Shown: positions 1 to 64,000 of the stretch, in pieces
Layout: each line of letters starts with the position of its first letter
Position numbering within the stretch: position 1 is the stretch's first letter
Assembly: GCA_963665115.1 (NCBI GenBank)
Contig: OY762007.1
Coordinates: 3,104,001-3,168,000, forward strand
DNA: 64,000 bases
From: an uncultured Rivularia sp.
Lineage (GTDB): Bacteria > Cyanobacteriota > Cyanobacteriia > Cyanobacteriales > Nostocaceae
Direction: 5' to 3'
The notes under the pieces: generated by a model
Seen by the model: the letters and a program-made list of their open reading frames with translations, nothing else
Databases searched by the model: none
What the model was told of the DNA's origin: nothing
Program-made: the position numbers and the translations under genes

Positions 1-19
1 CTGTTTTAGTTACTAACAA

Positions 20-608
20 CTAATAAAACATTAAATGTCGTAGAACATATGCTATTAAAGTAACGGCACAGACTACAGCTAATTGTCCTGGTAATACAAG
101 CAATGAATACTTTAAAATTGCTTCCAATAAGGATAAATTTTCTGTACCCTGCCAACCCAAAGCATAAGTGACGATCAAATAACAAATACCGCACAGATGA
201 ACTGTTAACAAGCCACAAATACAACTAAATGCCAAAGTTTCTAATTTAGGGCCTCGCTTTAAAGGCAAAAAAACCACAAATCCAAGCCCCAGGAATAAAG
301 CCTATTAGATAACCAAACTGAGAAAGCTTTACATAGCCGATACCCCCACCATCCGCAAATACGGGCAATAAAGTTAAGCCCATAACTAAATAGGCAATTT
401 GTGAAAGCGCACCAGCACTTTTTCCTCCCAAACAACCGACTAACAGCACCCCACCAATTTGATAGGTAACACCTAAAGAAAAAGCATGAATTCCTTGGTT
501 ACTCCAACTCCAAGGTAGGGCGGCAATATAGGCTTCTAAGAAGGTACCACCCATAGTTAGTAGTAAGCCAATCATTGACCATAATAATTGGTTGGATGCA
601 GCTAGCAT
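20..608 (-). CDS. bioY: BioY-family biotin transporter (split by +1 frameshift near 249-251)
   Basis: ORFs 246..608 and 20..277 join (…FKARP/KLETLAF…) if one base is removed; hydrophobic, with LPVFADGGG..GYL.GF BioY motifs. Confidence 0.85.
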
Positions 609-1149
609 TTACAAGATACTCATACAAAAACCGAAAAATAATGTTTTGTTATTTGTTGACTCGTTCACAAATATACTTACATTCTTATAGAGCAAGGCTC
701 TGTTATTTATGTCGCATCCTAGTTTAATGCGTCTAACTGCAACTGTCCAAAATCTAATTCAAAACTATCAGCAACACATGACGCTAAAGTTTTTGTAATT
801 TTATTCATATTGCCTTTACGCTCTGTCTTGCATTCGGTAAGATATCTTCACTTAGGCTTGCCGAGTCAACTTAAAGCCCATATGCTGTTTGAATTTGCTC
901 TACATATTCAATGTCTACGAGCCTTCGTCAGCATTAAAACCAGTTTAATCGGAGTAGGCACAACTATTATTTGTCAGCTTCATCTCTAAGATTTGAACGC
1001 AATACATATTACATCCATCTTTTTAGTGCAAATATACTGATGTGCTATTTGTTTCTTTTCTATGACTAAATAGTGTTAAGATTTTTATACTAACAAAAAA
1101 TATAATTTTCAATCTAAATGAGTACAGAGAAACAATAAAGCCAGACTTT

Positions 1150-1168
1150 GTTAACCTTCTCTTTACTG
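1150..1168 (+). promoter_or_regulatory. Putative cyanobacterial Pho box (SphR/PhoB)
   Basis: GTTAACCT-N3-CTTTACTG, 11-bp-spaced YTTAAYYT-like repeats followed by a TATTAT -10-like hexamer upstream of pstS. Confidence 0.5.
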
Positions 1169-1220
1169 ATTAGCAGTATATTATAAACGACACCTGCAAA
1201 ATTACCCAACTTGCACATCC

Positions 1221-2363
1221 ATGTTTTCTAATAAGATTGTAGCTAATAAGTCTCGTTTTACTTCGTTATTCTCAGTGTTAGCACTTACTGTTACCTTGGC
1301 TGCTTGTGGCGGTGAAGGAACCGATATCGCTGGTGATGGCACTCCTGGTGCTACCGATGTTGCTGCTAGCGCCCCACTGGATTTGGGTGGAGACACGACT
1401 TTGAATGGTGCAGGTGCATCTTTCCCCAGATTACTTTATGAGCGTTGGTTCAAAGATGTTAACGCTAAGTACCCCAATCTCCGAGTTAACTATCAGTCAA
1501 TTGGTAGTGGTGCTGGTGTTAAACAATTTACCGCAGGTACAGTTGACTTTGGTGCCAGCGATGTGGCGATGAAGGATGAAGAAATTGCCAAGGTAGATAG
1601 AGGCGTATTGTTACTACCTATGACTGGTGGTAGCGTTGTATTTGCTTACAACTTACCTGGAGTTGAAGGAATCAAGTTACCTCGTGCGGTTTATACCGAT
1701 ATTTTACTTAGTAAGATTACTAAGTGGAATGACCCTAAAATTGCTGCGGCTAACCCCGGAGTTAATCTTCCCGACCAGAATATTACAGTCATATATCGTT
1801 CCGACGGTAGTGGTACAACTGCTGTATTAACAAAGCACTTGAGCGCTATTAGCCCAGATTGGAAGAGCGGTCCCGGTGAAGGTAAGACTGTATCATGGCC
1901 CGGTGGAATTGGCGCTAAAGGTAATGAAGGTATTACTGCTCAAATTAAGCAAACTCCTGGTTCTATTGGTTATGTAGAGTACGGTTACGCTAAAAACCAA
2001 GGTCTGACTATGGCGACTTTGGAAAATAAAGCGGGCAAATTTGTTGAACCAAGTGACGAAGCTGCATCTAAAGCTTTGGGAGCAATCGAACTACCAGAAA
2101 ATCTTCGTGCTTTTATTGACGATCCAGAAGGAGATGAAGTTTATCCCATCGTTACCTATACCTGGCTCTTGGCTTACAAGAAGTATGACAACCCTGCAAC
2201 AGCGAAAGCAGTTGAAGCAATGGTTGAATATGGTTTAACTGAAGGTCAAAAAGCTGCTCCCGAACTCGGTTACGTTCCTTTACCTCAAAATGTAGTTGAG
2301 AAGGTTGCTGCTGCTGCTGATACAATCAGCCCCGAGTACAACATTAACGTTGCTGCCAAATAG
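1221..2363 (+). CDS. pstS: Phosphate ABC transporter substrate-binding lipoprotein
   Basis: Lipobox LAAC; GAGASFP, YQSIGSGAG, DFGASD and RSDGSGTT motifs. Confidence 0.97.
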   Translation: MFSNKIVANKSRFTSLFSVLALTVTLAACGGEGTDIAGDGTPGATDVAASAPLDLGGDTTLNGAGASFPRLLYERWFKDVNAKYPNLRVNYQSIGSGAGVKQFTAGTVDFGASDVAMKDEEIAKVDRGVLLLPMTGGSVVFAYNLPGVEGIKLPRAVYTDILLSKITKWNDPKIAAANPGVNLPDQNITVIYRSDGSGTTAVLTKHLSAISPDWKSGPGEGKTVSWPGGIGAKGNEGITAQIKQTPGSIGYVEYGYAKNQGLTMATLENKAGKFVEPSDEAASKALGAIELPENLRAFIDDPEGDEVYPIVTYTWLLAYKKYDNPATAKAVEAMVEYGLTEGQKAAPELGYVPLPQNVVEKVAAAADTISPEYNINVAAK

Positions 2364-2474
2364 TAAGTCCACTTAAGTGTGATTTTTTGGACTGCATTTC
2401 ATCAATAATTGATTAGTCAAGGAATAATGTGGTTCGCTGCCACATTTTCTCTATTACATGGGTATAGTTTTTTT

Positions 2475-3437
2475 ATGAGTACATCAGCCCAAGGTAGACA
2501 AACAGACGGTAAAAATCGCTCTGAAGCAGATAGAACCCTCGATCGTAGCTTTATTTGGACGACGCGAATTTTCGCTTTCGGTATTGCCGCAGTTTTAGTA
2601 TGGATCGGATACGAGGTTGGCGTTCAGGCAATTCCAGCATTAAAGGAATTTGGTGGAGGATTTTTATTCACCAGCGATTGGAACCCACCAAGAAGTCTGT
2701 ACGGAGTACTACCACAAATCTACGGAACTTTAGCTAGTTCTTTTATCGGTTTGTTGATAGCCGTACCGATTGGCATTGGCACAGCAGTTTTGTTAAGCGA
2801 AAATATATTGCCTCTGTCATTACGAACTGCACTGGTTTTTCTAGTAGAACTCCTCGCAGCGATTCCCAGCGTCGTCTATGGTTTATGGGGAATTTTCGTT
2901 TTAATTCCTTTTTTAGGGACTTTTGGTACGTGGCTTAATCAATACTTGGGTTGGATACCACTCTTTAGTCGTCCCGAATCGGGAGCAATTGGTGGCCCGG
3001 GATTATTACCTGCTGGAATTATTCTGGCAATTATGACTTTGCCGATTATTACAGCAATTTCTCGCGATGCTTTGGCTTCCGTACCTCGTAGTTTGCGCGA
3101 AGCTGCTTATGGATTGGGATGTACCCGTTGGGAAACACTTTTAAAAGTAATTATTCCAGCGGCATTTTCCGGTATTGTCAGTGCTGTAATGCTAGCACTT
3201 GGTCGAGCAATGGGAGAAACAATGGCTGTAACCATGTTGATTGGTAACTCCAACAGAATTAGTCCTTCCCTATTTGCACCTAGCAATACAATTGCTTCTT
3301 TGTTAGCAAATCAGTTCGCAGAAGCTGGTGGTTTACAAATCAGTGCTTTGATGTACGCTGCATTTGTGCTGTTTATATTAACTTTGATTGTCAATATTAT
3401 GGCAGAGTTAATAGTATTGCGGGTTGGGCGACTGTAA
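2475..3437 (+). CDS. pstC: Phosphate ABC transporter permease
   Basis: IPSVVYGLWG, EAAYGLG and GRAMGETMAV motifs; ATG at 2475 preferred over the ORF-track start at 2409. Confidence 0.95.
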   Translation: MSTSAQGRQTDGKNRSEADRTLDRSFIWTTRIFAFGIAAVLVWIGYEVGVQAIPALKEFGGGFLFTSDWNPPRSLYGVLPQIYGTLASSFIGLLIAVPIGIGTAVLLSENILPLSLRTALVFLVELLAAIPSVVYGLWGIFVLIPFLGTFGTWLNQYLGWIPLFSRPESGAIGGPGLLPAGIILAIMTLPIITAISRDALASVPRSLREAAYGLGCTRWETLLKVIIPAAFSGIVSAVMLALGRAMGETMAVTMLIGNSNRISPSLFAPSNTIASLLANQFAEAGGLQISALMYAAFVLFILTLIVNIMAELIVLRVGRL

Positions 3438-3456
3438 TTTATTGGTATGTTCAATT

Positions 3457-4350
3457 ATGTCTTCTAGTTATTCAGAGCAGCCAGGGGGATTTACACGGGG
3501 TAGCTTAAATGGTTCTTCGAGTTCTCCCCGGACATTATTTAACAATGTAATGAATGGTGTCATATTTGCTTGCGGAGCTTTAGCTTTGTTGCCTTTGATG
3601 TTAGTCCTTTCTTACTTGCTGTTCAAAGGTTTCAGTAGCTTAAGCTTAGACTTGTTCACCAAATTACCTCCAGCACCTCTGGATAAAGGTGGTGGTTTTG
3701 CTAACGCCATCATCGGTACCGCGATTATGGTTGGAATTGGGACTGCAATCAGCGTACCTATCGGAGTTGCAGCAGCGGTTTATCTGACAGAATTTAGTAA
3801 AGGAAAAACAGCCCGTTGGATTCGATTCGCTACCAACGTTTTGAGCGGTGTTCCTTCGATTATCGCTGGGGTTGTTACCTACGGTATTTTAGTTGCAACC
3901 AAAATTACTGGATATTCGGCGATCGCCGGTGGCGTTGCTCTATCAATTTTGATGTTGCCGATTATCGTCAGAACTACAGACGAAGCTTTGCAATTAGTTT
4001 CCAACGATTTGAGACAAGCTGCTGTAGGAATAGGAGCTACTAACTATCAAACAGTTTTACAAGTAGTATTACCTTCAGCTTTACCTTCAATTGTAACTGG
4101 CGTAACCTTGTCTGTTGCCCGTGCTGCTGGAGAAACCGCACCTCTAATTTTTACCGCTTTGTTCTCCTCATTTTGGTTGAGAAGTTTAACCGATGAACCA
4201 GTGGCTTCTCTTGCTGTTTTGGTTTATAACTTTGCCACATCTTTTGACCAAAATCAACAATCCGTTGCTTGGGCTGCGTCTTTAGTTTTAGTACTAATGG
4301 TTTTGATTGCTAGCATTATTGCTCGCTTCACAACTCGCAGCAAATCTTAA
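3457..4350 (+). CDS. pstA: Phosphate ABC transporter permease
   Basis: GVPSII and ARAAGETAPL motifs; operon order. Confidence 0.95.
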   Translation: MSSSYSEQPGGFTRGSLNGSSSSPRTLFNNVMNGVIFACGALALLPLMLVLSYLLFKGFSSLSLDLFTKLPPAPLDKGGGFANAIIGTAIMVGIGTAISVPIGVAAAVYLTEFSKGKTARWIRFATNVLSGVPSIIAGVVTYGILVATKITGYSAIAGGVALSILMLPIIVRTTDEALQLVSNDLRQAAVGIGATNYQTVLQVVLPSALPSIVTGVTLSVARAAGETAPLIFTALFSSFWLRSLTDEPVASLAVLVYNFATSFDQNQQSVAWAASLVLVLMVLIASIIARFTTRSKS

Positions 4351-4510
4351 TTAATTGCATAGAAAAAGTTATATTTGGGTTAGATTGAAGGCAGTATCAT
4401 TTTTCCCAAAATAACAAACTTCCTAAAATAATTAACGGGTATTAGAAAAGGCATCGATAAGACTGAAATTAACAGCTTTGTAGCTTTCGGAGAAGAAATT
4501 AATTGCCATT

Positions 4511-5317
4511 ATGACTACACATACTTCCACCGTGCAAGACACTCAAACAGTATTACGGACAGAAGCACTAAACGTTTACTACGGTAAATTTTTAGCACTA
4601 AAAGATATCTATATGGATATCCCCAAAAATCAAGTAACAGCTTTTATTGGTCCTTCTGGATGCGGTAAAAGTACTTTACTTAGATGCTTTAACCGTCTCA
4701 ACGACATGATTGACGTATTTCGTGCAGAAGGTAAAGTTTTATACAATGGGGAGAATTTGTATGCACCCAAAATTGACCCTGTAGAAGTTCGTCGTAGAAT
4801 CGGGATGGTATTCCAAAAACCAAACCCCTTTCCTAAGTCAATCAAAGAAAATATTACTTTTGGAGCCAAAATTAACGGTTACAAAGGTGATATGGATGAA
4901 TTAGTGGAACGCTCTCTCAAAGGAGCTGCTTTATGGACTGAAGTTAAAGACAAGTTAAACCAAAGCGGTTTATCCATATCTGGGGGACAACAGCAGCGTT
5001 TGTGTATCGCTCGCGCGATCGCAGTTCAGCCTGATGTAATTTTAATGGATGAACCTTGTTCTGCTCTTGACCCCATTTCTACTTTACAAGTAGAAGATTT
5101 GATCAAGGAACTTAAAGAGCAATTTACTGTCGTTATCGTTACTCACAATATGCAGCAAGCATCGCGAGTATCGGACATGACAGGCTTTTTCAACGTCCAA
5201 ACGGGGGAAACAGGAGGTCGTACAGGTTACTTGGTAGAATACGATCGCACTGAGACAATTTTCCAAAATCCCCAGCAACAAGATACCAAAGAATATATCA
5301 GCGGTAAGTTTGGCTAA
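4511..5317 (+). CDS. pstB: Phosphate ABC transporter ATPase
   Basis: [43 protein letters not shown]. Confidence 0.97.
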
Positions 5318-5366
5318 TTGTTGGATATTTTGCTGACGGGCAGCATTGAAATATGTCGAACATAAT

Positions 5367-5402
5367 AAAATAACTCCTAGCTGATATCTGGGAGTTATTT
5401 TT
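5367..5402. terminator. Bidirectional intrinsic terminator between pstB and tRNA-Gly
   Basis: AAAATAACTCCTAG…CTGGGAGTTATTTT hairpin with A/T tails between convergent genes. Confidence 0.75.
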
Positions 5403-5438
5403 GCTTTTGCTTTTATTTAATTTTGAAATAGTTTCAAA

Positions 5439-5509
5439 AGCGGGCGGCGGGAATCGAATCCGCATCATTAGCTTGGAAGGCTAAGGTTTTACCACTAAAC
5501 TACGCCCGC
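5439..5509 (-). tRNA. tRNA-Gly (anticodon TCC)
   Basis: Reverse complement GCGGGCG-TA-GTTTAGTGGTAAAAC-C-TTAGC-CTTCCAA-GCTAA-TGAT-GCGGA-TTCGATT-CCCGC-CGCCCGC-T folds as a cloverleaf; U73 discriminator; no encoded CCA. Confidence 0.95.
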
Positions 5510-5572
5510 ATTATTTTTTCCAACCTTAATATTATATTACAGTTGTAGAGAAAAATCAAGCTAATAAAAATT

Positions 5573-6836
5573 TTAATTTGAACTGCTTTGGATATTCACA
5601 CGTATGGGCAAATAACTTAAGTCAGGTTTGTTACCGTTATCTTCACTTGCGGGAATAAATTTCTGACCGTTGAAAATTTTCTCGGCATATTCTTGATATT
5701 GGCTTCTTTGCGCTAAAGGTATTTGTTTATCTACCTCTATAGATAATAAATTGCCTTGATTATCAATCGTCAGCCATACCAAAAAATCTCCAAGCTGCAA
5801 ATTGCCATTTTCAGGAGGAGGAAGCGGAATATCGCTATTAACTCTTTTTTGGGGTTTTGCAAGATTATCGGGTTTACCTTTAAAAAAAGTATCAGTTTCT
5901 ATATTCCAACTCGCTGTTAATATTCCACCGCTTTGATTGAGTTGAGTTTCCTGGTTATCGTTGAGTGGGATTTCCTCATCTTGATTATTTTTAACTGGTG
6001 AATCAGGGGTTTCTTGGTTTACTGAAGCTTTCTTTACAGTTCCCCCAAACTTATCTACTATTGGAGCGGTTATTTCTTCACCATCCCTAAGATTTTGCTG
6101 CTCGTCGGCTTCTCGTCGGCTCTGGGCTTCTCTTAGACGCTGCTGTTTCTGCTTCAAATTCTTCTTGTTGGGCTTCTCTTAAACGTTGCTGTTCTGCTTC
6201 TTTTCTTTGTTGGGCTTCCTGTTCAAGCTGCTGGGCTTCTAGTTGTTGCTGTTTCTGTTCTAATTTCCTTTGTTGCTCTTGTTCTCTTTGACGTAATCGA
6301 GCTTCAACTTTTTCTTGTTGAGCTTGTCTTTGACGTAATTGTTGTGCTAATTGACGCTGTTGGTTTGCTTCTAACTGACGCTGTTGTTCTGCTAATTGCT
6401 GCTGCTGTAATAATTCTTGCTGACGTTGTTGTTCGGCTAATTGCTGTTCGATTTTTTGATTATCAAAAGCAATAGCATCTTGATCGTTCGTAATTACAGG
6501 AGGTTTAACCACGTTTGGTAAAGCAGGAGGTTGTGAATTTTGAGGAAGAATCGGTTTTGATGGCTTTGGTATTACTGCTTTTGGTTTTGGTTTTGGTTTG
6601 GGTTTTGGTTGAACTGGTGATGATTTTTGTGGAGAAATTTCAATAAATTCAATCGGAACAGCAACATCGGAGCCAGATTGTGATGCAGAAAGTTTATATA
6701 GACTAATAAGCCAGAACGCCAGCAGATGCAAGATAAGTGAACCACAAACAAATGTAATCCACCCGAAAGGTGAATCTGTTTGTCGTCTCCAGGTTTTTTC
6801 TGGAATTGAAGTTTTTTCTACAACCGATTGTGTCAT
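5573..6836 (-). CDS. TonB/TolA-like energy-transducer protein (frameshift near 6146)
   Basis: N-terminal TM with SLILH, PKPKPK linker, Q/E-rich coiled coil, TonB-C-like end; ORFs 6087..6836 and 5573..6157 join. Confidence 0.7.
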
Positions 6837-7086
6837 ATATAGAAATCCGTTTTGATTTCTGTTAGCGCAAGCGTGGCGGAGCCATATAACTCGTGGGGGC
6901 TAGATAACAGGGAACAGGGAACAGCGAATAGAAGATATACAATATTTTTTCAAAATTAAAGTAGGAGTCCTATATCTCTAGTATCTATACTAAACATCGG
7001 AAAAATAGCGGGCGTTCTTATAAATCCTACCGCGATTAAAAAGATACATTACTTTTTTGACGTTTCTCCGAATAATAACTCGTCTT

Positions 7087-10000
7087 TTATTCTAGCGAAC
7101 GGACTACTATCTCTGGAGTCACGGCGAAAGTTAGAACTGTTTCATCTATTCCCTTCAACTCTAATGGTTTACCCTTAATAATTTCTTCTTCTTCCAAATA
7201 ATCAGCAACAGCAGCAGAAACAAGAATAGTACCAGGGTCGGCAGCACCTTGCAAACGAGAGGCAATATTTACAGAAGGACCAATAGCAGTGTAATCGGCG
7301 CGTTCGGAACTACCAAACATTCCCACAACCGCCGTACCTTGATGAATGCCGCAACGAAACTGAAGTCCACTACGTCCATCGCTATCAAAAATACCTTGCG
7401 ATCGCCAACGTTCGTTCAACTCAGAAAGACCGCGTAACATTGCTCTAGAAGTATCTACGGCTCGGCGTACCTGTTCGTTAGGCGTGAGTTCTTCTGGCGC
7501 TCCATATAAAGCCAAAATAGCATCTCCCATAAATTTATCTACGGTTCCGCCATTATCAAATACAGCCTTTGTCATAGCTTCTAGGTATTCATTTAGCAAT
7601 TCTGCAACTTTCCGCGACCTTAAAGTATTAGATAATTGAGTAAAACCAACTATATCGCTAAATAAAACTGTAATTAAACGGGGTTCCGGCCGCAAATCTA
7701 GAACCAGTTCTCCTTGCTGCGCTTTTTGCACTAAAACAGGAGGTAAAAATCGCTGAAGTACTGATTCTGTTAAATAAGTATTTAATTCCAGAACTTTGCG
7801 TTCGTTTTCTTTTAAAGCTAAGAGATTTCGTGCTTCTGCTAGAAGTTCTCTATCGTTAAATGGTTTAGCTAAATAAGCATCTGCACCACGTTCGGTTCCT
7901 TCAATACGAGTATCTTCATCAACTTTTGCAGTCAGCAGAATAATTGGTATTCCTTTGAGTGTCTCCTCGGAGCGTATCATCCGAATCATCTCTAATCCGG
8001 TGACTAGAGGCATCATTAAGTCGGTGACAATCAAATTGGGCAACAATTCTTTGGCTATATGAAAACCTTCCGAACCGTTTCGGGCTGTTTGTACTTGATA
8101 ACCGTTTGCGCGAAGAATACTAGATACATAAGCTCGCATATCGGGATTATCATCTACAACCAACACTAATTGTCCTTTTTCAGTTTTCAAATCTGAAGGA
8201 GAATTAAGACTTGCAGATAACAATTCCTGGGGAATTTCAAAATTACCAATATGACTATCTGCTGATTCTATTAATTCTAAATCGGCTAATTCCACAGCAG
8301 CACGACTGACGTTAACTTTACTCTCAGTTTCTACGACTTGGGAAGCATTTAAGTGAGCGCTTCCTGAAGGTAGAGATATGGTAAAATTAGTGCCGCTTTC
8401 ATAAATAGAATCGACAGTAACTGTACCTCCGTGAACTTCCACCAACTCTTTAACCAAAGCCAAACCTAAACCCGTTCCTTCATAAGAACGATTTTCTGAA
8501 CCTTCAGCTTGACGAAAACGTTCAAATAAGTGGGGAATTTGTTCTTTGGCAATACCAATTCCAGTATCTTCTACTTGTAAAACACAATCCGAACCAGTGT
8601 ACTGCAATCTAACAGTAATACTACCGTTTTGAGGAGTAAACTTCATGGCATTCGATAGCAGATTGTAAACCACCTTATCGAATTTTTCTATATCTAAATA
8701 AACCGCAGGACATTCATCTAATTCAGTTACCAGATTTAAATCTTTTTTCTCACAGTATGGACGGAACGACTCAACAATTTGACTGACAAATTCAACTAAA
8801 TCGCACTTGCGGAAACTAGGCTGCATTCTCCCAGCATCCAAACGCTGCAAATCCAAAAGTTGATTTACCAGTCGCAGCAATCGCCTCGAATTACGCAGAG
8901 CAATGGTACTTTGTTCGTGAGATAATCCTTCACCCGTGCTAACAGCAGACTCCAAAGGACCTTGAATTAAAGTGATTGGAGTGCGGAATTCGTGGGAAAT
9001 ATTCTGAAAAAATTCAGTTTTTTGTTTATCTAATTCCAGCAAACGTTCGGCTTGTTGGCGAGTTTTTTGATAAAGCCGAGACTGTTGAACTGCAAGGGCT
9101 GCTTGAACTGCGACAGATGCAGCTAACTCTACTTCCGGTTTTAACCAATGCCGTTCTTTTCTACTTTGTCTTAGGCTAATACTGCCAATAATTTTTCCAT
9201 CGGCAAGTAATGGAACTACCATCAACGAGCGAGTAGCCATTTTTAAAGGTAAATCAAAACCTTTTACTTGGGTAGAGTAATCCTTAAGATCGGTAATAAT
9301 TACCGGCTCCTGAGTTTGCAAGATTTTTTGCAGTATTTGATTTCCCGTCAGGGGTGCCAAAGACTGCGGTAATTGATGAGGGCTGGGTTTTACTTTTCCG
9401 TTTGAATTAGAGTTACTGCCAATCTCTACTTGAGAACTATCGTACAAACCAACACACTCAACAAATTCATCTTCGGCAGTCCATAAAGATAAAACGCAGC
9501 CATCTACCTGTAAAGCTTGTCCCAGTTGTTCGGTAATAGCAGCAAAGATTTCTTGAGGATCTAAGCTAGAACGGATGGCGCTAGTAATTGTATTAATTAA
9601 TGCTTCCCGTTGAGCAAGAGCGTGTACCTGCTCGTAAGCCCGAGCTTGAGATAAAGCTAATGCTGCCTGATTTGCTACCATCACTACTAACTGCACGTCA
9701 TCTTCCTCCCAATCACGGGATTCTTTAGACTGGTGCAATGCCAAAACTGCCATCAACTCTTGCTGACAAATTAGCGGCACTACTAAAGTAGAGCAAATTT
9801 GAGCATTTTCATAAACTTGAGCGCGATCGCTGTTTTCTGGAGTATCTCCTTGAACGCGTTCATCTGTTGTTGCATCAGAAATTACCTGAACTTCGCGGGT
9901 TTCCCATACCGTATGGGCTAACAGTTGGGCTGAGAAAGTCAGAAAATTTGATTCAACAACTTCAACAACTTCATTTTTATCCTTTACCTCGTTCGATAAT

Positions 10001-10618
10001 TCTTCTTCAAGATTTTTTTGAAAAATAAAACCTTCATTAACTAAATATCCATTTTGGAAGGGACGTAAAAGACATACATCGACTTCCAACATATGACCTA
10101 CATTATCTACAATCGCTTGGAGAATTTGCCGATAATCTAAGGCACCACGAATGGTATTAGTTAGAGAATTGAGCAGCGATTCTTGACGTAATGTACGGGT
10201 TAATTCGTAAGTACGCGCTCTAAGAACATTATGAGTATCTAAAGCTTGTCTTACTACTGCTTTAAGTTCTTCTGCTTCCCACGGCTTGGTTACATATTTG
10301 AAAACCTTGCCAGCATTTATGGCTTCCACCAAGTCTTCGACATCAGTGTAGCCAGTTAAGATAATCCGGATAATATCCGGATATTGAGTAGCTGTCAGGC
10401 TCAAGAATTCTGTACCACTCATCATTGGCATTCGCTGATCGGAGATAATTACTGATATATCTCCTTCTTTTGCCAACAATTCCAATGCTGCCGGGGCCAC
10501 TTATAGCTCGCAGCACCTTATATTCTCGATAAAAGGTACGGTATAGCAGATCGAGGTTGTCGGGTTCGTCATCAACAACCAATATTTTTGGCTTTTTTTT
10601 GTTTGCTTGGGATTTCAT
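7087..10618 (-). CDS. cyaC: Multidomain adenylate cyclase REC-GAF-GAF-HisKA/HATPase-REC-cyclase (frameshift near 10493-10496)
   Basis: ISHEFRTP H-box, two receiver domains, FSDIVGFT/DKFMGDA/VNIASRL cyclase motifs; ORF 10343..10618 supplies the N-terminal receiver start. Confidence 0.93.
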
Positions 10619-12080
10619 GCACCGCTTCCATGCAGTAACGGCAGTTGGATAAACAATTTAATTGGGTAAGAATGTTTTAACATTCGATCTAATGGCACAA
10701 CATTGCAACTGCAATCGGCAATCGCGCTTGTTTAAAGCTAACTTTCTTCGTCGTGAACTCCGAAGGCGAGGCTAACAGAGGTGCCGACTACCATTAATTA
10801 GAAAGTAATACGCCCCCAATGCGTTTCATACTCACTTTTAGTTTTAAAGAATCGATATCTTATAGCCAAATTTTTCTTCACCCCCAGCGATAATTTTTGA
10901 ACTAGATGTACGGCTAACAAAGCTGATTGAATTAATCCACCCAGCATCTGTTATATTAGTTTTCCCGACTTAGCACCAACACTAACATCTGACCGCAATT
11001 TTTATTGATGACAAGCGCAATCTAATTAGTATTATTACTTAAACAATTAGAATAAAAGTATTTATATATACTAATAATTATAGCGCTTGCCTGGATATAC
11101 AATCTCAAAATAGTACCGTAGATAGATTTATGCTGTATCAATTAAATCATAAGTATATATGTCAAGAAAATCATAGTCAGCGTTTAAATTATCCTGTTTC
11201 AGTTATAAAAGAAATACTGGTGACTTATATAAACTACTTGTAAATTATGCAGTCATTGCGTATGCAGGTGCCACAGCTTACTATAGCTAGTTTGTTTATT
11301 GCCAGTCTAGCAATCCCAGCAGGCGCTTGTATTCTATTAAGCATTCAATGTAACAATTAAACTTATAGCTTCCATAGTGGATTGCACGAAAAATTTTCGC
11401 CCTTTGTAAGGGTTAAAAGCGTACTCATAACGAAGGCAGGCACGATTTATATCGATAGTTAAGAAGCGAAAGGCATAAAATATGGATTAAAATGTTTATT
11501 CGCTATGTCATGCCCCAAGAAGCTCTTGACTGAAGACCTGACATTATATGAAGTCTACCCTTGGGAGTAATTTACTTGCATTACTTGGCGTAAAAAGTGC
11601 GGCATTTGATAAAGAAATTGTTACTATCAATAGTCAGGAGGGTAAGAGAGCATCTGTCATACAAGAAGGAATTTGTCTAAAAATGTAGGAATTGCCGAAC
11701 ATAATTAACGCCTTGGAATGCACTATAGTTATCCCTATAGTAGAAAAAAGACGTTTTCCTTTATCTACAAACTAGTTTAATTATCTGTGTTGCTACTTGA
11801 AATCGATAGTTTCCCGGTGGTTTGAGCTTATAGTTGTAATCCCGAAGCGTTCCAAGACAGGTCAGAATGAAACGATTTAATGGATTTATATATCAGGCGG
11901 AGCAAGGATATTAATCTGTAAAAATTCCTGTATTTGCAGTATTTTTATCTATTTATATGATTCTTATCTTAATCTTTATGTAAAAACACACTCCATGCCA
12001 CGCTCCAATTTTTACATTTTTAAATTCGAGTTTTCATCTAAAGACGATAGTGTTTTACGATATTTAACTCACATTCATCA

Positions 12081-12722
12081 ATGAATAACTTAAACACCTT
12101 ATTAGCCTTGACTCCTTCGTTTTCTCTTCCATCTCACCAAAAGCCAGTTGCGGTAGCTACTAACCCCATTCCCTCTGGGTTACAAATTCGGCTGTGTACT
12201 GCTGCCGATTTGGCTGATGTTGCCCAAATTATTGCCGAAAGCTTTCACTCCCGTCACGGTATATGGGGATGGGCTTTTCCGTTATTGCGTTTGGGCATTT
12301 ACGAAGACTTAAGACATCGTTTGGCCCAATCAGCACCTCATCACGTGTGTTTAGTAGCTGTTGATACTAGCGATCGAGCAAATTTAAATTTAGTTGCGAC
12401 TGTAGAATTGAGCGTGCGTTTGGGCGATACTTGGACTTACACGGGAACCCAAAAAAGTTTTGCCTATTTATCTAATTTAGCCGTACATCCCCAATACCGA
12501 AGGCAAGGAGCAGCTCGTGCGCTATTAACTAGCTGTGAAAAAGTTGCCGCTGACTGGGGATTTAAAGATCTATATCTCCATGTTTTGGAAAATAACCATC
12601 AAGCACGGCAACTTTATTTTAAATTAGGATACCGCATGCACCAGATTGACTCTAATTGGAATACATTTTTCTTTAGACGCTCGCGACAAATTTTACTTTA
12701 CAAACATCTTTTAGACAGTTAA
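12081..12722 (+). CDS. GNAT N-acetyltransferase
   Basis: SNLAVHPQYRRQGAA acetyl-CoA motif; N..AR.LY.KLGY. Confidence 0.9.
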   Translation: MNNLNTLLALTPSFSLPSHQKPVAVATNPIPSGLQIRLCTAADLADVAQIIAESFHSRHGIWGWAFPLLRLGIYEDLRHRLAQSAPHHVCLVAVDTSDRANLNLVATVELSVRLGDTWTYTGTQKSFAYLSNLAVHPQYRRQGAARALLTSCEKVAADWGFKDLYLHVLENNHQARQLYFKLGYRMHQIDSNWNTFFFRRSRQILLYKHLLDS

Positions 12723-13565
12723 ATCATTAATATCTAACCTACAAAAAATATTTATAAAAACGTAAATTAATAACTTGACTAAGTATTCACGTGATGTTAA
12801 GCCATTTCTTTAATTAATATAGTTAGCCATATGATGTTCTATCTCAAAAACATTTCATAGTTGTTACTAACATATTTTTTACATTTCTTTATATTGTTTT
12901 TTGAATAAAAACATTTATGCTAAATAGGGCTAGTTACACTAATTCGCCTAGATGTCGTCAGATTTATTAAAAGCTATCTGCATAATTAGGTTTCTGAGCA
13001 ATTCAGGAAAATCGATCCTATTTATATAGTCTACGAACCATTTAGGAGCAATGTAAAAATATAAGGTCACAACAACTTTAGCAAATACTCTCTTTTTTTT
13101 ATCTTTTCTTTAAAATATTGCGGATGTAGTTGTAGTAAGCTAATTTTTGTAGAGATGTTTAACAGCATATAATACCAAATTAGAGACTCTGCTCATAAAA
13201 CGCTGTCATAGTTTTGTATTTGATATAAAAATTTAGATAGCGCAAGCATCTCAAATTAAGTATTATGAGCAATTCAGTAAAATTACACTTAAATTGATTA
13301 ATATTTTACATGAACTTTGTATATAAAATATCTATCTTTATAGAAACTTTAAGTAAACATTCCTGTACTGGAAGACAAATCCAGTTAAATCACATAAAAT
13401 ATGGTTACTCAATAGGTTAATCTAATTAATTTAATTTGAATTTAGTTAAACCGAACAATAAAGCTTTAGATAATAGCAAAACTAAAGCCGTATTCATTGA
13501 TTTAATTACCAATTGCCTGTAACGGTTCGCATAAGTTTCTTTCTTGTTTAAGTTTTTTAGAAAAG

Positions 13566-14120
13566 ATGGATAGCGAAAAGCACCAACGCTATCAAACTGC
13601 TATGGTATCAACTTATTATCCTGACACTTGTTTCCTTGACTATCTTGTGATGCCAGATGGAGTTGAGCAATCTTATGGCTCGGATCTACTGACAAAGCTG
13701 CATAGTGGAAAGGTTTTTATGGTCAATAGTCGTAGACGAAATGGGCTAATACTTTTTAAAGCCTATCATGCAGAGTTTGCCGGACCCGGAGCGGCTGTAG
13801 GTGGCGATTACGATCGCGATTGCCTTCACGTACTCCCGATTGGAAATATTTCGTCTATGTTACTAGCAACTAGTTCCTCTGAAGACCGCCAAAAGTCTTA
13901 TTTAATACGAAGGCAGTGGATTAGGCTAATTAAGCAAATTACTGAAAATCCAGTACCGCAGCAGCGAGTTCAAAGAATTCTCGATCAGTTTGAGCAATAT
14001 TTTCCACCAGAAGTAGTAAGTCAGTTACCTGATAGAGCATTTGCAATGTTAGTGGGAGTTTTACCACAGACTGTAGCAATAGTACGCCGTTTGGGTAATG
14101 AAGTAGATACTCTGAGTTAA
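13566..14120 (+). CDS. Hypothetical protein with degenerate Crp/Fnr-like C-terminal HTH
   Basis: 184-aa ORF; C-terminal LPDRAFAMLVGVLPQTVAIVR resembles a Crp HTH; start may be downstream. Confidence 0.55.
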   Translation: MDSEKHQRYQTAMVSTYYPDTCFLDYLVMPDGVEQSYGSDLLTKLHSGKVFMVNSRRRNGLILFKAYHAEFAGPGAAVGGDYDRDCLHVLPIGNISSMLLATSSSEDRQKSYLIRRQWIRLIKQITENPVPQQRVQRILDQFEQYFPPEVVSQLPDRAFAMLVGVLPQTVAIVRRLGNEVDTLS

Positions 14121-14147
14121 GAAAAGCTGGCTCTAGATGGTTATAAT

Positions 14148-15311
14148 TCAAGTTTTTAATTCAAGATTTTTATAAGCCTTTTCAAATCTGTCTAAAGTAC
14201 GGGCATTTTCCGAGGGGGAACCTACAGTAATTCGCAATCCCCCACCAGTCAGCCGTACCAAAGTGCCAGAATCTTTCAGTTCTTTATGAAGATTTTTTAA
14301 AGCATTAACTCTTTGTTTTTCATCTTGTGCTTTGAGGCGCAGAAAAATAAAGTTAGCAGCACTTTCAGATATTTTTAATTGTGAATATTGAGATAAATTT
14401 TCGAGTAATTTAGAACGTTCGCTTAAAGTTTGGGAAACAGACTCAAGTAAAAGCGAGCGATTTTGCACGGCTATTAATGCCGCTGCTATTGAAAAACTTG
14501 GAAGATTATATGGTAAACGGATTTTTTCTAAGATAGCAATTAGTTCCGGATGAGCAATAGAGTAACCTACGCGCATTGCAGCCAAACGAAAGCCTTTAGA
14601 GAATGTCCGTAATATCACCCAATTTGGATGTTGTGATAATTCATTTGCGACAGTCGCTTGACTAAATTCAAAATAAGCTTCATCAATTACCACTAAAATA
14701 TGTTCCGGCAAATTTCTTAACCATGTCAACTCTGCTGCTGTTAAGGAATTAGCCGTAGGAGAATTCGGGTGAACAACAAAAACTGTTCTTATAGGTTGTT
14801 CCCGATTAATTTCTATAGCTTTTGAGGCTGCTTCTAAATCAATTTCAAAATTATCTGATTTTCTGGGTACCGTTACCACAGGAATACCTAAAGCTTGCGC
14901 CAAAATTCCGTACATTGAGAAAGTGGGTTGAGCTACAAGCACCGAACCATTTCCTCCCAAACAGGTAGCGATTAAGATTGAACGAATTAGTTCATCCGAA
15001 CCATTGCCTAAAGAAATATTATTACTAACAAAAACGTTCGTTGAAAGATCGGCCGATTCGTTAACGTATTCACTAATTGATTGTCTGAGTAAAACGTGTC
15101 CTCCATCTGGATAACGATTGGTTTCGATTAACTCTTTATAAGTCCAAACCAATTTTTCCTTTAACTCAGCAGGTAAATCGTAAGGGCTTTCATTGGTATC
15201 AAGCTTATCTGACTGTGTTGGTGCCTTGGAGATTGAAGAAGCGTCATAAATACCAAGTTGCGGTTTGTAAGCTGCTAATTCTACTAAATCACTGCGGAGG
15301 AAGGGAAGCAT
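14148..15311 (-). CDS. hisC: Histidinol-phosphate aminotransferase
   Basis: [34 protein letters not shown] lysine. Confidence 0.93.
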
Positions 15312-15501
15312 TTAATTTTAGACTTTAGATTTTAGATTTTAGATTTTAATTACAAACGTATTTTTCTTGCATTACGTCTAAAGAACCTAATACAAAGAAT
15401 CACTTAATTTACATATTTGATATGTATAATTTTAATTATTTTATCATTAAAATGTAGCTGAAATTACGGTATTTTCGCGAACTTTAACCGCAGCACTCCA
15501 G

Positions 15502-16140
15502 TTAAATTTTGGATATCTGACAAAAATCTTCAATACTTTGCCAGATTTCCATCATCACATTCCCCAAGGCATGATTGCTGTTAAGTTCCATTAACTCTAC
15601 CCAAGAACGTTTTTGAGCAAAATCTCGACTGGCTTGGATGGGAATCACTTCGTCATGTTGTCCGTGCAAAATAAGGGTAGGAATGGCACGTTGCAAAAAT
15701 CTTTCCTGATATTGATTTGAATCAGCCAGAAAATCATAACTTAGAGGAAGTTCTCGTTTTTCCCCGTAATGATGAACCATCATATATTTTTCTTGCTGCC
15801 AGCGCTGTATAACTTCCGTACCTAAATTAGACAGCCAATGAGATAAAAAACCAAAAGCTGGCGCGAGTAAAACCAAACGTTTAACCTGTAAAAATTCTTC
15901 CCCTATATGGGCTGCACTCAAGCCTCCTAAACTAGAACCAATAATAGTTACGTCTTTCTTCTGTTCTAAAAGTAAGGCAACTTGTTTAAGCTGGCGTGTA
16001 ATTGTGAGGTGATAAAAATCATCACAATTTAAATCGGGAATTTCTAATTCAATTTGCTTTTGGGCAAAACGTTCGAGTATGTACTTGGCTTTTGTCGAAT
16101 TAGGACTCGATGCAAAGCCATGAAGGTAGATGTAGTGCAA
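15502..16140 (-). CDS. YqiA/UPF0227 alpha/beta esterase
   Basis: YLHGFASSP, GSSLGG nucleophile elbow, HGQHDEV. Confidence 0.88.
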   Translation of the reverse strand: MHYIYLHGFASSPNSTKAKYILERFAQKQIELEIPDLNCDDFYHLTITRQLKQVALLLEQKKDVTIIGSSLGGLSAAHIGEEFLQVKRLVLLAPAFGFLSHWLSNLGTEVIQRWQQEKYMMVHHYGEKRELPLSYDFLADSNQYQERFLQRAIPTLILHGQHDEVIPIQASRDFAQKRSWVELMELNSNHALGNVMMEIWQSIEDFCQISKI

Positions 16141-16278
16141 TTTCTCAATTATCAGTTATCAATTATCAATGAAAGGAATTACTCGGGCTTGGAAGCATTT
16201 AAAAATTTCATTTCTTAATAACAAATCTATTTACGATCAATTATCTACTTGTATTGATAACAGATAATTGATAACTGA

Positions 16279-17659
16279 TTACCGCATGGTAACGAATTCT
16301 TCTGCTGCTGAGGGGTGAATACCAACGGTAGCGTCAAAGTCTTTCTTAGTAGCGCCCATTTTTACAGCAATCGCCACACCTTGAACTATTTCTGCTGCAT
16401 AATCTCCTACCATGTGAGCGCCTAAAACTTTGTCAGTTTCACTATGCACAATTAATTTCATCATTGTTCTTTCTTCCTGTTGCGGCAAAGTATAGAACAT
16501 GGGACGGAAACGGGTGCGATAAATTTTTATTTTGTCATCTCCAAATTTTTCTTTGGCTTCAGTTTCTGTTAAACCTACCGTGGCAGCTTCTGGCTGAGTG
16601 AATACGGCAGTAGCAACATCTTCATGGCTGAAAATACGTCTGGTGTCACCATATTCGCTATCAGCAAAAGCTCTGCCTTCACCAATTGCTACAGGCGTTA
16701 AATTGATTCTGTCAGTAACATCACCTACAGCAAAGATATGTGGATGATTAGTTTGACTGTATTCGTCAACAATAATGGCATTCATAGTACCGTAGCCAGG
16801 TCCATCCATAGAGCTTGCGACTAAATCCACTCCGGCTTTGTCCAAACCCAGCCCGTTAACATTGGGTACGCGACCTGTTGCGACTAAAAACACATCGGCA
16901 GTTAACGGTTCTTCCTGTTCTCCAGATAAGTTTAACTTTAAGCCCTCGGATACCTTTTCTACAGATGTAACTACAGTATTTTTGATTATCCGAATACCGT
17001 GACTTCCCATTCCTTCCTGAATTCCGGTACGGATATCTTCATCAAAACCTTTCAAAATCATGTCACCGCGAATAATTTGGGTGACTTCACAACCCAAACC
17101 CCGCATAATGCAGGCGAATTCCGTACCTATATAGCCAGCACCAATAATGGCAATATGCTTTGGTTGTTCTTTAAGGTGAAAAATCTCATTGGAGGTAATA
17201 GCAAACTCCATCCCAGGTATATCAGGTTTGAGTGGCGTTCCTCCAACGGCAATCAAAATTTTATCCGCAGTGACTTTGCGTCCATCAACTTCTATAGTAT
17301 GCTCGTCAACTAAGCTGGCACGACTTTGAATTAATTCAACTCCGGCTCTTTCCAAGAAGTTTATGTGCAGCGCGGATAGCCTTCGTACTTCATTATCTAT
17401 AGATGTAATGAACTTTTCCCAGTCCAACTCAGCATCACCTACTTTCCAACCATAGCCACCCGCGCTTTCAAATAACGAAGGGAAATGAGAAGCATACACC
17501 ATGAGTTTTTTGGGAACGCAGCCGCGAATAACACAGGTTCCGCCCACCAGATCGTATTCGGCGATCGCCACTTTTGCTCCATAGCTCGCGGCGCGTTTGG
17601 AAGCTGCTAAACCTCCCGAACCAGCACCAATTACAAACAGGGTCGTAGTCGTAAGTCAT
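16279..17659 (-). CDS. gor: Glutathione-disulfide reductase (frameshift near 17640-17642)
   Basis: GGTCVIRGCVPKK and C-terminal HPSAAEE; the N-terminus MTYDYD-LFVIGAGSGG is restored by removing one base. Confidence 0.93.
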
Positions 17660-17800
17660 AGTTTTAAGCGTGTTCTTTGCAAAAATTAAACCGCCGTTAG
17701 TATAGGCTTAAATAAGGGCGATTGTCTGATAAGATGCTCCTACATTCCACACTAAGTTACTTTTCAACATTCAACCAAGCGCGTAAATTTTCTTCTCAAT

Positions 17801-19147
17801 TTAATCCAATGTGAGAAACTCTTCTGCGGTAGTTGGATGAATAGCAATAGCATCATCTAAGTCTTGTTTAGTAATACCTTTACGAAAGGCAACACCAAGA
17901 CATTGAATTATATCGGCTGCGTGTTCGCCTAACATATGAACTCCGATAACTCGTTCGGATTCACCTTCAACTACTACTTTAATTATTGCTTGCTCGTCAC
18001 TTGAAGCCAGTTGATACATCAATGGTTGAAATTTATCGCAATAACATTTTACCGAATCGCCAAATTCAGAACGAGCTTCATTTTCAGTCATACCTATACT
18101 TGCCATTTCCGGACGAGCAAAAACAGCAGAAGGTACCTGCCCGTAATTTACTGTTTGAGATTTGTTCGCGAAAACTGTATTGATAACAGCAACAGCTTCT
18201 TTTTTCGCTACAGGTGTTAACTGCAAACGATCGGTGCAATCTCCGACGGCAAAAATATTTTGCTGCTTGGTGCGGCTGTATTCGTCTACTTTGATTGCGC
18301 CTTTTTCGGTCATTTCGACTTGGGCATTATCAAGATCGAGTTTATCGGTATTCGGAGCGCGTCCTGTAGCGACTAAAATAGTATCGGCAGCGATAGTTTT
18401 TTTGTACTTACCGTTTACAGTTAACAGCAAGCCTTCTTCATAATGCTTAATTTCCGTCGCCTTGCTGTTACTGATAAATTTAATTCCTCGTTTAGACAAA
18501 CTTTCTTGAAGACTTTTGCGAATATCGTCATCAAACCCTTCTAGAATCGTTTCACTCGTATCAACAACGGTGACGCGACAACCTAAAGCATTCATCATGC
18601 TAGCGAACTCTACGCCTATGTAACCGCCACCGATTATTGCCAAACGTTTGGGCAAATAAGGTAAATGAAACATTTCGCGGGAAGTGATTGCGTATTCGAT
18701 ACCGGGGATATCCGGGATAAAAGGACGTGCGCCTACAGCGATTAAAATCTTATCTGCTGTTACCTCGACTCCATCAACTTTAATCGTGTGAGCATCAACA
18801 AAAGTAGCGTGCCCTCTTAGTAAAGTAATGCCACTGTCTTTAAATTTGTCTTGATACGAGCTATTAATGCTATCTATTTGCTTGTGTACCGAGTGGCTAA
18901 ACTGCGTCCAATTGAAATGCGTGTTCGCTTTACTCCAGCCATAATCAACTGCAATTTTATTCTGTAGCGCGAAGTCAGCGGCGTAAACAATCAACTTTTT
19001 AGGAATGCAACCGCGATTCAAACAAGTTCCGCCAAGGGCTTCTTGTTCGGCTACAGCTACACGTAAGCCCAAAGAAGCAGCTTTTGAGGCAGCAGCCGCA
19101 CCAGCGGAACCAGCACCCATTATAAATAAATCGTAATCGTATGTCAT
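17801..19147 (-). CDS. gor: Second glutathione-reductase-like flavoprotein disulfide reductase
   Basis: GGTCLNRGCIPKK, HPTTAEE; tandem paralog of the adjacent gor. Confidence 0.8.
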   Translation of the reverse strand: MTYDYDLFIMGAGSAGAAAASKAASLGLRVAVAEQEALGGTCLNRGCIPKKLIVYAADFALQNKIAVDYGWSKANTHFNWTQFSHSVHKQIDSINSSYQDKFKDSGITLLRGHATFVDAHTIKVDGVEVTADKILIAVGARPFIPDIPGIEYAITSREMFHLPYLPKRLAIIGGGYIGVEFASMMNALGCRVTVVDTSETILEGFDDDIRKSLQESLSKRGIKFISNSKATEIKHYEEGLLLTVNGKYKKTIAADTILVATGRAPNTDKLDLDNAQVEMTEKGAIKVDEYSRTKQQNIFAVGDCTDRLQLTPVAKKEAVAVINTVFANKSQTVNYGQVPSAVFARPEMASIGMTENEARSEFGDSVKCYCDKFQPLMYQLASSDEQAIIKVVVEGESERVIGVHMLGEHAADIIQCLGVAFRKGITKQDLDDAIAIHPTTAEEFLTLD

Positions 19148-19582
19148 AACTGCGGAGAATTTGAATTGCTCTTAAAATGAATGCTTTCTTTTTCTATTTT
19201 GACTCGTTTGATATTAAATCGGACAGGGGTCAGCTTAAATCTACTTCGACCTAATTATTTTGACATTATCTTTCGGCAATCTGATTAAGTTTTGATTTTT
19301 CCGCAGGCATCATATATTTTATAGGCGATGAAAGCTCTATCTAGGATTAACACCTTATTTGAGCAGATAACACAACTGTCTCTAGGATGAAATTTTTATT
19401 CTTTTCAATTATACTGATATGCCCTCGCGATCTGAATATTTTTTAATTGCCCCTTTGCAATCGCTATTTTTTATTTTTAAAAGCACCATTATTTGTAATT
19501 CAGATTACCTTTTGCGGCATATTTTCCTGAAATGTTTTTTTGCCAATAAAAATAAATTTAATACAGCTTATATGCAACTTTG

Positions 19583-19600
19583 TTGTGACGAGAATCACAA
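19583..19600. promoter_or_regulatory. Perfect CRP-family box
   Basis: TTGTGA-CGAGAA-TCACAA matches TGTGA-N6-TCACA. Confidence 0.65.
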
Positions 19601-19697
19601 GTATTCATGATTGAGATCCTCTTCAAATAAGAGAGCTAGGAGCATAATTATATATAACTGAACTCTAGCCGAGTCATTAATAGGGAACACACTAATT

Positions 19698-19732
19698 GCC
19701 GACAGCCTTGAGCAAAGGACTGTCGGCTTTTT
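19698..19732 (+). terminator. Intrinsic terminator with no upstream plus-strand gene (candidate sRNA 3' end)
   Basis: GCCGACAG-CCTTGAGCAAAGGA-CTGTCGGC-TTTTT. Confidence 0.65.
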
Positions 19733-20060
19733 GTATGTATATATATTGAATTGGGGATTGGGAATTGGGGATGGGGGATTGGGGGAGATATACTTCTCAA
19801 TTCCTAACTGTTCACTGTTCACTAAAATAAGTTTCCCCACGACTTGTTGGTAACTTGACAGGGATTCTGCCGCAGCCACTACCAAGTGTGGGGAAGATGA
19901 ATTTAAGTTGGAACCTGCTATGATTCGCTGTTAAATCCGTATTGAAGTTAAAGGTTTTTCCAATATCCCATCAAAAACAATTTTTGCTTATTAATACTCC
20001 AATATTGGGATTTATTGGATATGACGGGTTAATCCGGAAAATCAAGCTACATCACAGTCG

Positions 20061-20550
20061 CTATTGAGACATGGATTGAATTATGAAATCGAAGTAAGGA
20101 GCAGCTTGCTGTGCATCTTCAGCACTTAATAGATTAATAGAAGCTTCCTTCAGTCCCTTAATAGCTTCTACCATTCCGGGTACGGGGACTCCTAAAGAGT
20201 TGTACATTTCCTTAACGCCAATCAAACCAATTTTTTCAATAGGTTCTTTGTCACCTGCGAGTATTCCGTAGGTGACTAAGCGTAAGTACCAACCATAATC
20301 GCGGATGCATAACGCACGTTCGCGCTGTCCCGTAAGCATTACCCCCTGGAGCAATAAAGTCAGGACGCTTTTGCCACAGGGTTTTGGTAGCTTGTTCAAC
20401 TATCTTTTTTTCATTTTCAGTTAGGGTACTCACGATTCGCACCCTTTGTTCGCCAGTTTGCAAATAGTCTTTGATATTTCTAAGTTCGCCGCTGCTGGGA
20501 TAACGCAGCTCGTCGTCAGATTGGAGAATAACTTGGCTTACTACAGTCAT
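20061..20550 (-). CDS. apcD: Allophycocyanin-B alpha subunit (frameshift near 20329-20331)
   Basis: [23 protein letters not shown]…[24 protein letters not shown]; joined length about 162 aa. Confidence 0.95.
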
Positions 20551-20698
20551 GACTTGTAAAAGAAAGTGCTTTTTTTATTATTACTGATAGTTTACCGATT
20601 CAAGTACCAAGAAGTGAAGGGGAGGGGAGATGGGAGGATAGGGGGAGGGGGAGATATTAACTGATAATTGATAATTGTTAATTGATAACTGATAAACG

Positions 20699-22072
20699 AT
20701 GACTAGAACAAGCTGGAAGCAGGGTGATTTGGTTGAGGCTGTAATTACAGACTTGAGCGATACGGGTGATGGTGTAGGGCGAATCGGTGAGTTGGTGGTG
20801 TTTGTACCGGATACCGTACCTGGCGATCGCGTTGTTGTTCGTTTGGTAAATGTGAAGCCAAAGTATGTGAAGGGCAAAGTTAAAGAATTATTACAATCGT
20901 CTCCTCATCGGATTAGAGCAGCCTGCATTGTGGCTGATAAATGTGGCGGCTGTCAGTGGCAGCATATTAGTTATGAGTACCAACTCGAAGCTAAGCGTAA
21001 AGCCGTTGTTCAAGCTTTAGAACGTATCGGTGGTTTCACACAACCGCAAGTTGATGCGGTAATAACTGCGGGGAGACCACTAGATTATCGCAATAAAGCA
21101 ACTTACCCGATGGGGATATCTTCCACGGGGGGAGTTATAGCAGGTTACTACCAAAAATCTTCTCATCAAATAGTTAATCTGAATCAATGTCCGGTGCAGG
21201 ATTCGCGGTTAAACCCGATTCTTAAAGAAATTAAACAAGATATCCAATCTTTAGGCTGGCAAATTTATAACGAAAGCAGCCATAGCGGAATCATACGCCA
21301 TCTTGGTTTACGCATTGGTCGGCGTACTGGAGAAATTTTGCTGACTTTAATAGTAAAGGACTGGAGTATACCAGGAATTAAGGAGAAAGCACAAGAGTGG
21401 TTAGACCACTATCCCCCATTAGTGGGAGTGATGTTAAACCGGAATGAATCTCGCACTAATGCGATTTTTGGTAAGGAAACTCGATTGATTGCTGGGAGAG
21501 ATTACTTAGAAGAAGAATTTGCTTCTTTAAAATTTCAAATAAGTCCGGATACATTCTTCCAAGTAAATACTGAAACAGCAGAGGCATTATTGTACGAAAT
21601 TCAATCCGAATTAAATTTACAAGGCAATGAAATACTAATTGATGCTTATTGTGGTATTGGGACTTTAACTTTGCCACTCTCATTACAAGTACATCTTGCT
21701 ATTGGTTTAGAAATACAACAATCATCTGTCGCAAGAGCAAAAATTAATGCTCAGTATAATCACATAAATAATGTTGCCTTCCATTCGGGAAAGGTAGAAG
21801 AATTACTGTCTCGGATATCTACGAAACCAGATATTGTTATACTTGACCCTCCGAGAAAAGGATGCGATCGCACTGTAATCGAAACTTTACGCAAAGCAAA
21901 ACCAGCTCGTATTGTTTACGTAAGTTGTAAACCAGCAACACTTGCTCGCGACTTACAACAACTTTGTCAAGATGGTTTATACACATTGTGGCGAGTGCAA
22001 CCTGCTGATTTTTTTCCTCAAACAGCTCATGTGGAAGTTGCAGCATTTCTTGTGCTATCAGATGCCCGTTAA
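20699..22072 (+). CDS. rlmD: 23S rRNA m5U1939 methyltransferase
   Basis: TRAM domain, C..CGGC..C Fe-S ligands, FFQVN, DPPRKG, YVSC, DFFPQTAHVE. Confidence 0.93.
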   Translation: MTRTSWKQGDLVEAVITDLSDTGDGVGRIGELVVFVPDTVPGDRVVVRLVNVKPKYVKGKVKELLQSSPHRIRAACIVADKCGGCQWQHISYEYQLEAKRKAVVQALERIGGFTQPQVDAVITAGRPLDYRNKATYPMGISSTGGVIAGYYQKSSHQIVNLNQCPVQDSRLNPILKEIKQDIQSLGWQIYNESSHSGIIRHLGLRIGRRTGEILLTLIVKDWSIPGIKEKAQEWLDHYPPLVGVMLNRNESRTNAIFGKETRLIAGRDYLEEEFASLKFQISPDTFFQVNTETAEALLYEIQSELNLQGNEILIDAYCGIGTLTLPLSLQVHLAIGLEIQQSSVARAKINAQYNHINNVAFHSGKVEELLSRISTKPDIVILDPPRKGCDRTVIETLRKAKPARIVYVSCKPATLARDLQQLCQDGLYTLWRVQPADFFPQTAHVEVAAFLVLSDAR

Positions 22073-22501
22073 GGTACTTAGTGTAATTCTCGCGTGAAAT
22101 TTTAAAATTGTAGTCTAGCGCATAGTAAAAATGCTAAAATTGAATTAATCTAAATATAGAATACCTTTTGTATAAAGAAATTGACGTTATAGCGGACTCT
22201 AAAAAATAAAGAAGAAGTTGTTTAAATTACGAATCGGTTCAGTTATAGGAGTATTAAAATACTCATCCATACTTCAAGTAAATTTATAGTTTGTAACGAT
22301 TTGTAGTTAAAAAGAAGATCGGTCGATTTAAATTTAAGCAACTTTTATTTGGTGAAAAGAGTCAATGCTAAGTAGCATACAAAAATTAGTTGTACGAACA
22401 TAAAAATTAAGGCAACATGACCACCTCAATTCAAGTTTAGGGTGCGCGGTAGATAGCAAAAGTCATGTTTATCAGTCGCCGAAAGCTACGGGGTTTCTCT
22501 T

Positions 22502-22982
22502 GTGATTACCATTTCACTTCGTCCGGTAGGACGTAATTGGGGCACGATTAGTTTTGCCTCAACTCTATATCTCTGCCCGATTTTAGATTTGCTTTTAGCA
22601 GAAATCCCAGGAAAAATGCAGGCTGAGTTGAGACTAGGGCTTCAAGAGGCGTTAGTTAATGCAGCGAAGCACGGTAACAATCTCGATCCTGGGAAAAAAG
22701 TTGTAGTTCGTTTTTCTTTAATTGATGATAGATATTGGTGGGTAATATCAGATCAAGGTAAAGGATTTATTCCTGAATGCGATTGTGAAGAAGATCCCAC
22801 CGAATTTTTGCCACCTGATGAATCAGAAAATGGTCGCGGTTTATCGATACTGCATCTAATTTTTGACCAGGTGGAATGGAACCGTAGAGGTACGGAAACT
22901 ACGCTTATGCAAACAGTTGGAGCATAAACGCAGTCGCATACCTTTACCTTTATTACGAAATTCGTTTTTAGTTAAGAGCTAA
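22502..22982 (+). CDS. pmgA: Anti-sigma/RsbW-like HATPase PmgA (probable extra A near 22898 shortens the called ORF to 22927)
   Basis: ISFASTLYLCPILDLLL, EALVNAAKHGN, DQGKGF, ENGRGL; correction gives GTELRLCK…. Confidence 0.8.
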
Positions 22983-23062
22983 GAGTTAGGAATTAGGAGT
23001 TAGAAATTAGGAGTTAGGGATTATCAACTAACCACTAACAACTAACCACTAACAACTAATAT

Positions 23063-23350
23063 CTAACCGTCTTTTTTTTGTCCATGAGTCGGGCAAGGTG
23101 GCGCACTAATAGAGCGATTTAACCATCCGGTGGCTTGTTCTAATCTGGTTTGAGCTTCTTCGGGTTGCTCGGAAAGAAGAAATACGAGGGCGGCTGCTGT
23201 TTGTTCGCAAGCGCGAACTTTGCGGTTAGACTTGAGGCGATGCCAATCGTTAGGAGATATACTCAATCTCTCCAATAGAGCTTGAGCTAGTTCTACTGTA
23301 CTTATATCTTGCAATTGACTAGTTTTAGGCAGTTGGCTGGATTGAGACAT
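23063..23350 (-). CDS. Conserved cyanobacterial small protein (DUF6439-like)
   Basis: DWHRLKSNR…PPCPTHG motif. Confidence 0.7.
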   Translation of the reverse strand: MSQSSQLPKTSQLQDISTVELAQALLERLSISPNDWHRLKSNRKVRACEQTAAALVFLLSEQPEEAQTRLEQATGWLNRSISAPPCPTHGQKKDG

Positions 23351-23398
23351 AACGTGTATGGCTGATGAAACGTTCTCTTTAAATGTAATACGTTGCTC

Positions 23399-23809
23399 AT
23401 GGAGTCGCCCAAACAATCTTCCTCTTCATCAGGTGAGGAAAATTTAGAACAAGAATTGCAGCAAGAAATATTATCAGTTGAGCAAAGCCTTGATGGGTTA
23501 AAACAGCGCTACGCTCAGATGCTTGCCGATAAACAACGCCAGATTGAACTAGTGCGGCGTTTCGACGAAATTAAACACGAAATGAAAAAAACAACTTCGC
23601 CATCCTTGAAAGCGGAGTTGAAAGAAATTAAAGAAAAATTAGAAAGCTTAGATAATGCTTTAGGATTGTTTTCCGAAAGTTATTTAGTGCTGTTTGGTGG
23701 TAGCGTTATATTTACTAAAAGCGGTTTAAAAGACTTGTTTTGGCAAGTAGTCCGTTTTGGTGGATTGGGCGTTATCATAGGCTGGTTATTAAAGTCTGTT
23801 GTTGGATAG
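23399..23809 (+). CDS. Coiled-coil protein with C-terminal membrane anchor
   Basis: Heptad-rich N-terminus; FWQVVRFGGLGVIIGWLLK tail. Confidence 0.7.
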   Translation: MESPKQSSSSSGEENLEQELQQEILSVEQSLDGLKQRYAQMLADKQRQIELVRRFDEIKHEMKKTTSPSLKAELKEIKEKLESLDNALGLFSESYLVLFGGSVIFTKSGLKDLFWQVVRFGGLGVIIGWLLKSVVG

Positions 23810-23900
23810 TTGTTAGTGGATAGTGGTTAGTGGTTAGTAGATTAAACAACTAACAACCAACAACTAACAGCACTTATTTTTATTCTTGGAAGCAAAATAT

Positions 23901-25292
23901 ATGATAGAAAGACGGATTGCAGAAATATTACGCAGCGCTCAACCATCGGAGACAATAAAGGTGCAAGGTTGGGTAAGAACAAAGCGCGAGTTAAAAGGGT
24001 TTGCTTTTATTGAAGTTAATGATGGTTCATCTTTGGCTAGTTTGCAAGTTGTGCTAAACCAAGATTTATCGGATTATGAGAAGATTTTAAAACAATTAAA
24101 TACAGGTGCTTCCGTGGAAGCATCAGGAATAGTAGTTGAGTCTCAAGGTAAAGGACAAAGAATTGAATTAAAAGCGGAAGCGCTAAAAGTTTATGGTGAA
24201 GCAGATCCAGAAACTTATCCGCTACAGAAGAAACGCCATTCTTTTGAGTTTCTCAGAACAATTGGACATTTACGCAGTCGCACTAATGCATTAGGTGCAG
24301 TTTTCCGCGTGCGTAATGCTTGTGCGGCAGCAATTCATGAATTTTTCCAGCAACGGGGCTTTTTGTGGGCACATACGCCAATTATTACCGCCAGCGATTG
24401 CGAAGGTGCTGGCGAGCTTTTTAGCGTTACCAACTTGGATTTAAAGAATATTCCCCAGACGGAAGATAAACAGATAGACTATAGTCAAGACTTTTTTGGT
24501 AGACCTACATACTTAACTGTTAGCGGTCAGTTAGAAGCCGAAATTATGGCAATGACGTTTGGTAACGTCTATACTTTTGGTCCTACCTTCCGTGCAGAAA
24601 ATTCCAATACTTCGCGCCACCTTGCAGAATTTTGGATGGTTGAGCCGGAAATGGCTTTTTGTCAACTCTCTGAAGACATGGATTTAGCTGAAGAGTTTCT
24701 CAGATATGTCTTCAAATATGTGATGGAAAAATGTCCCGAAGACATGGATTTTTTCAATCTGCGGGTAGATAAGACAGTATTGGAAACCGCAGAGAATATT
24801 ATTAATAATAAATTTGAGCGAATTACTTATACTGAAGCCGTTAGACTTTTAGAAAAAGCCGATGTCAAGTTTGAATATCCGGTAAGTTGGGGTTTGGATT
24901 TACAATCGGAACACGAGCGCTATCTGTGCGAACAACTTTTTAAAAAGCCAGTTATTGTTAGCGATTATCCCACAGAAATCAAAGCCTTTTATATGCGGTT
25001 GAGCGATGATGAAAAAACCGTTGCTGCAATGGATGTTTTAGCTCCAAAGATTGGCGAAATAATTGGCGGTTCCCAGCGTGAAGAAAGGTATGATGTGTTG
25101 GAACGTCGGATTAAAGCTCAAGGAATGAAACCAGAAGATTTGTGGTGGTACATGGATTTACGCCGTTACGGTACCGTACCTCATGCTGGTTTTGGATTGG
25201 GTTTTGAAAGATTGGTGCAGTTTATGACGGGAATGGCGAATATTCGCGATGTGATTCCGTTTCCGCGTACTCCGGAGAATGCGGAGTTTTAG
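23901..25292 (+). CDS. asnS: Asparagine--tRNA ligase
   Basis: [35 protein letters not shown]. Confidence 0.97.
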
Positions 25293-25552
25293 AATTCTTT
25301 ATTCGTTATTAGCGAGAGAGTTTTTGTTTGATTAATTGCCGTTGTGTGACGCTTTGAAGAATTTTGATTAGAAATTAAGAATTTGATTATAGCGTCACGC
25401 ACCAATTATCTAGATAAGAACGAGAAAATTTTGTTGAAAATTATTAAATATTTAATAAATCTCGAATGGTGCGTTACGGCATTTTCAAAATCGTAGTTTA
25501 TAATTCAACATATTAAAGCCGTAACAGCACCCTACAAGTTAAAAGATTAGAA

Positions 25553-26231
25553 TTATTCACTCAAATCTCCAAAACGTTCTCGATAACGAGCTAAAAGAGC
25601 TTCAGCTTCATTTGCACGATTTTCTGCTTCCTGTCTTGCTTGAGTTTCTTCCTGAAGTTTGGTTGCTAATTCGTCGGGAATTAATAATTTTTCTCCAGTA
25701 TCTTCGCGGTAAAAACCGATTAATTCATCTTCTATAGCTAAACGTAATTTTAAAGGTTCGCTGCGGCTATCTGTAATTAATTGGTAGCTTTCCCCTTGCA
25801 AACGATAGCCGCGCAATTTTTCTTCAATCCATTCACCTTTTGGATCGAAAAGCCAATATTCTTGTACTTCTAACTGTTCGTACAAGGTTTTTTTATGCTC
25901 TATATCTTGGTTTTTTGTACCCTTAGATGTAATTTCAAAAATAACTGAAGGTACTTTACCTTCTTCCCAAGTTTTATAATTATCTCTACCTCCTGGTGCA
26001 ACATCAAAAATTACCATTACGTCAGGAGCTACTCTTAATTTTGGGAAACCTTGAGCGTAATATAAAAATTGATTTGCTAAAACGGTTGCCTGTTGTCCTG
26101 TAAGGTATTGTCGCAATACTTCGAGGGCTGTTAATAAAGCGTAGAGGTGGGTATAAGTTTCAGCCACGGGTTTCACCGTCGGAACTTGGATAGAAGATTT
26201 GAGACTTTGGTTTAGAAGTGGTAATTGCCAT
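25553..26231 (-). CDS. Uma2 (DUF820) family endonuclease-like protein (frameshift near 26171)
   Basis: MAITT…YPSSDGEPVAET after correction; APDVMV, FEITS, EYWLFDP. Confidence 0.88.
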
Positions 26232-26278
26232 GTTCTCAGGTTTTGGGGTTTACGTCTATTATGACGTTGACAGAAACA

Positions 26279-26450
26279 TTAGTTAAGTTGCTCAAAAAAA
26301 CGTTTGAGTTTATCTTTATCCAGTTTGTCATTACTGCGAACTCCACTACATACATCAAGTGCGAAAGGTGCGACTTGAGTTACTGCTAAAGCGGCGTTTT
26401 CGGGTTTTAATCCTCCCGCAAGAAAGATTGGTATTTTTAGGCGATCGCTT
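26279..26450 (-). pseudogene. C-terminal remnant of phosphoribosylanthranilate isomerase (TrpF-like)
   Basis: Manual translation …IPIFLAGGLKPENAALAVTQVAPFALDVCSGVRSNDKLDKDKLKRFFEQLN*; in-frame stop upstream near 26471. Confidence 0.8.
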
Positions 26451-26654
26451 ATTATCAAGTCCGTTTTAATTCACATCTGACACCAGTTGCAATAATCGCC
26501 TTGGAATAAATTCCCAGGCTAAAAAACAAAGTCTGATGAATCAGACTGGGCTTGTTGAGAATGATGCAAAAAGTCCGTTTTCATGGACTGGAAATCTCAT
26601 TATTTAGATATTGTAATATTTATAATTAGTTACTTAATTAAATAGGTGTAATCT

Positions 26655-27689
26655 ATGACTGGGATGAAAAAAAAGCGTCAATTTAAAACTTTCAGTAAAC
26701 CTGCTTTGATAAGGCTTGGTATTTTGCTGTTTATTTTATCAAGTGTTGTTAGCTGGCTATGGTTTACATCTTTCCAAATGCCGAGAAATAGCTACAGTGG
26801 TGAATTACTTCCTTTAACCGCACAAGAAAAGATTATTCAAGATAATTTACAACGAGATATTAATAAGTTAGCTGTTGAAATTGGAGCGCGTAATTATAAT
26901 AATTATGAAAATCTGAATGCTGCTGCGGATTTTATAGAATCTTCTTTTAAGGAAGCTGGCTATAAAGTAAATCAGCAAGAATATCAAATAAATAATAAAA
27001 CTTTTGCTAATTTAGAAGTTGAAATTAAAGGTGTTGAGAAACCCGATGAAATTGTAATTGTTGGCGGACATTATGATACGGCTTTTAATACTCCTGGCGC
27101 TAATGATAACGGTTCGGGTGTTGCTGCGGTGTTGGAATTAGCGCGGAGATTTGCAGATGAAAAGCCAAATAGAACTTTACGATTCGTGGAATTTACGAAT
27201 GAGGAACCACCTTATTTTTGGACTGAAAATATGGGTAGTTTGGTTTATGCGAAGGGTTGTAAAGAAAGGAATGAGAATGTTGTAGCAATGTTGAGTTTAG
27301 AAACTATGGGTTATTTTTCTGAGGAAGAAGAAAGTCAAAAATATCCGTTTCCACTGAATTTAATTTATCCTTCTCAAGGTAATTTTATTGCTTTTGTGGG
27401 AGATATAAATTCTAGTCAACTTGTAAAAAAGGCTATTGGTTACTTTCGCAAACAGGTAAAATTTCCATCTGAAGGTTTAGCCATTTTTAATCAACTTCCT
27501 GGTGTTGGATGGTCAGATCATTGGTCATTTTGGCAGCAAGGTTATCAAGGTATTATGGTTACTGATACCGCGCCTTTTCGCTACAAGTATTATCATACTT
27601 TGGACGATATTCCCGATCGGATTGATTATGAAAAATTAGCGCGAGTTGTATCGGGTTTGGAGAAGGTTGTTGGGGAATTTGTTAGTTGA
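26655..27689 (+). CDS. M28-family metallopeptidase
   Basis: GHYDT, GANDNGSG, NEEPP, SDH motifs; N-terminal TM. Confidence 0.9.
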   Translation: MTGMKKKRQFKTFSKPALIRLGILLFILSSVVSWLWFTSFQMPRNSYSGELLPLTAQEKIIQDNLQRDINKLAVEIGARNYNNYENLNAAADFIESSFKEAGYKVNQQEYQINNKTFANLEVEIKGVEKPDEIVIVGGHYDTAFNTPGANDNGSGVAAVLELARRFADEKPNRTLRFVEFTNEEPPYFWTENMGSLVYAKGCKERNENVVAMLSLETMGYFSEEEESQKYPFPLNLIYPSQGNFIAFVGDINSSQLVKKAIGYFRKQVKFPSEGLAIFNQLPGVGWSDHWSFWQQGYQGIMVTDTAPFRYKYYHTLDDIPDRIDYEKLARVVSGLEKVVGEFVS

Positions 27690-27702
27690 AGATTTGCATC
27701 CA

Positions 27703-27820
27703 GAGCGCCCGCAGGCTCGAAGCCTGGGGCTACAATTACAAAGCCCACCTTCGTGGGCTAAAGATTCCTAGCCCATGAAGGTGGGCTTCGTAAATGTAGC
27801 GATACCCTTATAGGGTATTG
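27703..27820. repeat. Cluster of short palindromic dispersed repeats
   Basis: AGCCCACCTTCGTGGGCT and AGCCCATGAAGGTGGGCT inverted pair plus flanking hairpins between convergent genes. Confidence 0.65.
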
Positions 27821-27827
27821 CTACTAA

Positions 27828-28412
27828 TTATGCAGAGCTTCCGCTTTCTCCTTTCATGACTGCGGCAGAAATCAAATGTGCTAATCGCAATGCTTCGGGT
27901 ACTTTTCCGCAATCGGTTAATTTTTCTAATACTTTGGCAATGATTTCTGGCTCTTCACCACATACTTGAAATACAAAGGGTAAATATTCGTAAATTGTAC
28001 CCGCACGCTTTAATAATTCTTGGCGTTTTTCTAAGTTTGGTAAACGACTCATTGCGTCGATAACTGCTTCTAAATCAGGTTGACGACGCATCACGGCGAC
28101 GCAGGGAAGTTGGAGTTTTTCGGCTAAGGTTGGTAAGTCAACAACGTTAAATCCACCAAAGCCAATTCCGTCGAGCAATACTATATGTAATTGCGGTAAA
28201 AATTTGCTGTCAAGTAATAATTTGCAAATGGTTTCTGTGGAATCAAAACCATCTTGCTGTAACTCTCCCCAAACCATTCCTTCAAATCGAGTTGCCGCAC
28301 AAATTATTCCTGCTAAATTAACTTTTTTATTAGCACCACGAATAAATGGTGCGTCGTCGAAGCCAATTACGCGAATTGTACGGTTTAGTTTGAGGAGAGA
28401 TTCGAGATTCAT
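27828..28412 (-). CDS. DUF99 (endonuclease V-like) protein
   Basis: IGFDDAPF, LLDGIGFGGFNVVD, PEALRLAH. Confidence 0.88.
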   Translation of the reverse strand: MNLESLLKLNRTIRVIGFDDAPFIRGANKKVNLAGIICAATRFEGMVWGELQQDGFDSTETICKLLLDSKFLPQLHIVLLDGIGFGGFNVVDLPTLAEKLQLPCVAVMRRQPDLEAVIDAMSRLPNLEKRQELLKRAGTIYEYLPFVFQVCGEEPEIIAKVLEKLTDCGKVPEALRLAHLISAAVMKGESGSSA

Positions 28413-28554
28413 GGATTGAGAGAGTTAGGAATTAGGAGTGTAAAGATGTAGCAATGCTGCTTATGTAGGTGATTTAGCAGGAACGGAGTTATGATAAATT
28501 GACTTCTAGGATTAGTGTACTATCCTGCAAAAACCAGGGAAACTAAAGTTATTA

Positions 28555-28854
28555 ATGCACGTTATCAGCCGTAAAAAATTACGAGAATTTTGTCGAACAC
28601 ATGGAGACTGCGACGAAGCGCTAGATGACTGGTATAAAATTGCAAGTAAGGCTGAATGGGGAAACTTGATAGAGGTACAAACAGCTTTTCCTCAAGCAGA
28701 AGCGGTTGGAAATTTCACAGTTTTCAATATTAAAGGTAATAAATATAGATTGATTGTTAGTATTAATTATGAAAAACAGGTCATCTATGTAAAATATATC
28801 TTAACTCATGCACAATATGACAAAGATAAGTGGAAAAATGACCCTTACTATTAA
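28555..28854 (+). CDS. higB: HigB-family toxin
   Basis: MHVISRKKL…VFNIKGNKYRL…THAQYD. Confidence 0.92.
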   Translation: MHVISRKKLREFCRTHGDCDEALDDWYKIASKAEWGNLIEVQTAFPQAEAVGNFTVFNIKGNKYRLIVSINYEKQVIYVKYILTHAQYDKDKWKNDPYY

Positions 28855-29242
28855 TTCAGAAATTTATAGCGAATTACTGTCTAAATATCAACCTCGAATT
28901 ATTCAAACGGAAGCCGAAAATGAATATTTTTTAGAAGTTGTTGAAGAATTGCTAGCGCGGAAAGATCTTACACCGGAAGAAAATACAATTTTAGACTTAT
29001 TAGTCAAATTAATTGAAGATTTTGAAGATAAACACTATCAGTTAAATAAATCTACACCTCGTTCTCGAATGCTTCATTTAATGGAAGCCCAGGATATTGC
29101 TAAGGAAAGTTTAGTACAAGTTTTTGGTTCAGCTGAGATAGTTGATAAAGCCATCAACGGTGAATTAGAAATAACTTCACAACAGGCTTTAGATTTAGGG
29201 AATTTATTTCATGTTGATTCGATTTTATTTTTAAATGAGTAG
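28838..29242 (+). CDS. higA: HigA-family antitoxin (HTH)
   Basis: Overlaps higB; YQPRIIQTEAEN…LIEDFE followed by an XRE-like HTH. Confidence 0.85.
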   Translation: MTLTINSEIYSELLSKYQPRIIQTEAENEYFLEVVEELLARKDLTPEENTILDLLVKLIEDFEDKHYQLNKSTPRSRMLHLMEAQDIAKESLVQVFGSAEIVDKAINGELEITSQQALDLGNLFHVDSILFLNE

Positions 29243-29283
29243 GTGAGATAATAATAAAATATTCAAAAGTAGGTTTAATAATC

Positions 29284-29559
29284 ATGCAATCACTTTTCTG
29301 GACTGTCGAAGAAGTTGCTCGCAGAGCTAAAGAATTTTACGAAAATGGAATTCGCCAACAAGTTGAGCATGGCGATAATATTGGCAAGATGATTACGATT
29401 GATGCTGAAACTGGCGAGTACGGAATTGATAAAACTGGTATAGAAACTGCGATGAAGTTAAAGCAGAAAAAACCAATGGCTAGATTATTTACTATGCGGA
29501 TTGGTTACGATGTTGCTGTCAGTTTTGGTCATGCTCCGATGAACCGTACAGTTAAATGA
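29284..29559 (+). CDS. Small hypothetical partner of the aspartic protease
   Basis: GKMITIDAETGEY…RIGY; ATGA overlap with the next gene. Confidence 0.7.
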   Translation: MQSLFWTVEEVARRAKEFYENGIRQQVEHGDNIGKMITIDAETGEYGIDKTGIETAMKLKQKKPMARLFTMRIGYDVAVSFGHAPMNRTVK

Positions 29560-29933
29560 TTTACGGAAGAGTTACTGAAGGTAAAGCAACAATTCCAGTA
29601 ATTTTTCGTTTACCTTCACAGCCAGATTTTTCTGTGGATTTTGTCATTGATACTGGATTCAATGACTATCTAACGCTACCAATACAAGCAGTAAATATAA
29701 TGAATCTTCCTATATATTCGAGTATTTCTGCAAGATTAGCCGATGGTAGCGAAACTGTATTATCTGTACATTCAGCAACTATTATTTGGGATGATGTAGA
29801 AAAAGTAGTTCCTGTTTTAGCTTCTGGTTATAAACCTTTATTGGGAGTTGCTTTGATGGAAGGATATCATTTAGAGATTGATTTTGAAGAAAATGGTTTG
29901 GTTTCGTTGGAAAAAATATCGTCTGTGATGTGA
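29556..29933 (+). CDS. Clan AA (retropepsin-like) aspartic protease
   Basis: VIDTGF catalytic motif, LADG, PLLG. Confidence 0.88.
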   Translation: MIYGRVTEGKATIPVIFRLPSQPDFSVDFVIDTGFNDYLTLPIQAVNIMNLPIYSSISARLADGSETVLSVHSATIIWDDVEKVVPVLASGYKPLLGVALMEGYHLEIDFEENGLVSLEKISSVM

Positions 29934-29946
29934 TAGATGTCAAACC

Positions 29947-30029
29947 GTCATTGCGACGAAGGAAGCAATCTCAACACCTCAACTACCAAGGAGTGCGATC
30001 GCCACCCTGTATTCGACTCGCAATGACAG
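29947..30029. repeat. Palindromic dispersed repeat
   Basis: GTCATTGCGA…TCGCAATGAC terminal inverted repeat. Confidence 0.65.
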
Positions 30030-30114
30030 TTCCAAAAATCGGGATTCTACACTTCACAAAATATCACCCGAAAAACCACCTTTTCAATTCTCCTAACAAA
30101 GAATCATCTTGCTG

Positions 30115-33100
30115 TTATTTTCCACGTAAATATTCTAGATTTCTCCGAAAAGTCAACGTATTCGGGTGATTTTTACCCAAAACCCGTTCCGCAATCTCCA
30201 AAGCTTGGATATAAAGTGGTTCTGCTTGTTCGTAATTTCCTTGGGAACGGTAAAGTTCAGCTAAATTGTTCAAACTGGTTGCAACCAGGGGATGATTAAC
30301 TCCGAGTAGCTGTTTATATAACTCCAAAGCTTGGAGATACAGAGGTTCTGCTGCTTCGTACTTTCCTTGGGAACGGTAAAGTTCAGCTAAATTGTTCAAA
30401 CTAGTTGCAACGTCGGGATGATTTTCTCCGAGTAGCTGTTTATATAACTCCAAAGCTTTGAGATACAGAGGTTCTGCTGCTGTGTACCTTCCTTGGGAAT
30501 AGTAGAGTGCAGCTAAATTGTTCAAACTGCTTGCAATGTGAGGATGATTGACACCTAAAAGCCGTTCCGCAATCTCCAAAGCTTGGAGAAACAGAGGTTC
30601 GGCTGCTTCGTACCTTCCTTGGGAACTGTAGAGTTGAGCTAAATTGCTCAAATTGCTTGCAACGTCGGGATGATTTTCTCCGAGTAGCTGTTTTCTTAAC
30701 TCCAAAGCTTGGAGATAAAGAGCTTCTGCTGCTTCGTACCTTCCTTGAGAATAGTAGAGTAGTGCTAAATTGCTCAAACTCATTGCAACGTGAGGATGAT
30801 TTTCTCCGAATAGCTGTTTATATAACCCTAACGCTTGAAGAAACAGAGGTTCTGCTGCTTCGTACCTTCCTTGGGAATAGTAGAGTAGTGCTAAATTGCT
30901 CAAACTCGTTGCAACTTGAGGATGATTAACTCCGAGTAGCTGTTTACATAAATGCAAAGCTTGGAGGTAAAGAGGTTCTGCTGCTTCGTACCTTCCTTGA
31001 GAATAGTAGAGTAGTGCTAAATTGCTCAAACTCATTGCAACGTGAGGATGATTTTCTCCGAATAGCTGTTTGTATAACTTCAATGCTTGGAGGTACAGAG
31101 GTTCTGCTGCTTCGTAACTTCCTTGGGAATAGTAGAATTGAGCTAAATTGTTCAAACTGGTTGCAACTTCGGGATGATTTTCTCCGAGTAGCTTTTTTCC
31201 TAATTCCAAAGCTTGGAGGTAGAGAGGTTCGGCTGCTTCGTACCTTCCTTGGGAACTGTAGAGTAGTGCTAAATTGTTCAAACTAGTTGTAACACCGGGA
31301 TGATTCTCTCCGAGTAGCTGTTTGTATAACTCCAATGATTGGAGAAACAGAGGTTTCTGCTGCTTCGTACCTCCCTTGGGAATAATAGAGTTGAGCTAAA
31401 TTGTTTAAACTCATTGCAACGTCGGGATGATTTTCTCCGAGTAGCTGTTTGTATAATTCCAATGCTTGGAGAAACAGAGGTTCGGCTGCTTCGTACCTTC
31501 CTTGAGAATAGTAGAGTTGAGCTAAATTGTTCAAACTCAATGCAACGCGGGGATGATTTTCTCCGAATAGCTGTTTGTATAGCTCCAATGCTTGGAGGTA
31601 CAGAGGTTCGGCTGCTTCGTACCTTCCTTGGGAATAGTAGAGTTGAGCTAAATTGTTTAAACTCATTGCAACGCGGGGATGATTAACTCCGAGTGGCTGT
31701 TTGTATAACTCTAATGCTTGGAGGTACAGAGGTTCGGCTGCTTCGTACCTTCCTTGGGAATAGTAGAGTTGAGCTAAATTGTTCAAACTGGTTGCAACGT
31801 CGGGATGATTTTCTCCAAGTAGCTGTTTTCTTAATTCCAAAGCTTGGAGATGCAGAGGTTCGGCTGCTTCATACCTTCCTTGGGAATTGTAGAGATAAGC
31901 TAAATTGTTCAAACTGGTTGCAACGTCGGGATGATTTTCTCCTAAGCGAGATATGACTGCTGAAACACATTGCTGACACCAGGGTTCTGCTAATGCATAT
32001 AAACCCTGTCCCTTGTAAAATCCAGCTAAACTAGTAAAAGCCAAAAGTAAATTTTTATTGCTGAGTGCATCGGTTAAGTTTTCGGTGACTTCTGTTAAGT
32101 GGGGAATAGCTGTTTTTACTGAGTTGATAAAATCTATGGTTGGTGTATCGGGAATTGTTTGAGCAATTTCGATAAAAGTAGTGATAAATGCTTGTTTGAT
32201 TTTGTCAATATCAGAATCTACTGTTAATTTTACTTTTAAAAATTCTCGAATTAAGGGATGTATTTTGTAATAATATTCTTCATCTTCTTCCAAACACTGT
32301 ACTAAGTGACGTTGGTAAATTTGCTCGATTCCTAACTCAACCACAGATTCATTCCAATTGAGGTGTTGAGTCATGGAATCTGCCCATTCCCAAGCAAAAA
32401 TATCGGCTGCAAATAAACTTAATAAACTTGCAATTTGCTGTGTTTGCGGATTCAATTCCACCCAACTAATTTCAAATGCTGCTAAAACCCCACGCTGTGC
32501 TGTACTTAGAGTTTTGTACTGAGGATTTAATGCTTCTTGATGCAGTCGCTGCTGTTTCAACTGCTCTAACATTTTCGCTAAGGTGAAATGGGGAGGTTTT
32601 TTAACTATATATCGTCCAACTAATTCTATTCCTAATGGTAAATATCCCAACCATTGACATAATTCTTGGGCTGTTGCGAACTCCTTATTTACTTTCTTTT
32701 CACCAATAATATTAATTAATAACTGTAATGCTTCTTCTAGTGACAGCACATCGAGGGAAATTTCCTCAATATTAGTGTCAATATTTCGCAATCGAGTTGT
32801 CAGCAAAATTCGGAAGCGATTATTTGCGGGAATTATTTCAGAAAACTCTTCTAAATTCGTCACATCATCCAAAACCACCAATACTAAACCCTCGGATGGT
32901 TGCCAATTTTGCCAGCACCAAGCTACTTGTTGATGCAGTGTCAACACATTCCCATGAAAATCCTGCTGGGGAACTTCTAAACCCATTTGTAGCTGCACAA
33001 ATTGAATAATCCCCGCTGCTATATTCCCATTTCTGGCATTTAACCAACAAACTCCACCAGGATAATCATTTGTATGTTCCCTAGCATATTTTACCGCTAA

Positions 33101-33346
33101 TTCGGTTTTTCCCACACCACCCATTCCCGCAACAGCAGAAATTACTACGGTGTTATTTTTTCGGTGCAATTTTTCATTAATTGTTGCTAATTCTTCACTG
33201 CGTCCGACAAAATGAGGAATACAGGGATAGGGAATATGTTTAATAACAGATACAGTTTTTTGTGGTGGGTATGAAATAAAAGTATTACCTTCAATCTTAT
33301 TATTTCCACTTTGTACATTTATGCCTTGGAAATTTTTTTCTGTCAT
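30115..33346 (-). CDS. NLR-like STAND protein: short N-terminal motif, NB-ARC, about 15 TPRs (about 1076 aa after removing an extra T near 31354-31356)
   Basis: FVGR, Walker A GMGGVGKT, Walker B LVVLDDV, TTR, GYLPL, IHPL; 42-aa TPRs; ORFs 31283..33346 and 30115..31335 join. Confidence 0.92.
30150..31945 (-). repeat. Tandem 126-bp TPR-encoding repeats (14 near-identical units)
   Basis: Recurrent GENHPxVAxSLxNLAxLYxSQGRYEAAEPLyLQALEL with high nucleotide identity. Confidence 0.95.
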
Positions 33347-33423
33347 TTTAAATAAATTTTAATGATAATTTTAGGACTCATGCACATCGTAATCAATGGT
33401 TTGTTTTTCCTCTAACTGTCGGA

Positions 33424-33449
33424 AGACGTAGCACTGCTACGTCTCTACA
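33424..33449. repeat. Palindromic dispersed repeat, copy 1
   Basis: AGACGTAGCACTGCTACGTCTCTACA, identical to 34084-34109. Confidence 0.85.
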
Positions 33450-33493
33450 AACCGTCAGATTTTGTGAGAAAGAGGTTAGGGATAGGTTATGTT

Positions 33494-33916
33494 TTATTTT
33501 CCGAAGCTAAAAGTGTTATTACTAATAGTATTATTTCCACCTTTAATATTTATTCCTTGCCAATTTTCATTAACAATCGTGGGATTTTGCGTTTTTAATT
33601 TCTGAGCTAATTGATTGAAAGCCGTTGCTAATTCTGTATTGTTATTAGCTTTTGCTTCTACTTCTTTACCTAATACTTCCAATGCTTTTTGTAATTTCGG
33701 TTGATTTTTAGCAGTATCCTCCACCATTTCTACTAATACTGCTTCGCCGATATTTTCTCGTTCTTTCGGAGGTAGCGCCAATTTTTCGGCTGTTTCTGGT
33801 GATATTGTCTTAAGTTCCTCAAAAGCGGTATCGTAAGCTTTGCTGATACCCCAATCAATCAACTTTTCACCTAAAAAAAGAAGTAAGGCGATCGCACCAG
33901 TTGTCAAAGGTTCCAT
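33494..33916 (-). CDS. Small helical protein with C-terminal N/G-rich motif; candidate Bell/HeLo-like NLR effector
   Basis: Hydrophobic/amphipathic N-terminal helix MEPLTTGAIALLLFLGEKLIDW; C-terminal motif matches the NLR N-terminus. Confidence 0.8.
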   Translation of the reverse strand: MEPLTTGAIALLLFLGEKLIDWGISKAYDTAFEELKTISPETAEKLALPPKERENIGEAVLVEMVEDTAKNQPKLQKALEVLGKEVEAKANNNTELATAFNQLAQKLKTQNPTIVNENWQGINIKGGNNTISNNTFSFGK

Positions 33917-34083
33917 AAGTAGTTTTAAAAGAAGGTAATTTCACTACATGATACATAGATGAGTATAAATATTCCGTAATATATCAGTAATTATTGAGTA
34001 TTTACCCTGATATGGTAAAAATTTATGTATTCTATTTATGACCAATTACAAAAGTAATTATCGGTGTGAATTGAAATATAGGG

Positions 34084-34109
34084 AGACGTAGCACTGCTAC
34101 GTCTCTACA
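34084..34109. repeat. Palindromic dispersed repeat, copy 2
   Basis: Identical to 33424-33449, same orientation. Confidence 0.85.
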
Positions 34110-34223
34110 TAAATGCCGGTTATCTAACAAAATTTTTTCCCTTCCCCATGATGTTGTACGATAAAAAAATATAAAACCCGGTATCTTGACCGAGTTACCG
34201 TAGATTAAAGAGGAAAACAACAG

Positions 34224-35294
34224 ATGGGGCTTTGGCGCTTCGTTGCCCGTTTGACGAAAAGGGGTGGAATCAAAAATTTTGTTTTATTATTTTTGTTGGG
34301 TTTAAGTTTAAGCGTTTCGCTGATATCTTGTAGTGCGTCGAATGCTCAAGATTCTAAACGAGTAGATTTAACGCTGGTTTCCTATGCTGTCACCAAACCA
34401 GCCTATAGAAAAATTATTCCGCAATTTGTGCAGGAGTGGAAGCAAACACACAATCAAACGGTGCGTTTTTACGAAAGTTATGGGGCTTCCGGCGCTCAAA
34501 CCCGTGCTGTAGTTGATGGTTTGGATGCTGATGTGGTGGAGTTGGCTTTGGCTTTGGATATGAAGAGAATTGAAAAAGCTGGGTTGATTCAACCGGGATG
34601 GGAAAATGAAGCGCTTAATAATAGTATTGTGACTCAATCTGTTGCGGCTTTGGTAACTCGTAAAGGTAATCCCAAACAAATAAATAATTGGCAAGATTTA
34701 ACAAAAGACGACGTTAGCGTCATTACCGCAAACCCCAAAACTTCCGGTGTAGCGCGGTGGAATTTCTTGGCTTTATATGGTTCCAAAATAGAAACTGGCG
34801 CAAAAGATGCTCAGGCTTTAGATTTTACTAGCAAAGTTTATCAAAATGTACCAATATTACCCAGAGATGCACGCGAAGCCAGCGATGCATTTTTTAATCA
34901 AGGGCAAGGTGACGTTTTAATTAATTATGAAAACGAATTGATTTTAGCTGGTTTGAAAGGTAAACCGAGTAATTATATTGTCCCCGAAACAAATATTTTG
35001 ATTGAAAATCCCGTTGCGGTAATTGATAAAAATGTAGATAAACATGGCAACCGAGAAGTAGCAGAAGCTTTTGTAGAATATCTATTTACTCCCGCAGCCC
35101 AAAGAGAATTTGCAAAAATTGGATTTCGTCCAGTAAATCAAGTTGTTAAACAAGAATTTGCTGCTAAATATCCTCCTGTAAAAACCTTATTTACCGTCAA
35201 AGAATTAGGTGGTTGGGATAAAGTTCAAAACCAATTTTTTGCTGATAATGCAGCATTTGATGAAATTCAGAAGAAAATTGGAAATGGGGGGTAG
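34224..35294 (+). CDS. sbpA: Sulfate ABC transporter substrate-binding protein
   Basis: SYGASGAQ, NPKTSGVARWNF, GDVLINYENE. Confidence 0.93.
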   Translation: MGLWRFVARLTKRGGIKNFVLLFLLGLSLSVSLISCSASNAQDSKRVDLTLVSYAVTKPAYRKIIPQFVQEWKQTHNQTVRFYESYGASGAQTRAVVDGLDADVVELALALDMKRIEKAGLIQPGWENEALNNSIVTQSVAALVTRKGNPKQINNWQDLTKDDVSVITANPKTSGVARWNFLALYGSKIETGAKDAQALDFTSKVYQNVPILPRDAREASDAFFNQGQGDVLINYENELILAGLKGKPSNYIVPETNILIENPVAVIDKNVDKHGNREVAEAFVEYLFTPAAQREFAKIGFRPVNQVVKQEFAAKYPPVKTLFTVKELGGWDKVQNQFFADNAAFDEIQKKIGNGG

Positions 35295-35439
35295 AGGGGG
35301 AGAGGGGATAGAGGGGGGAGAGGGGGAAGAGGGGGGAGAGGGGGTAGAGGGGGAACATCCCAAATGTTTGAATTTGTAGTGCGAGCATCTTGCTCGCTAT
35401 ATATCCAAGGAACAAGATGCCCCCACTACAGTTGTTTTT

Positions 35440-35572
35440 ATAACCCCTAACCCTTAAATCCTAACTCCTAACTCTTAACTCCCTACTCCCTACTCTTAAC
35501 TCCCTACTCTCTACTCCCTACTCCCTACTCCTAAGTGATAATTGATAATTGATAATTGATAATTGATAACTG
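35440..35572. repeat. Short tandem heptamer repeats (STRR-type)
   Basis: CCTAACT/CCCTACT runs then (ATTGATA)n; similar STRRs at about 15318, 19751, 22978-23058, 23805-23870, 36440, 37637 and 39790. Confidence 0.85.
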
Positions 35573-36434
35573 ATGAGCGTTGCACAATCTAATTTTCAAA
35601 ATCCGAAATCTAAAATCCAAAATCCAAAATCCAAAATTCCTCAATTCTCTTTGCCTTGGGGAATTACTATTGGTTATCTAACTATTATGCTGTTGCTTCC
35701 GGTGACAGCTTTAGTTTTACAAGCTTCTCAGGTGGGGTTAAGCGAGTTTTGGCGGATTGCTACTAGCGCGATCGCACTTTCTGCTTACAATGTCACTTTT
35801 GTGACTGCGTTGGTGGCAACTGCTGTTAATGGTGCTTTTGGTTTATTAATTGCTTGGGTACTTGTGAGATATGACTTTCCGCTGAAGCGTTTTGTTGATG
35901 CGGCGATCGATCTACCTTTTGCTTTGCCCACGGCGGTAGCAGGTTTAACTTTAGCTAATGTCTATTCTGAGAATGGCTGGATTGGCTCTTTGCTTGCACC
36001 GTTGGGTATTAAAGTTGCTTTCAGTCGCTTTGGTGTGTTTGTGGCAATGCTGTTTATTTCGCTACCATTTATCGTGCGAGCGTTGCAGCCTGTGTTGCAA
36101 GAAATGGAACACGATACAGAAGAAGCGGCTTGGAGTCTGGGAGCGTCGAAGTTTCAAACTTTTTGGCAAGTAATTTTTCCACCTTTATTTCCAGCTTTGT
36201 TAACAGGTATTGCTTTAGGCTTTTCTCGTGCTGTCGGAGAGTACGGTTTCGATTGTAATTATCTCTTCAAATATTGCGTTCAAAGATTTAATTGCATCGG
36301 TGTTAATTTTTCAACGTTTGGAACAATATGATTACGCTGGTGCAACTGTAATTGGAACTGTACTTTTAGGAATTTCGCTGTTAATTTTATTAGCAATTAA
36401 CTTATTACAAGCTTGGGGAAAGAGGTATCAATAA
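35573..36434 (+). CDS. cysT: Sulfate ABC permease (frameshift near 36247-36249)
   Basis: [33 protein letters not shown]; ORFs 35573..36331 and 36228..36434 join. Confidence 0.93.
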
Positions 36435-36552
36435 TTAATGGGGGATTGGGCATTGGTAATGGGTAATAGGTAATTGGTAATTATTAACTATTAATTTCTA
36501 ACTTTTCTTACTATTAACTAACAACTAACAACTATTATTTAATAAATATTGT

Positions 36553-37353
36553 ATGACTAAAAGACTTTTAATTGTCAGTGCTATTACTTACTTAGGATTG
36601 GTATTAATTATTCCGGCTGTAAATGTTTTTTATCAAGCTTTTAAAGGTGGTATTGGAGAGTTTTTAGGTTATCTGACGACTGATGATTTTCTGAGCGCGG
36701 TAGGGCTTACTTTACTTATTGCTTTGATTGTGGTGCCAGTAAATGCTGTATTCGGACTTTGTGCTGCTTGGGTTTTGGCTCGCAATCGCTTCCCCGGAAG
36801 GGCTTTTGTAATGAGTATTTTGGATGTCCCTTTTTCTGTCTCCCCGGTGGTTGCTGGTTTAATGATGATTTTGCTTTACGGGCAGAATGGTTGGTTTGGA
36901 GGAATATTGTCAGCGATTAATTTTAAGGTTATTTTCGCTTTTCCGGGAATGGTTTTAGCAACTGCTTTCGTAACGATGCCTTTTGTGGCAAGGGAAGTAA
37001 TTCCGGTTTTGGAGGAAATCGGTTCTTCTCAAGAGGAAGCTGCAAGTACTTTGGGTGCGAGTCAATGGCAAACTTTTTGGCGGGTAACTCTACCAAATAT
37101 CCGCTGGGGTTTGCTTTATGGTTTAATTTTGACTAATGCTAGAGCAATGGGTGAATTTGGAGCGATATCTGTGGTATCTGGCAATATTATTCGTAAAACT
37201 CAAACTTTACCGCTGTTTGTAGAGCAAGCTTATAAGCAATATGAAACGGAAACGGCTTTTGCTGCTGCGGTGCTACTTGCTTGTTTGGGGTTCGTCACCC
37301 TGGTTTTAAAAGAAATTTTGGAACGGAAGACGGCAGCGAGCAGCGAGCAGTGA
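36553..37353 (+). CDS. cysW: Sulfate ABC permease
   Basis: PFSVSPVVAG, LPNIRWGLLYG, ARAMGEFGA. Confidence 0.94.
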   Translation: MTKRLLIVSAITYLGLVLIIPAVNVFYQAFKGGIGEFLGYLTTDDFLSAVGLTLLIALIVVPVNAVFGLCAAWVLARNRFPGRAFVMSILDVPFSVSPVVAGLMMILLYGQNGWFGGILSAINFKVIFAFPGMVLATAFVTMPFVAREVIPVLEEIGSSQEEAASTLGASQWQTFWRVTLPNIRWGLLYGLILTNARAMGEFGAISVVSGNIIRKTQTLPLFVEQAYKQYETETAFAAAVLLACLGFVTLVLKEILERKTAASSEQ

Positions 37354-37664
37354 ACAGTTAATAGTTAACAGCCAACAATTATCAATTATCAATGCAAAGT
37401 AAACGGTGAATGGCGATCGCGCTAATTATAGGAGATCCAAACCCAATCATTCTCGATCGATCGTGCCCGTGAGGTGCTGATAATTGACAATTGTTAATTG
37501 ATAACTGCTTATTTGTGCAAGGAATATTAGTTAACTTTTGATTAAGTTATTCTGGACTTTAGATTAGTAATTTTAATCTAAAATCTGTCTTGCAAAGTTG
37601 GGGGTGTCGGTTTCCGTCCCCCAAACTTTCCGCAAAAATCCAAAATCCAAAATCTAAAATGGAT

Positions 37665-38345
37665 TTATGCCATTTGATTTTCAATCGCCCAACGGGCTAA
37701 TTCGGTGCGATTGTGGAGGTTGGTTTTACCCAACATATTGGAAACGTGGCTTTCAACGGTACGCTGGGAGACGTTTAATTCTTCAGCGATTTCTCTGTTA
37801 GCCATACCTCTAGCCACAAACTGCACTACTTTTAGTTCTGTTGGAGTTAGTTGAACATCAAAGGGTACTTGGATGCGAGAACCGTTTTCGCCTCCCTTGG
37901 CTTGATGTTCTTTCCAACGAATGGTTTGTTTGAGCGAGGATTCAACTTGGGCTACGAGTTCTTCTGGTTCAAAGGGCTTGACCATATATACATCAGCACC
38001 TTTATTTAAACCTTTCACTCTATCTGAGCTTTGTCCCTTTGCAGAAAGGAAGAGAACAGGTATCCAACTGGTGCGTTCTGTTTGTCGGACTTGTTCTACA
38101 AAGGTGTAACCGTCCATTTCCGGCATCATCACGTCGCAAATAATCATGTCTGGAATGTCTAGCTCTAATATTTCCAGAGCTTCCCGACCATTTTCGGCAG
38201 TGACGACTTCATATCCTCGGAATTCTAAGTAGTCTTTTACCAGCAAGATGAGATTAGGGTCATCATCTATGAGCAGTAAGCGTTTATGATCTTTCATGCT
38301 GGGTTCTTTCATAGCAGTGGCACTTGTTGCGCGTAGATCCATCAA
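37665..38345 (-). CDS. ycf29: NarL/LuxR response regulator, Ycf29/Rre1-like
   Basis: LLLIDDDPNLILLVKDYLEFRGY receiver plus LuxR HTH (RTVESHVSNML). Confidence 0.8.
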   Translation of the reverse strand: MMDLRATSATAMKEPSMKDHKRLLLIDDDPNLILLVKDYLEFRGYEVVTAENGREALEILELDIPDMIICDVMMPEMDGYTFVEQVRQTERTSWIPVLFLSAKGQSSDRVKGLNKGADVYMVKPFEPEELVAQVESSLKQTIRWKEHQAKGGENGSRIQVPFDVQLTPTELKVVQFVARGMANREIAEELNVSQRTVESHVSNMLGKTNLHNRTELARWAIENQMA

Positions 38346-39312
38346 GGTCTTGAATAGTTATCCTAATTGGTGGATGATTGAGATGTTGTCCTTTTTTTTT
38401 CACTTACCTTGCCTTTCTATTGGTGGAACTCTCAAAGGAGATTATCCCCTCCATCGAGATTTCAGCATCAACTTGGCCGAGCCACAGTAAGGATACGTAG
38501 AGCAATAGTATCTATAATGCGCTATTATATATCGCTTTGAAAGGTGCGGGTTAAAAACATTCCATAAAATAATAATCCTTTCATGTTCATTCCTGTCAGT
38601 ATTGGGCGAACATACCGATGAATGAAAATAACCCGCGCCTCATCTATTTTTCTGCTTTTACGTATCCAACTTAATGCTCCCCTCTCGTTTAAGATTTTAT
38701 TTCTTATTCAGAGAAGCCTTTATGGTAAGGAAAGAATAAAAAGTATCGGTTAGCAAACAATTTGTAAACTTCCAGGGCGTTCTGTTAAGACGCGTTCAAT
38801 TACTCAGGGGATAAAGGAGTAGTTACCACCTTCCAAAGGCGGGGTAAGCTACTATTATTGTTCTAGAACAACCGCTCCCGCAAGTAGTTGGTTTTTGTTT
38901 ATCAGAAACCGTCGCCGGTTCTTCCACTTGTACAGAGTCCATTTTGAGCTTAAATAGTCACTTTTTCAAGTATTTCTAAAACTAAAACTAGCAAGACGAG
39001 AAGCAGAAATTAGAAATTAAAGCTTAATTTCATAGAAATACACGTAGTTGAATTTTTGACAACCCCAAAGTTTCTGTATAGTTTCTAAGCTGTTTGTAGG
39101 GTTCTTTGCTAGTTGTTTTTGGTACTTGAACGCTCGAATGAAACACTGCATCATCACGCATTTAACGGCTTCCTTTTTTCTGTTCTATAACAATTTCTTG
39201 GCTTTGCAAATAATGGCGAGCCATATCAAACTCTTCTTCGGAAGTTACATAAAACCCGAACACAAGAGTGAAATTGAGCATTTATACTTAAGTAGACCCA
39301 TATGAAAGCTTA

Positions 39313-39328
39313 GTTCGGGAACCCGTAC
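39313..39328 (+). promoter_or_regulatory. K-box of the groESL promoter
   Basis: GTTCGG-GAAC-CCGTAC matches GTTCGG-NNAN-CCNNAC. Confidence 0.88.
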
Positions 39329-39367
39329 TCTATGAAACGTTGCCATTACACGTCTGGCTTCGCTAAA

Positions 39368-39394
39368 TTAGCACTCAGGAGTCGAGAGTGCTAA
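39368..39394 (+). promoter_or_regulatory. CIRCE (HrcA operator)
   Basis: TTAGCACTC-N9-GAGTGCTAA, perfect consensus. Confidence 0.97.
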
Positions 39395-39410
39395 GAAGGC
39401 AAAAAAAGTT

Positions 39411-39722
39411 ATGGCAGCTGTATCTTTAAGCGTTTCTACAGTAAAACCTTTGGGCGATCGCGTTTTCGTGAAAGTCAACGCATCGGAAGAAAAGACCGCT
39501 GGTGGTCTATACTTGCCCGATACTGCAAAGGAAAAGCCTCAAGTAGGTGAAGTAGTAGCAGTCGGCGACGGTAAGATGAAGGATGACGGTGGTCGTCAGT
39601 CGGTGGATGTAAAGGTTGGGGACAAAGTTCTTTACTCCAAGTATGCTGGCACCGATATCAAGTTGGGTACCGACGAGTATGTACTGCTTTCTGAGAAGGA
39701 TATTCTAGCGATTGTTAGTTAG
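39411..39722 (+). CDS. groES: Co-chaperonin GroES
   Basis: [29 protein letters not shown]. Confidence 0.98.
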
Positions 39723-40010
39723 TAGCTAGTCGTTAGTTGGACGGTTGGACGGTTGAGAACAACTAGTAAGAAAGAACTAACCGAAAAAATTTTAGATTTT
39801 AGATTTTGGATTGAATTAGGAATGGTTTCAAGCAAGAGCATTTCAAGTATGAAATCATTGCTCCGTCGCTATTCTCACATCATCAAGCCCCTGAATTTAT
39901 TCACGGTTTGATAAAGATAATCCAAAATCGTAAATCCAAAATCCAAAATTGATTAACGGGCAATAAATAACAACATTTTTTTACAGAAAGTAAGCGAAAG
40001 GTACAAGTAG

Positions 40011-41652
<1,642 letters not shown>

Positions 41653-41712
41653 GTCGAAGAAAGCTTACTGAAACGTTAATTTACGTTAACTGAATAAAAC
41701 CCCTATTCTTGT

Positions 41713-41744
41713 AAACAGTCGTCTCTTAGAGATGGCTGTTTTTT
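41713..41744 (+). terminator. groESL intrinsic terminator
   Basis: AAACAGTCGTCTC-TTA-GAGATGGCTGTTT followed by a T run. Confidence 0.8.
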
Positions 41745-42107
41745 CAGTGAACAGTGAGCAGTGAACAGTTAAGAACCTCACTCTCCTTATCAAAGAGGGA
41801 ACGATGATAGAGTTAAAACCTATTCTCCTCAACGCAAAACTGGTATATTCGGTAATTTTCATTAAATAATTTATTGTTTTGTGAAGATGGAGGTTTATAT
41901 AGGAATGCATATTGCTGGGTGGAATAAATTATGGTTTCTGTTTTTGCAACCATGAAAGAAAAATATATGAATTCTGATAGCGATATGCGAAAAGTAACGC
42001 ATATAAAATGCAATTTGCTTCCTTTTTGCATTAAAAGAACTATTGTACTAGCTATTGAGTTAAGCTTATTTTACGGATGCTTTTGATGTAAAAAATAATT
42101 TGTAGCG

Positions 42108-43370
42108 ATGTCAGAATTAATAGATGCTTTAGATAGAATTGTAAATTGGTTGGAAAAACATCCTTCTGAAAAATACGCTTCTGTAGATGTTTTGCAACCG
42201 GGATTAAGCTATGAGGAAATTGAGAGAAGAGTTGGTGATTTACCTTTTAAGTTACCGGAGGAAGTGTATGAGCTTTATCAATGGAGAAATGGGACTTTTG
42301 AGGGTGAGGAAGAAAGAGCGCAATTTTTTAATGGTTTGACTTTTCTATCTTTGGAAGCAGCTTTGGATAAATATAGTGAACTACTTGAAGAAGCTGAAGA
42401 GTTTATAGAAACCGATGATTGCTTTATAGAAGACAAAGATTACAGTGATAAATCCGATTTTTGGGATGTTATGTGGTTCCCTTTATTTTGCTCGATATTT
42501 ATTGATGAACCCAGTTTTTACTTAGTCAAAGGTGATAGTGAAGGAAATATATATCCCAATATATTTTATGCCAATTCATATGATTATCATTGTAGGGAGT
42601 TTAATAATCTTACAGAGATGATGCTGTTGATAGCAAAAAGTTATGAATCAAAAAATGATTTAAAAATAAATAAACCAGCAGCAAGCTATTTTTATCAAAT
42701 GTCATCATCTCAACCTATGGCAGAATTAAATAATGCTTTAGATAGAATTTTAATTTATTTGGAAGAACATGAAAATTTAAATAGTGCTCGTTTTGAATCT
42801 TTACAACTTGGACTTAGCTATGAAGAAATTATAGAAAAAACTCAAGATTTACCTTTTTGTTTACCTAGAGAAGCTATCGAACTTTATCAATGGGATAATG
42901 GTACTTGGAAGGAAGAAGAAGCTCATGGGTGTTTCTTTTCTAAGAATCATATATTTATTTCATTAGAATCAGCTTTAGCAATATATAATTTGTATGCGAA
43001 ATCATGGTTAGAATCTGGGTATAGAATCAATTTTTCATATTTGAATGATGATACTTTAAGATGGCGAAATTATATTTGGAATCAAAGATGGTTTCCTATT
43101 ATGCAGGATATGGATGAGCAAGGTTTAATTGTAGTAGTACTGGATAAGGAACAGAAAGAAAAAACACCAGTATTAGATATTTTTTGGGAAGACTTTGATG
43201 GTGAACCCGATGTTATTTATCCAAGTCTTACTAAAATGATTCAAGCAGAAGCAGAAATATATGAGGCTGGATATTATTTAGCAGATAAAAATAGAGCAAT
43301 TGATTGCGAAGCAGTAAAATGTATTCGCCAAAAATATCAAGATATACCGATGAGAATTTGGCGGGAGTAG
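42108..43370 (+). CDS. Tandem double SMI1/KNR4 (SUKH) immunity-type protein
   Basis: Two homologous units, each L..ALDRI…LQ.GLS.EEI…LPF.LP.E..ELYQW.NG…F.SLE.AL…WFP. Confidence 0.85.
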   Translation: MSELIDALDRIVNWLEKHPSEKYASVDVLQPGLSYEEIERRVGDLPFKLPEEVYELYQWRNGTFEGEEERAQFFNGLTFLSLEAALDKYSELLEEAEEFIETDDCFIEDKDYSDKSDFWDVMWFPLFCSIFIDEPSFYLVKGDSEGNIYPNIFYANSYDYHCREFNNLTEMMLLIAKSYESKNDLKINKPAASYFYQMSSSQPMAELNNALDRILIYLEEHENLNSARFESLQLGLSYEEIIEKTQDLPFCLPREAIELYQWDNGTWKEEEAHGCFFSKNHIFISLESALAIYNLYAKSWLESGYRINFSYLNDDTLRWRNYIWNQRWFPIMQDMDEQGLIVVVLDKEQKEKTPVLDIFWEDFDGEPDVIYPSLTKMIQAEAEIYEAGYYLADKNRAIDCEAVKCIRQKYQDIPMRIWRE

Positions 43371-43404
43371 AATTGAGCTTTGCATAAATTATATAAATAA
43401 TAAA

Positions 43405-43857
43405 ATGCCATCTATAGAAATTATCTGCGTTGCTCAAATTGAACCAATATATTTTACTGATTTACCTTTCCAGATAGAGGTCAATAAAAATTTGATTTCT
43501 CATCGAAGCCCTGCTCCTCTTTTTCAGTCTGACTTTGATAAACTCAAGGGTTACATATACCATTTATTAGAAAATGAAGGAATAACAGCATATGAACTAC
43601 TTGAACAAGGTTGGTATGATGCTTGTGGAAATAGTAATATATTGAAATTCATTGACAAGGTATCACCTGATGTACAGTCTGTACTTAAAACGCTACTGAA
43701 TTGTTCACCAGTTAAGCAGCTTTTGTTTACTTCAGATTATCAATTTGGACCGGAGATAGTTAAGAGATTTGACCCAATCCCAATTGCTAAATTTTGGAAA
43801 TTACACGATACTAACAAGATTATATTGAACTCTGCTTACTGGATAACAGAAAGCTAA
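43405..43857 (+). CDS. Hypothetical protein
   Basis: 150-aa ORF co-oriented with the SMI1 gene; no family recognised. Confidence 0.65.
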   Translation: MPSIEIICVAQIEPIYFTDLPFQIEVNKNLISHRSPAPLFQSDFDKLKGYIYHLLENEGITAYELLEQGWYDACGNSNILKFIDKVSPDVQSVLKTLLNCSPVKQLLFTSDYQFGPEIVKRFDPIPIAKFWKLHDTNKIILNSAYWITES

Positions 43858-43927
43858 GAAGTTAGTATGGCAGAAGATAGAATTAAATATACATAATTTG
43901 TTTATAATTTATCAGTTAATAAAAATA

Positions 43928-44218
43928 ATGAAACGCGATGAGGTTTTAGCAATTATTGAAAAGCATCGAGAACAATTGCAAACAATGGGAGTAAAATCTC
44001 TAGATTTATTTGGTTCAGTTGCACGGAATGAAGCGCGAGAAGATAGCGATGTAGATTTTTTTGTAGAATTTAATCGAGAGGTTGGATTATTTGAGTTGAT
44101 AAAAGTAAAGCTTTATTTACAAGATATAATAGGTCGTTCTGTAGATATTGGAACCTTAGACACTTTGCGAGACAATTTAAGAGAACCTGTTACTAAGGAT
44201 GTGATTCGTGCCCTCTAG
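43928..44218 (+). CDS. Minimal nucleotidyltransferase (MNT) antitoxin
   Basis: LFGSVARNEAREDSDVD (GSX10DXD). Confidence 0.92.
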   Translation: MKRDEVLAIIEKHREQLQTMGVKSLDLFGSVARNEAREDSDVDFFVEFNREVGLFELIKVKLYLQDIIGRSVDIGTLDTLRDNLREPVTKDVIRAL

Positions 44219-44555
44219 AGATTGGCGTTTTCGTGTACGGGATATGATGCAAGCTATTAATTCTATTCAGAATCGTGTAGCTAATCTAACATTTGCGGAT
44301 TTTCAAGCTAACGAGACAATAGCAAAAGCTGTTTTCTACGACTTTCTGATTATTGGGGAAGCAGCAATAAATATTCCTCCTGAGATTCAATTGCGTTACC
44401 CTAACATTCCTTGGCGCGTTGTTGCTGATATGAGAAATGTGATGGCTCACGAATATTTTCAAGTTAATCAAAAAATAGTTTGGAATACCATTAAAAATAA
44501 TCTTTCTGAATTAATGCGGCAATTGGAAGAATCAATTGAAGGGGAAGATTGTTGA
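44208..44555 (+). CDS. HEPN/DUF86 RNase toxin (HepT-like)
   Basis: IIGEAA, RNVMAHEY (RX4HXY); overlaps MNT. Confidence 0.92.
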   Translation: MPSRDWRFRVRDMMQAINSIQNRVANLTFADFQANETIAKAVFYDFLIIGEAAINIPPEIQLRYPNIPWRVVADMRNVMAHEYFQVNQKIVWNTIKNNLSELMRQLEESIEGEDC

Positions 44556-44579
44556 ACTTTTAATAAAAAACTATCACAA

Positions 44580-44666
44580 ATGTCAGAGTTAACAGTTGCT
44601 TTAAATCGAATTTTAAATTGGCTGGAAAAACATCCTTCGGAAAAATACGGTTATAAAGTTTTATAA
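44580..44666 (+). pseudogene. 5' stub of a SMI1/KNR4 gene
   Basis: MSELTVALNRILNWLEKHPSEKY vs MSELIDALDRIVNWLEKHPSEKY at 42108; ends after 28 codons. Confidence 0.85.
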
Positions 44667-44744
44667 ATAATTATACTTTATACTTAGCATAGTATAAAAA
44701 AAGACTTTCATAGTTTATGTCAAGTTTACTTAAAATTACATAAT

Positions 44745-45301
44745 ATGCCTTTAACTAACGATTCAATTCTTTGGGCTATCAATTTTTTACATAGTCATTC
44801 TGATGGAGATTTATTCCCAAAAATATTAGAAATTGATGCTATCTATGAAATGGCTGATGAGTTTGTTAAGCAAATTGAGAATAAAGATTTATGCTCATTT
44901 CCTCCTGGTTCTTGCCGTCGATTTATTGTTCCAAAAGATGAAATTGCCTATCGTCAAGCGACATGATGAAGTAAGAGGTAACGAATACTTTCGGTTTTCT
45001 ATTTTAAGTCTTTTTACCAAAAATCAGCACATTAATCATCTTTCAAAGCTAGCTAGATGCTATACATCCAGTGAACCATTTGTAAGGAGAGAAATACTTC
45101 TTTCGGCAAAACAAAATTTAGCTTTCGATTGGCTTCGAGAGCATAAAGAGAGCTATCCGACAATGGACCCCTTGGCAAAAAATTGCGTATATATTTGGAA
45201 TTTCAGGATTTCCCAAGGATGAAAAAAAATATTTTTTAAATAGGCATCATTATAACAGACCATTTGAAAATGTTTTAGCTAAATGGGCAAAGAATGCCTA
45301 A
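44745..45301 (+). pseudogene. Internally deleted reverse transcriptase (probably UG/Abi defence class)
   Basis: N-terminal HSDGDLFPKILE…RRFIVPKDEIAYRQAT (RT domain-1-like) joined out of frame near 44963 to a helical C-terminal tail; no YxDD. Confidence 0.65.
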
Positions 45302-45364
45302 TAATATGAAAGCAGTGGCAAACAACTTAACTCATGCATTTTTCATCAATATAAAGGGCTATAC

Positions 45365-45685
45365 TCATTTTATTAGCCCTTGCGTTCTTAACCTCTTAGC
45401 AATTGCCGATTCACCGTGGCTTTGACGTAAATTATCTACATTTTCCAAACGTCTTTGCACATCAGCATCAATATCTTCTTTGTTATCCCAGTAATAAGCT
45501 AATGCTGAATGAATTTGACTCATTGTTAAATGGGGATATTGAAAATGCAGTTCTTCAGCACTCCAACCATAAGCATAAACGGATGTAATTATTTCAACTA
45601 CTTTCATCCTAGTTCCAATAATGAAAGGTACATTATTTTCGTCAAATTCAATATATTTATACCCAGTATTTGTTGCTTGAGTCAT
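45365..45685 (-). CDS. DUF433 protein
   Basis: P.IIGTRMKV…YPHL…IHSALAYY. Confidence 0.9.
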   Translation of the reverse strand: MTQATNTGYKYIEFDENNVPFIIGTRMKVVEIITSVYAYGWSAEELHFQYPHLTMSQIHSALAYYWDNKEDIDADVQRRLENVDNLRQSHGESAIAKRLRTQGLIK

Positions 45686-45697
45686 TATTAGTATCCA

Positions 45698-46291
45698 TTA
45701 CTCACAATTTACAGAAGCCTTTGTCAAACTCGCATCAATCAATACCGAAAGCGCATTTTGAGCAAATGTTGCTCCATCGGGTGACTGTTCAATAGTAGCC
45801 ATCAAACTAGCCCCTCCAATTAGCAGAAGATACTGTTTAGAAAAAGCATCAGGATTCTCTACACCTGCTTCTGCTGCTAATCTCATGACAATTTTACGAA
45901 TTGATTCACGCAAATCAATTGAAACATGATGGGCTTTATGAGATGCGTCTGCAATTTCCAGCACTGCATTAATAAACGGACACCCCCGAAATCCAGGAGA
46001 TGCATACCACTCTCGCATAACATCAAATGTTGCTAACAGTTGCTCTTTTGGGGTGTTCCCACGCTCTGTAACCGCTTTCTCAAACCATCCAATCCACTGT
46101 TGAGCGCGATACTTTGTCACTTCCTCAATCAATATGTCCTTCGAGGAAAACCAACGGTACAGCGTTCGTTTAGCAATACCTGATTCGGAAATTACTTCGT
46201 TAATACCAACATACGGAATTCCTTTTTCATAAAAAAGTTTCGATGCTGTTTCCAGAATTCTCTGCCGAGCAGTACTTGATTCCCCAGTCAT
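45698..46291 (-). CDS. TetR-family regulator
   Basis: ARQRILETASKLFY…SGIAKRTLYRWF; RGCPFIN. Confidence 0.92.
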   Translation of the reverse strand: MTGESSTARQRILETASKLFYEKGIPYVGINEVISESGIAKRTLYRWFSSKDILIEEVTKYRAQQWIGWFEKAVTERGNTPKEQLLATFDVMREWYASPGFRGCPFINAVLEIADASHKAHHVSIDLRESIRKIVMRLAAEAGVENPDAFSKQYLLLIGGASLMATIEQSPDGATFAQNALSVLIDASLTKASVNCE

Positions 46292-46314
46292 AGCTTTTGT
46301 TTTAGCGACATAGT

Positions 46315-46373
46315 AGACAGACTTGTCTGCGTGCATCTATAATACCAGCAAGTTCGGGGAGACAGACTTGTCT
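46315..46373. promoter_or_regulatory. Two TetR-type operators
   Basis: AGACAGACTTGTCT at 46315-46328 and 46360-46373 in the divergent promoter. Confidence 0.75.
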
Positions 46374-46429
46374 CCATTGAAGACAAACTTAAAAATTACT
46401 TTCAAGTAAATCTTTCTGGGAATTTAATT

Positions 46430-47089
46430 ATGAATGAAAATTCAAATACAGCTATTGGTTTTCAACTGAATTTTAATAAGTGGAATATTGTATACGTTGC
46501 TGTTGTAGTTAGTGCAGTACTAACAGTTGTCAATCTTGCAATTTATGGAGTTGAAAAGCAAGGGATTATTAATTGGCTAGATGCAACGGGAAGAGCCGGG
46601 ATGATTACTTTTACTGCTGCGTTTGTTGCATCACCATTACACAAGCTTTTTCCCAGTCCTTTTAGTCGATGGCTGCTAAAAAATCGCCGGTTTTTAGGAA
46701 TTGCTTTTGGATTTCAGCATCTTGTATTTCATCTACCAGCAGTTATCTGGTTTCTGATAATTGCCAAAGCTCCTATTGATGCAATTATCACTGGAGGAAT
46801 TGGTTTTGTGTTTGTAATTCCGATGCTAGTTACGTCTTTTAATACACCTGCAAAATGGATAGGAGCGAGGAATTGGAAAATTCTGCATACAACAGGAATG
46901 TTTTACTTGATGTACGTTTTTATCATCAGTTTCTTTCCTGGAATATCGGGTAATCCGTCGCTTAATCAAGACTATTTAATTAATTACGCTTTGTTGGAAT
47001 TAGCGTTGTTTATTGCGGTTTTCTTAAGAATCGTTGTATTTATTCGTAAACTAATCAACTTTTATAAAAACAAAAAAACTACTGTTTAA
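46430..47089 (+). CDS. Ferric-reductase-like / MsrQ-like heme membrane protein
   Basis: TG…RRFLGI…H…TS…WKILH. Confidence 0.8.
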   Translation: MNENSNTAIGFQLNFNKWNIVYVAVVVSAVLTVVNLAIYGVEKQGIINWLDATGRAGMITFTAAFVASPLHKLFPSPFSRWLLKNRRFLGIAFGFQHLVFHLPAVIWFLIIAKAPIDAIITGGIGFVFVIPMLVTSFNTPAKWIGARNWKILHTTGMFYLMYVFIISFFPGISGNPSLNQDYLINYALLELALFIAVFLRIVVFIRKLINFYKNKKTTV

Positions 47090-47200
47090 CAAACGATATT
47101 AGATTGCTGCTACTAAAAAACTTTTGTAAAATATGGAATAGTGCAGTAAATAAAAATTTGGCGAAAATAAAATTTAGATTAATTTCGATAAAAATTTTTC

Positions 47201-47837
47201 TCAAACAAGTAAATATTTCTGTGCCAACAAAGCAGCAGCAACTCTATCCCGTAGTGACAATTTGCTCAATATTTGAGTAATGTAATTTTTCACAGTACCT
47301 ATGCTCAAATGCAAGGTTTGAGCGATTTCTTGATTATTTTTTCCTTGTCCCCACAAGTTTTAAAACTTCTAATTCTCTTTCGCTAAGTTGGTTGAGATTT
47401 GCGGTTGAAGCTGCATCGGTTGGTTTCAGATTCGCAAATATTTTTGGTGCGATCGCCGGACTTAGTTGAGAATAACCTTGGTAAGCTGCACGGATTGCGG
47501 TTGCTATTTGTTCGGAAGGTTTGCGCTTGAGAATATAACCCATTGCTCCAGCTTCTAAGGATTTCCATACGTACTCGTCGTCATCAAAGGTTGTCAAAAC
47601 TAAGATTCGCATCCAGGGGTAGCGTTGATGAATTTCTTTTGTAGCTGCTACACCGTCACAAATTGGCATTCTTACATCCATTAAAATTACATCTGGTTGC
47701 AATTGTTTGGTTAAGGAAATCGCTTCTAAACCGTTGCTTGCTTGTCCAATTATTTCTAAATCTTCTTCTGTGGATAATAAAGTAGCTAAACCCTGACGAA
47801 AAATATTTTGGTCATCTACGAGTAATAAACTAATCAT
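47201..47837 (-). CDS. NarL-family response regulator (frameshift near 47349-47352)
   Basis: Receiver domain; removing one G restores GQGKNNQEIAQTLHLSIGTVKNY LuxR HTH ending at 47201. Confidence 0.9.
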
Positions 47838-49000
47838 CGCGGAATTTCTACTAAAATTTGCGTTCCTTGATTTGGCGAACTTTTAATGTTGAATTTACCG
47901 CTTAAACTTTGTACTCGCTCTTTCATTCCCTGTAAACCCGAACCAGAATTTGATGCACTCAAATCGAAACCTATTCCGTAATCTTCTAATTGTAAAATAA
48001 TCTCTTTAGAATTGTATTTTCCCTGAAAGTTAACATTTGAAGCACGAGCATGTTTTTGGATATTAATTAATCCTTCTTTGACAATGCAATAAATTTGATG
48101 GCTGGTAGTAATCGGTAAGTCGGGTAAGTTTATTTCCCATTGAATTTTTAATGTTTGATTGCTTCTCATTTGTTCCATGAGATTAGTTAAAGCGTTATTA
48201 AGATTAAATTCGGAATGTCGCATGGTTTTTACAGCATGACTGACATCCTCAATACATTGACCTGAAAGTATTATGGCAGTATCTAAAGCCAAAAAAGCTT
48301 TTTCTAAATCGCGATTGCGTAATTTATGAGCTACTTTTAATTGAATATCTAAATTAGTTAAAGTATGTCCCAAAGAATCGTGAATATCGCGAGCAATACG
48401 AGTACGTTCTAAATCTGCTGCTAAAATTTCGACTTGTTCTGCTAATTCTTCCGCTCTTTTACGACTTTTGTATTCCGCTAAAACTACGGAGCTAAAGAAA
48501 ATTACAAGAGCGCTGGCTGCTATGTAAATTCCCAATGAATAAATAGCGATTTTTTCTAAGCTGTAGGAACCATAACCAAATGGTGGTTCAAAACGGAAAC
48601 CTTGTTCTACTTCTTTGATTTCTGAACTTATTTCGCTGCTAATCCAAGCTATACCCATAGCAATTGTTAAAAACAGCGTTTTTTTATAACCAAGTAAGAA
48701 AAAACTTTTAGCAATATAGAGGTATATTAATAAGTCCAAGCTAACATCTATAAAATTAGCCAAGACTATTAATAGCACTGATAAAAATATATAAATTTGT
48801 TTTTGCCATCGAGAAAAGTTAGAAGGAGACAAAAAACTTAAAATAATAAAAATGCTGTAAAAAATAAAATTTATAGATAGATTGCTATCTCCAGCGGTGG
48901 TTATGACCAGCAAAATATGGATTGCAATAAAAATCCATTCTAAATAACGTAATGTTTGCAAGATAGAAAGAGAAGATTTTGCAACGAGATTCTTATACAT
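47834..49000 (-). CDS. HisKA_3 membrane sensor histidine kinase
   Basis: ERTRIARDIHDSLGH, NIQKHA, DYGIGF, GLQGMKER. Confidence 0.92.
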   Translation of the reverse strand: MYKNLVAKSSLSILQTLRYLEWIFIAIHILLVITTAGDSNLSINFIFYSIFIILSFLSPSNFSRWQKQIYIFLSVLLIVLANFIDVSLDLLIYLYIAKSFFLLGYKKTLFLTIAMGIAWISSEISSEIKEVEQGFRFEPPFGYGSYSLEKIAIYSLGIYIAASALVIFFSSVVLAEYKSRKRAEELAEQVEILAADLERTRIARDIHDSLGHTLTNLDIQLKVAHKLRNRDLEKAFLALDTAIILSGQCIEDVSHAVKTMRHSEFNLNNALTNLMEQMRSNQTLKIQWEINLPDLPITTSHQIYCIVKEGLINIQKHARASNVNFQGKYNSKEIILQLEDYGIGFDLSASNSGSGLQGMKERVQSLSGKFNIKSSPNQGTQILVEIPR

Positions 49001-49277
49001 ATTTATATTTATATTTATTTGATTTTTTGATATTCAAAACCTCACCCTCAATACCTCTCCATATTAAGGAGAGGGAAGCAGGAAGTAGCGTGACATTTTA
49101 ATAAGGTTTTAATTAGTATTACACTGATTTGAAATCTATTGATATGACCACGGTCATCTTTTTTAATGACTGTGGATTATTTTTAATGCATCATCTCTTG
49201 GTTAACATCATGATGAATTGAGAAAAGCATTTTTTTCTTGAGTAGCGATGATGTAATTTAAGGGTAATCAAAATCTC

Positions 49278-50432
49278 ATGTTCGATTCAATATTTTCGCA
49301 AAAATCAAATAGCATTGTTAATAATTTTATTAGTTTAGCTTTCAATATCAAAATACCAAAAGTCACACAACCAAAGTTTGACAGCCTTTATGTTTTTGGT
49401 GATAGTTTATCGGATAATGGTAATGAATTTACAGGACTTAATTACATTCAGTCAAACCTAAATCCCGACATTGAAATAGATACTCCTTCTCCTCCATATT
49501 TTCCAGGTCGTGAATCGAATGGGTTTGTTTGGACAGATTATTTAGCTCAAGAATTGGGCTTTAATTTAACACCAGTTCTTGAATTTGCTGAAGAAAATCC
49601 CGTTTCAGAAAATTCTGATGGTGGATATGAAATTATTCCTTCATTTGGAGGGAATACTGCGACTCAAAGCACAAATTTTGCTGTCAGTGGTGCGAGACTT
49701 GTAAATGATGATTCAGACCCAGGGGATTTGGTTACTCCTTCGGTATCTACTCAGGTTGATTGGTTTCTCGAAGATTTGGAAGTTAAGCAAACGAAAGCTT
49801 CTGAGGATGGACTTTACGTAATTCAAGGTGGTGCTAATGACTATCTATCTGGTGAGTTGTCCGAACCCACGGAAGCTGTTGCTGTTGTAGAGTATGCAAT
49901 TAAAGATTTGTACGATGCTGGAGCGCGTTATTTTCTAGTTCCTAATGTCCCCGATTTGGGTAATACTCCTCTCGGTAGTATTTTTTCTGATGAAGAAACG
50001 ACTTTTCTGACAGATGTATCGAATCGACATAACGATTTGCTTGAAACAACTTTAAGGAAGTTAGAGCGAGATTTACCCAATGTTGAGATTGAATCTGTTG
50101 ATTTTAGAGGGTTAGCTCTTGATGTTACTAACGACCCAACAGCATTTGGTTTAACTAATGGAACTGATTCTTATCTAGTCGGGGAAGCTCCTGATTTTTC
50201 TACAACGGGTGAAAATCCTGATGATTATTTCTTTTTTGATTACATTCATCCTACAACTAAAGGACACCAACTTTTAGCTGATGTCGCTGTTGAAGCAACC
50301 TATGATTTAGGGACGGGTACAAATCAATCCGATTCGATTGGGGATATTTTTAATAATATTTTGGGGAGCTTTGATTTTGGTAATTACGGACAATTTTGTT
50401 TTCCAGGAATAACTGAAGAATTCAGCATATAG
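49278..50432 (+). CDS. SGNH/GDSL lipase-esterase
   Basis: FGDSLSD, GANDY, DYIHP. Confidence 0.92.
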   Translation: MFDSIFSQKSNSIVNNFISLAFNIKIPKVTQPKFDSLYVFGDSLSDNGNEFTGLNYIQSNLNPDIEIDTPSPPYFPGRESNGFVWTDYLAQELGFNLTPVLEFAEENPVSENSDGGYEIIPSFGGNTATQSTNFAVSGARLVNDDSDPGDLVTPSVSTQVDWFLEDLEVKQTKASEDGLYVIQGGANDYLSGELSEPTEAVAVVEYAIKDLYDAGARYFLVPNVPDLGNTPLGSIFSDEETTFLTDVSNRHNDLLETTLRKLERDLPNVEIESVDFRGLALDVTNDPTAFGLTNGTDSYLVGEAPDFSTTGENPDDYFFFDYIHPTTKGHQLLADVAVEATYDLGTGTNQSDSIGDIFNNILGSFDFGNYGQFCFPGITEEFSI

Positions 50433-50449
50433 TACTCGACTAATTCAAG

Positions 50450-51082
50450 TTAAATATTATCTGGCTTTTTGATGAGATAAGAAATCAAAAGGTCAGATAC
50501 TTCTTCTTCAAATTGACTATCTTTAAGAAAACCTGGATGTTCAATGACTGCGGAATGACATAAAGATTCTACAGTATTACTAATCATAAAAACTGTCATT
50601 TCTATGTTTTTAGGTCTAATTTTATCACTCCATCTTTGGAGATAAGCTTTTAATAGTTCTGCAATCCGTTCGTCTGTCTTCTGCATTTTCTGCAATTTTT
50701 CCGAACGGGGAATTTCTTCATTTAAAACTTGGTGAAGTCTTGGGTTGATTGCATGAGTTGCAATTACTGCTTTTATAAGTACGGGAATTGCTATTTCTAA
50801 AGGAGCATCGAACAAATTATTCAAGTGTGATTCTAATAAAGAGGCAACTTCATTACAGTGCTGCTCCATTAATGCCATTATTAGCGATTCTTTATTAGGA
50901 AAGTATTGATACAGCGAACCAACACTTACACCCGCTCGCTCTGCAATATGATTGGTGTTGGTTTTTTCGTAGCCTCTCTCAGCCAAAATGCGAGCAGTCG
51001 CTTCTAATATGGCTTCAACCGTGATTTGCGAACGTTCCTGTTTTGGCTTTTTACGGGGCTTTTTGGAAGGTTTGGATACCAT
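50450..51082 (-). CDS. TetR-family regulator
   Basis: PRKKPKQERS…AGVSVGSLYQYFPNK. Confidence 0.92.
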   Translation of the reverse strand: MVSKPSKKPRKKPKQERSQITVEAILEATARILAERGYEKTNTNHIAERAGVSVGSLYQYFPNKESLIMALMEQHCNEVASLLESHLNNLFDAPLEIAIPVLIKAVIATHAINPRLHQVLNEEIPRSEKLQKMQKTDERIAELLKAYLQRWSDKIRPKNIEMTVFMISNTVESLCHSAVIEHPGFLKDSQFEEEVSDLLISYLIKKPDNI

Positions 51083-51097
51083 TAAAATACCTGATTA

Positions 51098-51162
51098 AAA
51101 TACGAGTTGTAAATACGAGTGATTGCTCATATTATGAATTATACGAGTAATCGCTCATATTT
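51098..51162. promoter_or_regulatory. Repeated operator-like motifs in the TetR/ferredoxin divergent promoter
   Basis: ATACGAGT three times; two copies are followed by GCTCATAT, forming imperfect palindromes. Confidence 0.6.
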
Positions 51163-51206
51163 TTTGATTTCTAATATTTCAACTCAAAAATTAAACTAAA
51201 ACAATT

Positions 51207-51590
51207 ATGAATTCACATAAATATCGTGTTTTTGTCTGTACAAAGCAACGTGAAACTACAAATACTGAAGGTTGTTGCTGTAATTTTGGTGCGTTGAATA
51301 TTTATCAAGCATTTAAAGATGAAGTGCTTCGCTTGCAATTAAGCGATAATGTCGAAATTCGTAAATCGGGATGTTTGGATTGTTGTGAATCTGGATCTGT
51401 CGCATTGATTTGTCAGTCGAATCGTAGGGATTTATCTTGGCTACCTACTAAATTACGGGTGAAACTAAGAAAACTACTATTTCCCAATCGTTATTTATAT
51501 GGAAAACTTAATTGTGATGACGTTTCAGCAATTGTAGAAAGTCATCTTGTTAAGGGGAAACCATTGAAACGATGCCAGATTTCGACTTAG
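51207..51590 (+). CDS. Thioredoxin-like [2Fe-2S] ferredoxin
   Basis: VFVC…CC…SGCLDCC…YG…IVESHL..G. Confidence 0.85.
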   Translation: MNSHKYRVFVCTKQRETTNTEGCCCNFGALNIYQAFKDEVLRLQLSDNVEIRKSGCLDCCESGSVALICQSNRRDLSWLPTKLRVKLRKLLFPNRYLYGKLNCDDVSAIVESHLVKGKPLKRCQIST

Positions 51591-51606
51591 CTTGTAAGTT
51601 TATTGT

Positions 51607-52143
51607 TCAATATTCACTCAACAATCCAATAGCCTCTTCACACCAATCAATCCAGTTAGTTTCGTAACGAATACCGCGACGTAGGATTAAATAAATACAT
51701 TTTTGTTTGTAAGACAGTTGGGAAATGTCAGGAAATTTTTGCTGCTGGATTTGTTTATAAACTGACAACTGCTGCGAATGAATTTGATGATGTCGTTCAA
51801 TCTCTTGCAGAATAACTGAGTTAGGAACTAATTTCGCTGCAATCACTTTAACTAGCAACTCTTCACGAATTGCCATTGGTTCTGCTGGTTCTAGTAGCCA
51901 GCTTTTAAGTTTTTCTATCCCTTTTTCTGTAACTTGATAAAGCTTTTTATTGGGACGACCTTCTTGGGTAATTACTTCTGAAGTAATTGCACCATCTTTT
52001 TCTAGTTTTCCTAACTCTCTATATATCTGTTGTTGGGTTGCTTGCCAATAGTAATTACTCGTTTGAGAGAATTTTTTCCATAAATCATAACCACTGTAGG
52101 GTTCAGAACCCAATGTTGCCAAAATTGTATGCGCTAGTGACAT
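51607..52143 (-). CDS. PadR-family regulator
   Basis: SGYDL…QQIYREL…RPNKKLY. Confidence 0.92.
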   Translation of the reverse strand: MSLAHTILATLGSEPYSGYDLWKKFSQTSNYYWQATQQQIYRELGKLEKDGAITSEVITQEGRPNKKLYQVTEKGIEKLKSWLLEPAEPMAIREELLVKVIAAKLVPNSVILQEIERHHQIHSQQLSVYKQIQQQKFPDISQLSYKQKCIYLILRRGIRYETNWIDWCEEAIGLLSEY

Positions 52144-52171
52144 TTTTTAATTTAGAGTACCTTACTGCTTG

Positions 52172-52223
52172 ACATACTAAATTTGTTGTATATAGTGTAA
52201 ATAGGATATACAACTTGTTGTGT
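52172..52223. promoter_or_regulatory. Putative PadR operators
   Basis: ATACTAAATTTGTTGTAT and TACAACTTGTTGTGTA imperfect palindromes between padR and the efflux operon. Confidence 0.5.
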
Positions 52224-52249
52224 AAACTATTTTTCTCTGCGATAAAGCC

Positions 52250-53569
52250 ATGAATCAGCAATCTATCTCAGAAGTTCTCGAACGGGAGAAATCATCCCCC
52301 TCTCATAGATTCCAGTTATTTTTAGCTGGTTCAATTATCTTACTGGCTGGTGTGGGAATTGGTAAATTTGCTGGTATTGAGTCAAGTAATCCTCCGGTTC
52401 AAGCTCAAGCAAAAAAAGCAACACCACTTCCGGTTAAAACAACTAAAATTCAATTAGTTAATAATTATCAAACAACGCAAAGTTATACGGGAGAAGTAGT
52501 AGCGAAACGGACTAGCGAAGTTGGTTTTGAACGTGGTGGAAAGTTAGTAGAAGTCTTGGTGGATGACGGAGATAAGGTTCGTAAAGGAGCGGTATTAGCG
52601 AAATTAGATACAGCGAATTTACAAGCACAACGTCAGTCTTTGGTTGCTCAAAAAGCACAAGCAGAAGCGAAACTGGTAGAACTGAAAAACGGTGCTAGAA
52701 AAGAGCAAATTGCAGCAGCGAGAGCTAGAGTTCGGGATTTAGAAAAACAATTAAAATTAGAACGGTTGAAGAGCAATAGACGAAAATATCTTTACGAGCA
52801 GGGAGCGATTTCTAAGGAACAATTCGATGAAGTTGCTTTTAATTCTCAAGCTTTATCGGAGCGTTTGAATAATGCTAGAAGTGGTTTGGAAGAATTGGTC
52901 AACGGGACTCGTTACGAACAAAAAGCAGCGCAAAAAGCAGCAGTTGACCAATTATCGGCTGAAATTACCAATTTAGATATTACTATTGCCAAAAGCATTT
53001 TGAAAGCTCCTTTTTCTGGGACAATTGGACTTCGTTCTGCTGATGAAGGGATGGTGATTGATGCTGGTAAATCGATAGTACGTTTAGTTGAAGATAGTAA
53101 ACCAGAAGTAAAAATCGGGGTTCCGATTAATATTGCGAGAAAATTAGTATCTGGTACTCAGCAAGAATTAGAAATTGGGGGAAAAAACTATTCTGCTAGA
53201 GTAAAGTCAATTTTACCGGAAGTTGATGCAGCTACTCGAACTCGGACGGTTATTTTACAGTTAGAATCAACTGCAAAAGTTTCTCCAAGAGAAATTGCTC
53301 GTTTCAAAATTGCTCAAAACGTCGCGACTGAAGGTTATTGGCTACCGATTACAGCATTAGTAAAAGGCGATCGCGGTTTGTGGTCATGTTATGCGGTTAT
53401 TGATGAAAATGGTAATTCAAAAGTCGAACGTAGATTAATAGAAGTATTAGAAACTGATGGGAAAAGAGTTTTAGTTAGAGGAACAATTCAAGCGGGAGAC
53501 GCGATTGTTATTGATGGTACTCAAAGACTTGTTCCGGGACAATTGGTGAGTAAAGGAAGTGGGGAGTAG
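52250..53569 (+). CDS. RND efflux periplasmic adaptor (MFP)
   Basis: Lipoyl half-motifs (VLVDDGDKVRKG, LKAPFSG), long alpha hairpin, VDAATRT. Confidence 0.92.
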   Translation: MNQQSISEVLEREKSSPSHRFQLFLAGSIILLAGVGIGKFAGIESSNPPVQAQAKKATPLPVKTTKIQLVNNYQTTQSYTGEVVAKRTSEVGFERGGKLVEVLVDDGDKVRKGAVLAKLDTANLQAQRQSLVAQKAQAEAKLVELKNGARKEQIAAARARVRDLEKQLKLERLKSNRRKYLYEQGAISKEQFDEVAFNSQALSERLNNARSGLEELVNGTRYEQKAAQKAAVDQLSAEITNLDITIAKSILKAPFSGTIGLRSADEGMVIDAGKSIVRLVEDSKPEVKIGVPINIARKLVSGTQQELEIGGKNYSARVKSILPEVDAATRTRTVILQLESTAKVSPREIARFKIAQNVATEGYWLPITALVKGDRGLWSCYAVIDENGNSKVERRLIEVLETDGKRVLVRGTIQAGDAIVIDGTQRLVPGQLVSKGSGE

Positions 53570-53589
53570 TAAGAAGAACTTTAATAGTA

Positions 53590-53940
53590 TTATGAATTTT
53601 CTCCTAACTGACGTTTGAGTTGAGCAATTTCTTTCTCAACATTAGCTAATCTTTCGACTATATTTAAACGTTCTGAATCAGCAGATTGATGATAACCATA
53701 AAACTGATTAAATTTTTCTCTTTGGTCTACTGTTAATTTAGCTACTTCTACAACTAAATTTCTGATTTCGTCTTTTAAACTACTGATATCTTCTCGGTCG
53801 TTTCTAATTAATTCTGCATTTTCTTGAATATAGGACTCCAACCTAGCTATATTATCTGTATTTCTAATTTGACTTTCCTGTATCTGTCTTTGAACGGCTA
53901 ACATTTGTTGAATAGTGTTTTGAATTTCTTCTGGTGTCAT
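53590..53940 (-). CDS. Hypothetical coiled-coil protein
   Basis: 116-aa heptad-rich ORF on the opposite strand between MFP and RND. Confidence 0.7.
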   Translation of the reverse strand: MTPEEIQNTIQQMLAVQRQIQESQIRNTDNIARLESYIQENAELIRNDREDISSLKDEIRNLVVEVAKLTVDQREKFNQFYGYHQSADSERLNIVERLANVEKEIAQLKRQLGENS

Positions 53941-54073
53941 AGTTAGTTGTAATAATCTTATTAATTAATTCTATCAAATTTTAAAAGATAAATATAGTAA
54001 CGCATTATTTTTAAAACTTTGATTGGTGCGTTACGGCAATGCCCAATTCCCTATCCCCAATGCCCAAAATACG

Positions 54074-57000
54074 ATGTTTACCCTATTCTATCGAAATTCT
54101 CGCTTACTAATTCTAACTATTATCTTAATTGCTGTTTGGGGAATTTCTTCTTATTTCACTTTACCAAGATTAGAAGACCCAGAATTAGTTTCTCGTACTG
54201 CTGTAGTTAGTACTTTTTTTCCTGGTGCTGATGCAGAAAGGGTAGAAGCTTTAATAACTGAAAAAATCGAAGAGAAACTGACAGAAATTGAAGAAATTGA
54301 TAATTATAAATCTACTTCCCGTACTAGTAGCTCTATTATTACTGTTAATTTACAAGATACTGTTAGCAAACAAGAAGTAGATTCGGTTTGGACGCGGATT
54401 AGAAATAAACTTGATGAAGTACAAATAGAGTTACCAGCTAATATTATTGAGCCAGAATTAGAAGCAGCAAAAGTAAAAGCCTATGCTTTAATTGCTGGTT
54501 TGACTTGGGAACAGGATGATAAACCTAATTATGCAATTTTACGTCGGCAAGCAGAAGTTTTTAAAGAACGTTTAGAAGCAATATCGGGAACTGAAGAAGT
54601 AGAAATTTTTGGTGAGCCGAAAGAGGAAATTATTGTCGAAATTAATCCCGAGGCTTTGGCTAGTTACAATTTAACAGCAAGAGAATTGTCACAACAAATT
54701 TCTCAAAGTGATTCTAAGATTTCAGCAGGACAATTACGCGATAAAGATAATAATTTATTAATTCAAGTTGCGGGAGAACTGGATACTTTAGCAAGAATCA
54801 GACAAATTCCGATTAATTTTGGTAGTCAAGGTCAATTTGTGACTTTACAAAATATCGCTACTGTTAGTAAGGGAATTAAGGAACCATTCACCGAAATTGC
54901 ATTATTTAACGGTCATCCTGCTGTTGCTTTAGCGGTTCACGTTCAGTCGGGAAGCAGATTGGATTTATGGTCGAAAGTTGCTGAGAAAAAGATAGCTGAA
55001 TTTCAATCTGAATTACCTAGCAGTATTGGTTTACCGATTATTTTTGCTCAAAGTAGTTATGTTGAGGAAAGATTAAATAGCTTAATTTCTAATCTCTTAT
55101 TAGGTGCGGCTTTAGTATTTGGTGTAACTGTAATGATGATGGGTTGGAAGAGTGCTTTAATCGTTAGTTCTGCTCTACCTTTATCGGTATTTATGGTGTT
55201 TGGTTGGATGAATTGGTTAAATATTTCCCTGCATCAAATGTCGATTACGGGATTGATTGTTGCTTTGGGAATTTTAATTGATAATGCAATCGTGATGGTA
55301 GATGAAGTACAAAATGAATTACGCAAGGGACTGAAAGCTAAGGCAGCGATAAATCATAGCATTCAAAATTTAGCAATTCCCCTATTAAGTTCGACATTAA
55401 CAACTGTTTTAGCATTTTTACCAATTGCATTATTACCTGGGGGTGTAGGGGAATTCGTCAGCACAATTGCGATTACCGTTATTATTGCTGTCTGCTGTTC
55501 TTTGTTTATTTCGTTAACGATTATTCCTACTTTTACTGCTCAATTACATCGGTATCGGGATAGTAAACAAGACAATAGCAAAAATCGGTCTTGGCTAGAA
55601 AATGGTATTTTTATTCCAATTTTAAATCAGTTGTATCGACGTACAGTAAAATTCACAATAGCTAAACCAGTTTTATCAATATTCCTAGCTTTATTAATTC
55701 CAATTATCGGTTTTATTCAAGCTGGTAGTCTCGAACAACAATTTTTTCCCGCAGCAGATAGAGATCAACTGCAAATTCAACTAGAGTTACCTGCTTCAGC
55801 TTCTTTAACAAAAACTCAAAATTTAATTAAACAAGTTCGCCAACAAATTATAGATAATCCAGAAGTTAATGATGTTCATTGGTTATTAGGTCGCAGTATT
55901 CCCCGTTTTTACTACAACTTGACTGGTGGAAAACAGCAACAATCTAATTACGCTCAAGCATTAGTACAATTAAATTCTCTTACTTCCAGCGAGCTAACCA
56001 AAAAATTACAAACCGAACTAAATAAAACATTTCCTTCAGCAAGAATTATTGTTAGACAATTAGAACAGGGACCTCCTTTTGCTGCACCAATTGAAATGCG
56101 GATTTATGGTTCTAATTTGGAAACTTTGCAATCATTAGGAGAAAAAGCTAGACAATCTTTAGTACAAATTGAAGATATTACTCATACCCGTGCGAGCTTG
56201 GATGAAATTCAACCACAAATAGAATTCCAAATAGATGAAGAACAAGCACGTCTAGCAGGATTAAATCGGACAACTATTGCTCAACAATTGGATAATTCCT
56301 TAGAAGGTGTAATTGGTGGTTCAATATTAGAAGGAAACGAAGAATTACCCGTTAGAGTTCGTTTGGGGAATCAAGAAAGAGGAAATTTATCACAAATTAC
56401 TTCCTTAGATTTATTAGCAAATTCGAGTATTAATAGAAAAGGAAATAATCCCCTCGCTGCTGTTCCTCTTTCTTCCTTGGGTAAAGTTGAACTAAAACCA
56501 GAACTTGCTCAAATTACTCACTATAACGGACAAAGAGTTAATACAGTTCAAGGTTTTCTTAATGCTGGAGTTTTACCAGCAGAGATTTTAAATCAATTTC
56601 AAGCCAAATTAGAAAATAACAAATTTACCTTACCTCCCGGTTACAAATTTGAATTTGGTGGAGAGCAAGAAGAAAGAAACGATGCTGTAGGTGGTTTAGT
56701 TTCCACCGTAGGAGTTTTGATTATTCTGATGATAGCGACATTAGTACTTTCCCTGGGTTCGTTTCAACTTGCAGGTGTTATCGGAATAGTTGCGATCGCA
56801 TCATTTGGTTTGGGTTTATTTTCCATCTGGTTATTTGACTATCCCTTCGGTTTCAACCCAATTATCGGTTCGGTGGGTTTAATTGGTGTTGCTGTTAACG
56901 ACTCGATTGTCGTACTCAGCGCGATTTCCAATCATCCCATAGCAAAAACCGGGAATCCCAAAGCAATTCAAAAAGTAGTTTTACACTCGACTCGTCACGT

Positions 57001-57220
57001 ACTAACGACAACACTAACAACCGCTATCGGATTTGTTCCATTATTGTTATCTGGTGGGGAATTTTGGCCACCTTTAGCTGTGGCGATCGCCGGTGGTGTG
57101 GTTGGTGCGACTTTGCTTGCTCTTTATTTCGTTCCTGCTGCTTATTATTTGATTAAAACTCGGTTTGGGAAGAATCGGGTTTCAATGAGTAAGATGGTGA
57201 TTCATAAAGTTAAGCAGTGA
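54074..57220 (+). CDS. RND efflux permease (AcrB/AcrD/AcrF family)
   Basis: LPRLEDP, GILIDNAIV, PIIGSVGLIGVAVNDSIV; about 1050 aa. Confidence 0.95.
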   Translation: MFTLFYRNSRLLILTIILIAVWGISSYFTLPRLEDPELVSRTAVVSTFFPGADAERVEALITEKIEEKLTEIEEIDNYKSTSRTSSSIITVNLQDTVSKQEVDSVWTRIRNKLDEVQIELPANIIEPELEAAKVKAYALIAGLTWEQDDKPNYAILRRQAEVFKERLEAISGTEEVEIFGEPKEEIIVEINPEALASYNLTARELSQQISQSDSKISAGQLRDKDNNLLIQVAGELDTLARIRQIPINFGSQGQFVTLQNIATVSKGIKEPFTEIALFNGHPAVALAVHVQSGSRLDLWSKVAEKKIAEFQSELPSSIGLPIIFAQSSYVEERLNSLISNLLLGAALVFGVTVMMMGWKSALIVSSALPLSVFMVFGWMNWLNISLHQMSITGLIVALGILIDNAIVMVDEVQNELRKGLKAKAAINHSIQNLAIPLLSSTLTTVLAFLPIALLPGGVGEFVSTIAITVIIAVCCSLFISLTIIPTFTAQLHRYRDSKQDNSKNRSWLENGIFIPILNQLYRRTVKFTIAKPVLSIFLALLIPIIGFIQAGSLEQQFFPAADRDQLQIQLELPASASLTKTQNLIKQVRQQIIDNPEVNDVHWLLGRSIPRFYYNLTGGKQQQSNYAQALVQLNSLTSSELTKKLQTELNKTFPSARIIVRQLEQGPPFAAPIEMRIYGSNLETLQSLGEKARQSLVQIEDITHTRASLDEIQPQIEFQIDEEQARLAGLNRTTIAQQLDNSLEGVIGGSILEGNEELPVRVRLGNQERGNLSQITSLDLLANSSINRKGNNPLAAVPLSSLGKVELKPELAQITHYNGQRVNTVQGFLNAGVLPAEILNQFQAKLENNKFTLPPGYKFEFGGEQEERNDAVGGLVSTVGVLIILMIATLVLSLGSFQLAGVIGIVAIASFGLGLFSIWLFDYPFGFNPIIGSVGLIGVAVNDSIVVLSAISNHPIAKTGNPKAIQKVVLHSTRHVLTTTLTTAIGFVPLLLSGGEFWPPLAVAIAGGVVGATLLALYFVPAAYYLIKTRFGKNRVSMSKMVIHKVKQ

Positions 57221-57241
57221 ATATCGCAGGGAACGAGATTT

Positions 57242-57784
57242 ATGAAGAAAGATTTGTCAGTTTCAATTCTAAAGGCAAATATGTATGGTTTTATTGCAAC
57301 ACTTCCATCTATTCTAATTTTAGTTGAACTAAGTATTTATGTATGGGAATGGGGTAATTATCTTGATAATTTATTGAGTTTATCTTTTCAAAATATTCTT
57401 TTATTAACCTTGGTACTTTTTATAGAATATATACTTCATGTATTAATTCAAGGACGAACCTGGAAATTTTTTGGAAACACGACAGCAAATGCTATTAAAT
57501 ATAGTATTAATAGGTCAAATAGAGCAATTTATGTATATTGCAAAGAACCAATAGAGCTTAAAACTTATAGGTTAGGTATAGTCATGCCTGTTATTATAGT
57601 AGGGCTTCTACCAACACTTTTAGGAATTTTGATAGGCAATCCTTTTATTTTTTTATTTGGTTTATTTGGTATAGTATTCGCAAATGAAGACATTGCAGTT
57701 CTGTGGTTATTGAGAAATGTTAAAGCTGGTTTGCTAGTTGAAGACCATCCAAAAAGAGCGGGATGTTACGTTATAGATAGCTGA
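57242..57784 (+). CDS. DUF3267-like membrane protein
   Basis: Hydrophobic; degenerate LH..I motif; C-terminal DHP..AGC. Confidence 0.65.
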   Translation: MKKDLSVSILKANMYGFIATLPSILILVELSIYVWEWGNYLDNLLSLSFQNILLLTLVLFIEYILHVLIQGRTWKFFGNTTANAIKYSINRSNRAIYVYCKEPIELKTYRLGIVMPVIIVGLLPTLLGILIGNPFIFLFGLFGIVFANEDIAVLWLLRNVKAGLLVEDHPKRAGCYVIDS

Positions 57785-57797
57785 AAAAGTATTCATG

Positions 57798-58289
57798 CTA
57801 TGAATCAACTAACGCTTTCCGAAAAATAATCTTATCATCACCAGCTTTATAATAATCCCGAATTCTCGCTTCTTCTTCATACCCTTGTTTACGATAAAAC
57901 TTCCGTGTCATCTCAAAATTTGGTAAACCAGAAGTTTCCACCAATAACAATCTTTCCCCTTGCTCTGTTAAAGTTTTCTCAACATAATTAACTATTGCAG
58001 AACCATAACCTTTCCCCTGAGACTTGGGATGAACTGCAATAAAATACATATTATAAACACCTGAAGCATATTGTTCCGGAGCAAAATACGCTACTCCCAC
58101 CACTCCACCATCTTCACAAACAACCCAATCATGACCTTCACCAAGACTACCTTCAAAATATCCAGCTAACATACCACCAAGTTCTTCAAGTTCTTCCCCT
58201 TCAAACAAACCAATTGCTTCAGCTAAATTCATTATTGTATCGGTATCATCGGGTTTAGCTTGTCGAATTGTTGCTGTGGTAATAGTCAT
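57798..58289 (-). CDS. GNAT N-acetyltransferase
   Basis: IAVHPKSQGKGYG, VETSG, FYRKQGY. Confidence 0.9.
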   Translation of the reverse strand: MTITTATIRQAKPDDTDTIMNLAEAIGLFEGEELEELGGMLAGYFEGSLGEGHDWVVCEDGGVVGVAYFAPEQYASGVYNMYFIAVHPKSQGKGYGSAIVNYVEKTLTEQGERLLLVETSGLPNFEMTRKFYRKQGYEEEARIRDYYKAGDDKIIFRKALVDS

Positions 58290-58333
58290 AGGTTTTAGTT
58301 TTAGTTTGAATTGAACAATACTACACGAAATAT

Positions 58334-58411
58334 TCAATCCTGCTGAAACGTCCGAATTAAAAGTCCCGTTTGTTTTGCTAGTTCACCAATCTTCATAGCT
58401 TCACACATCAT
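58334..58411 (-). pseudogene. MerR-family regulator N-terminal stub
   Basis: Manual translation MMCEAMKIGELAKQTGLLIRTFQQD*. Confidence 0.75.
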
Positions 58412-58443
58412 CGCTTCACCAGAGAAATACGGTTGATGAATTC

Positions 58444-58475
58444 ATCCTAGAAACCTGACATAACGTGATGAGCAA
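58444..58475 (-). promoter_or_regulatory. MerR-type promoter with long spacer
   Basis: TTGCTC-20 bp (containing the imperfect dyad TCACGTTATGTCA)-TAGGAT. Confidence 0.6.
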
Positions 58476-58571
58476 GGGGTGATTCTGTAAAAATTTAGTA
58501 GAACCCATGTACTATTGGCTTGATTAAGCTTATTATGTAAACGGTTGTTATTATCACAAAGCAGTTTAACA

Positions 58572-59576
58572 ATGTCCGATTTAACAAACGCTCTAGACCG
58601 AATTTTAGATTGGTTCCAAAACAATAAACCTTCTACTATTGATTCTCTACAACCTGGATTAACCACCGAAGAAATAGAATCAAAAGTTAAAGATTTACCA
58701 TTTCGATTAACTCAAGAAGTTTACGAACTTTATCAATGGAGAAATGGGATGATTGATGATGGAAGTTGCTTTTTTAGGTATTATCGCTTTCTTCCTTTAG
58801 AAGAAACAAACCTTTGTGAAGAAGCTTGGGGTTTATCGCTCCCTTTTGGTTGGTTTCCCCTGTTTGAATTTGAGGGAGAATTTTTTGCAGCAGTTGGTGC
58901 TGAAGAAAATACAGAAAATTCGCTTATTTTACATACATATGAAGGAATAGATATAATTTACAGAAGCTTGACTAATATGATGCTGTATATTGCAGAATGT
59001 TATGAAACAGGTGTTTATTATATAGGTGAATCAGGAGAACTAGAAGAAAATAGAATCGCAGCAAAAAATATCTTACTAAAATATAATCCAGAATTTCATT
59101 CTATACTTGAAGCTAGAACGGAGACTGTTAATAATCTTGATGGTTCTCAAGTAATAAATAAATATCATCCAGAGAGCAATATTCTTTTAGAAAGTAGAAT
59201 TATAGATAGAAAAGGTCATACTATTGAATCAAGTCAATACTTTAAAGGAAAATTATATGAACGTATCATATATAATCGCAAAATTGAAGGATTTTATGAT
59301 TATATATGTGAAGAACAATGGTTTAATGATTATGAAAAATATGAAAAATTTACGGTCAAATATCAATATAAATGTGTCGCTCCAAAAATAGAAAGAAAAT
59401 ATATCAATGGGGTATTAAAAAAAGAAATTATTCATCCTGACAAAAAACGCGATAATTTATTCTTAGTATTCGCTTTATTTTTAAGTATTTTTCAATTTAT
59501 CTTCAGCATCTTGTTTTTCATATATAATTCACTAAGGTATAAACAACAAAACAAAAATAATGCACCCCTGAATTAG
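58572..59576 (+). CDS. SMI1/KNR4 protein with C-terminal extension and TM helix
   Basis: MSDLTNALDRILDW…LQPGL…LPFRL..EVYELYQWRNG…WFPLF; hydrophobic C-terminal segment. Confidence 0.85.
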   Translation: MSDLTNALDRILDWFQNNKPSTIDSLQPGLTTEEIESKVKDLPFRLTQEVYELYQWRNGMIDDGSCFFRYYRFLPLEETNLCEEAWGLSLPFGWFPLFEFEGEFFAAVGAEENTENSLILHTYEGIDIIYRSLTNMMLYIAECYETGVYYIGESGELEENRIAAKNILLKYNPEFHSILEARTETVNNLDGSQVINKYHPESNILLESRIIDRKGHTIESSQYFKGKLYERIIYNRKIEGFYDYICEEQWFNDYEKYEKFTVKYQYKCVAPKIERKYINGVLKKEIIHPDKKRDNLFLVFALFLSIFQFIFSILFFIYNSLRYKQQNKNNAPLN

Positions 59577-59680
59577 TTCGTTTATAACGAGATGTACTGG
59601 TTTTTAAAAACCGCAGAGACGCAAAGTACGCAGAGGAAGAAAAGAGAGAAAGAGATAGTTAATTATTAACTGATAACTGT

Positions 59681-61141
59681 TTACTGTAATTCCACCATTT
59701 CCCGAATATTCCCTTTGACTCCACCAACACCTTGACGAAAATCTCTATCTTGCTGACTAATTAACATTGGTAATCCACCTTTAGCAGCTAAAACAATTAA
59801 AGCGCTGCGATTAATTTCTTGTCCTGGTAAACATTGAAAACGGAATTTCTGCAATAACATTGCTAATACAATCTTAATTTCCATCATCGCAAATCCCGCT
59901 CCAATACATTTACGAGAACCAGCGCTAAAGGGATTGTATTGAAAGTTATCAACTTCTAAAGTTTCCCAACGTTGGGGATTAAATTTTTGAGGTTCTGGGT
60001 AAATTTCGGGATTTTTATGAGTATGATAAATGCTCACCCAAACTTCGGTTCCTGTTGGTAATTCGTATCCTTCTAAAACGGTTTGTTGGGATGTAACCCG
60101 AGCATTCCAAGGTACTGGTGGTAATACCCGCATACTTTCTTTAATTACTTGCTCTAATAATGTTAATTGCTGTAATTGTTCGATTGTGGGTGCTTTTCCT
60201 TGTAATACTCCATCGAGTTCATCAAGTAAATCAGCAGCAATTTGTGGATGTTGGGAAAGTAAAAATAATGTCCAATTTAAAGCATTAGCGCTGGTTTCGT
60301 GTCCGGCAGCAAATATTACACTGACGTGTCCGAGTAATTCATCTTCGCTCAATGTCATTCCGGTTTCAGCGTCTCGTGCTTTAATTAACATCGAAAGCAC
60401 GTCTCCGGTATCGCTATCTGAAGCTTTTCGAGAGCGAATTATCTCTCTCATATCCTCATCTAACTCAGTCATTAAATTCATCATTCTGTAGAAAGGTAAA
60501 CCAGGTAAATCGAAAGGTAAAACCATTGTTATCGGATTACCTAATAAAATTCCAATTTTTTGTAAAAGTGCAGCGCTTTTACTACCTTTTTCTCCAATAT
60601 CAACACCAAATAATGTCTTGGAAGCTATTCTTAATGTCAATATTCGCATTAATTTGGCGATATTTGTGACTTGATTAACTTCTATTTGTTGACTAATTGA
60701 TTCCGTAATTTCTGTGAAAGTGTTGCAGTAAGACTCGATATGTTTTTGATGAAAAGCTGGCATTAATAGCTGACGATGACGACGGTGTTCGTCACTATTT
60801 ACACCAAATAATCCCACACCAAAATGTTTTAAAGGCTCCGTTCTGGGAGATTCATTTCGTCTGCTATAAAGTCCACCAGTTAAAGGATATTTATGATAAA
60901 TTTCATGTTGGGTTGCCACCTTTTGGACATTTGCAGCCCCATAAGTAAATACAGTACCGGGACAATTCGGTAGGGGAGAGTAAAGATTAGTTCCACCACC
61001 ACGAGCAAGGGAAACTAGATTGCCATATTTTTGAAATAGCTGACTGGTAAAACCCAGAGAATCTCCAACAAATTTTGATACTAATATAGTGCGTCCAAAT
61101 AATGGTAACGTTTTTGGACTGGGAACTGTTAATTTAGTCAT
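59681..61141 (-). CDS. Cytochrome P450
   Basis: AGHETS, ESMR (ExxR), PFSAGSRKCIG heme motif. Confidence 0.96.
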   Translation of the reverse strand: MTKLTVPSPKTLPLFGRTILVSKFVGDSLGFTSQLFQKYGNLVSLARGGGTNLYSPLPNCPGTVFTYGAANVQKVATQHEIYHKYPLTGGLYSRRNESPRTEPLKHFGVGLFGVNSDEHRRHRQLLMPAFHQKHIESYCNTFTEITESISQQIEVNQVTNIAKLMRILTLRIASKTLFGVDIGEKGSKSAALLQKIGILLGNPITMVLPFDLPGLPFYRMMNLMTELDEDMREIIRSRKASDSDTGDVLSMLIKARDAETGMTLSEDELLGHVSVIFAAGHETSANALNWTLFLLSQHPQIAADLLDELDGVLQGKAPTIEQLQQLTLLEQVIKESMRVLPPVPWNARVTSQQTVLEGYELPTGTEVWVSIYHTHKNPEIYPEPQKFNPQRWETLEVDNFQYNPFSAGSRKCIGAGFAMMEIKIVLAMLLQKFRFQCLPGQEINRSALIVLAAKGGLPMLISQQDRDFRQGVGGVKGNIREMVELQ

Positions 61142-61294
61142 TGTAAAAGGATTTACTGTAATTAGATGAATGCTAGTATCACAGTGAGATTTTTAATGTT
61201 TGTATTTGACTTTTACCTCTCCTTAATAAGGAGAGGGATGTCCGCAAGGACAGGGTGAGGTAAAATTTGTATTGCATCTCCATAAATTCTATAA

Positions 61295-62062
61295 ATGAAT
61301 TTCACCACACCCTTATACAACCTCAACCCTTTAACTCGTTTCTCGGATAAAGCCGAAAACTACACAAAATATCGTCCAACTTATCCAGATGCAGTTATTG
61401 ATAAAATCCTAGAAAACTTCACCTCACCAAATCAAATTCTAGCAGCCGATATTGGTGCTGGTACGGGAATTGCTGCGCGTCAATTAGCCGATAAAGGTGT
61501 AAATGTAATTGCTATCGAGCCAAATGCAGCGATGAGAGAAGCGGCTGAAAAACATCAAAATGTTGAATGGAAAAATGGAAGTGCAGAAGAAACTAATTTA
61601 CCAGATGCATCGGTTGATTTAATAACTTGTTTTCAAGCTTTTCACTGGTTTCAACCACAACCAACTTTATTAGAATTTAAACGGGTTTTGAAACCACAGG
61701 GAAGATTAGCAATTATATTTCAAGATTTAAATCGGGATGATAAATTTACCCAAGATTACTGGCAAATAATTAGTAAATCCGCAAATAATCGTCCACCAAC
61801 AGACTTTAGCTCTAAAATTGAACCCGTGAGAAAAAGTTCGGATTTTGAATATATTGATTGCTATAAATTTCCTTATCAACAAGAATTGGATTTACCAAGT
61901 TTAATTGGTCTTGCTAAAAGTGTTTCGTTTATATCTTCCGAAGAAACAGTACAAAAACAACTTGCTGACGATTTAGAAGATTTGTTTCAGCGCTTTTGTA
62001 ATTTAGATGGTTTCGTTTATCTTGTTTATCGTAATAGCGTACATTTGGCGACCATTACATAA
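61295..62062 (+). CDS. Class I SAM-dependent methyltransferase
   Basis: YRPTYP, ADIGAGTG, QAFHWF. Confidence 0.92.
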   Translation: MNFTTPLYNLNPLTRFSDKAENYTKYRPTYPDAVIDKILENFTSPNQILAADIGAGTGIAARQLADKGVNVIAIEPNAAMREAAEKHQNVEWKNGSAEETNLPDASVDLITCFQAFHWFQPQPTLLEFKRVLKPQGRLAIIFQDLNRDDKFTQDYWQIISKSANNRPPTDFSSKIEPVRKSSDFEYIDCYKFPYQQELDLPSLIGLAKSVSFISSEETVQKQLADDLEDLFQRFCNLDGFVYLVYRNSVHLATIT

Positions 62063-62071
62063 ATATATTTT

Positions 62072-62171
62072 ACCTCACCCCGCCTTCGGCACCCCTCTCC
62101 TTGATAAGGAGAGGGGAAGGGAGTTCCATACACCCCTCTCCTTGATAAGGAGAGGGGAAGGGGGTGAGGTT
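62072..62171. repeat. Palindromic dispersed repeat (CCTCTCCTTGATAAGGAGAGG twice, inside CCTCACCCC…GGGGTGAGG)
   Basis: Related copies near 41776, 49040 and 61216. Confidence 0.85.
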
Positions 62172-62197
62172 TACCGAAGTGTTTATATTATTTGCAA

Positions 62198-62980
62198 ATG
62201 ACCGAAACTAACAAACAATCAACACCATTACATACACTCAATCCCCAAAATCGATTCTCCGATAGAGTCGAAGATTACGTAAAATATCGTCCCAGCTATC
62301 CGAAAGCAGCGATTGATAGAATCCTAGAAGATTTTACTTTACCAATTACAGCAGCCGATATCGGAGCAGGTACGGGAATTTCTTCACGATTGTTAGCTTC
62401 GAGGGATATTAAAGTAATTGCTATCGAACCAAATCCCGAAATGAGAAACGCTGGGATTAGAGATAATACATCTTCGGTGGAATGGAAAGATGGAACCGCA
62501 GAAAATACCAATTTACCCGATAAATCAGTTGATTTAGTAACTTGTTTTCAAGCGTTTCACTGGTTTACTCCCGAACCAACTTTAGCGGAATTCAATCGGA
62601 TTCTTAAACCATCAGGTAAATTAGCGGTAGTGTGGAATTTTCGCGATGAAAACGACGAATTCACAGCAGAATATAGTCGAATTGTTCGCGAAGCATCAAA
62701 TAATCATCCAGCAGAATCGAAGATGAAATCGGTGGAACCTTTAACAGAAACAACTCATTTTCAAAATTTTCAAGAATATACTTTTGTTTATCAACAAGAA
62801 TTAGATTTAACTGGATTAATTGGACGTGCAATGAGTGTTTCTTATCTTCCTAAAACAGGAGAAGGTTACAAACAAGTTGTTGATGAATTAGAGAAATTAT
62901 ATCAGCAATTTAAGAACCAACAAGGATTTGTTTATATGACTTATTTTACTAGCGTCCATCTTGGAACAATTAACAATTAA
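62198..62980 (+). CDS. Class I SAM-dependent methyltransferase (tandem paralog)
   Basis: YRPSYP, ADIGAGTG, QAFHWF. Confidence 0.92.
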   Translation: MTETNKQSTPLHTLNPQNRFSDRVEDYVKYRPSYPKAAIDRILEDFTLPITAADIGAGTGISSRLLASRDIKVIAIEPNPEMRNAGIRDNTSSVEWKDGTAENTNLPDKSVDLVTCFQAFHWFTPEPTLAEFNRILKPSGKLAVVWNFRDENDEFTAEYSRIVREASNNHPAESKMKSVEPLTETTHFQNFQEYTFVYQQELDLTGLIGRAMSVSYLPKTGEGYKQVVDELEKLYQQFKNQQGFVYMTYFTSVHLGTINN

Positions 62981-63583
62981 CAATTAACAATTTATTTTTA
63001 GCAACAGTGTTTACGGAAATAAATTACAATTCTCGTAAAGCCAGAAAAGGGAGAAGAGTAAGGAAAAATCCTTCCCTCCTACCCAAGGAGCATTTGAGGT
63101 TTAATCTTTGCTATCTATTAATAGGTGTAAGTCAAATCAACTTATGCAGTATGGAGTTAGTGGTTAAGAGTTAGGAGTTAGGAGTTTTGAATTATTTATT
63201 CTTCCCCCTCTCCCCCCTCTCCTTTAATAAACTGATGTGCAGCTAAATTGAATAATGCGAAAATTTGAAAAGGTTGTAGTACTGCCTAAGACTATCGTCT
63301 CGCTCCGCTAACGCAGCGTGTCCGCCAGGACAAGCATCTTGCACGAAGGGTACTATACAAATCAAATGCGTAGCAGCTTATATATATAGTCTCTCAATTG
63401 TTCCCTCCGCGCTTACCTTAGCGTCCCTTTGCGTTAAAAAAACAGCAATAACCGAAAATGTACTGAACATTTAGAGTACTTTATTAAGCTATATTTTAAG
63501 TTCATAAATAAATTTTAATACTGAAATCGAAGTTTTTAAAAACCTCGGTTTATTTCGTTATATCTAATTAATTTTATAATTAA

Positions 63584-64000
63584 ATGTTAAAACAAAAGAA
63601 TAATTTCAGTCATCTTACAGCAATAGAAAGGACTAACTTATCATATCCCGCAAAAATATTATTAAATCAAAGCTTGCTTCAAGGCAAAATTTTAGACTTT
63701 GGTTGTGGTTTCGGTAATGATGTCAAAGTATTACAAAAAAAAGGTCTTGATATCACTGGTTACGATCCTCATTATTCCCCACAATATCCGCAAAATAAAT
63801 TCGATACAATAATTTGCTTTTATGTTTTAAACGTATTATTTCCAGAAACACAAGCCGACGTATTAATGGAAATATCGCATTTATTAAAGCCAGGAGGTAA
63901 AGCTTACTTCGCCGTCAGAAGAGATGTTAAAAGAGAGGGATTTCGAGAACATTACGTTCATAAAAAACCTACATATCAGTGTAATGTAAAACTTCCTTTT
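63584..64000 (+). CDS. Methyltransferase (probably methyltransferase-HIT fusion); runs off the window end
   Basis: Manual translation MLKQKNNFSHLTAIER…ILDFGCGFGND…GYDPHY…YVLNV…AVRRD; open to 64000. Confidence 0.75.
   Translation, partial: MLKQKNNFSHLTAIERTNLSYPAKILLNQSLLQGKILDFGCGFGNDVKVLQKKGLDITGYDPHYSPQYPQNKFDTIICFYVLNVLFPETQADVLMEISHLLKPGGKAYFAVRRDVKREGFREHYVHKKPTYQCNVKLPF

What the first reader, a model, noticed from the sequence alone, without database searches (positions are those of the whole stretch)
30115..33916. Candidate amyloid-signalling NLR and effector pair sharing a RHIM-like motif
Seen: the 140-aa gene (33494-33916) lies directly upstream of, and co-oriented with, an NB-ARC-TPR gene. 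The effector's last residues NWQGINIKGGNNTISNNTF (about 33509-33565) align without gaps to the NLR's first residues NFQGINVQSGNNKIEGNTF (about 33278-33334): 12/19 identical, plus W/F and I/V. No other similarity between the two proteins is apparent. The NLR has no enzymatic N-terminal domain; the motif leads almost directly into the NB-ARC. The effector begins with a hydrophobic/amphipathic helix. Known: this is the layout of fungal NWD2/HET-S and bacterial Bell/BASS systems, where an oligomerising NLR templates amyloid folding of a shared motif to activate a membrane-targeting death domain. G-I-N-(I/V)-x-x-G-N-N-x-I also resembles the RHIM core (RIPK3 GVQVGDNN). Inference: this is a prion-like immune or cell-death switch in a filamentous cyanobacterium, possibly a motif family outside the described BASS set.
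Basis: partly seen in the sequence, partly recalled or inferred. Interest (0 to 1): 0.92.

Follow-up and report, generated by a model that had tools for sequence, protein, structure and literature searches.

The report
Amyloid immune switch with stop readthrough
This gene pair belongs to an already published cyanobacterial amyloid-signalling family (BASS7), but a sister locus in the same genome and many in related genomes keep effector and receptor in one reading frame, split only by a UGA stop and a conserved predicted RNA hairpin, so ribosomes likely read through the stop and make both proteins from one gene.

Summary
In detail: 12 of 19 identical residues, and 0 of 5000 shuffles score as high. 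The motif is neither new nor RHIM-like. It is BASS7 of the published Bell/NLR set, whose data file lists homologues 71% and 82% identical to this effector.

The new result lies outside the window. The genome's second Bell locus has no separate receptor start and no receptor-side motif. Its Bell frame ends in UGA-C and continues in frame for 742 codons into NB-ARC-TPR. The junction element occurs in 187 of 389 family genomes. Of 132 distinct copies examined, 131 keep UGA and 126 run on in frame, against 0 in the other frames. A 5-bp stem covaries, and 14 copies carry BASS7. SelA and tRNA-Sec were not found in the genomes tested. The two layouts alternate on the NB-ARC tree.

Best reading: programmed UGA readthrough gives free effector plus a motif-bearing effector-receptor fusion. 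No protein-level evidence exists yet, and my literature searches found no report of it.

The parts
33494..33916 (-). Bell-domain effector gene, 140 aa: hydrophobic N-terminal helix, helical bundle to about residue 110, C-terminal BASS7 motif
   Evidence: homologues P0019 (71%) and P0026 (82%) are in the published Bell-side BASS7 set
33509..33565 (-). effector-side BASS7 motif (residues 118-136)
   Evidence: class C12 = BASS7
33424..33448 (.). short palindromic dispersed repeat in the intergenic gap (428 copies in the genome at <=2 mismatches); not part of the system
33278..33334 (-). receptor-side BASS7 motif (residues 5-23)
   Evidence: similar NLR-side C12 entries
31283..33346 (-). NB-ARC-TPR receptor, first ORF (687 aa): motif, NB-ARC 52-280, 5 TPR units, then an off-frame tail
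31352..31356 (-). +1 base that shifts the frame inside the TPR array
   Evidence: (base at 31354 absent from X1 and X2 contigs, present in an X3 contig)
30115..31335 (-). rest of the TPR array (10 units) in the shifted frame

Best explanation
The window holds a two-gene Bell/BASS7/NB-ARC-TPR pair in which the activated receptor likely templates amyloid folding of the shared motif and so likely switches on a predicted membrane-targeting Bell domain, and its sister loci likely make the same two partners from one gene by reading through a UGA stop. SHOWN, window pair: shared motif, adjacency, BASS7 membership, domain content. INFERRED, window pair: ligand sensing by the TPRs, oligomerisation, amyloid templating and cell death. 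These come by analogy with BASS1/BASS3 (prion and fibril data) and Bab/Agp (abortive infection). SHOWN, one-gene layout (own genome at G000:C1:3088391 onward, stop at 3088808, about 15 kb before the window): the Bell-BASS frame ends in UGA, nearly always followed by C. An 8-nt spacer and a covarying 5-bp stem follow. The same frame continues into the NTPase, with no conserved start codon and no second motif copy. INFERRED, one-gene layout: most ribosomes stop and release free Bell-BASS. A minority insert an amino acid, probably Trp, and make Bell-BASS-NLR. On activation the fused receptors cluster an identical motif and seed the free effectors. This would fix an effector excess and let sensor modules be swapped without motif co-evolution.
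For: Window. In 21 two-gene pairs, cognate motifs average 13.5/19 identity against 11.8 for non-cognate (0 of 10000 permutations; kinship not removed). One-gene layout, found without selecting on the junction: 6 of the 27 Bell loci run on in frame past the stop, all 6 at UGA, and none at TAA, TAG or a sense codon. Breadth: 187 of 389 family genomes, 286 matches, 1 match in the reversed control. Of 132 distinct copies, 131 have UGA and 128 have C next. UGA-C ends only 96 of 4764 long frames in this genome. The upstream frame matches the Bell profile at E<=1e-3 in 125 of 132. Frame 0 runs >=100 codons, or stays open to the locus end, in 126 of 132; frames +1 and +2 do so in 0 of 132. There is no ATG/GTG/TTG between the stop and the conserved F.GR-type motif in 66 of 117. 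No receptor-side motif copy is seen: best score 28, 0 of 126 reach 40, against 72-118 in two-gene pairs. Stem: 98.5% of cells paired, 78 two-sided changes, 0 of 500 shuffles, slid controls <=37.6%. Third-position constraint extends to codons 11-13, outside the search pattern, then drops. Covariance model: 17 matches in 13 of 151 phylum genomes from 5 families, all at a Bell UGA; 15 of 17 are open >500 codons; 6 carry a frame-keeping 3-nt insertion in the loop. Layouts interleave on the NB-ARC tree: 11 changes, at least 6 forced by well-supported branches; the window receptor core is 75% identical to the genome's one-gene receptor. Two database fusion proteins have Trp at the stop position.
Against: No peptide, ribosome-profiling or reporter evidence for readthrough. 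No BASS7 amyloid or toxicity data in the papers seen. Single hairpins do not fold better than shuffles (z -0.62 to +0.34 in 6 of 6). The search pattern contained UGA (forced exactly in the 32 metagenome copies) and parts of the stem, and the structure was derived from the same sequences, so those counts lean in favour. In 51 of 117 copies an ATG/GTG/TTG lies before the F.GR motif, although at scattered positions. 6 of 132 copies close early. In some copies the read-on domain is CHASE2 or another non-NTPase domain. The tree is a quick search, not the finished careful one. The window receptor may be truncated, and 3 of its close relatives (L002, L003, L006) are broken near the start. One Trp-bearing fusion (P0064) could come from a gene caller reading UGA as Trp.
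Confidence: 0.68

Rival explanations
1. In the one-gene layout the receptor is made by re-initiation at a non-canonical codon just after the UGA. It is then a separate protein without the amyloid motif, and the hairpin tunes coupling or stabilises the Bell message.
For: CTG follows the stop in 50 of 132 copies. Two-gene relatives with a 4-nt overlap also read TGA-C at the junction. TTG or GTG lies before the F.GR motif in some copies.
Against: The next codon is CTA in 69 copies, and CCG, CCA or CAG in 7. The overlapping -1 frame closes after a median of 14 codons. Loop insertions keep the frame. A receptor without the motif would leave the conserved BASS tail with no partner. Re-initiation does not explain why the stop is almost always UGA.
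Confidence: 0.12
2. The UGA is recoded by another route: RNA editing of the paired stop codon, a dedicated suppressor tRNA, or selenocysteine insertion.
For: UGA plus a 3' hairpin is the layout of bacterial selenocysteine insertion (own knowledge). The stop itself can pair with a downstream AGUYA (93.6% of cells, no two-sided changes).
Against: SelA was found in 0 of 6 genomes tested. tRNA-Sec passed the cut-off in 0 of 5. No tRNA with a UCA anticodon is among the 56 in the own genome. Both tRNA-Trp genes have fully paired 5-bp anticodon stems. Editing could not be tested because no RNA run was available.
Confidence: 0.08
3. The window locus is a decayed or phase-variable copy: the +1 base is real and leaves a receptor with only 5 TPR units, so this pair no longer signals normally.
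For: An X3 contig bridges 31354 with the extra base, 0 differences over 181 nt, at depth 210 against 224 in unique sequence. Receptor ORFs are broken in several close relatives.
Against: All X1 and X2 contigs covering the site lack the base, although the longest listed has only 18 nt on one side. The housekeeping gene cysT and the genome's other TPR arrays are also split, one in the identical sequence context. That pattern fits systematic errors in the assembly's source reads.
Confidence: 0.4
4. The one-gene loci are all-in-one Bell-NLR genes inactivated by a nonsense mutation (pseudogenes).
For: Rare full fusions exist. One copy has TGG (L090).
Against: The stop is the same codon at the same boundary across six families and unrelated partners (NB-ARC, NACHT, CHASE2). 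Downstream frames are intact in 126 of 132, and the stem covaries.
Confidence: 0.03
5. One reading: a new, RHIM-related motif family outside BASS1-10.
For: Surface likeness of the Gly/Asn-rich beta-strand composition.
Against: Published class C12 = BASS7 holds near-identical motifs and close homologues. The RHIM core is absent.
Confidence: 0.01

Closest known systems
Bell/BASS7/NLR gene pairs (Dyrka et al., 10.1101/2020.01.06.895854; data in PMC8086366 supplement 1, class C12)
   Same: Motif sequence, Bell-type effector of about 140 aa, collinear adjacent NB-ARC-TPR gene with a short motif-bearing N-terminus, cyanobacterial host. Homologues of this effector are in the set.
   Different: The window receptor is frameshifted in the assembly. 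The preprint's main text describes two-gene pairs and 'all-in-one' fusions; it has no mention of readthrough or stop codons. One Bell-side BASS7 entry (K9WZH9 = P0052) has the same C-terminus as the Bell of the one-gene UGA locus L086.
Bab/Agp, BASS11 antiphage system of E. coli (10.1101/2024.11.07.622273)
   Same: Bell-related effector with a C-terminal amyloid motif, activated by an adjacent partner. It is the only tested biological function in the papers seen (abortive infection).
   Different: The partner is a TPR-GreA/B-PIN protein, not NB-ARC-TPR. The motif family differs. No structural match to the model was found here (inconclusive).
Fungal NWD2/HET-S and PP/HELLP pairs; RHIM (as described in the same preprint)
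   Same: Logic of a receptor N-terminal motif templating an effector C-terminal motif.
   Different: No G-phi-Q-phi-G core, no pseudo-repeat of the motif, and no detected homology to HeLo.
Programmed stop-codon readthrough with a 3' RNA structure (MuLV gag-pol, alphavirus UGA-CUA) and bacterial SECIS (recalled, from no call)
   Same: Leaky stop followed by C, a short spacer and a conserved stem; a minor long product and a major short product.
   Different: Bacterial chromosomal immune genes, no selenocysteine machinery, different sequence. No Rfam family matched (5 weak hits, all far below gathering score).

Membership tests
Bell/BASS7/NLR pair | Bell domain: about 100-aa helical bundle, hydrophobic first helix, acidic residue at position 2-3 | tested here: met
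   Glu2; KD 2.13 from residue 4; 7 helices over 3-110; 71% and 82% identical to proteins in the published Bell-side set. The authors' own Bell profile was not available.
Bell/BASS7/NLR pair | C-terminal motif of the BASS7 class | tested here: met
   C12 entries match the motif almost letter for letter; the README maps C12 to BASS7
Bell/BASS7/NLR pair | NB-ARC or NACHT gene within 5 kb with a 10-150 aa N-terminus carrying the same motif (local alignment >=15 aa, score >=40) | tested here: met
   147-nt gap; NB-ARC from residue 52; 23-aa ungapped alignment scoring 72 (criteria)
Bell/BASS7/NLR pair | intact receptor with a full repeat array | tested here: inconclusive
   +1 base present in X3, absent in X1 and X2
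Bell/BASS7/NLR pair | amyloid formation, cross-seeding, cell death | not testable with these tools
   shown in print for BASS1, BASS3 and BASS11 only, in the parts read
RHIM / PP / BASS3 | central G-phi-Q-phi-G signature | tested here: not met
   0 matches in either copy; signature; no Pfam RHIM hit at E<=1
HeLo / MLKL / Babybell fold | structural match to solved membrane-targeting death domains | tested here: inconclusive
   Foldseek: no match at E<=0.001; VIA-align best Z 5.0, rmsd 3.8, 79 aligned, to an unrelated protein
Bab/Agp (BASS11) | TPR-GreA/B-PIN partner | tested here: not met
   the partner is NB-ARC-TPR
Bacterial selenoprotein with SECIS (one-gene loci) | in-frame UGA followed by a hairpin | tested here: met
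Bacterial selenoprotein with SECIS (one-gene loci) | SelA and tRNA-Sec in the genome | tested here: not met
   SelA 0 of 6 genomes, all 96-100% complete; tRNA-Sec over cut-off 0 of 5; SelB and SelD not searched
Programmed stop-codon readthrough (one-gene loci) | conserved leaky stop, conserved 3' element, downstream frame kept and lacking its own conserved start | tested here: met
Programmed stop-codon readthrough (one-gene loci) | extended protein detected and dependent on the 3' element | not testable with these tools
   needs proteomics, ribosome profiling or reporters

The most novel reading that the evidence does not exclude
Filamentous cyanobacteria run amyloid-based immune signalling from single recoded genes. 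A conserved UGA-plus-hairpin (possibly pseudoknot) cassette lets ribosomes make a large pool of free Bell death effector and a small pool of Bell-BASS-NLR receptor with an identical amyloid motif. The cassette is shuffled in front of NB-ARC, NACHT and even CHASE2 sensors, and it converts repeatedly to and from the two-gene layout seen in the window. It would be a widespread, structure-stimulated, non-selenocysteine programmed readthrough in bacterial chromosomes. It would also mean that hundreds of cyanobacterial receptors are annotated with wrong starts.
Probability: 0.7. Interest if true: 0.85.

Novelty: new variant of a known kind. Interest (0 to 1): 0.7.

Why it matters
The window pair alone is an ordinary new member of BASS7, worth about 0.25. 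The one-gene layout matters in three ways. (1) Programmed, structure-dependent stop readthrough is well known in viruses and eukaryotes but has few natural bacterial cases outside selenocysteine (own knowledge). Here a 45-nt cassette found in 187 of 389 genomes of one family gives a direct reporter test. (2) It offers a reason why many Bell-BASS genes have no annotated motif-bearing receptor, and a neat solution to receptor-effector motif matching and stoichiometry. (3) The function of bacterial Bell/NLR pairs is stated to be unresolved (10.1101/2024.11.07.622273). The UGA gives a single switch (stop-only, leaky or always fused) for dissecting it.

Tried and rejected
Fold searches of the effector model found no clear match. 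Profile searches against PDB sequences, Pfam, NCBIfam and PADLOC named no family for the effector. The Atlas gave unnamed cyanobacterial clusters, one with HetE-N on 18% of members; this is a lead only.

A 15-nt pattern with 1 mismatch was at chance level (376 of 401 genomes, control alike). It did yield 3 true junctions among 30 loci. One search used a pattern with one letter too many, so its 0 of 401 is void.

Single-sequence folding gave no stability signal. A pseudoknot (loop GGGA with downstream UCCC) pairs in 90.6% of cells but has only 9 two-sided changes, so I do not claim it.

No element was found in viral contigs (exact pattern), in the window, or in the 21 loci L001-L021. No RNA holder was listed. 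The read check on the cysT frameshift could not be made, so artefact versus real stays open.

Ribosomal hopping was rejected because the codon before the stop varies freely. A +1 frameshift of the prfB type was rejected because frame +1 closes after a median of 8 codons. A 4-bp-stem tRNA-Trp as cause was not supported in the own genome (idea from PMC13092985 passages). Look-ups in earlier scan findings returned nothing.
Full report
1. Observation. The 140-aa ORF (33494-33916, minus strand) and the ORF starting at 33346 are co-oriented and 147 nt apart. The two 19-mers lie at the stated coordinates and share 12 identities. The best ungapped score is 72, against a shuffle mean of 21 and maximum of 53; 0 of 5000 shuffles reached it. 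The receptor has NB-ARC at 52-280 and TPR repeats, with no enzyme domain in front. This is the only such motif pair in the genome by a six-frame motif scan (2 hits).

2. Is the frameshift real? Contigs of three runs from one study were laid on the locus. In X3 a 181-nt contig bridges the site with the extra base at genome depth. In X1 and X2 all contigs covering it lack the base, though the longest listed has only 18 nt on one side. cysT in the window and the genome's two other TPR arrays are also split, one in the identical context. I put about 0.6 on a systematic error in the source reads and 0.4 on a real variant.

3. What the pair is. All 60 homologues with a source name are unnamed proteins, and those with an organism are cyanobacterial; the closest named are Rivularia, Richelia and Calothrix. 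The data file of PMC8086366 holds a motif class C12 nearly identical to ours, and its README maps C12 to BASS7 (17 non-redundant sequences). Its Bell-side list includes A0A1Z4M100 (= P0026, 82% identical over 74% of our effector), A0A0T7BPG0 (C-terminus identical to P0019, 71% over the full length) and K9WZH9 (= P0052). The RHIM-like class is BASS3, defined by G-phi-Q-phi-G, which neither copy has. Of 27 genomic loci found with the Bell core, 20 have a downstream ORF beginning with BASS7, 1 has none and 6 have another layout. Across 21 pairs including ours, cognate motifs share 13.5/19 residues and non-cognate 11.8 (0 of 10000 permutations). Kinship was not removed, and some pairs mix subtypes, so this is modest support for co-evolution. 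The effector model is helical over 3-110 with a low-confidence tail (pLDDT 79), and no fold match emerged. Verdict for the window: a new member of BASS7. The mechanism is inferred from BASS1/3 and Bab/Agp, not shown.

4. The other layout. In the six odd loci, and in the own genome's second Bell gene (G000:C1:3088391, locus L028, about 15 kb before the window), the Bell frame stops at UGA and the same frame continues. In the own genome it runs 742 codons into NB-ARC-TPR, with the first Met inside the P-loop. A 34-nt pattern built from ten such junctions, allowing 2 mismatches, hit 187 of 389 family genomes (286 matches; reversed control 1). Of the 150 matches listed, 149 keep TGA. I examined 138 matches, 132 distinct: the earlier loci, the 30 loci returned, 60 regions I picked from its list favouring divergent copies, and 37 metagenome loci in which the exact pattern forces TGA (32 distinct). 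L025 falls outside the pattern because of a 1-nt loop insertion that is compensated nearby; the model finds it. Counts: TGA 131, TGG 1; C next in 128; Bell profile E<=1e-3 in 125; upstream frame >=110 codons in 128; frame 0 long in 126; frames +1 and +2 long in 0; P-loop-like motif in 121. The Bell tails carry several motif types by eye, BASS7 in 14. Partners include NB-ARC, NACHT and CHASE2. There is no second motif copy after the stop: best score 28, 0 of 126 at 40 or more. No ATG/GTG/TTG precedes the conserved F.GR-type motif in 66 of 117; in the other 51 the candidates are scattered, the commonest being TTG 8 codons upstream in 26.

5. The RNA element. With U of UGA as 0, the three Watson-Crick pairs that stand out in corrected mutual information are 12-27 (rank 1), 14-25 (rank 2) and 15-24 (rank 7), all in one helix, 11-15 with 24-28. 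On 131 distinct 51-mers this helix is 98.5% paired with 78 two-sided changes; 0 of 500 shuffles match it and slid controls reach at most 37.6%. G-U alternatives point to the sense RNA strand. Caveats: the pattern fixed part of the stem, the structure came from these sequences, and single copies are no more stable than shuffles. Third codon positions stay constrained through codons 11-13, outside the pattern, then relax. A covariance model found 17 matches in 13 of 151 phylum genomes in 5 families. One is the own locus. All sit at a Bell UGA, 15 run on >500 codons, distant families show new compensated stems, and 6 have a 3-nt loop insertion that keeps the frame. Rfam has no match. A second stem that includes the stop, and a pseudoknot, are possible but have no or few two-sided changes.

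6. How the stop is passed. Selenocysteine is unlikely: SelA in 0 of 6 genomes, tRNA-Sec in 0 of 5, and no UCA tRNA in the own genome. UGA-C is the rarest stop context in this genome (96 of 4764). From my own knowledge it is also the weakest terminator in E. coli, and an 8-nt spacer before a stem recalls MuLV readthrough. Two of 5 longer database homologues are Bell-BASS7-NB-ARC fusions with Trp at the stop position, and L090 has TGG but breaks 30 codons later. Near-cognate Trp insertion is therefore the likeliest route. This step is inferred.

7. Link to the window. On a quick IQ-TREE of 101 NB-ARC cores (20 two-gene, 81 UGA-type; cores under 150 aa or lacking the GMGG-type P-loop left out), the layout label needs 11 changes, at least 6 forced by well-supported branches. 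The window core is 75% identical to the own genome's UGA-type receptor, and 7 of the 19 related two-gene receptors (L001, L003, L008, L014, L015, L019 and none closer among pairs for these; L016 and L018 are closest to each other) are not counted as proof; the plain reading is that six of them are closer to a UGA-type receptor than to any other two-gene one. The two layouts are interchangeable ways of putting the same motif in front of the same receptor. This is the strongest functional argument for readthrough.

8. Literature. 10.1101/2020.01.06.895854: parts 1-3, 5 and 6 of 10 read, plus passage searches; figures and supplements not seen; no 'readthrough' or 'stop codon' in the main text. 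PMC8086366: abstract, sections 6 and 10, and supplement 1 (cut) by part 1 and searches. 10.1101/2024.11.07.622273: part 1 of 8 and passages. PMC12261475: part 1 of 6. PMC13506858, PMC7918605, PMC13092985, PMC7889193 and PMC9815663: passages only; none mentions readthrough in Bell/NLR loci, and PMC7918605 does not mention cyanobacteria. Searches combining readthrough with NLR, Bell, amyloid or cyanobacteria returned 0 papers or listings whose titles and abstract openings did not bear on it. The journal version of the BASS paper is not held, and most subscription papers are not searched, so prior mention cannot be excluded.

9. Verdict. The finding as written is a known family (interest about 0.25). 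Following it led to a likely programmed-readthrough form of the same system: probability about 0.7, interest 0.85 if true. Overall interest 0.7; new variant of a known kind.

Noticed in passing
G000:C1:3088391-3092255 (L028:4392-8256), about 15 kb before the window: Second Bell locus, UGA-plus-hairpin type, in frame with NB-ARC-TPR. Its TPR array has a frameshift in the same sequence context as the window's.
   Followed up: yes
L029:4116-6667 (G000:C1:5374115 onward): Third Bell/NB-ARC-TPR locus, two-gene layout with a 4-nt gap. The motif resembles BASS4 entries by eye. It lies near tRNA-Pro, a transposase-like ORF and three Uma2-like ORFs, and its last TPR units are in a separate ORF.
   Followed up: partly
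window 35573-36434: The sulfate permease cysT-like gene is split by a frameshift near 36245, which hints at indel errors in the assembly.
   Followed up: partly
window 33424-33448 and 34084-34108: A 25-nt palindromic repeat flanks the effector gene on both sides; 428 copies in the genome at <=2 mismatches.
   Followed up: partly
window 25553-29933: A Uma2 gene, a HigB toxin with a likely antitoxin and two small unnamed ORFs lie just downstream of the receptor: a small defence-like or mobile patch between asnS and the sulfate operon.
   Followed up: partly
L023, L067, L083, L026: The UGA cassette leads into CHASE2 or other non-NTPase, partly membrane-spanning domains. On the Calothrix NIES-22 plasmid it is annotated as two genes with a 72-nt gap.
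   Followed up: partly
L001, L002, L003, L006: The closest two-gene relatives often have shortened or frameshifted receptor ORFs; real decay or long-read errors.
   Followed up: no
P0067, P0068: Bell-BASS7 also occurs as the C-terminal part of longer proteins with CHAT (PF12770) or hydrolase-type (PF07819) N-termini.
   Followed up: no
G000:C1:203200-203273 and 2710034-2711354: ARAGORN calls a tRNA with anticodon CUA, and a tRNA array holding a second tRNA-Trp. Whether either affects stop decoding is untested.
   Followed up: no
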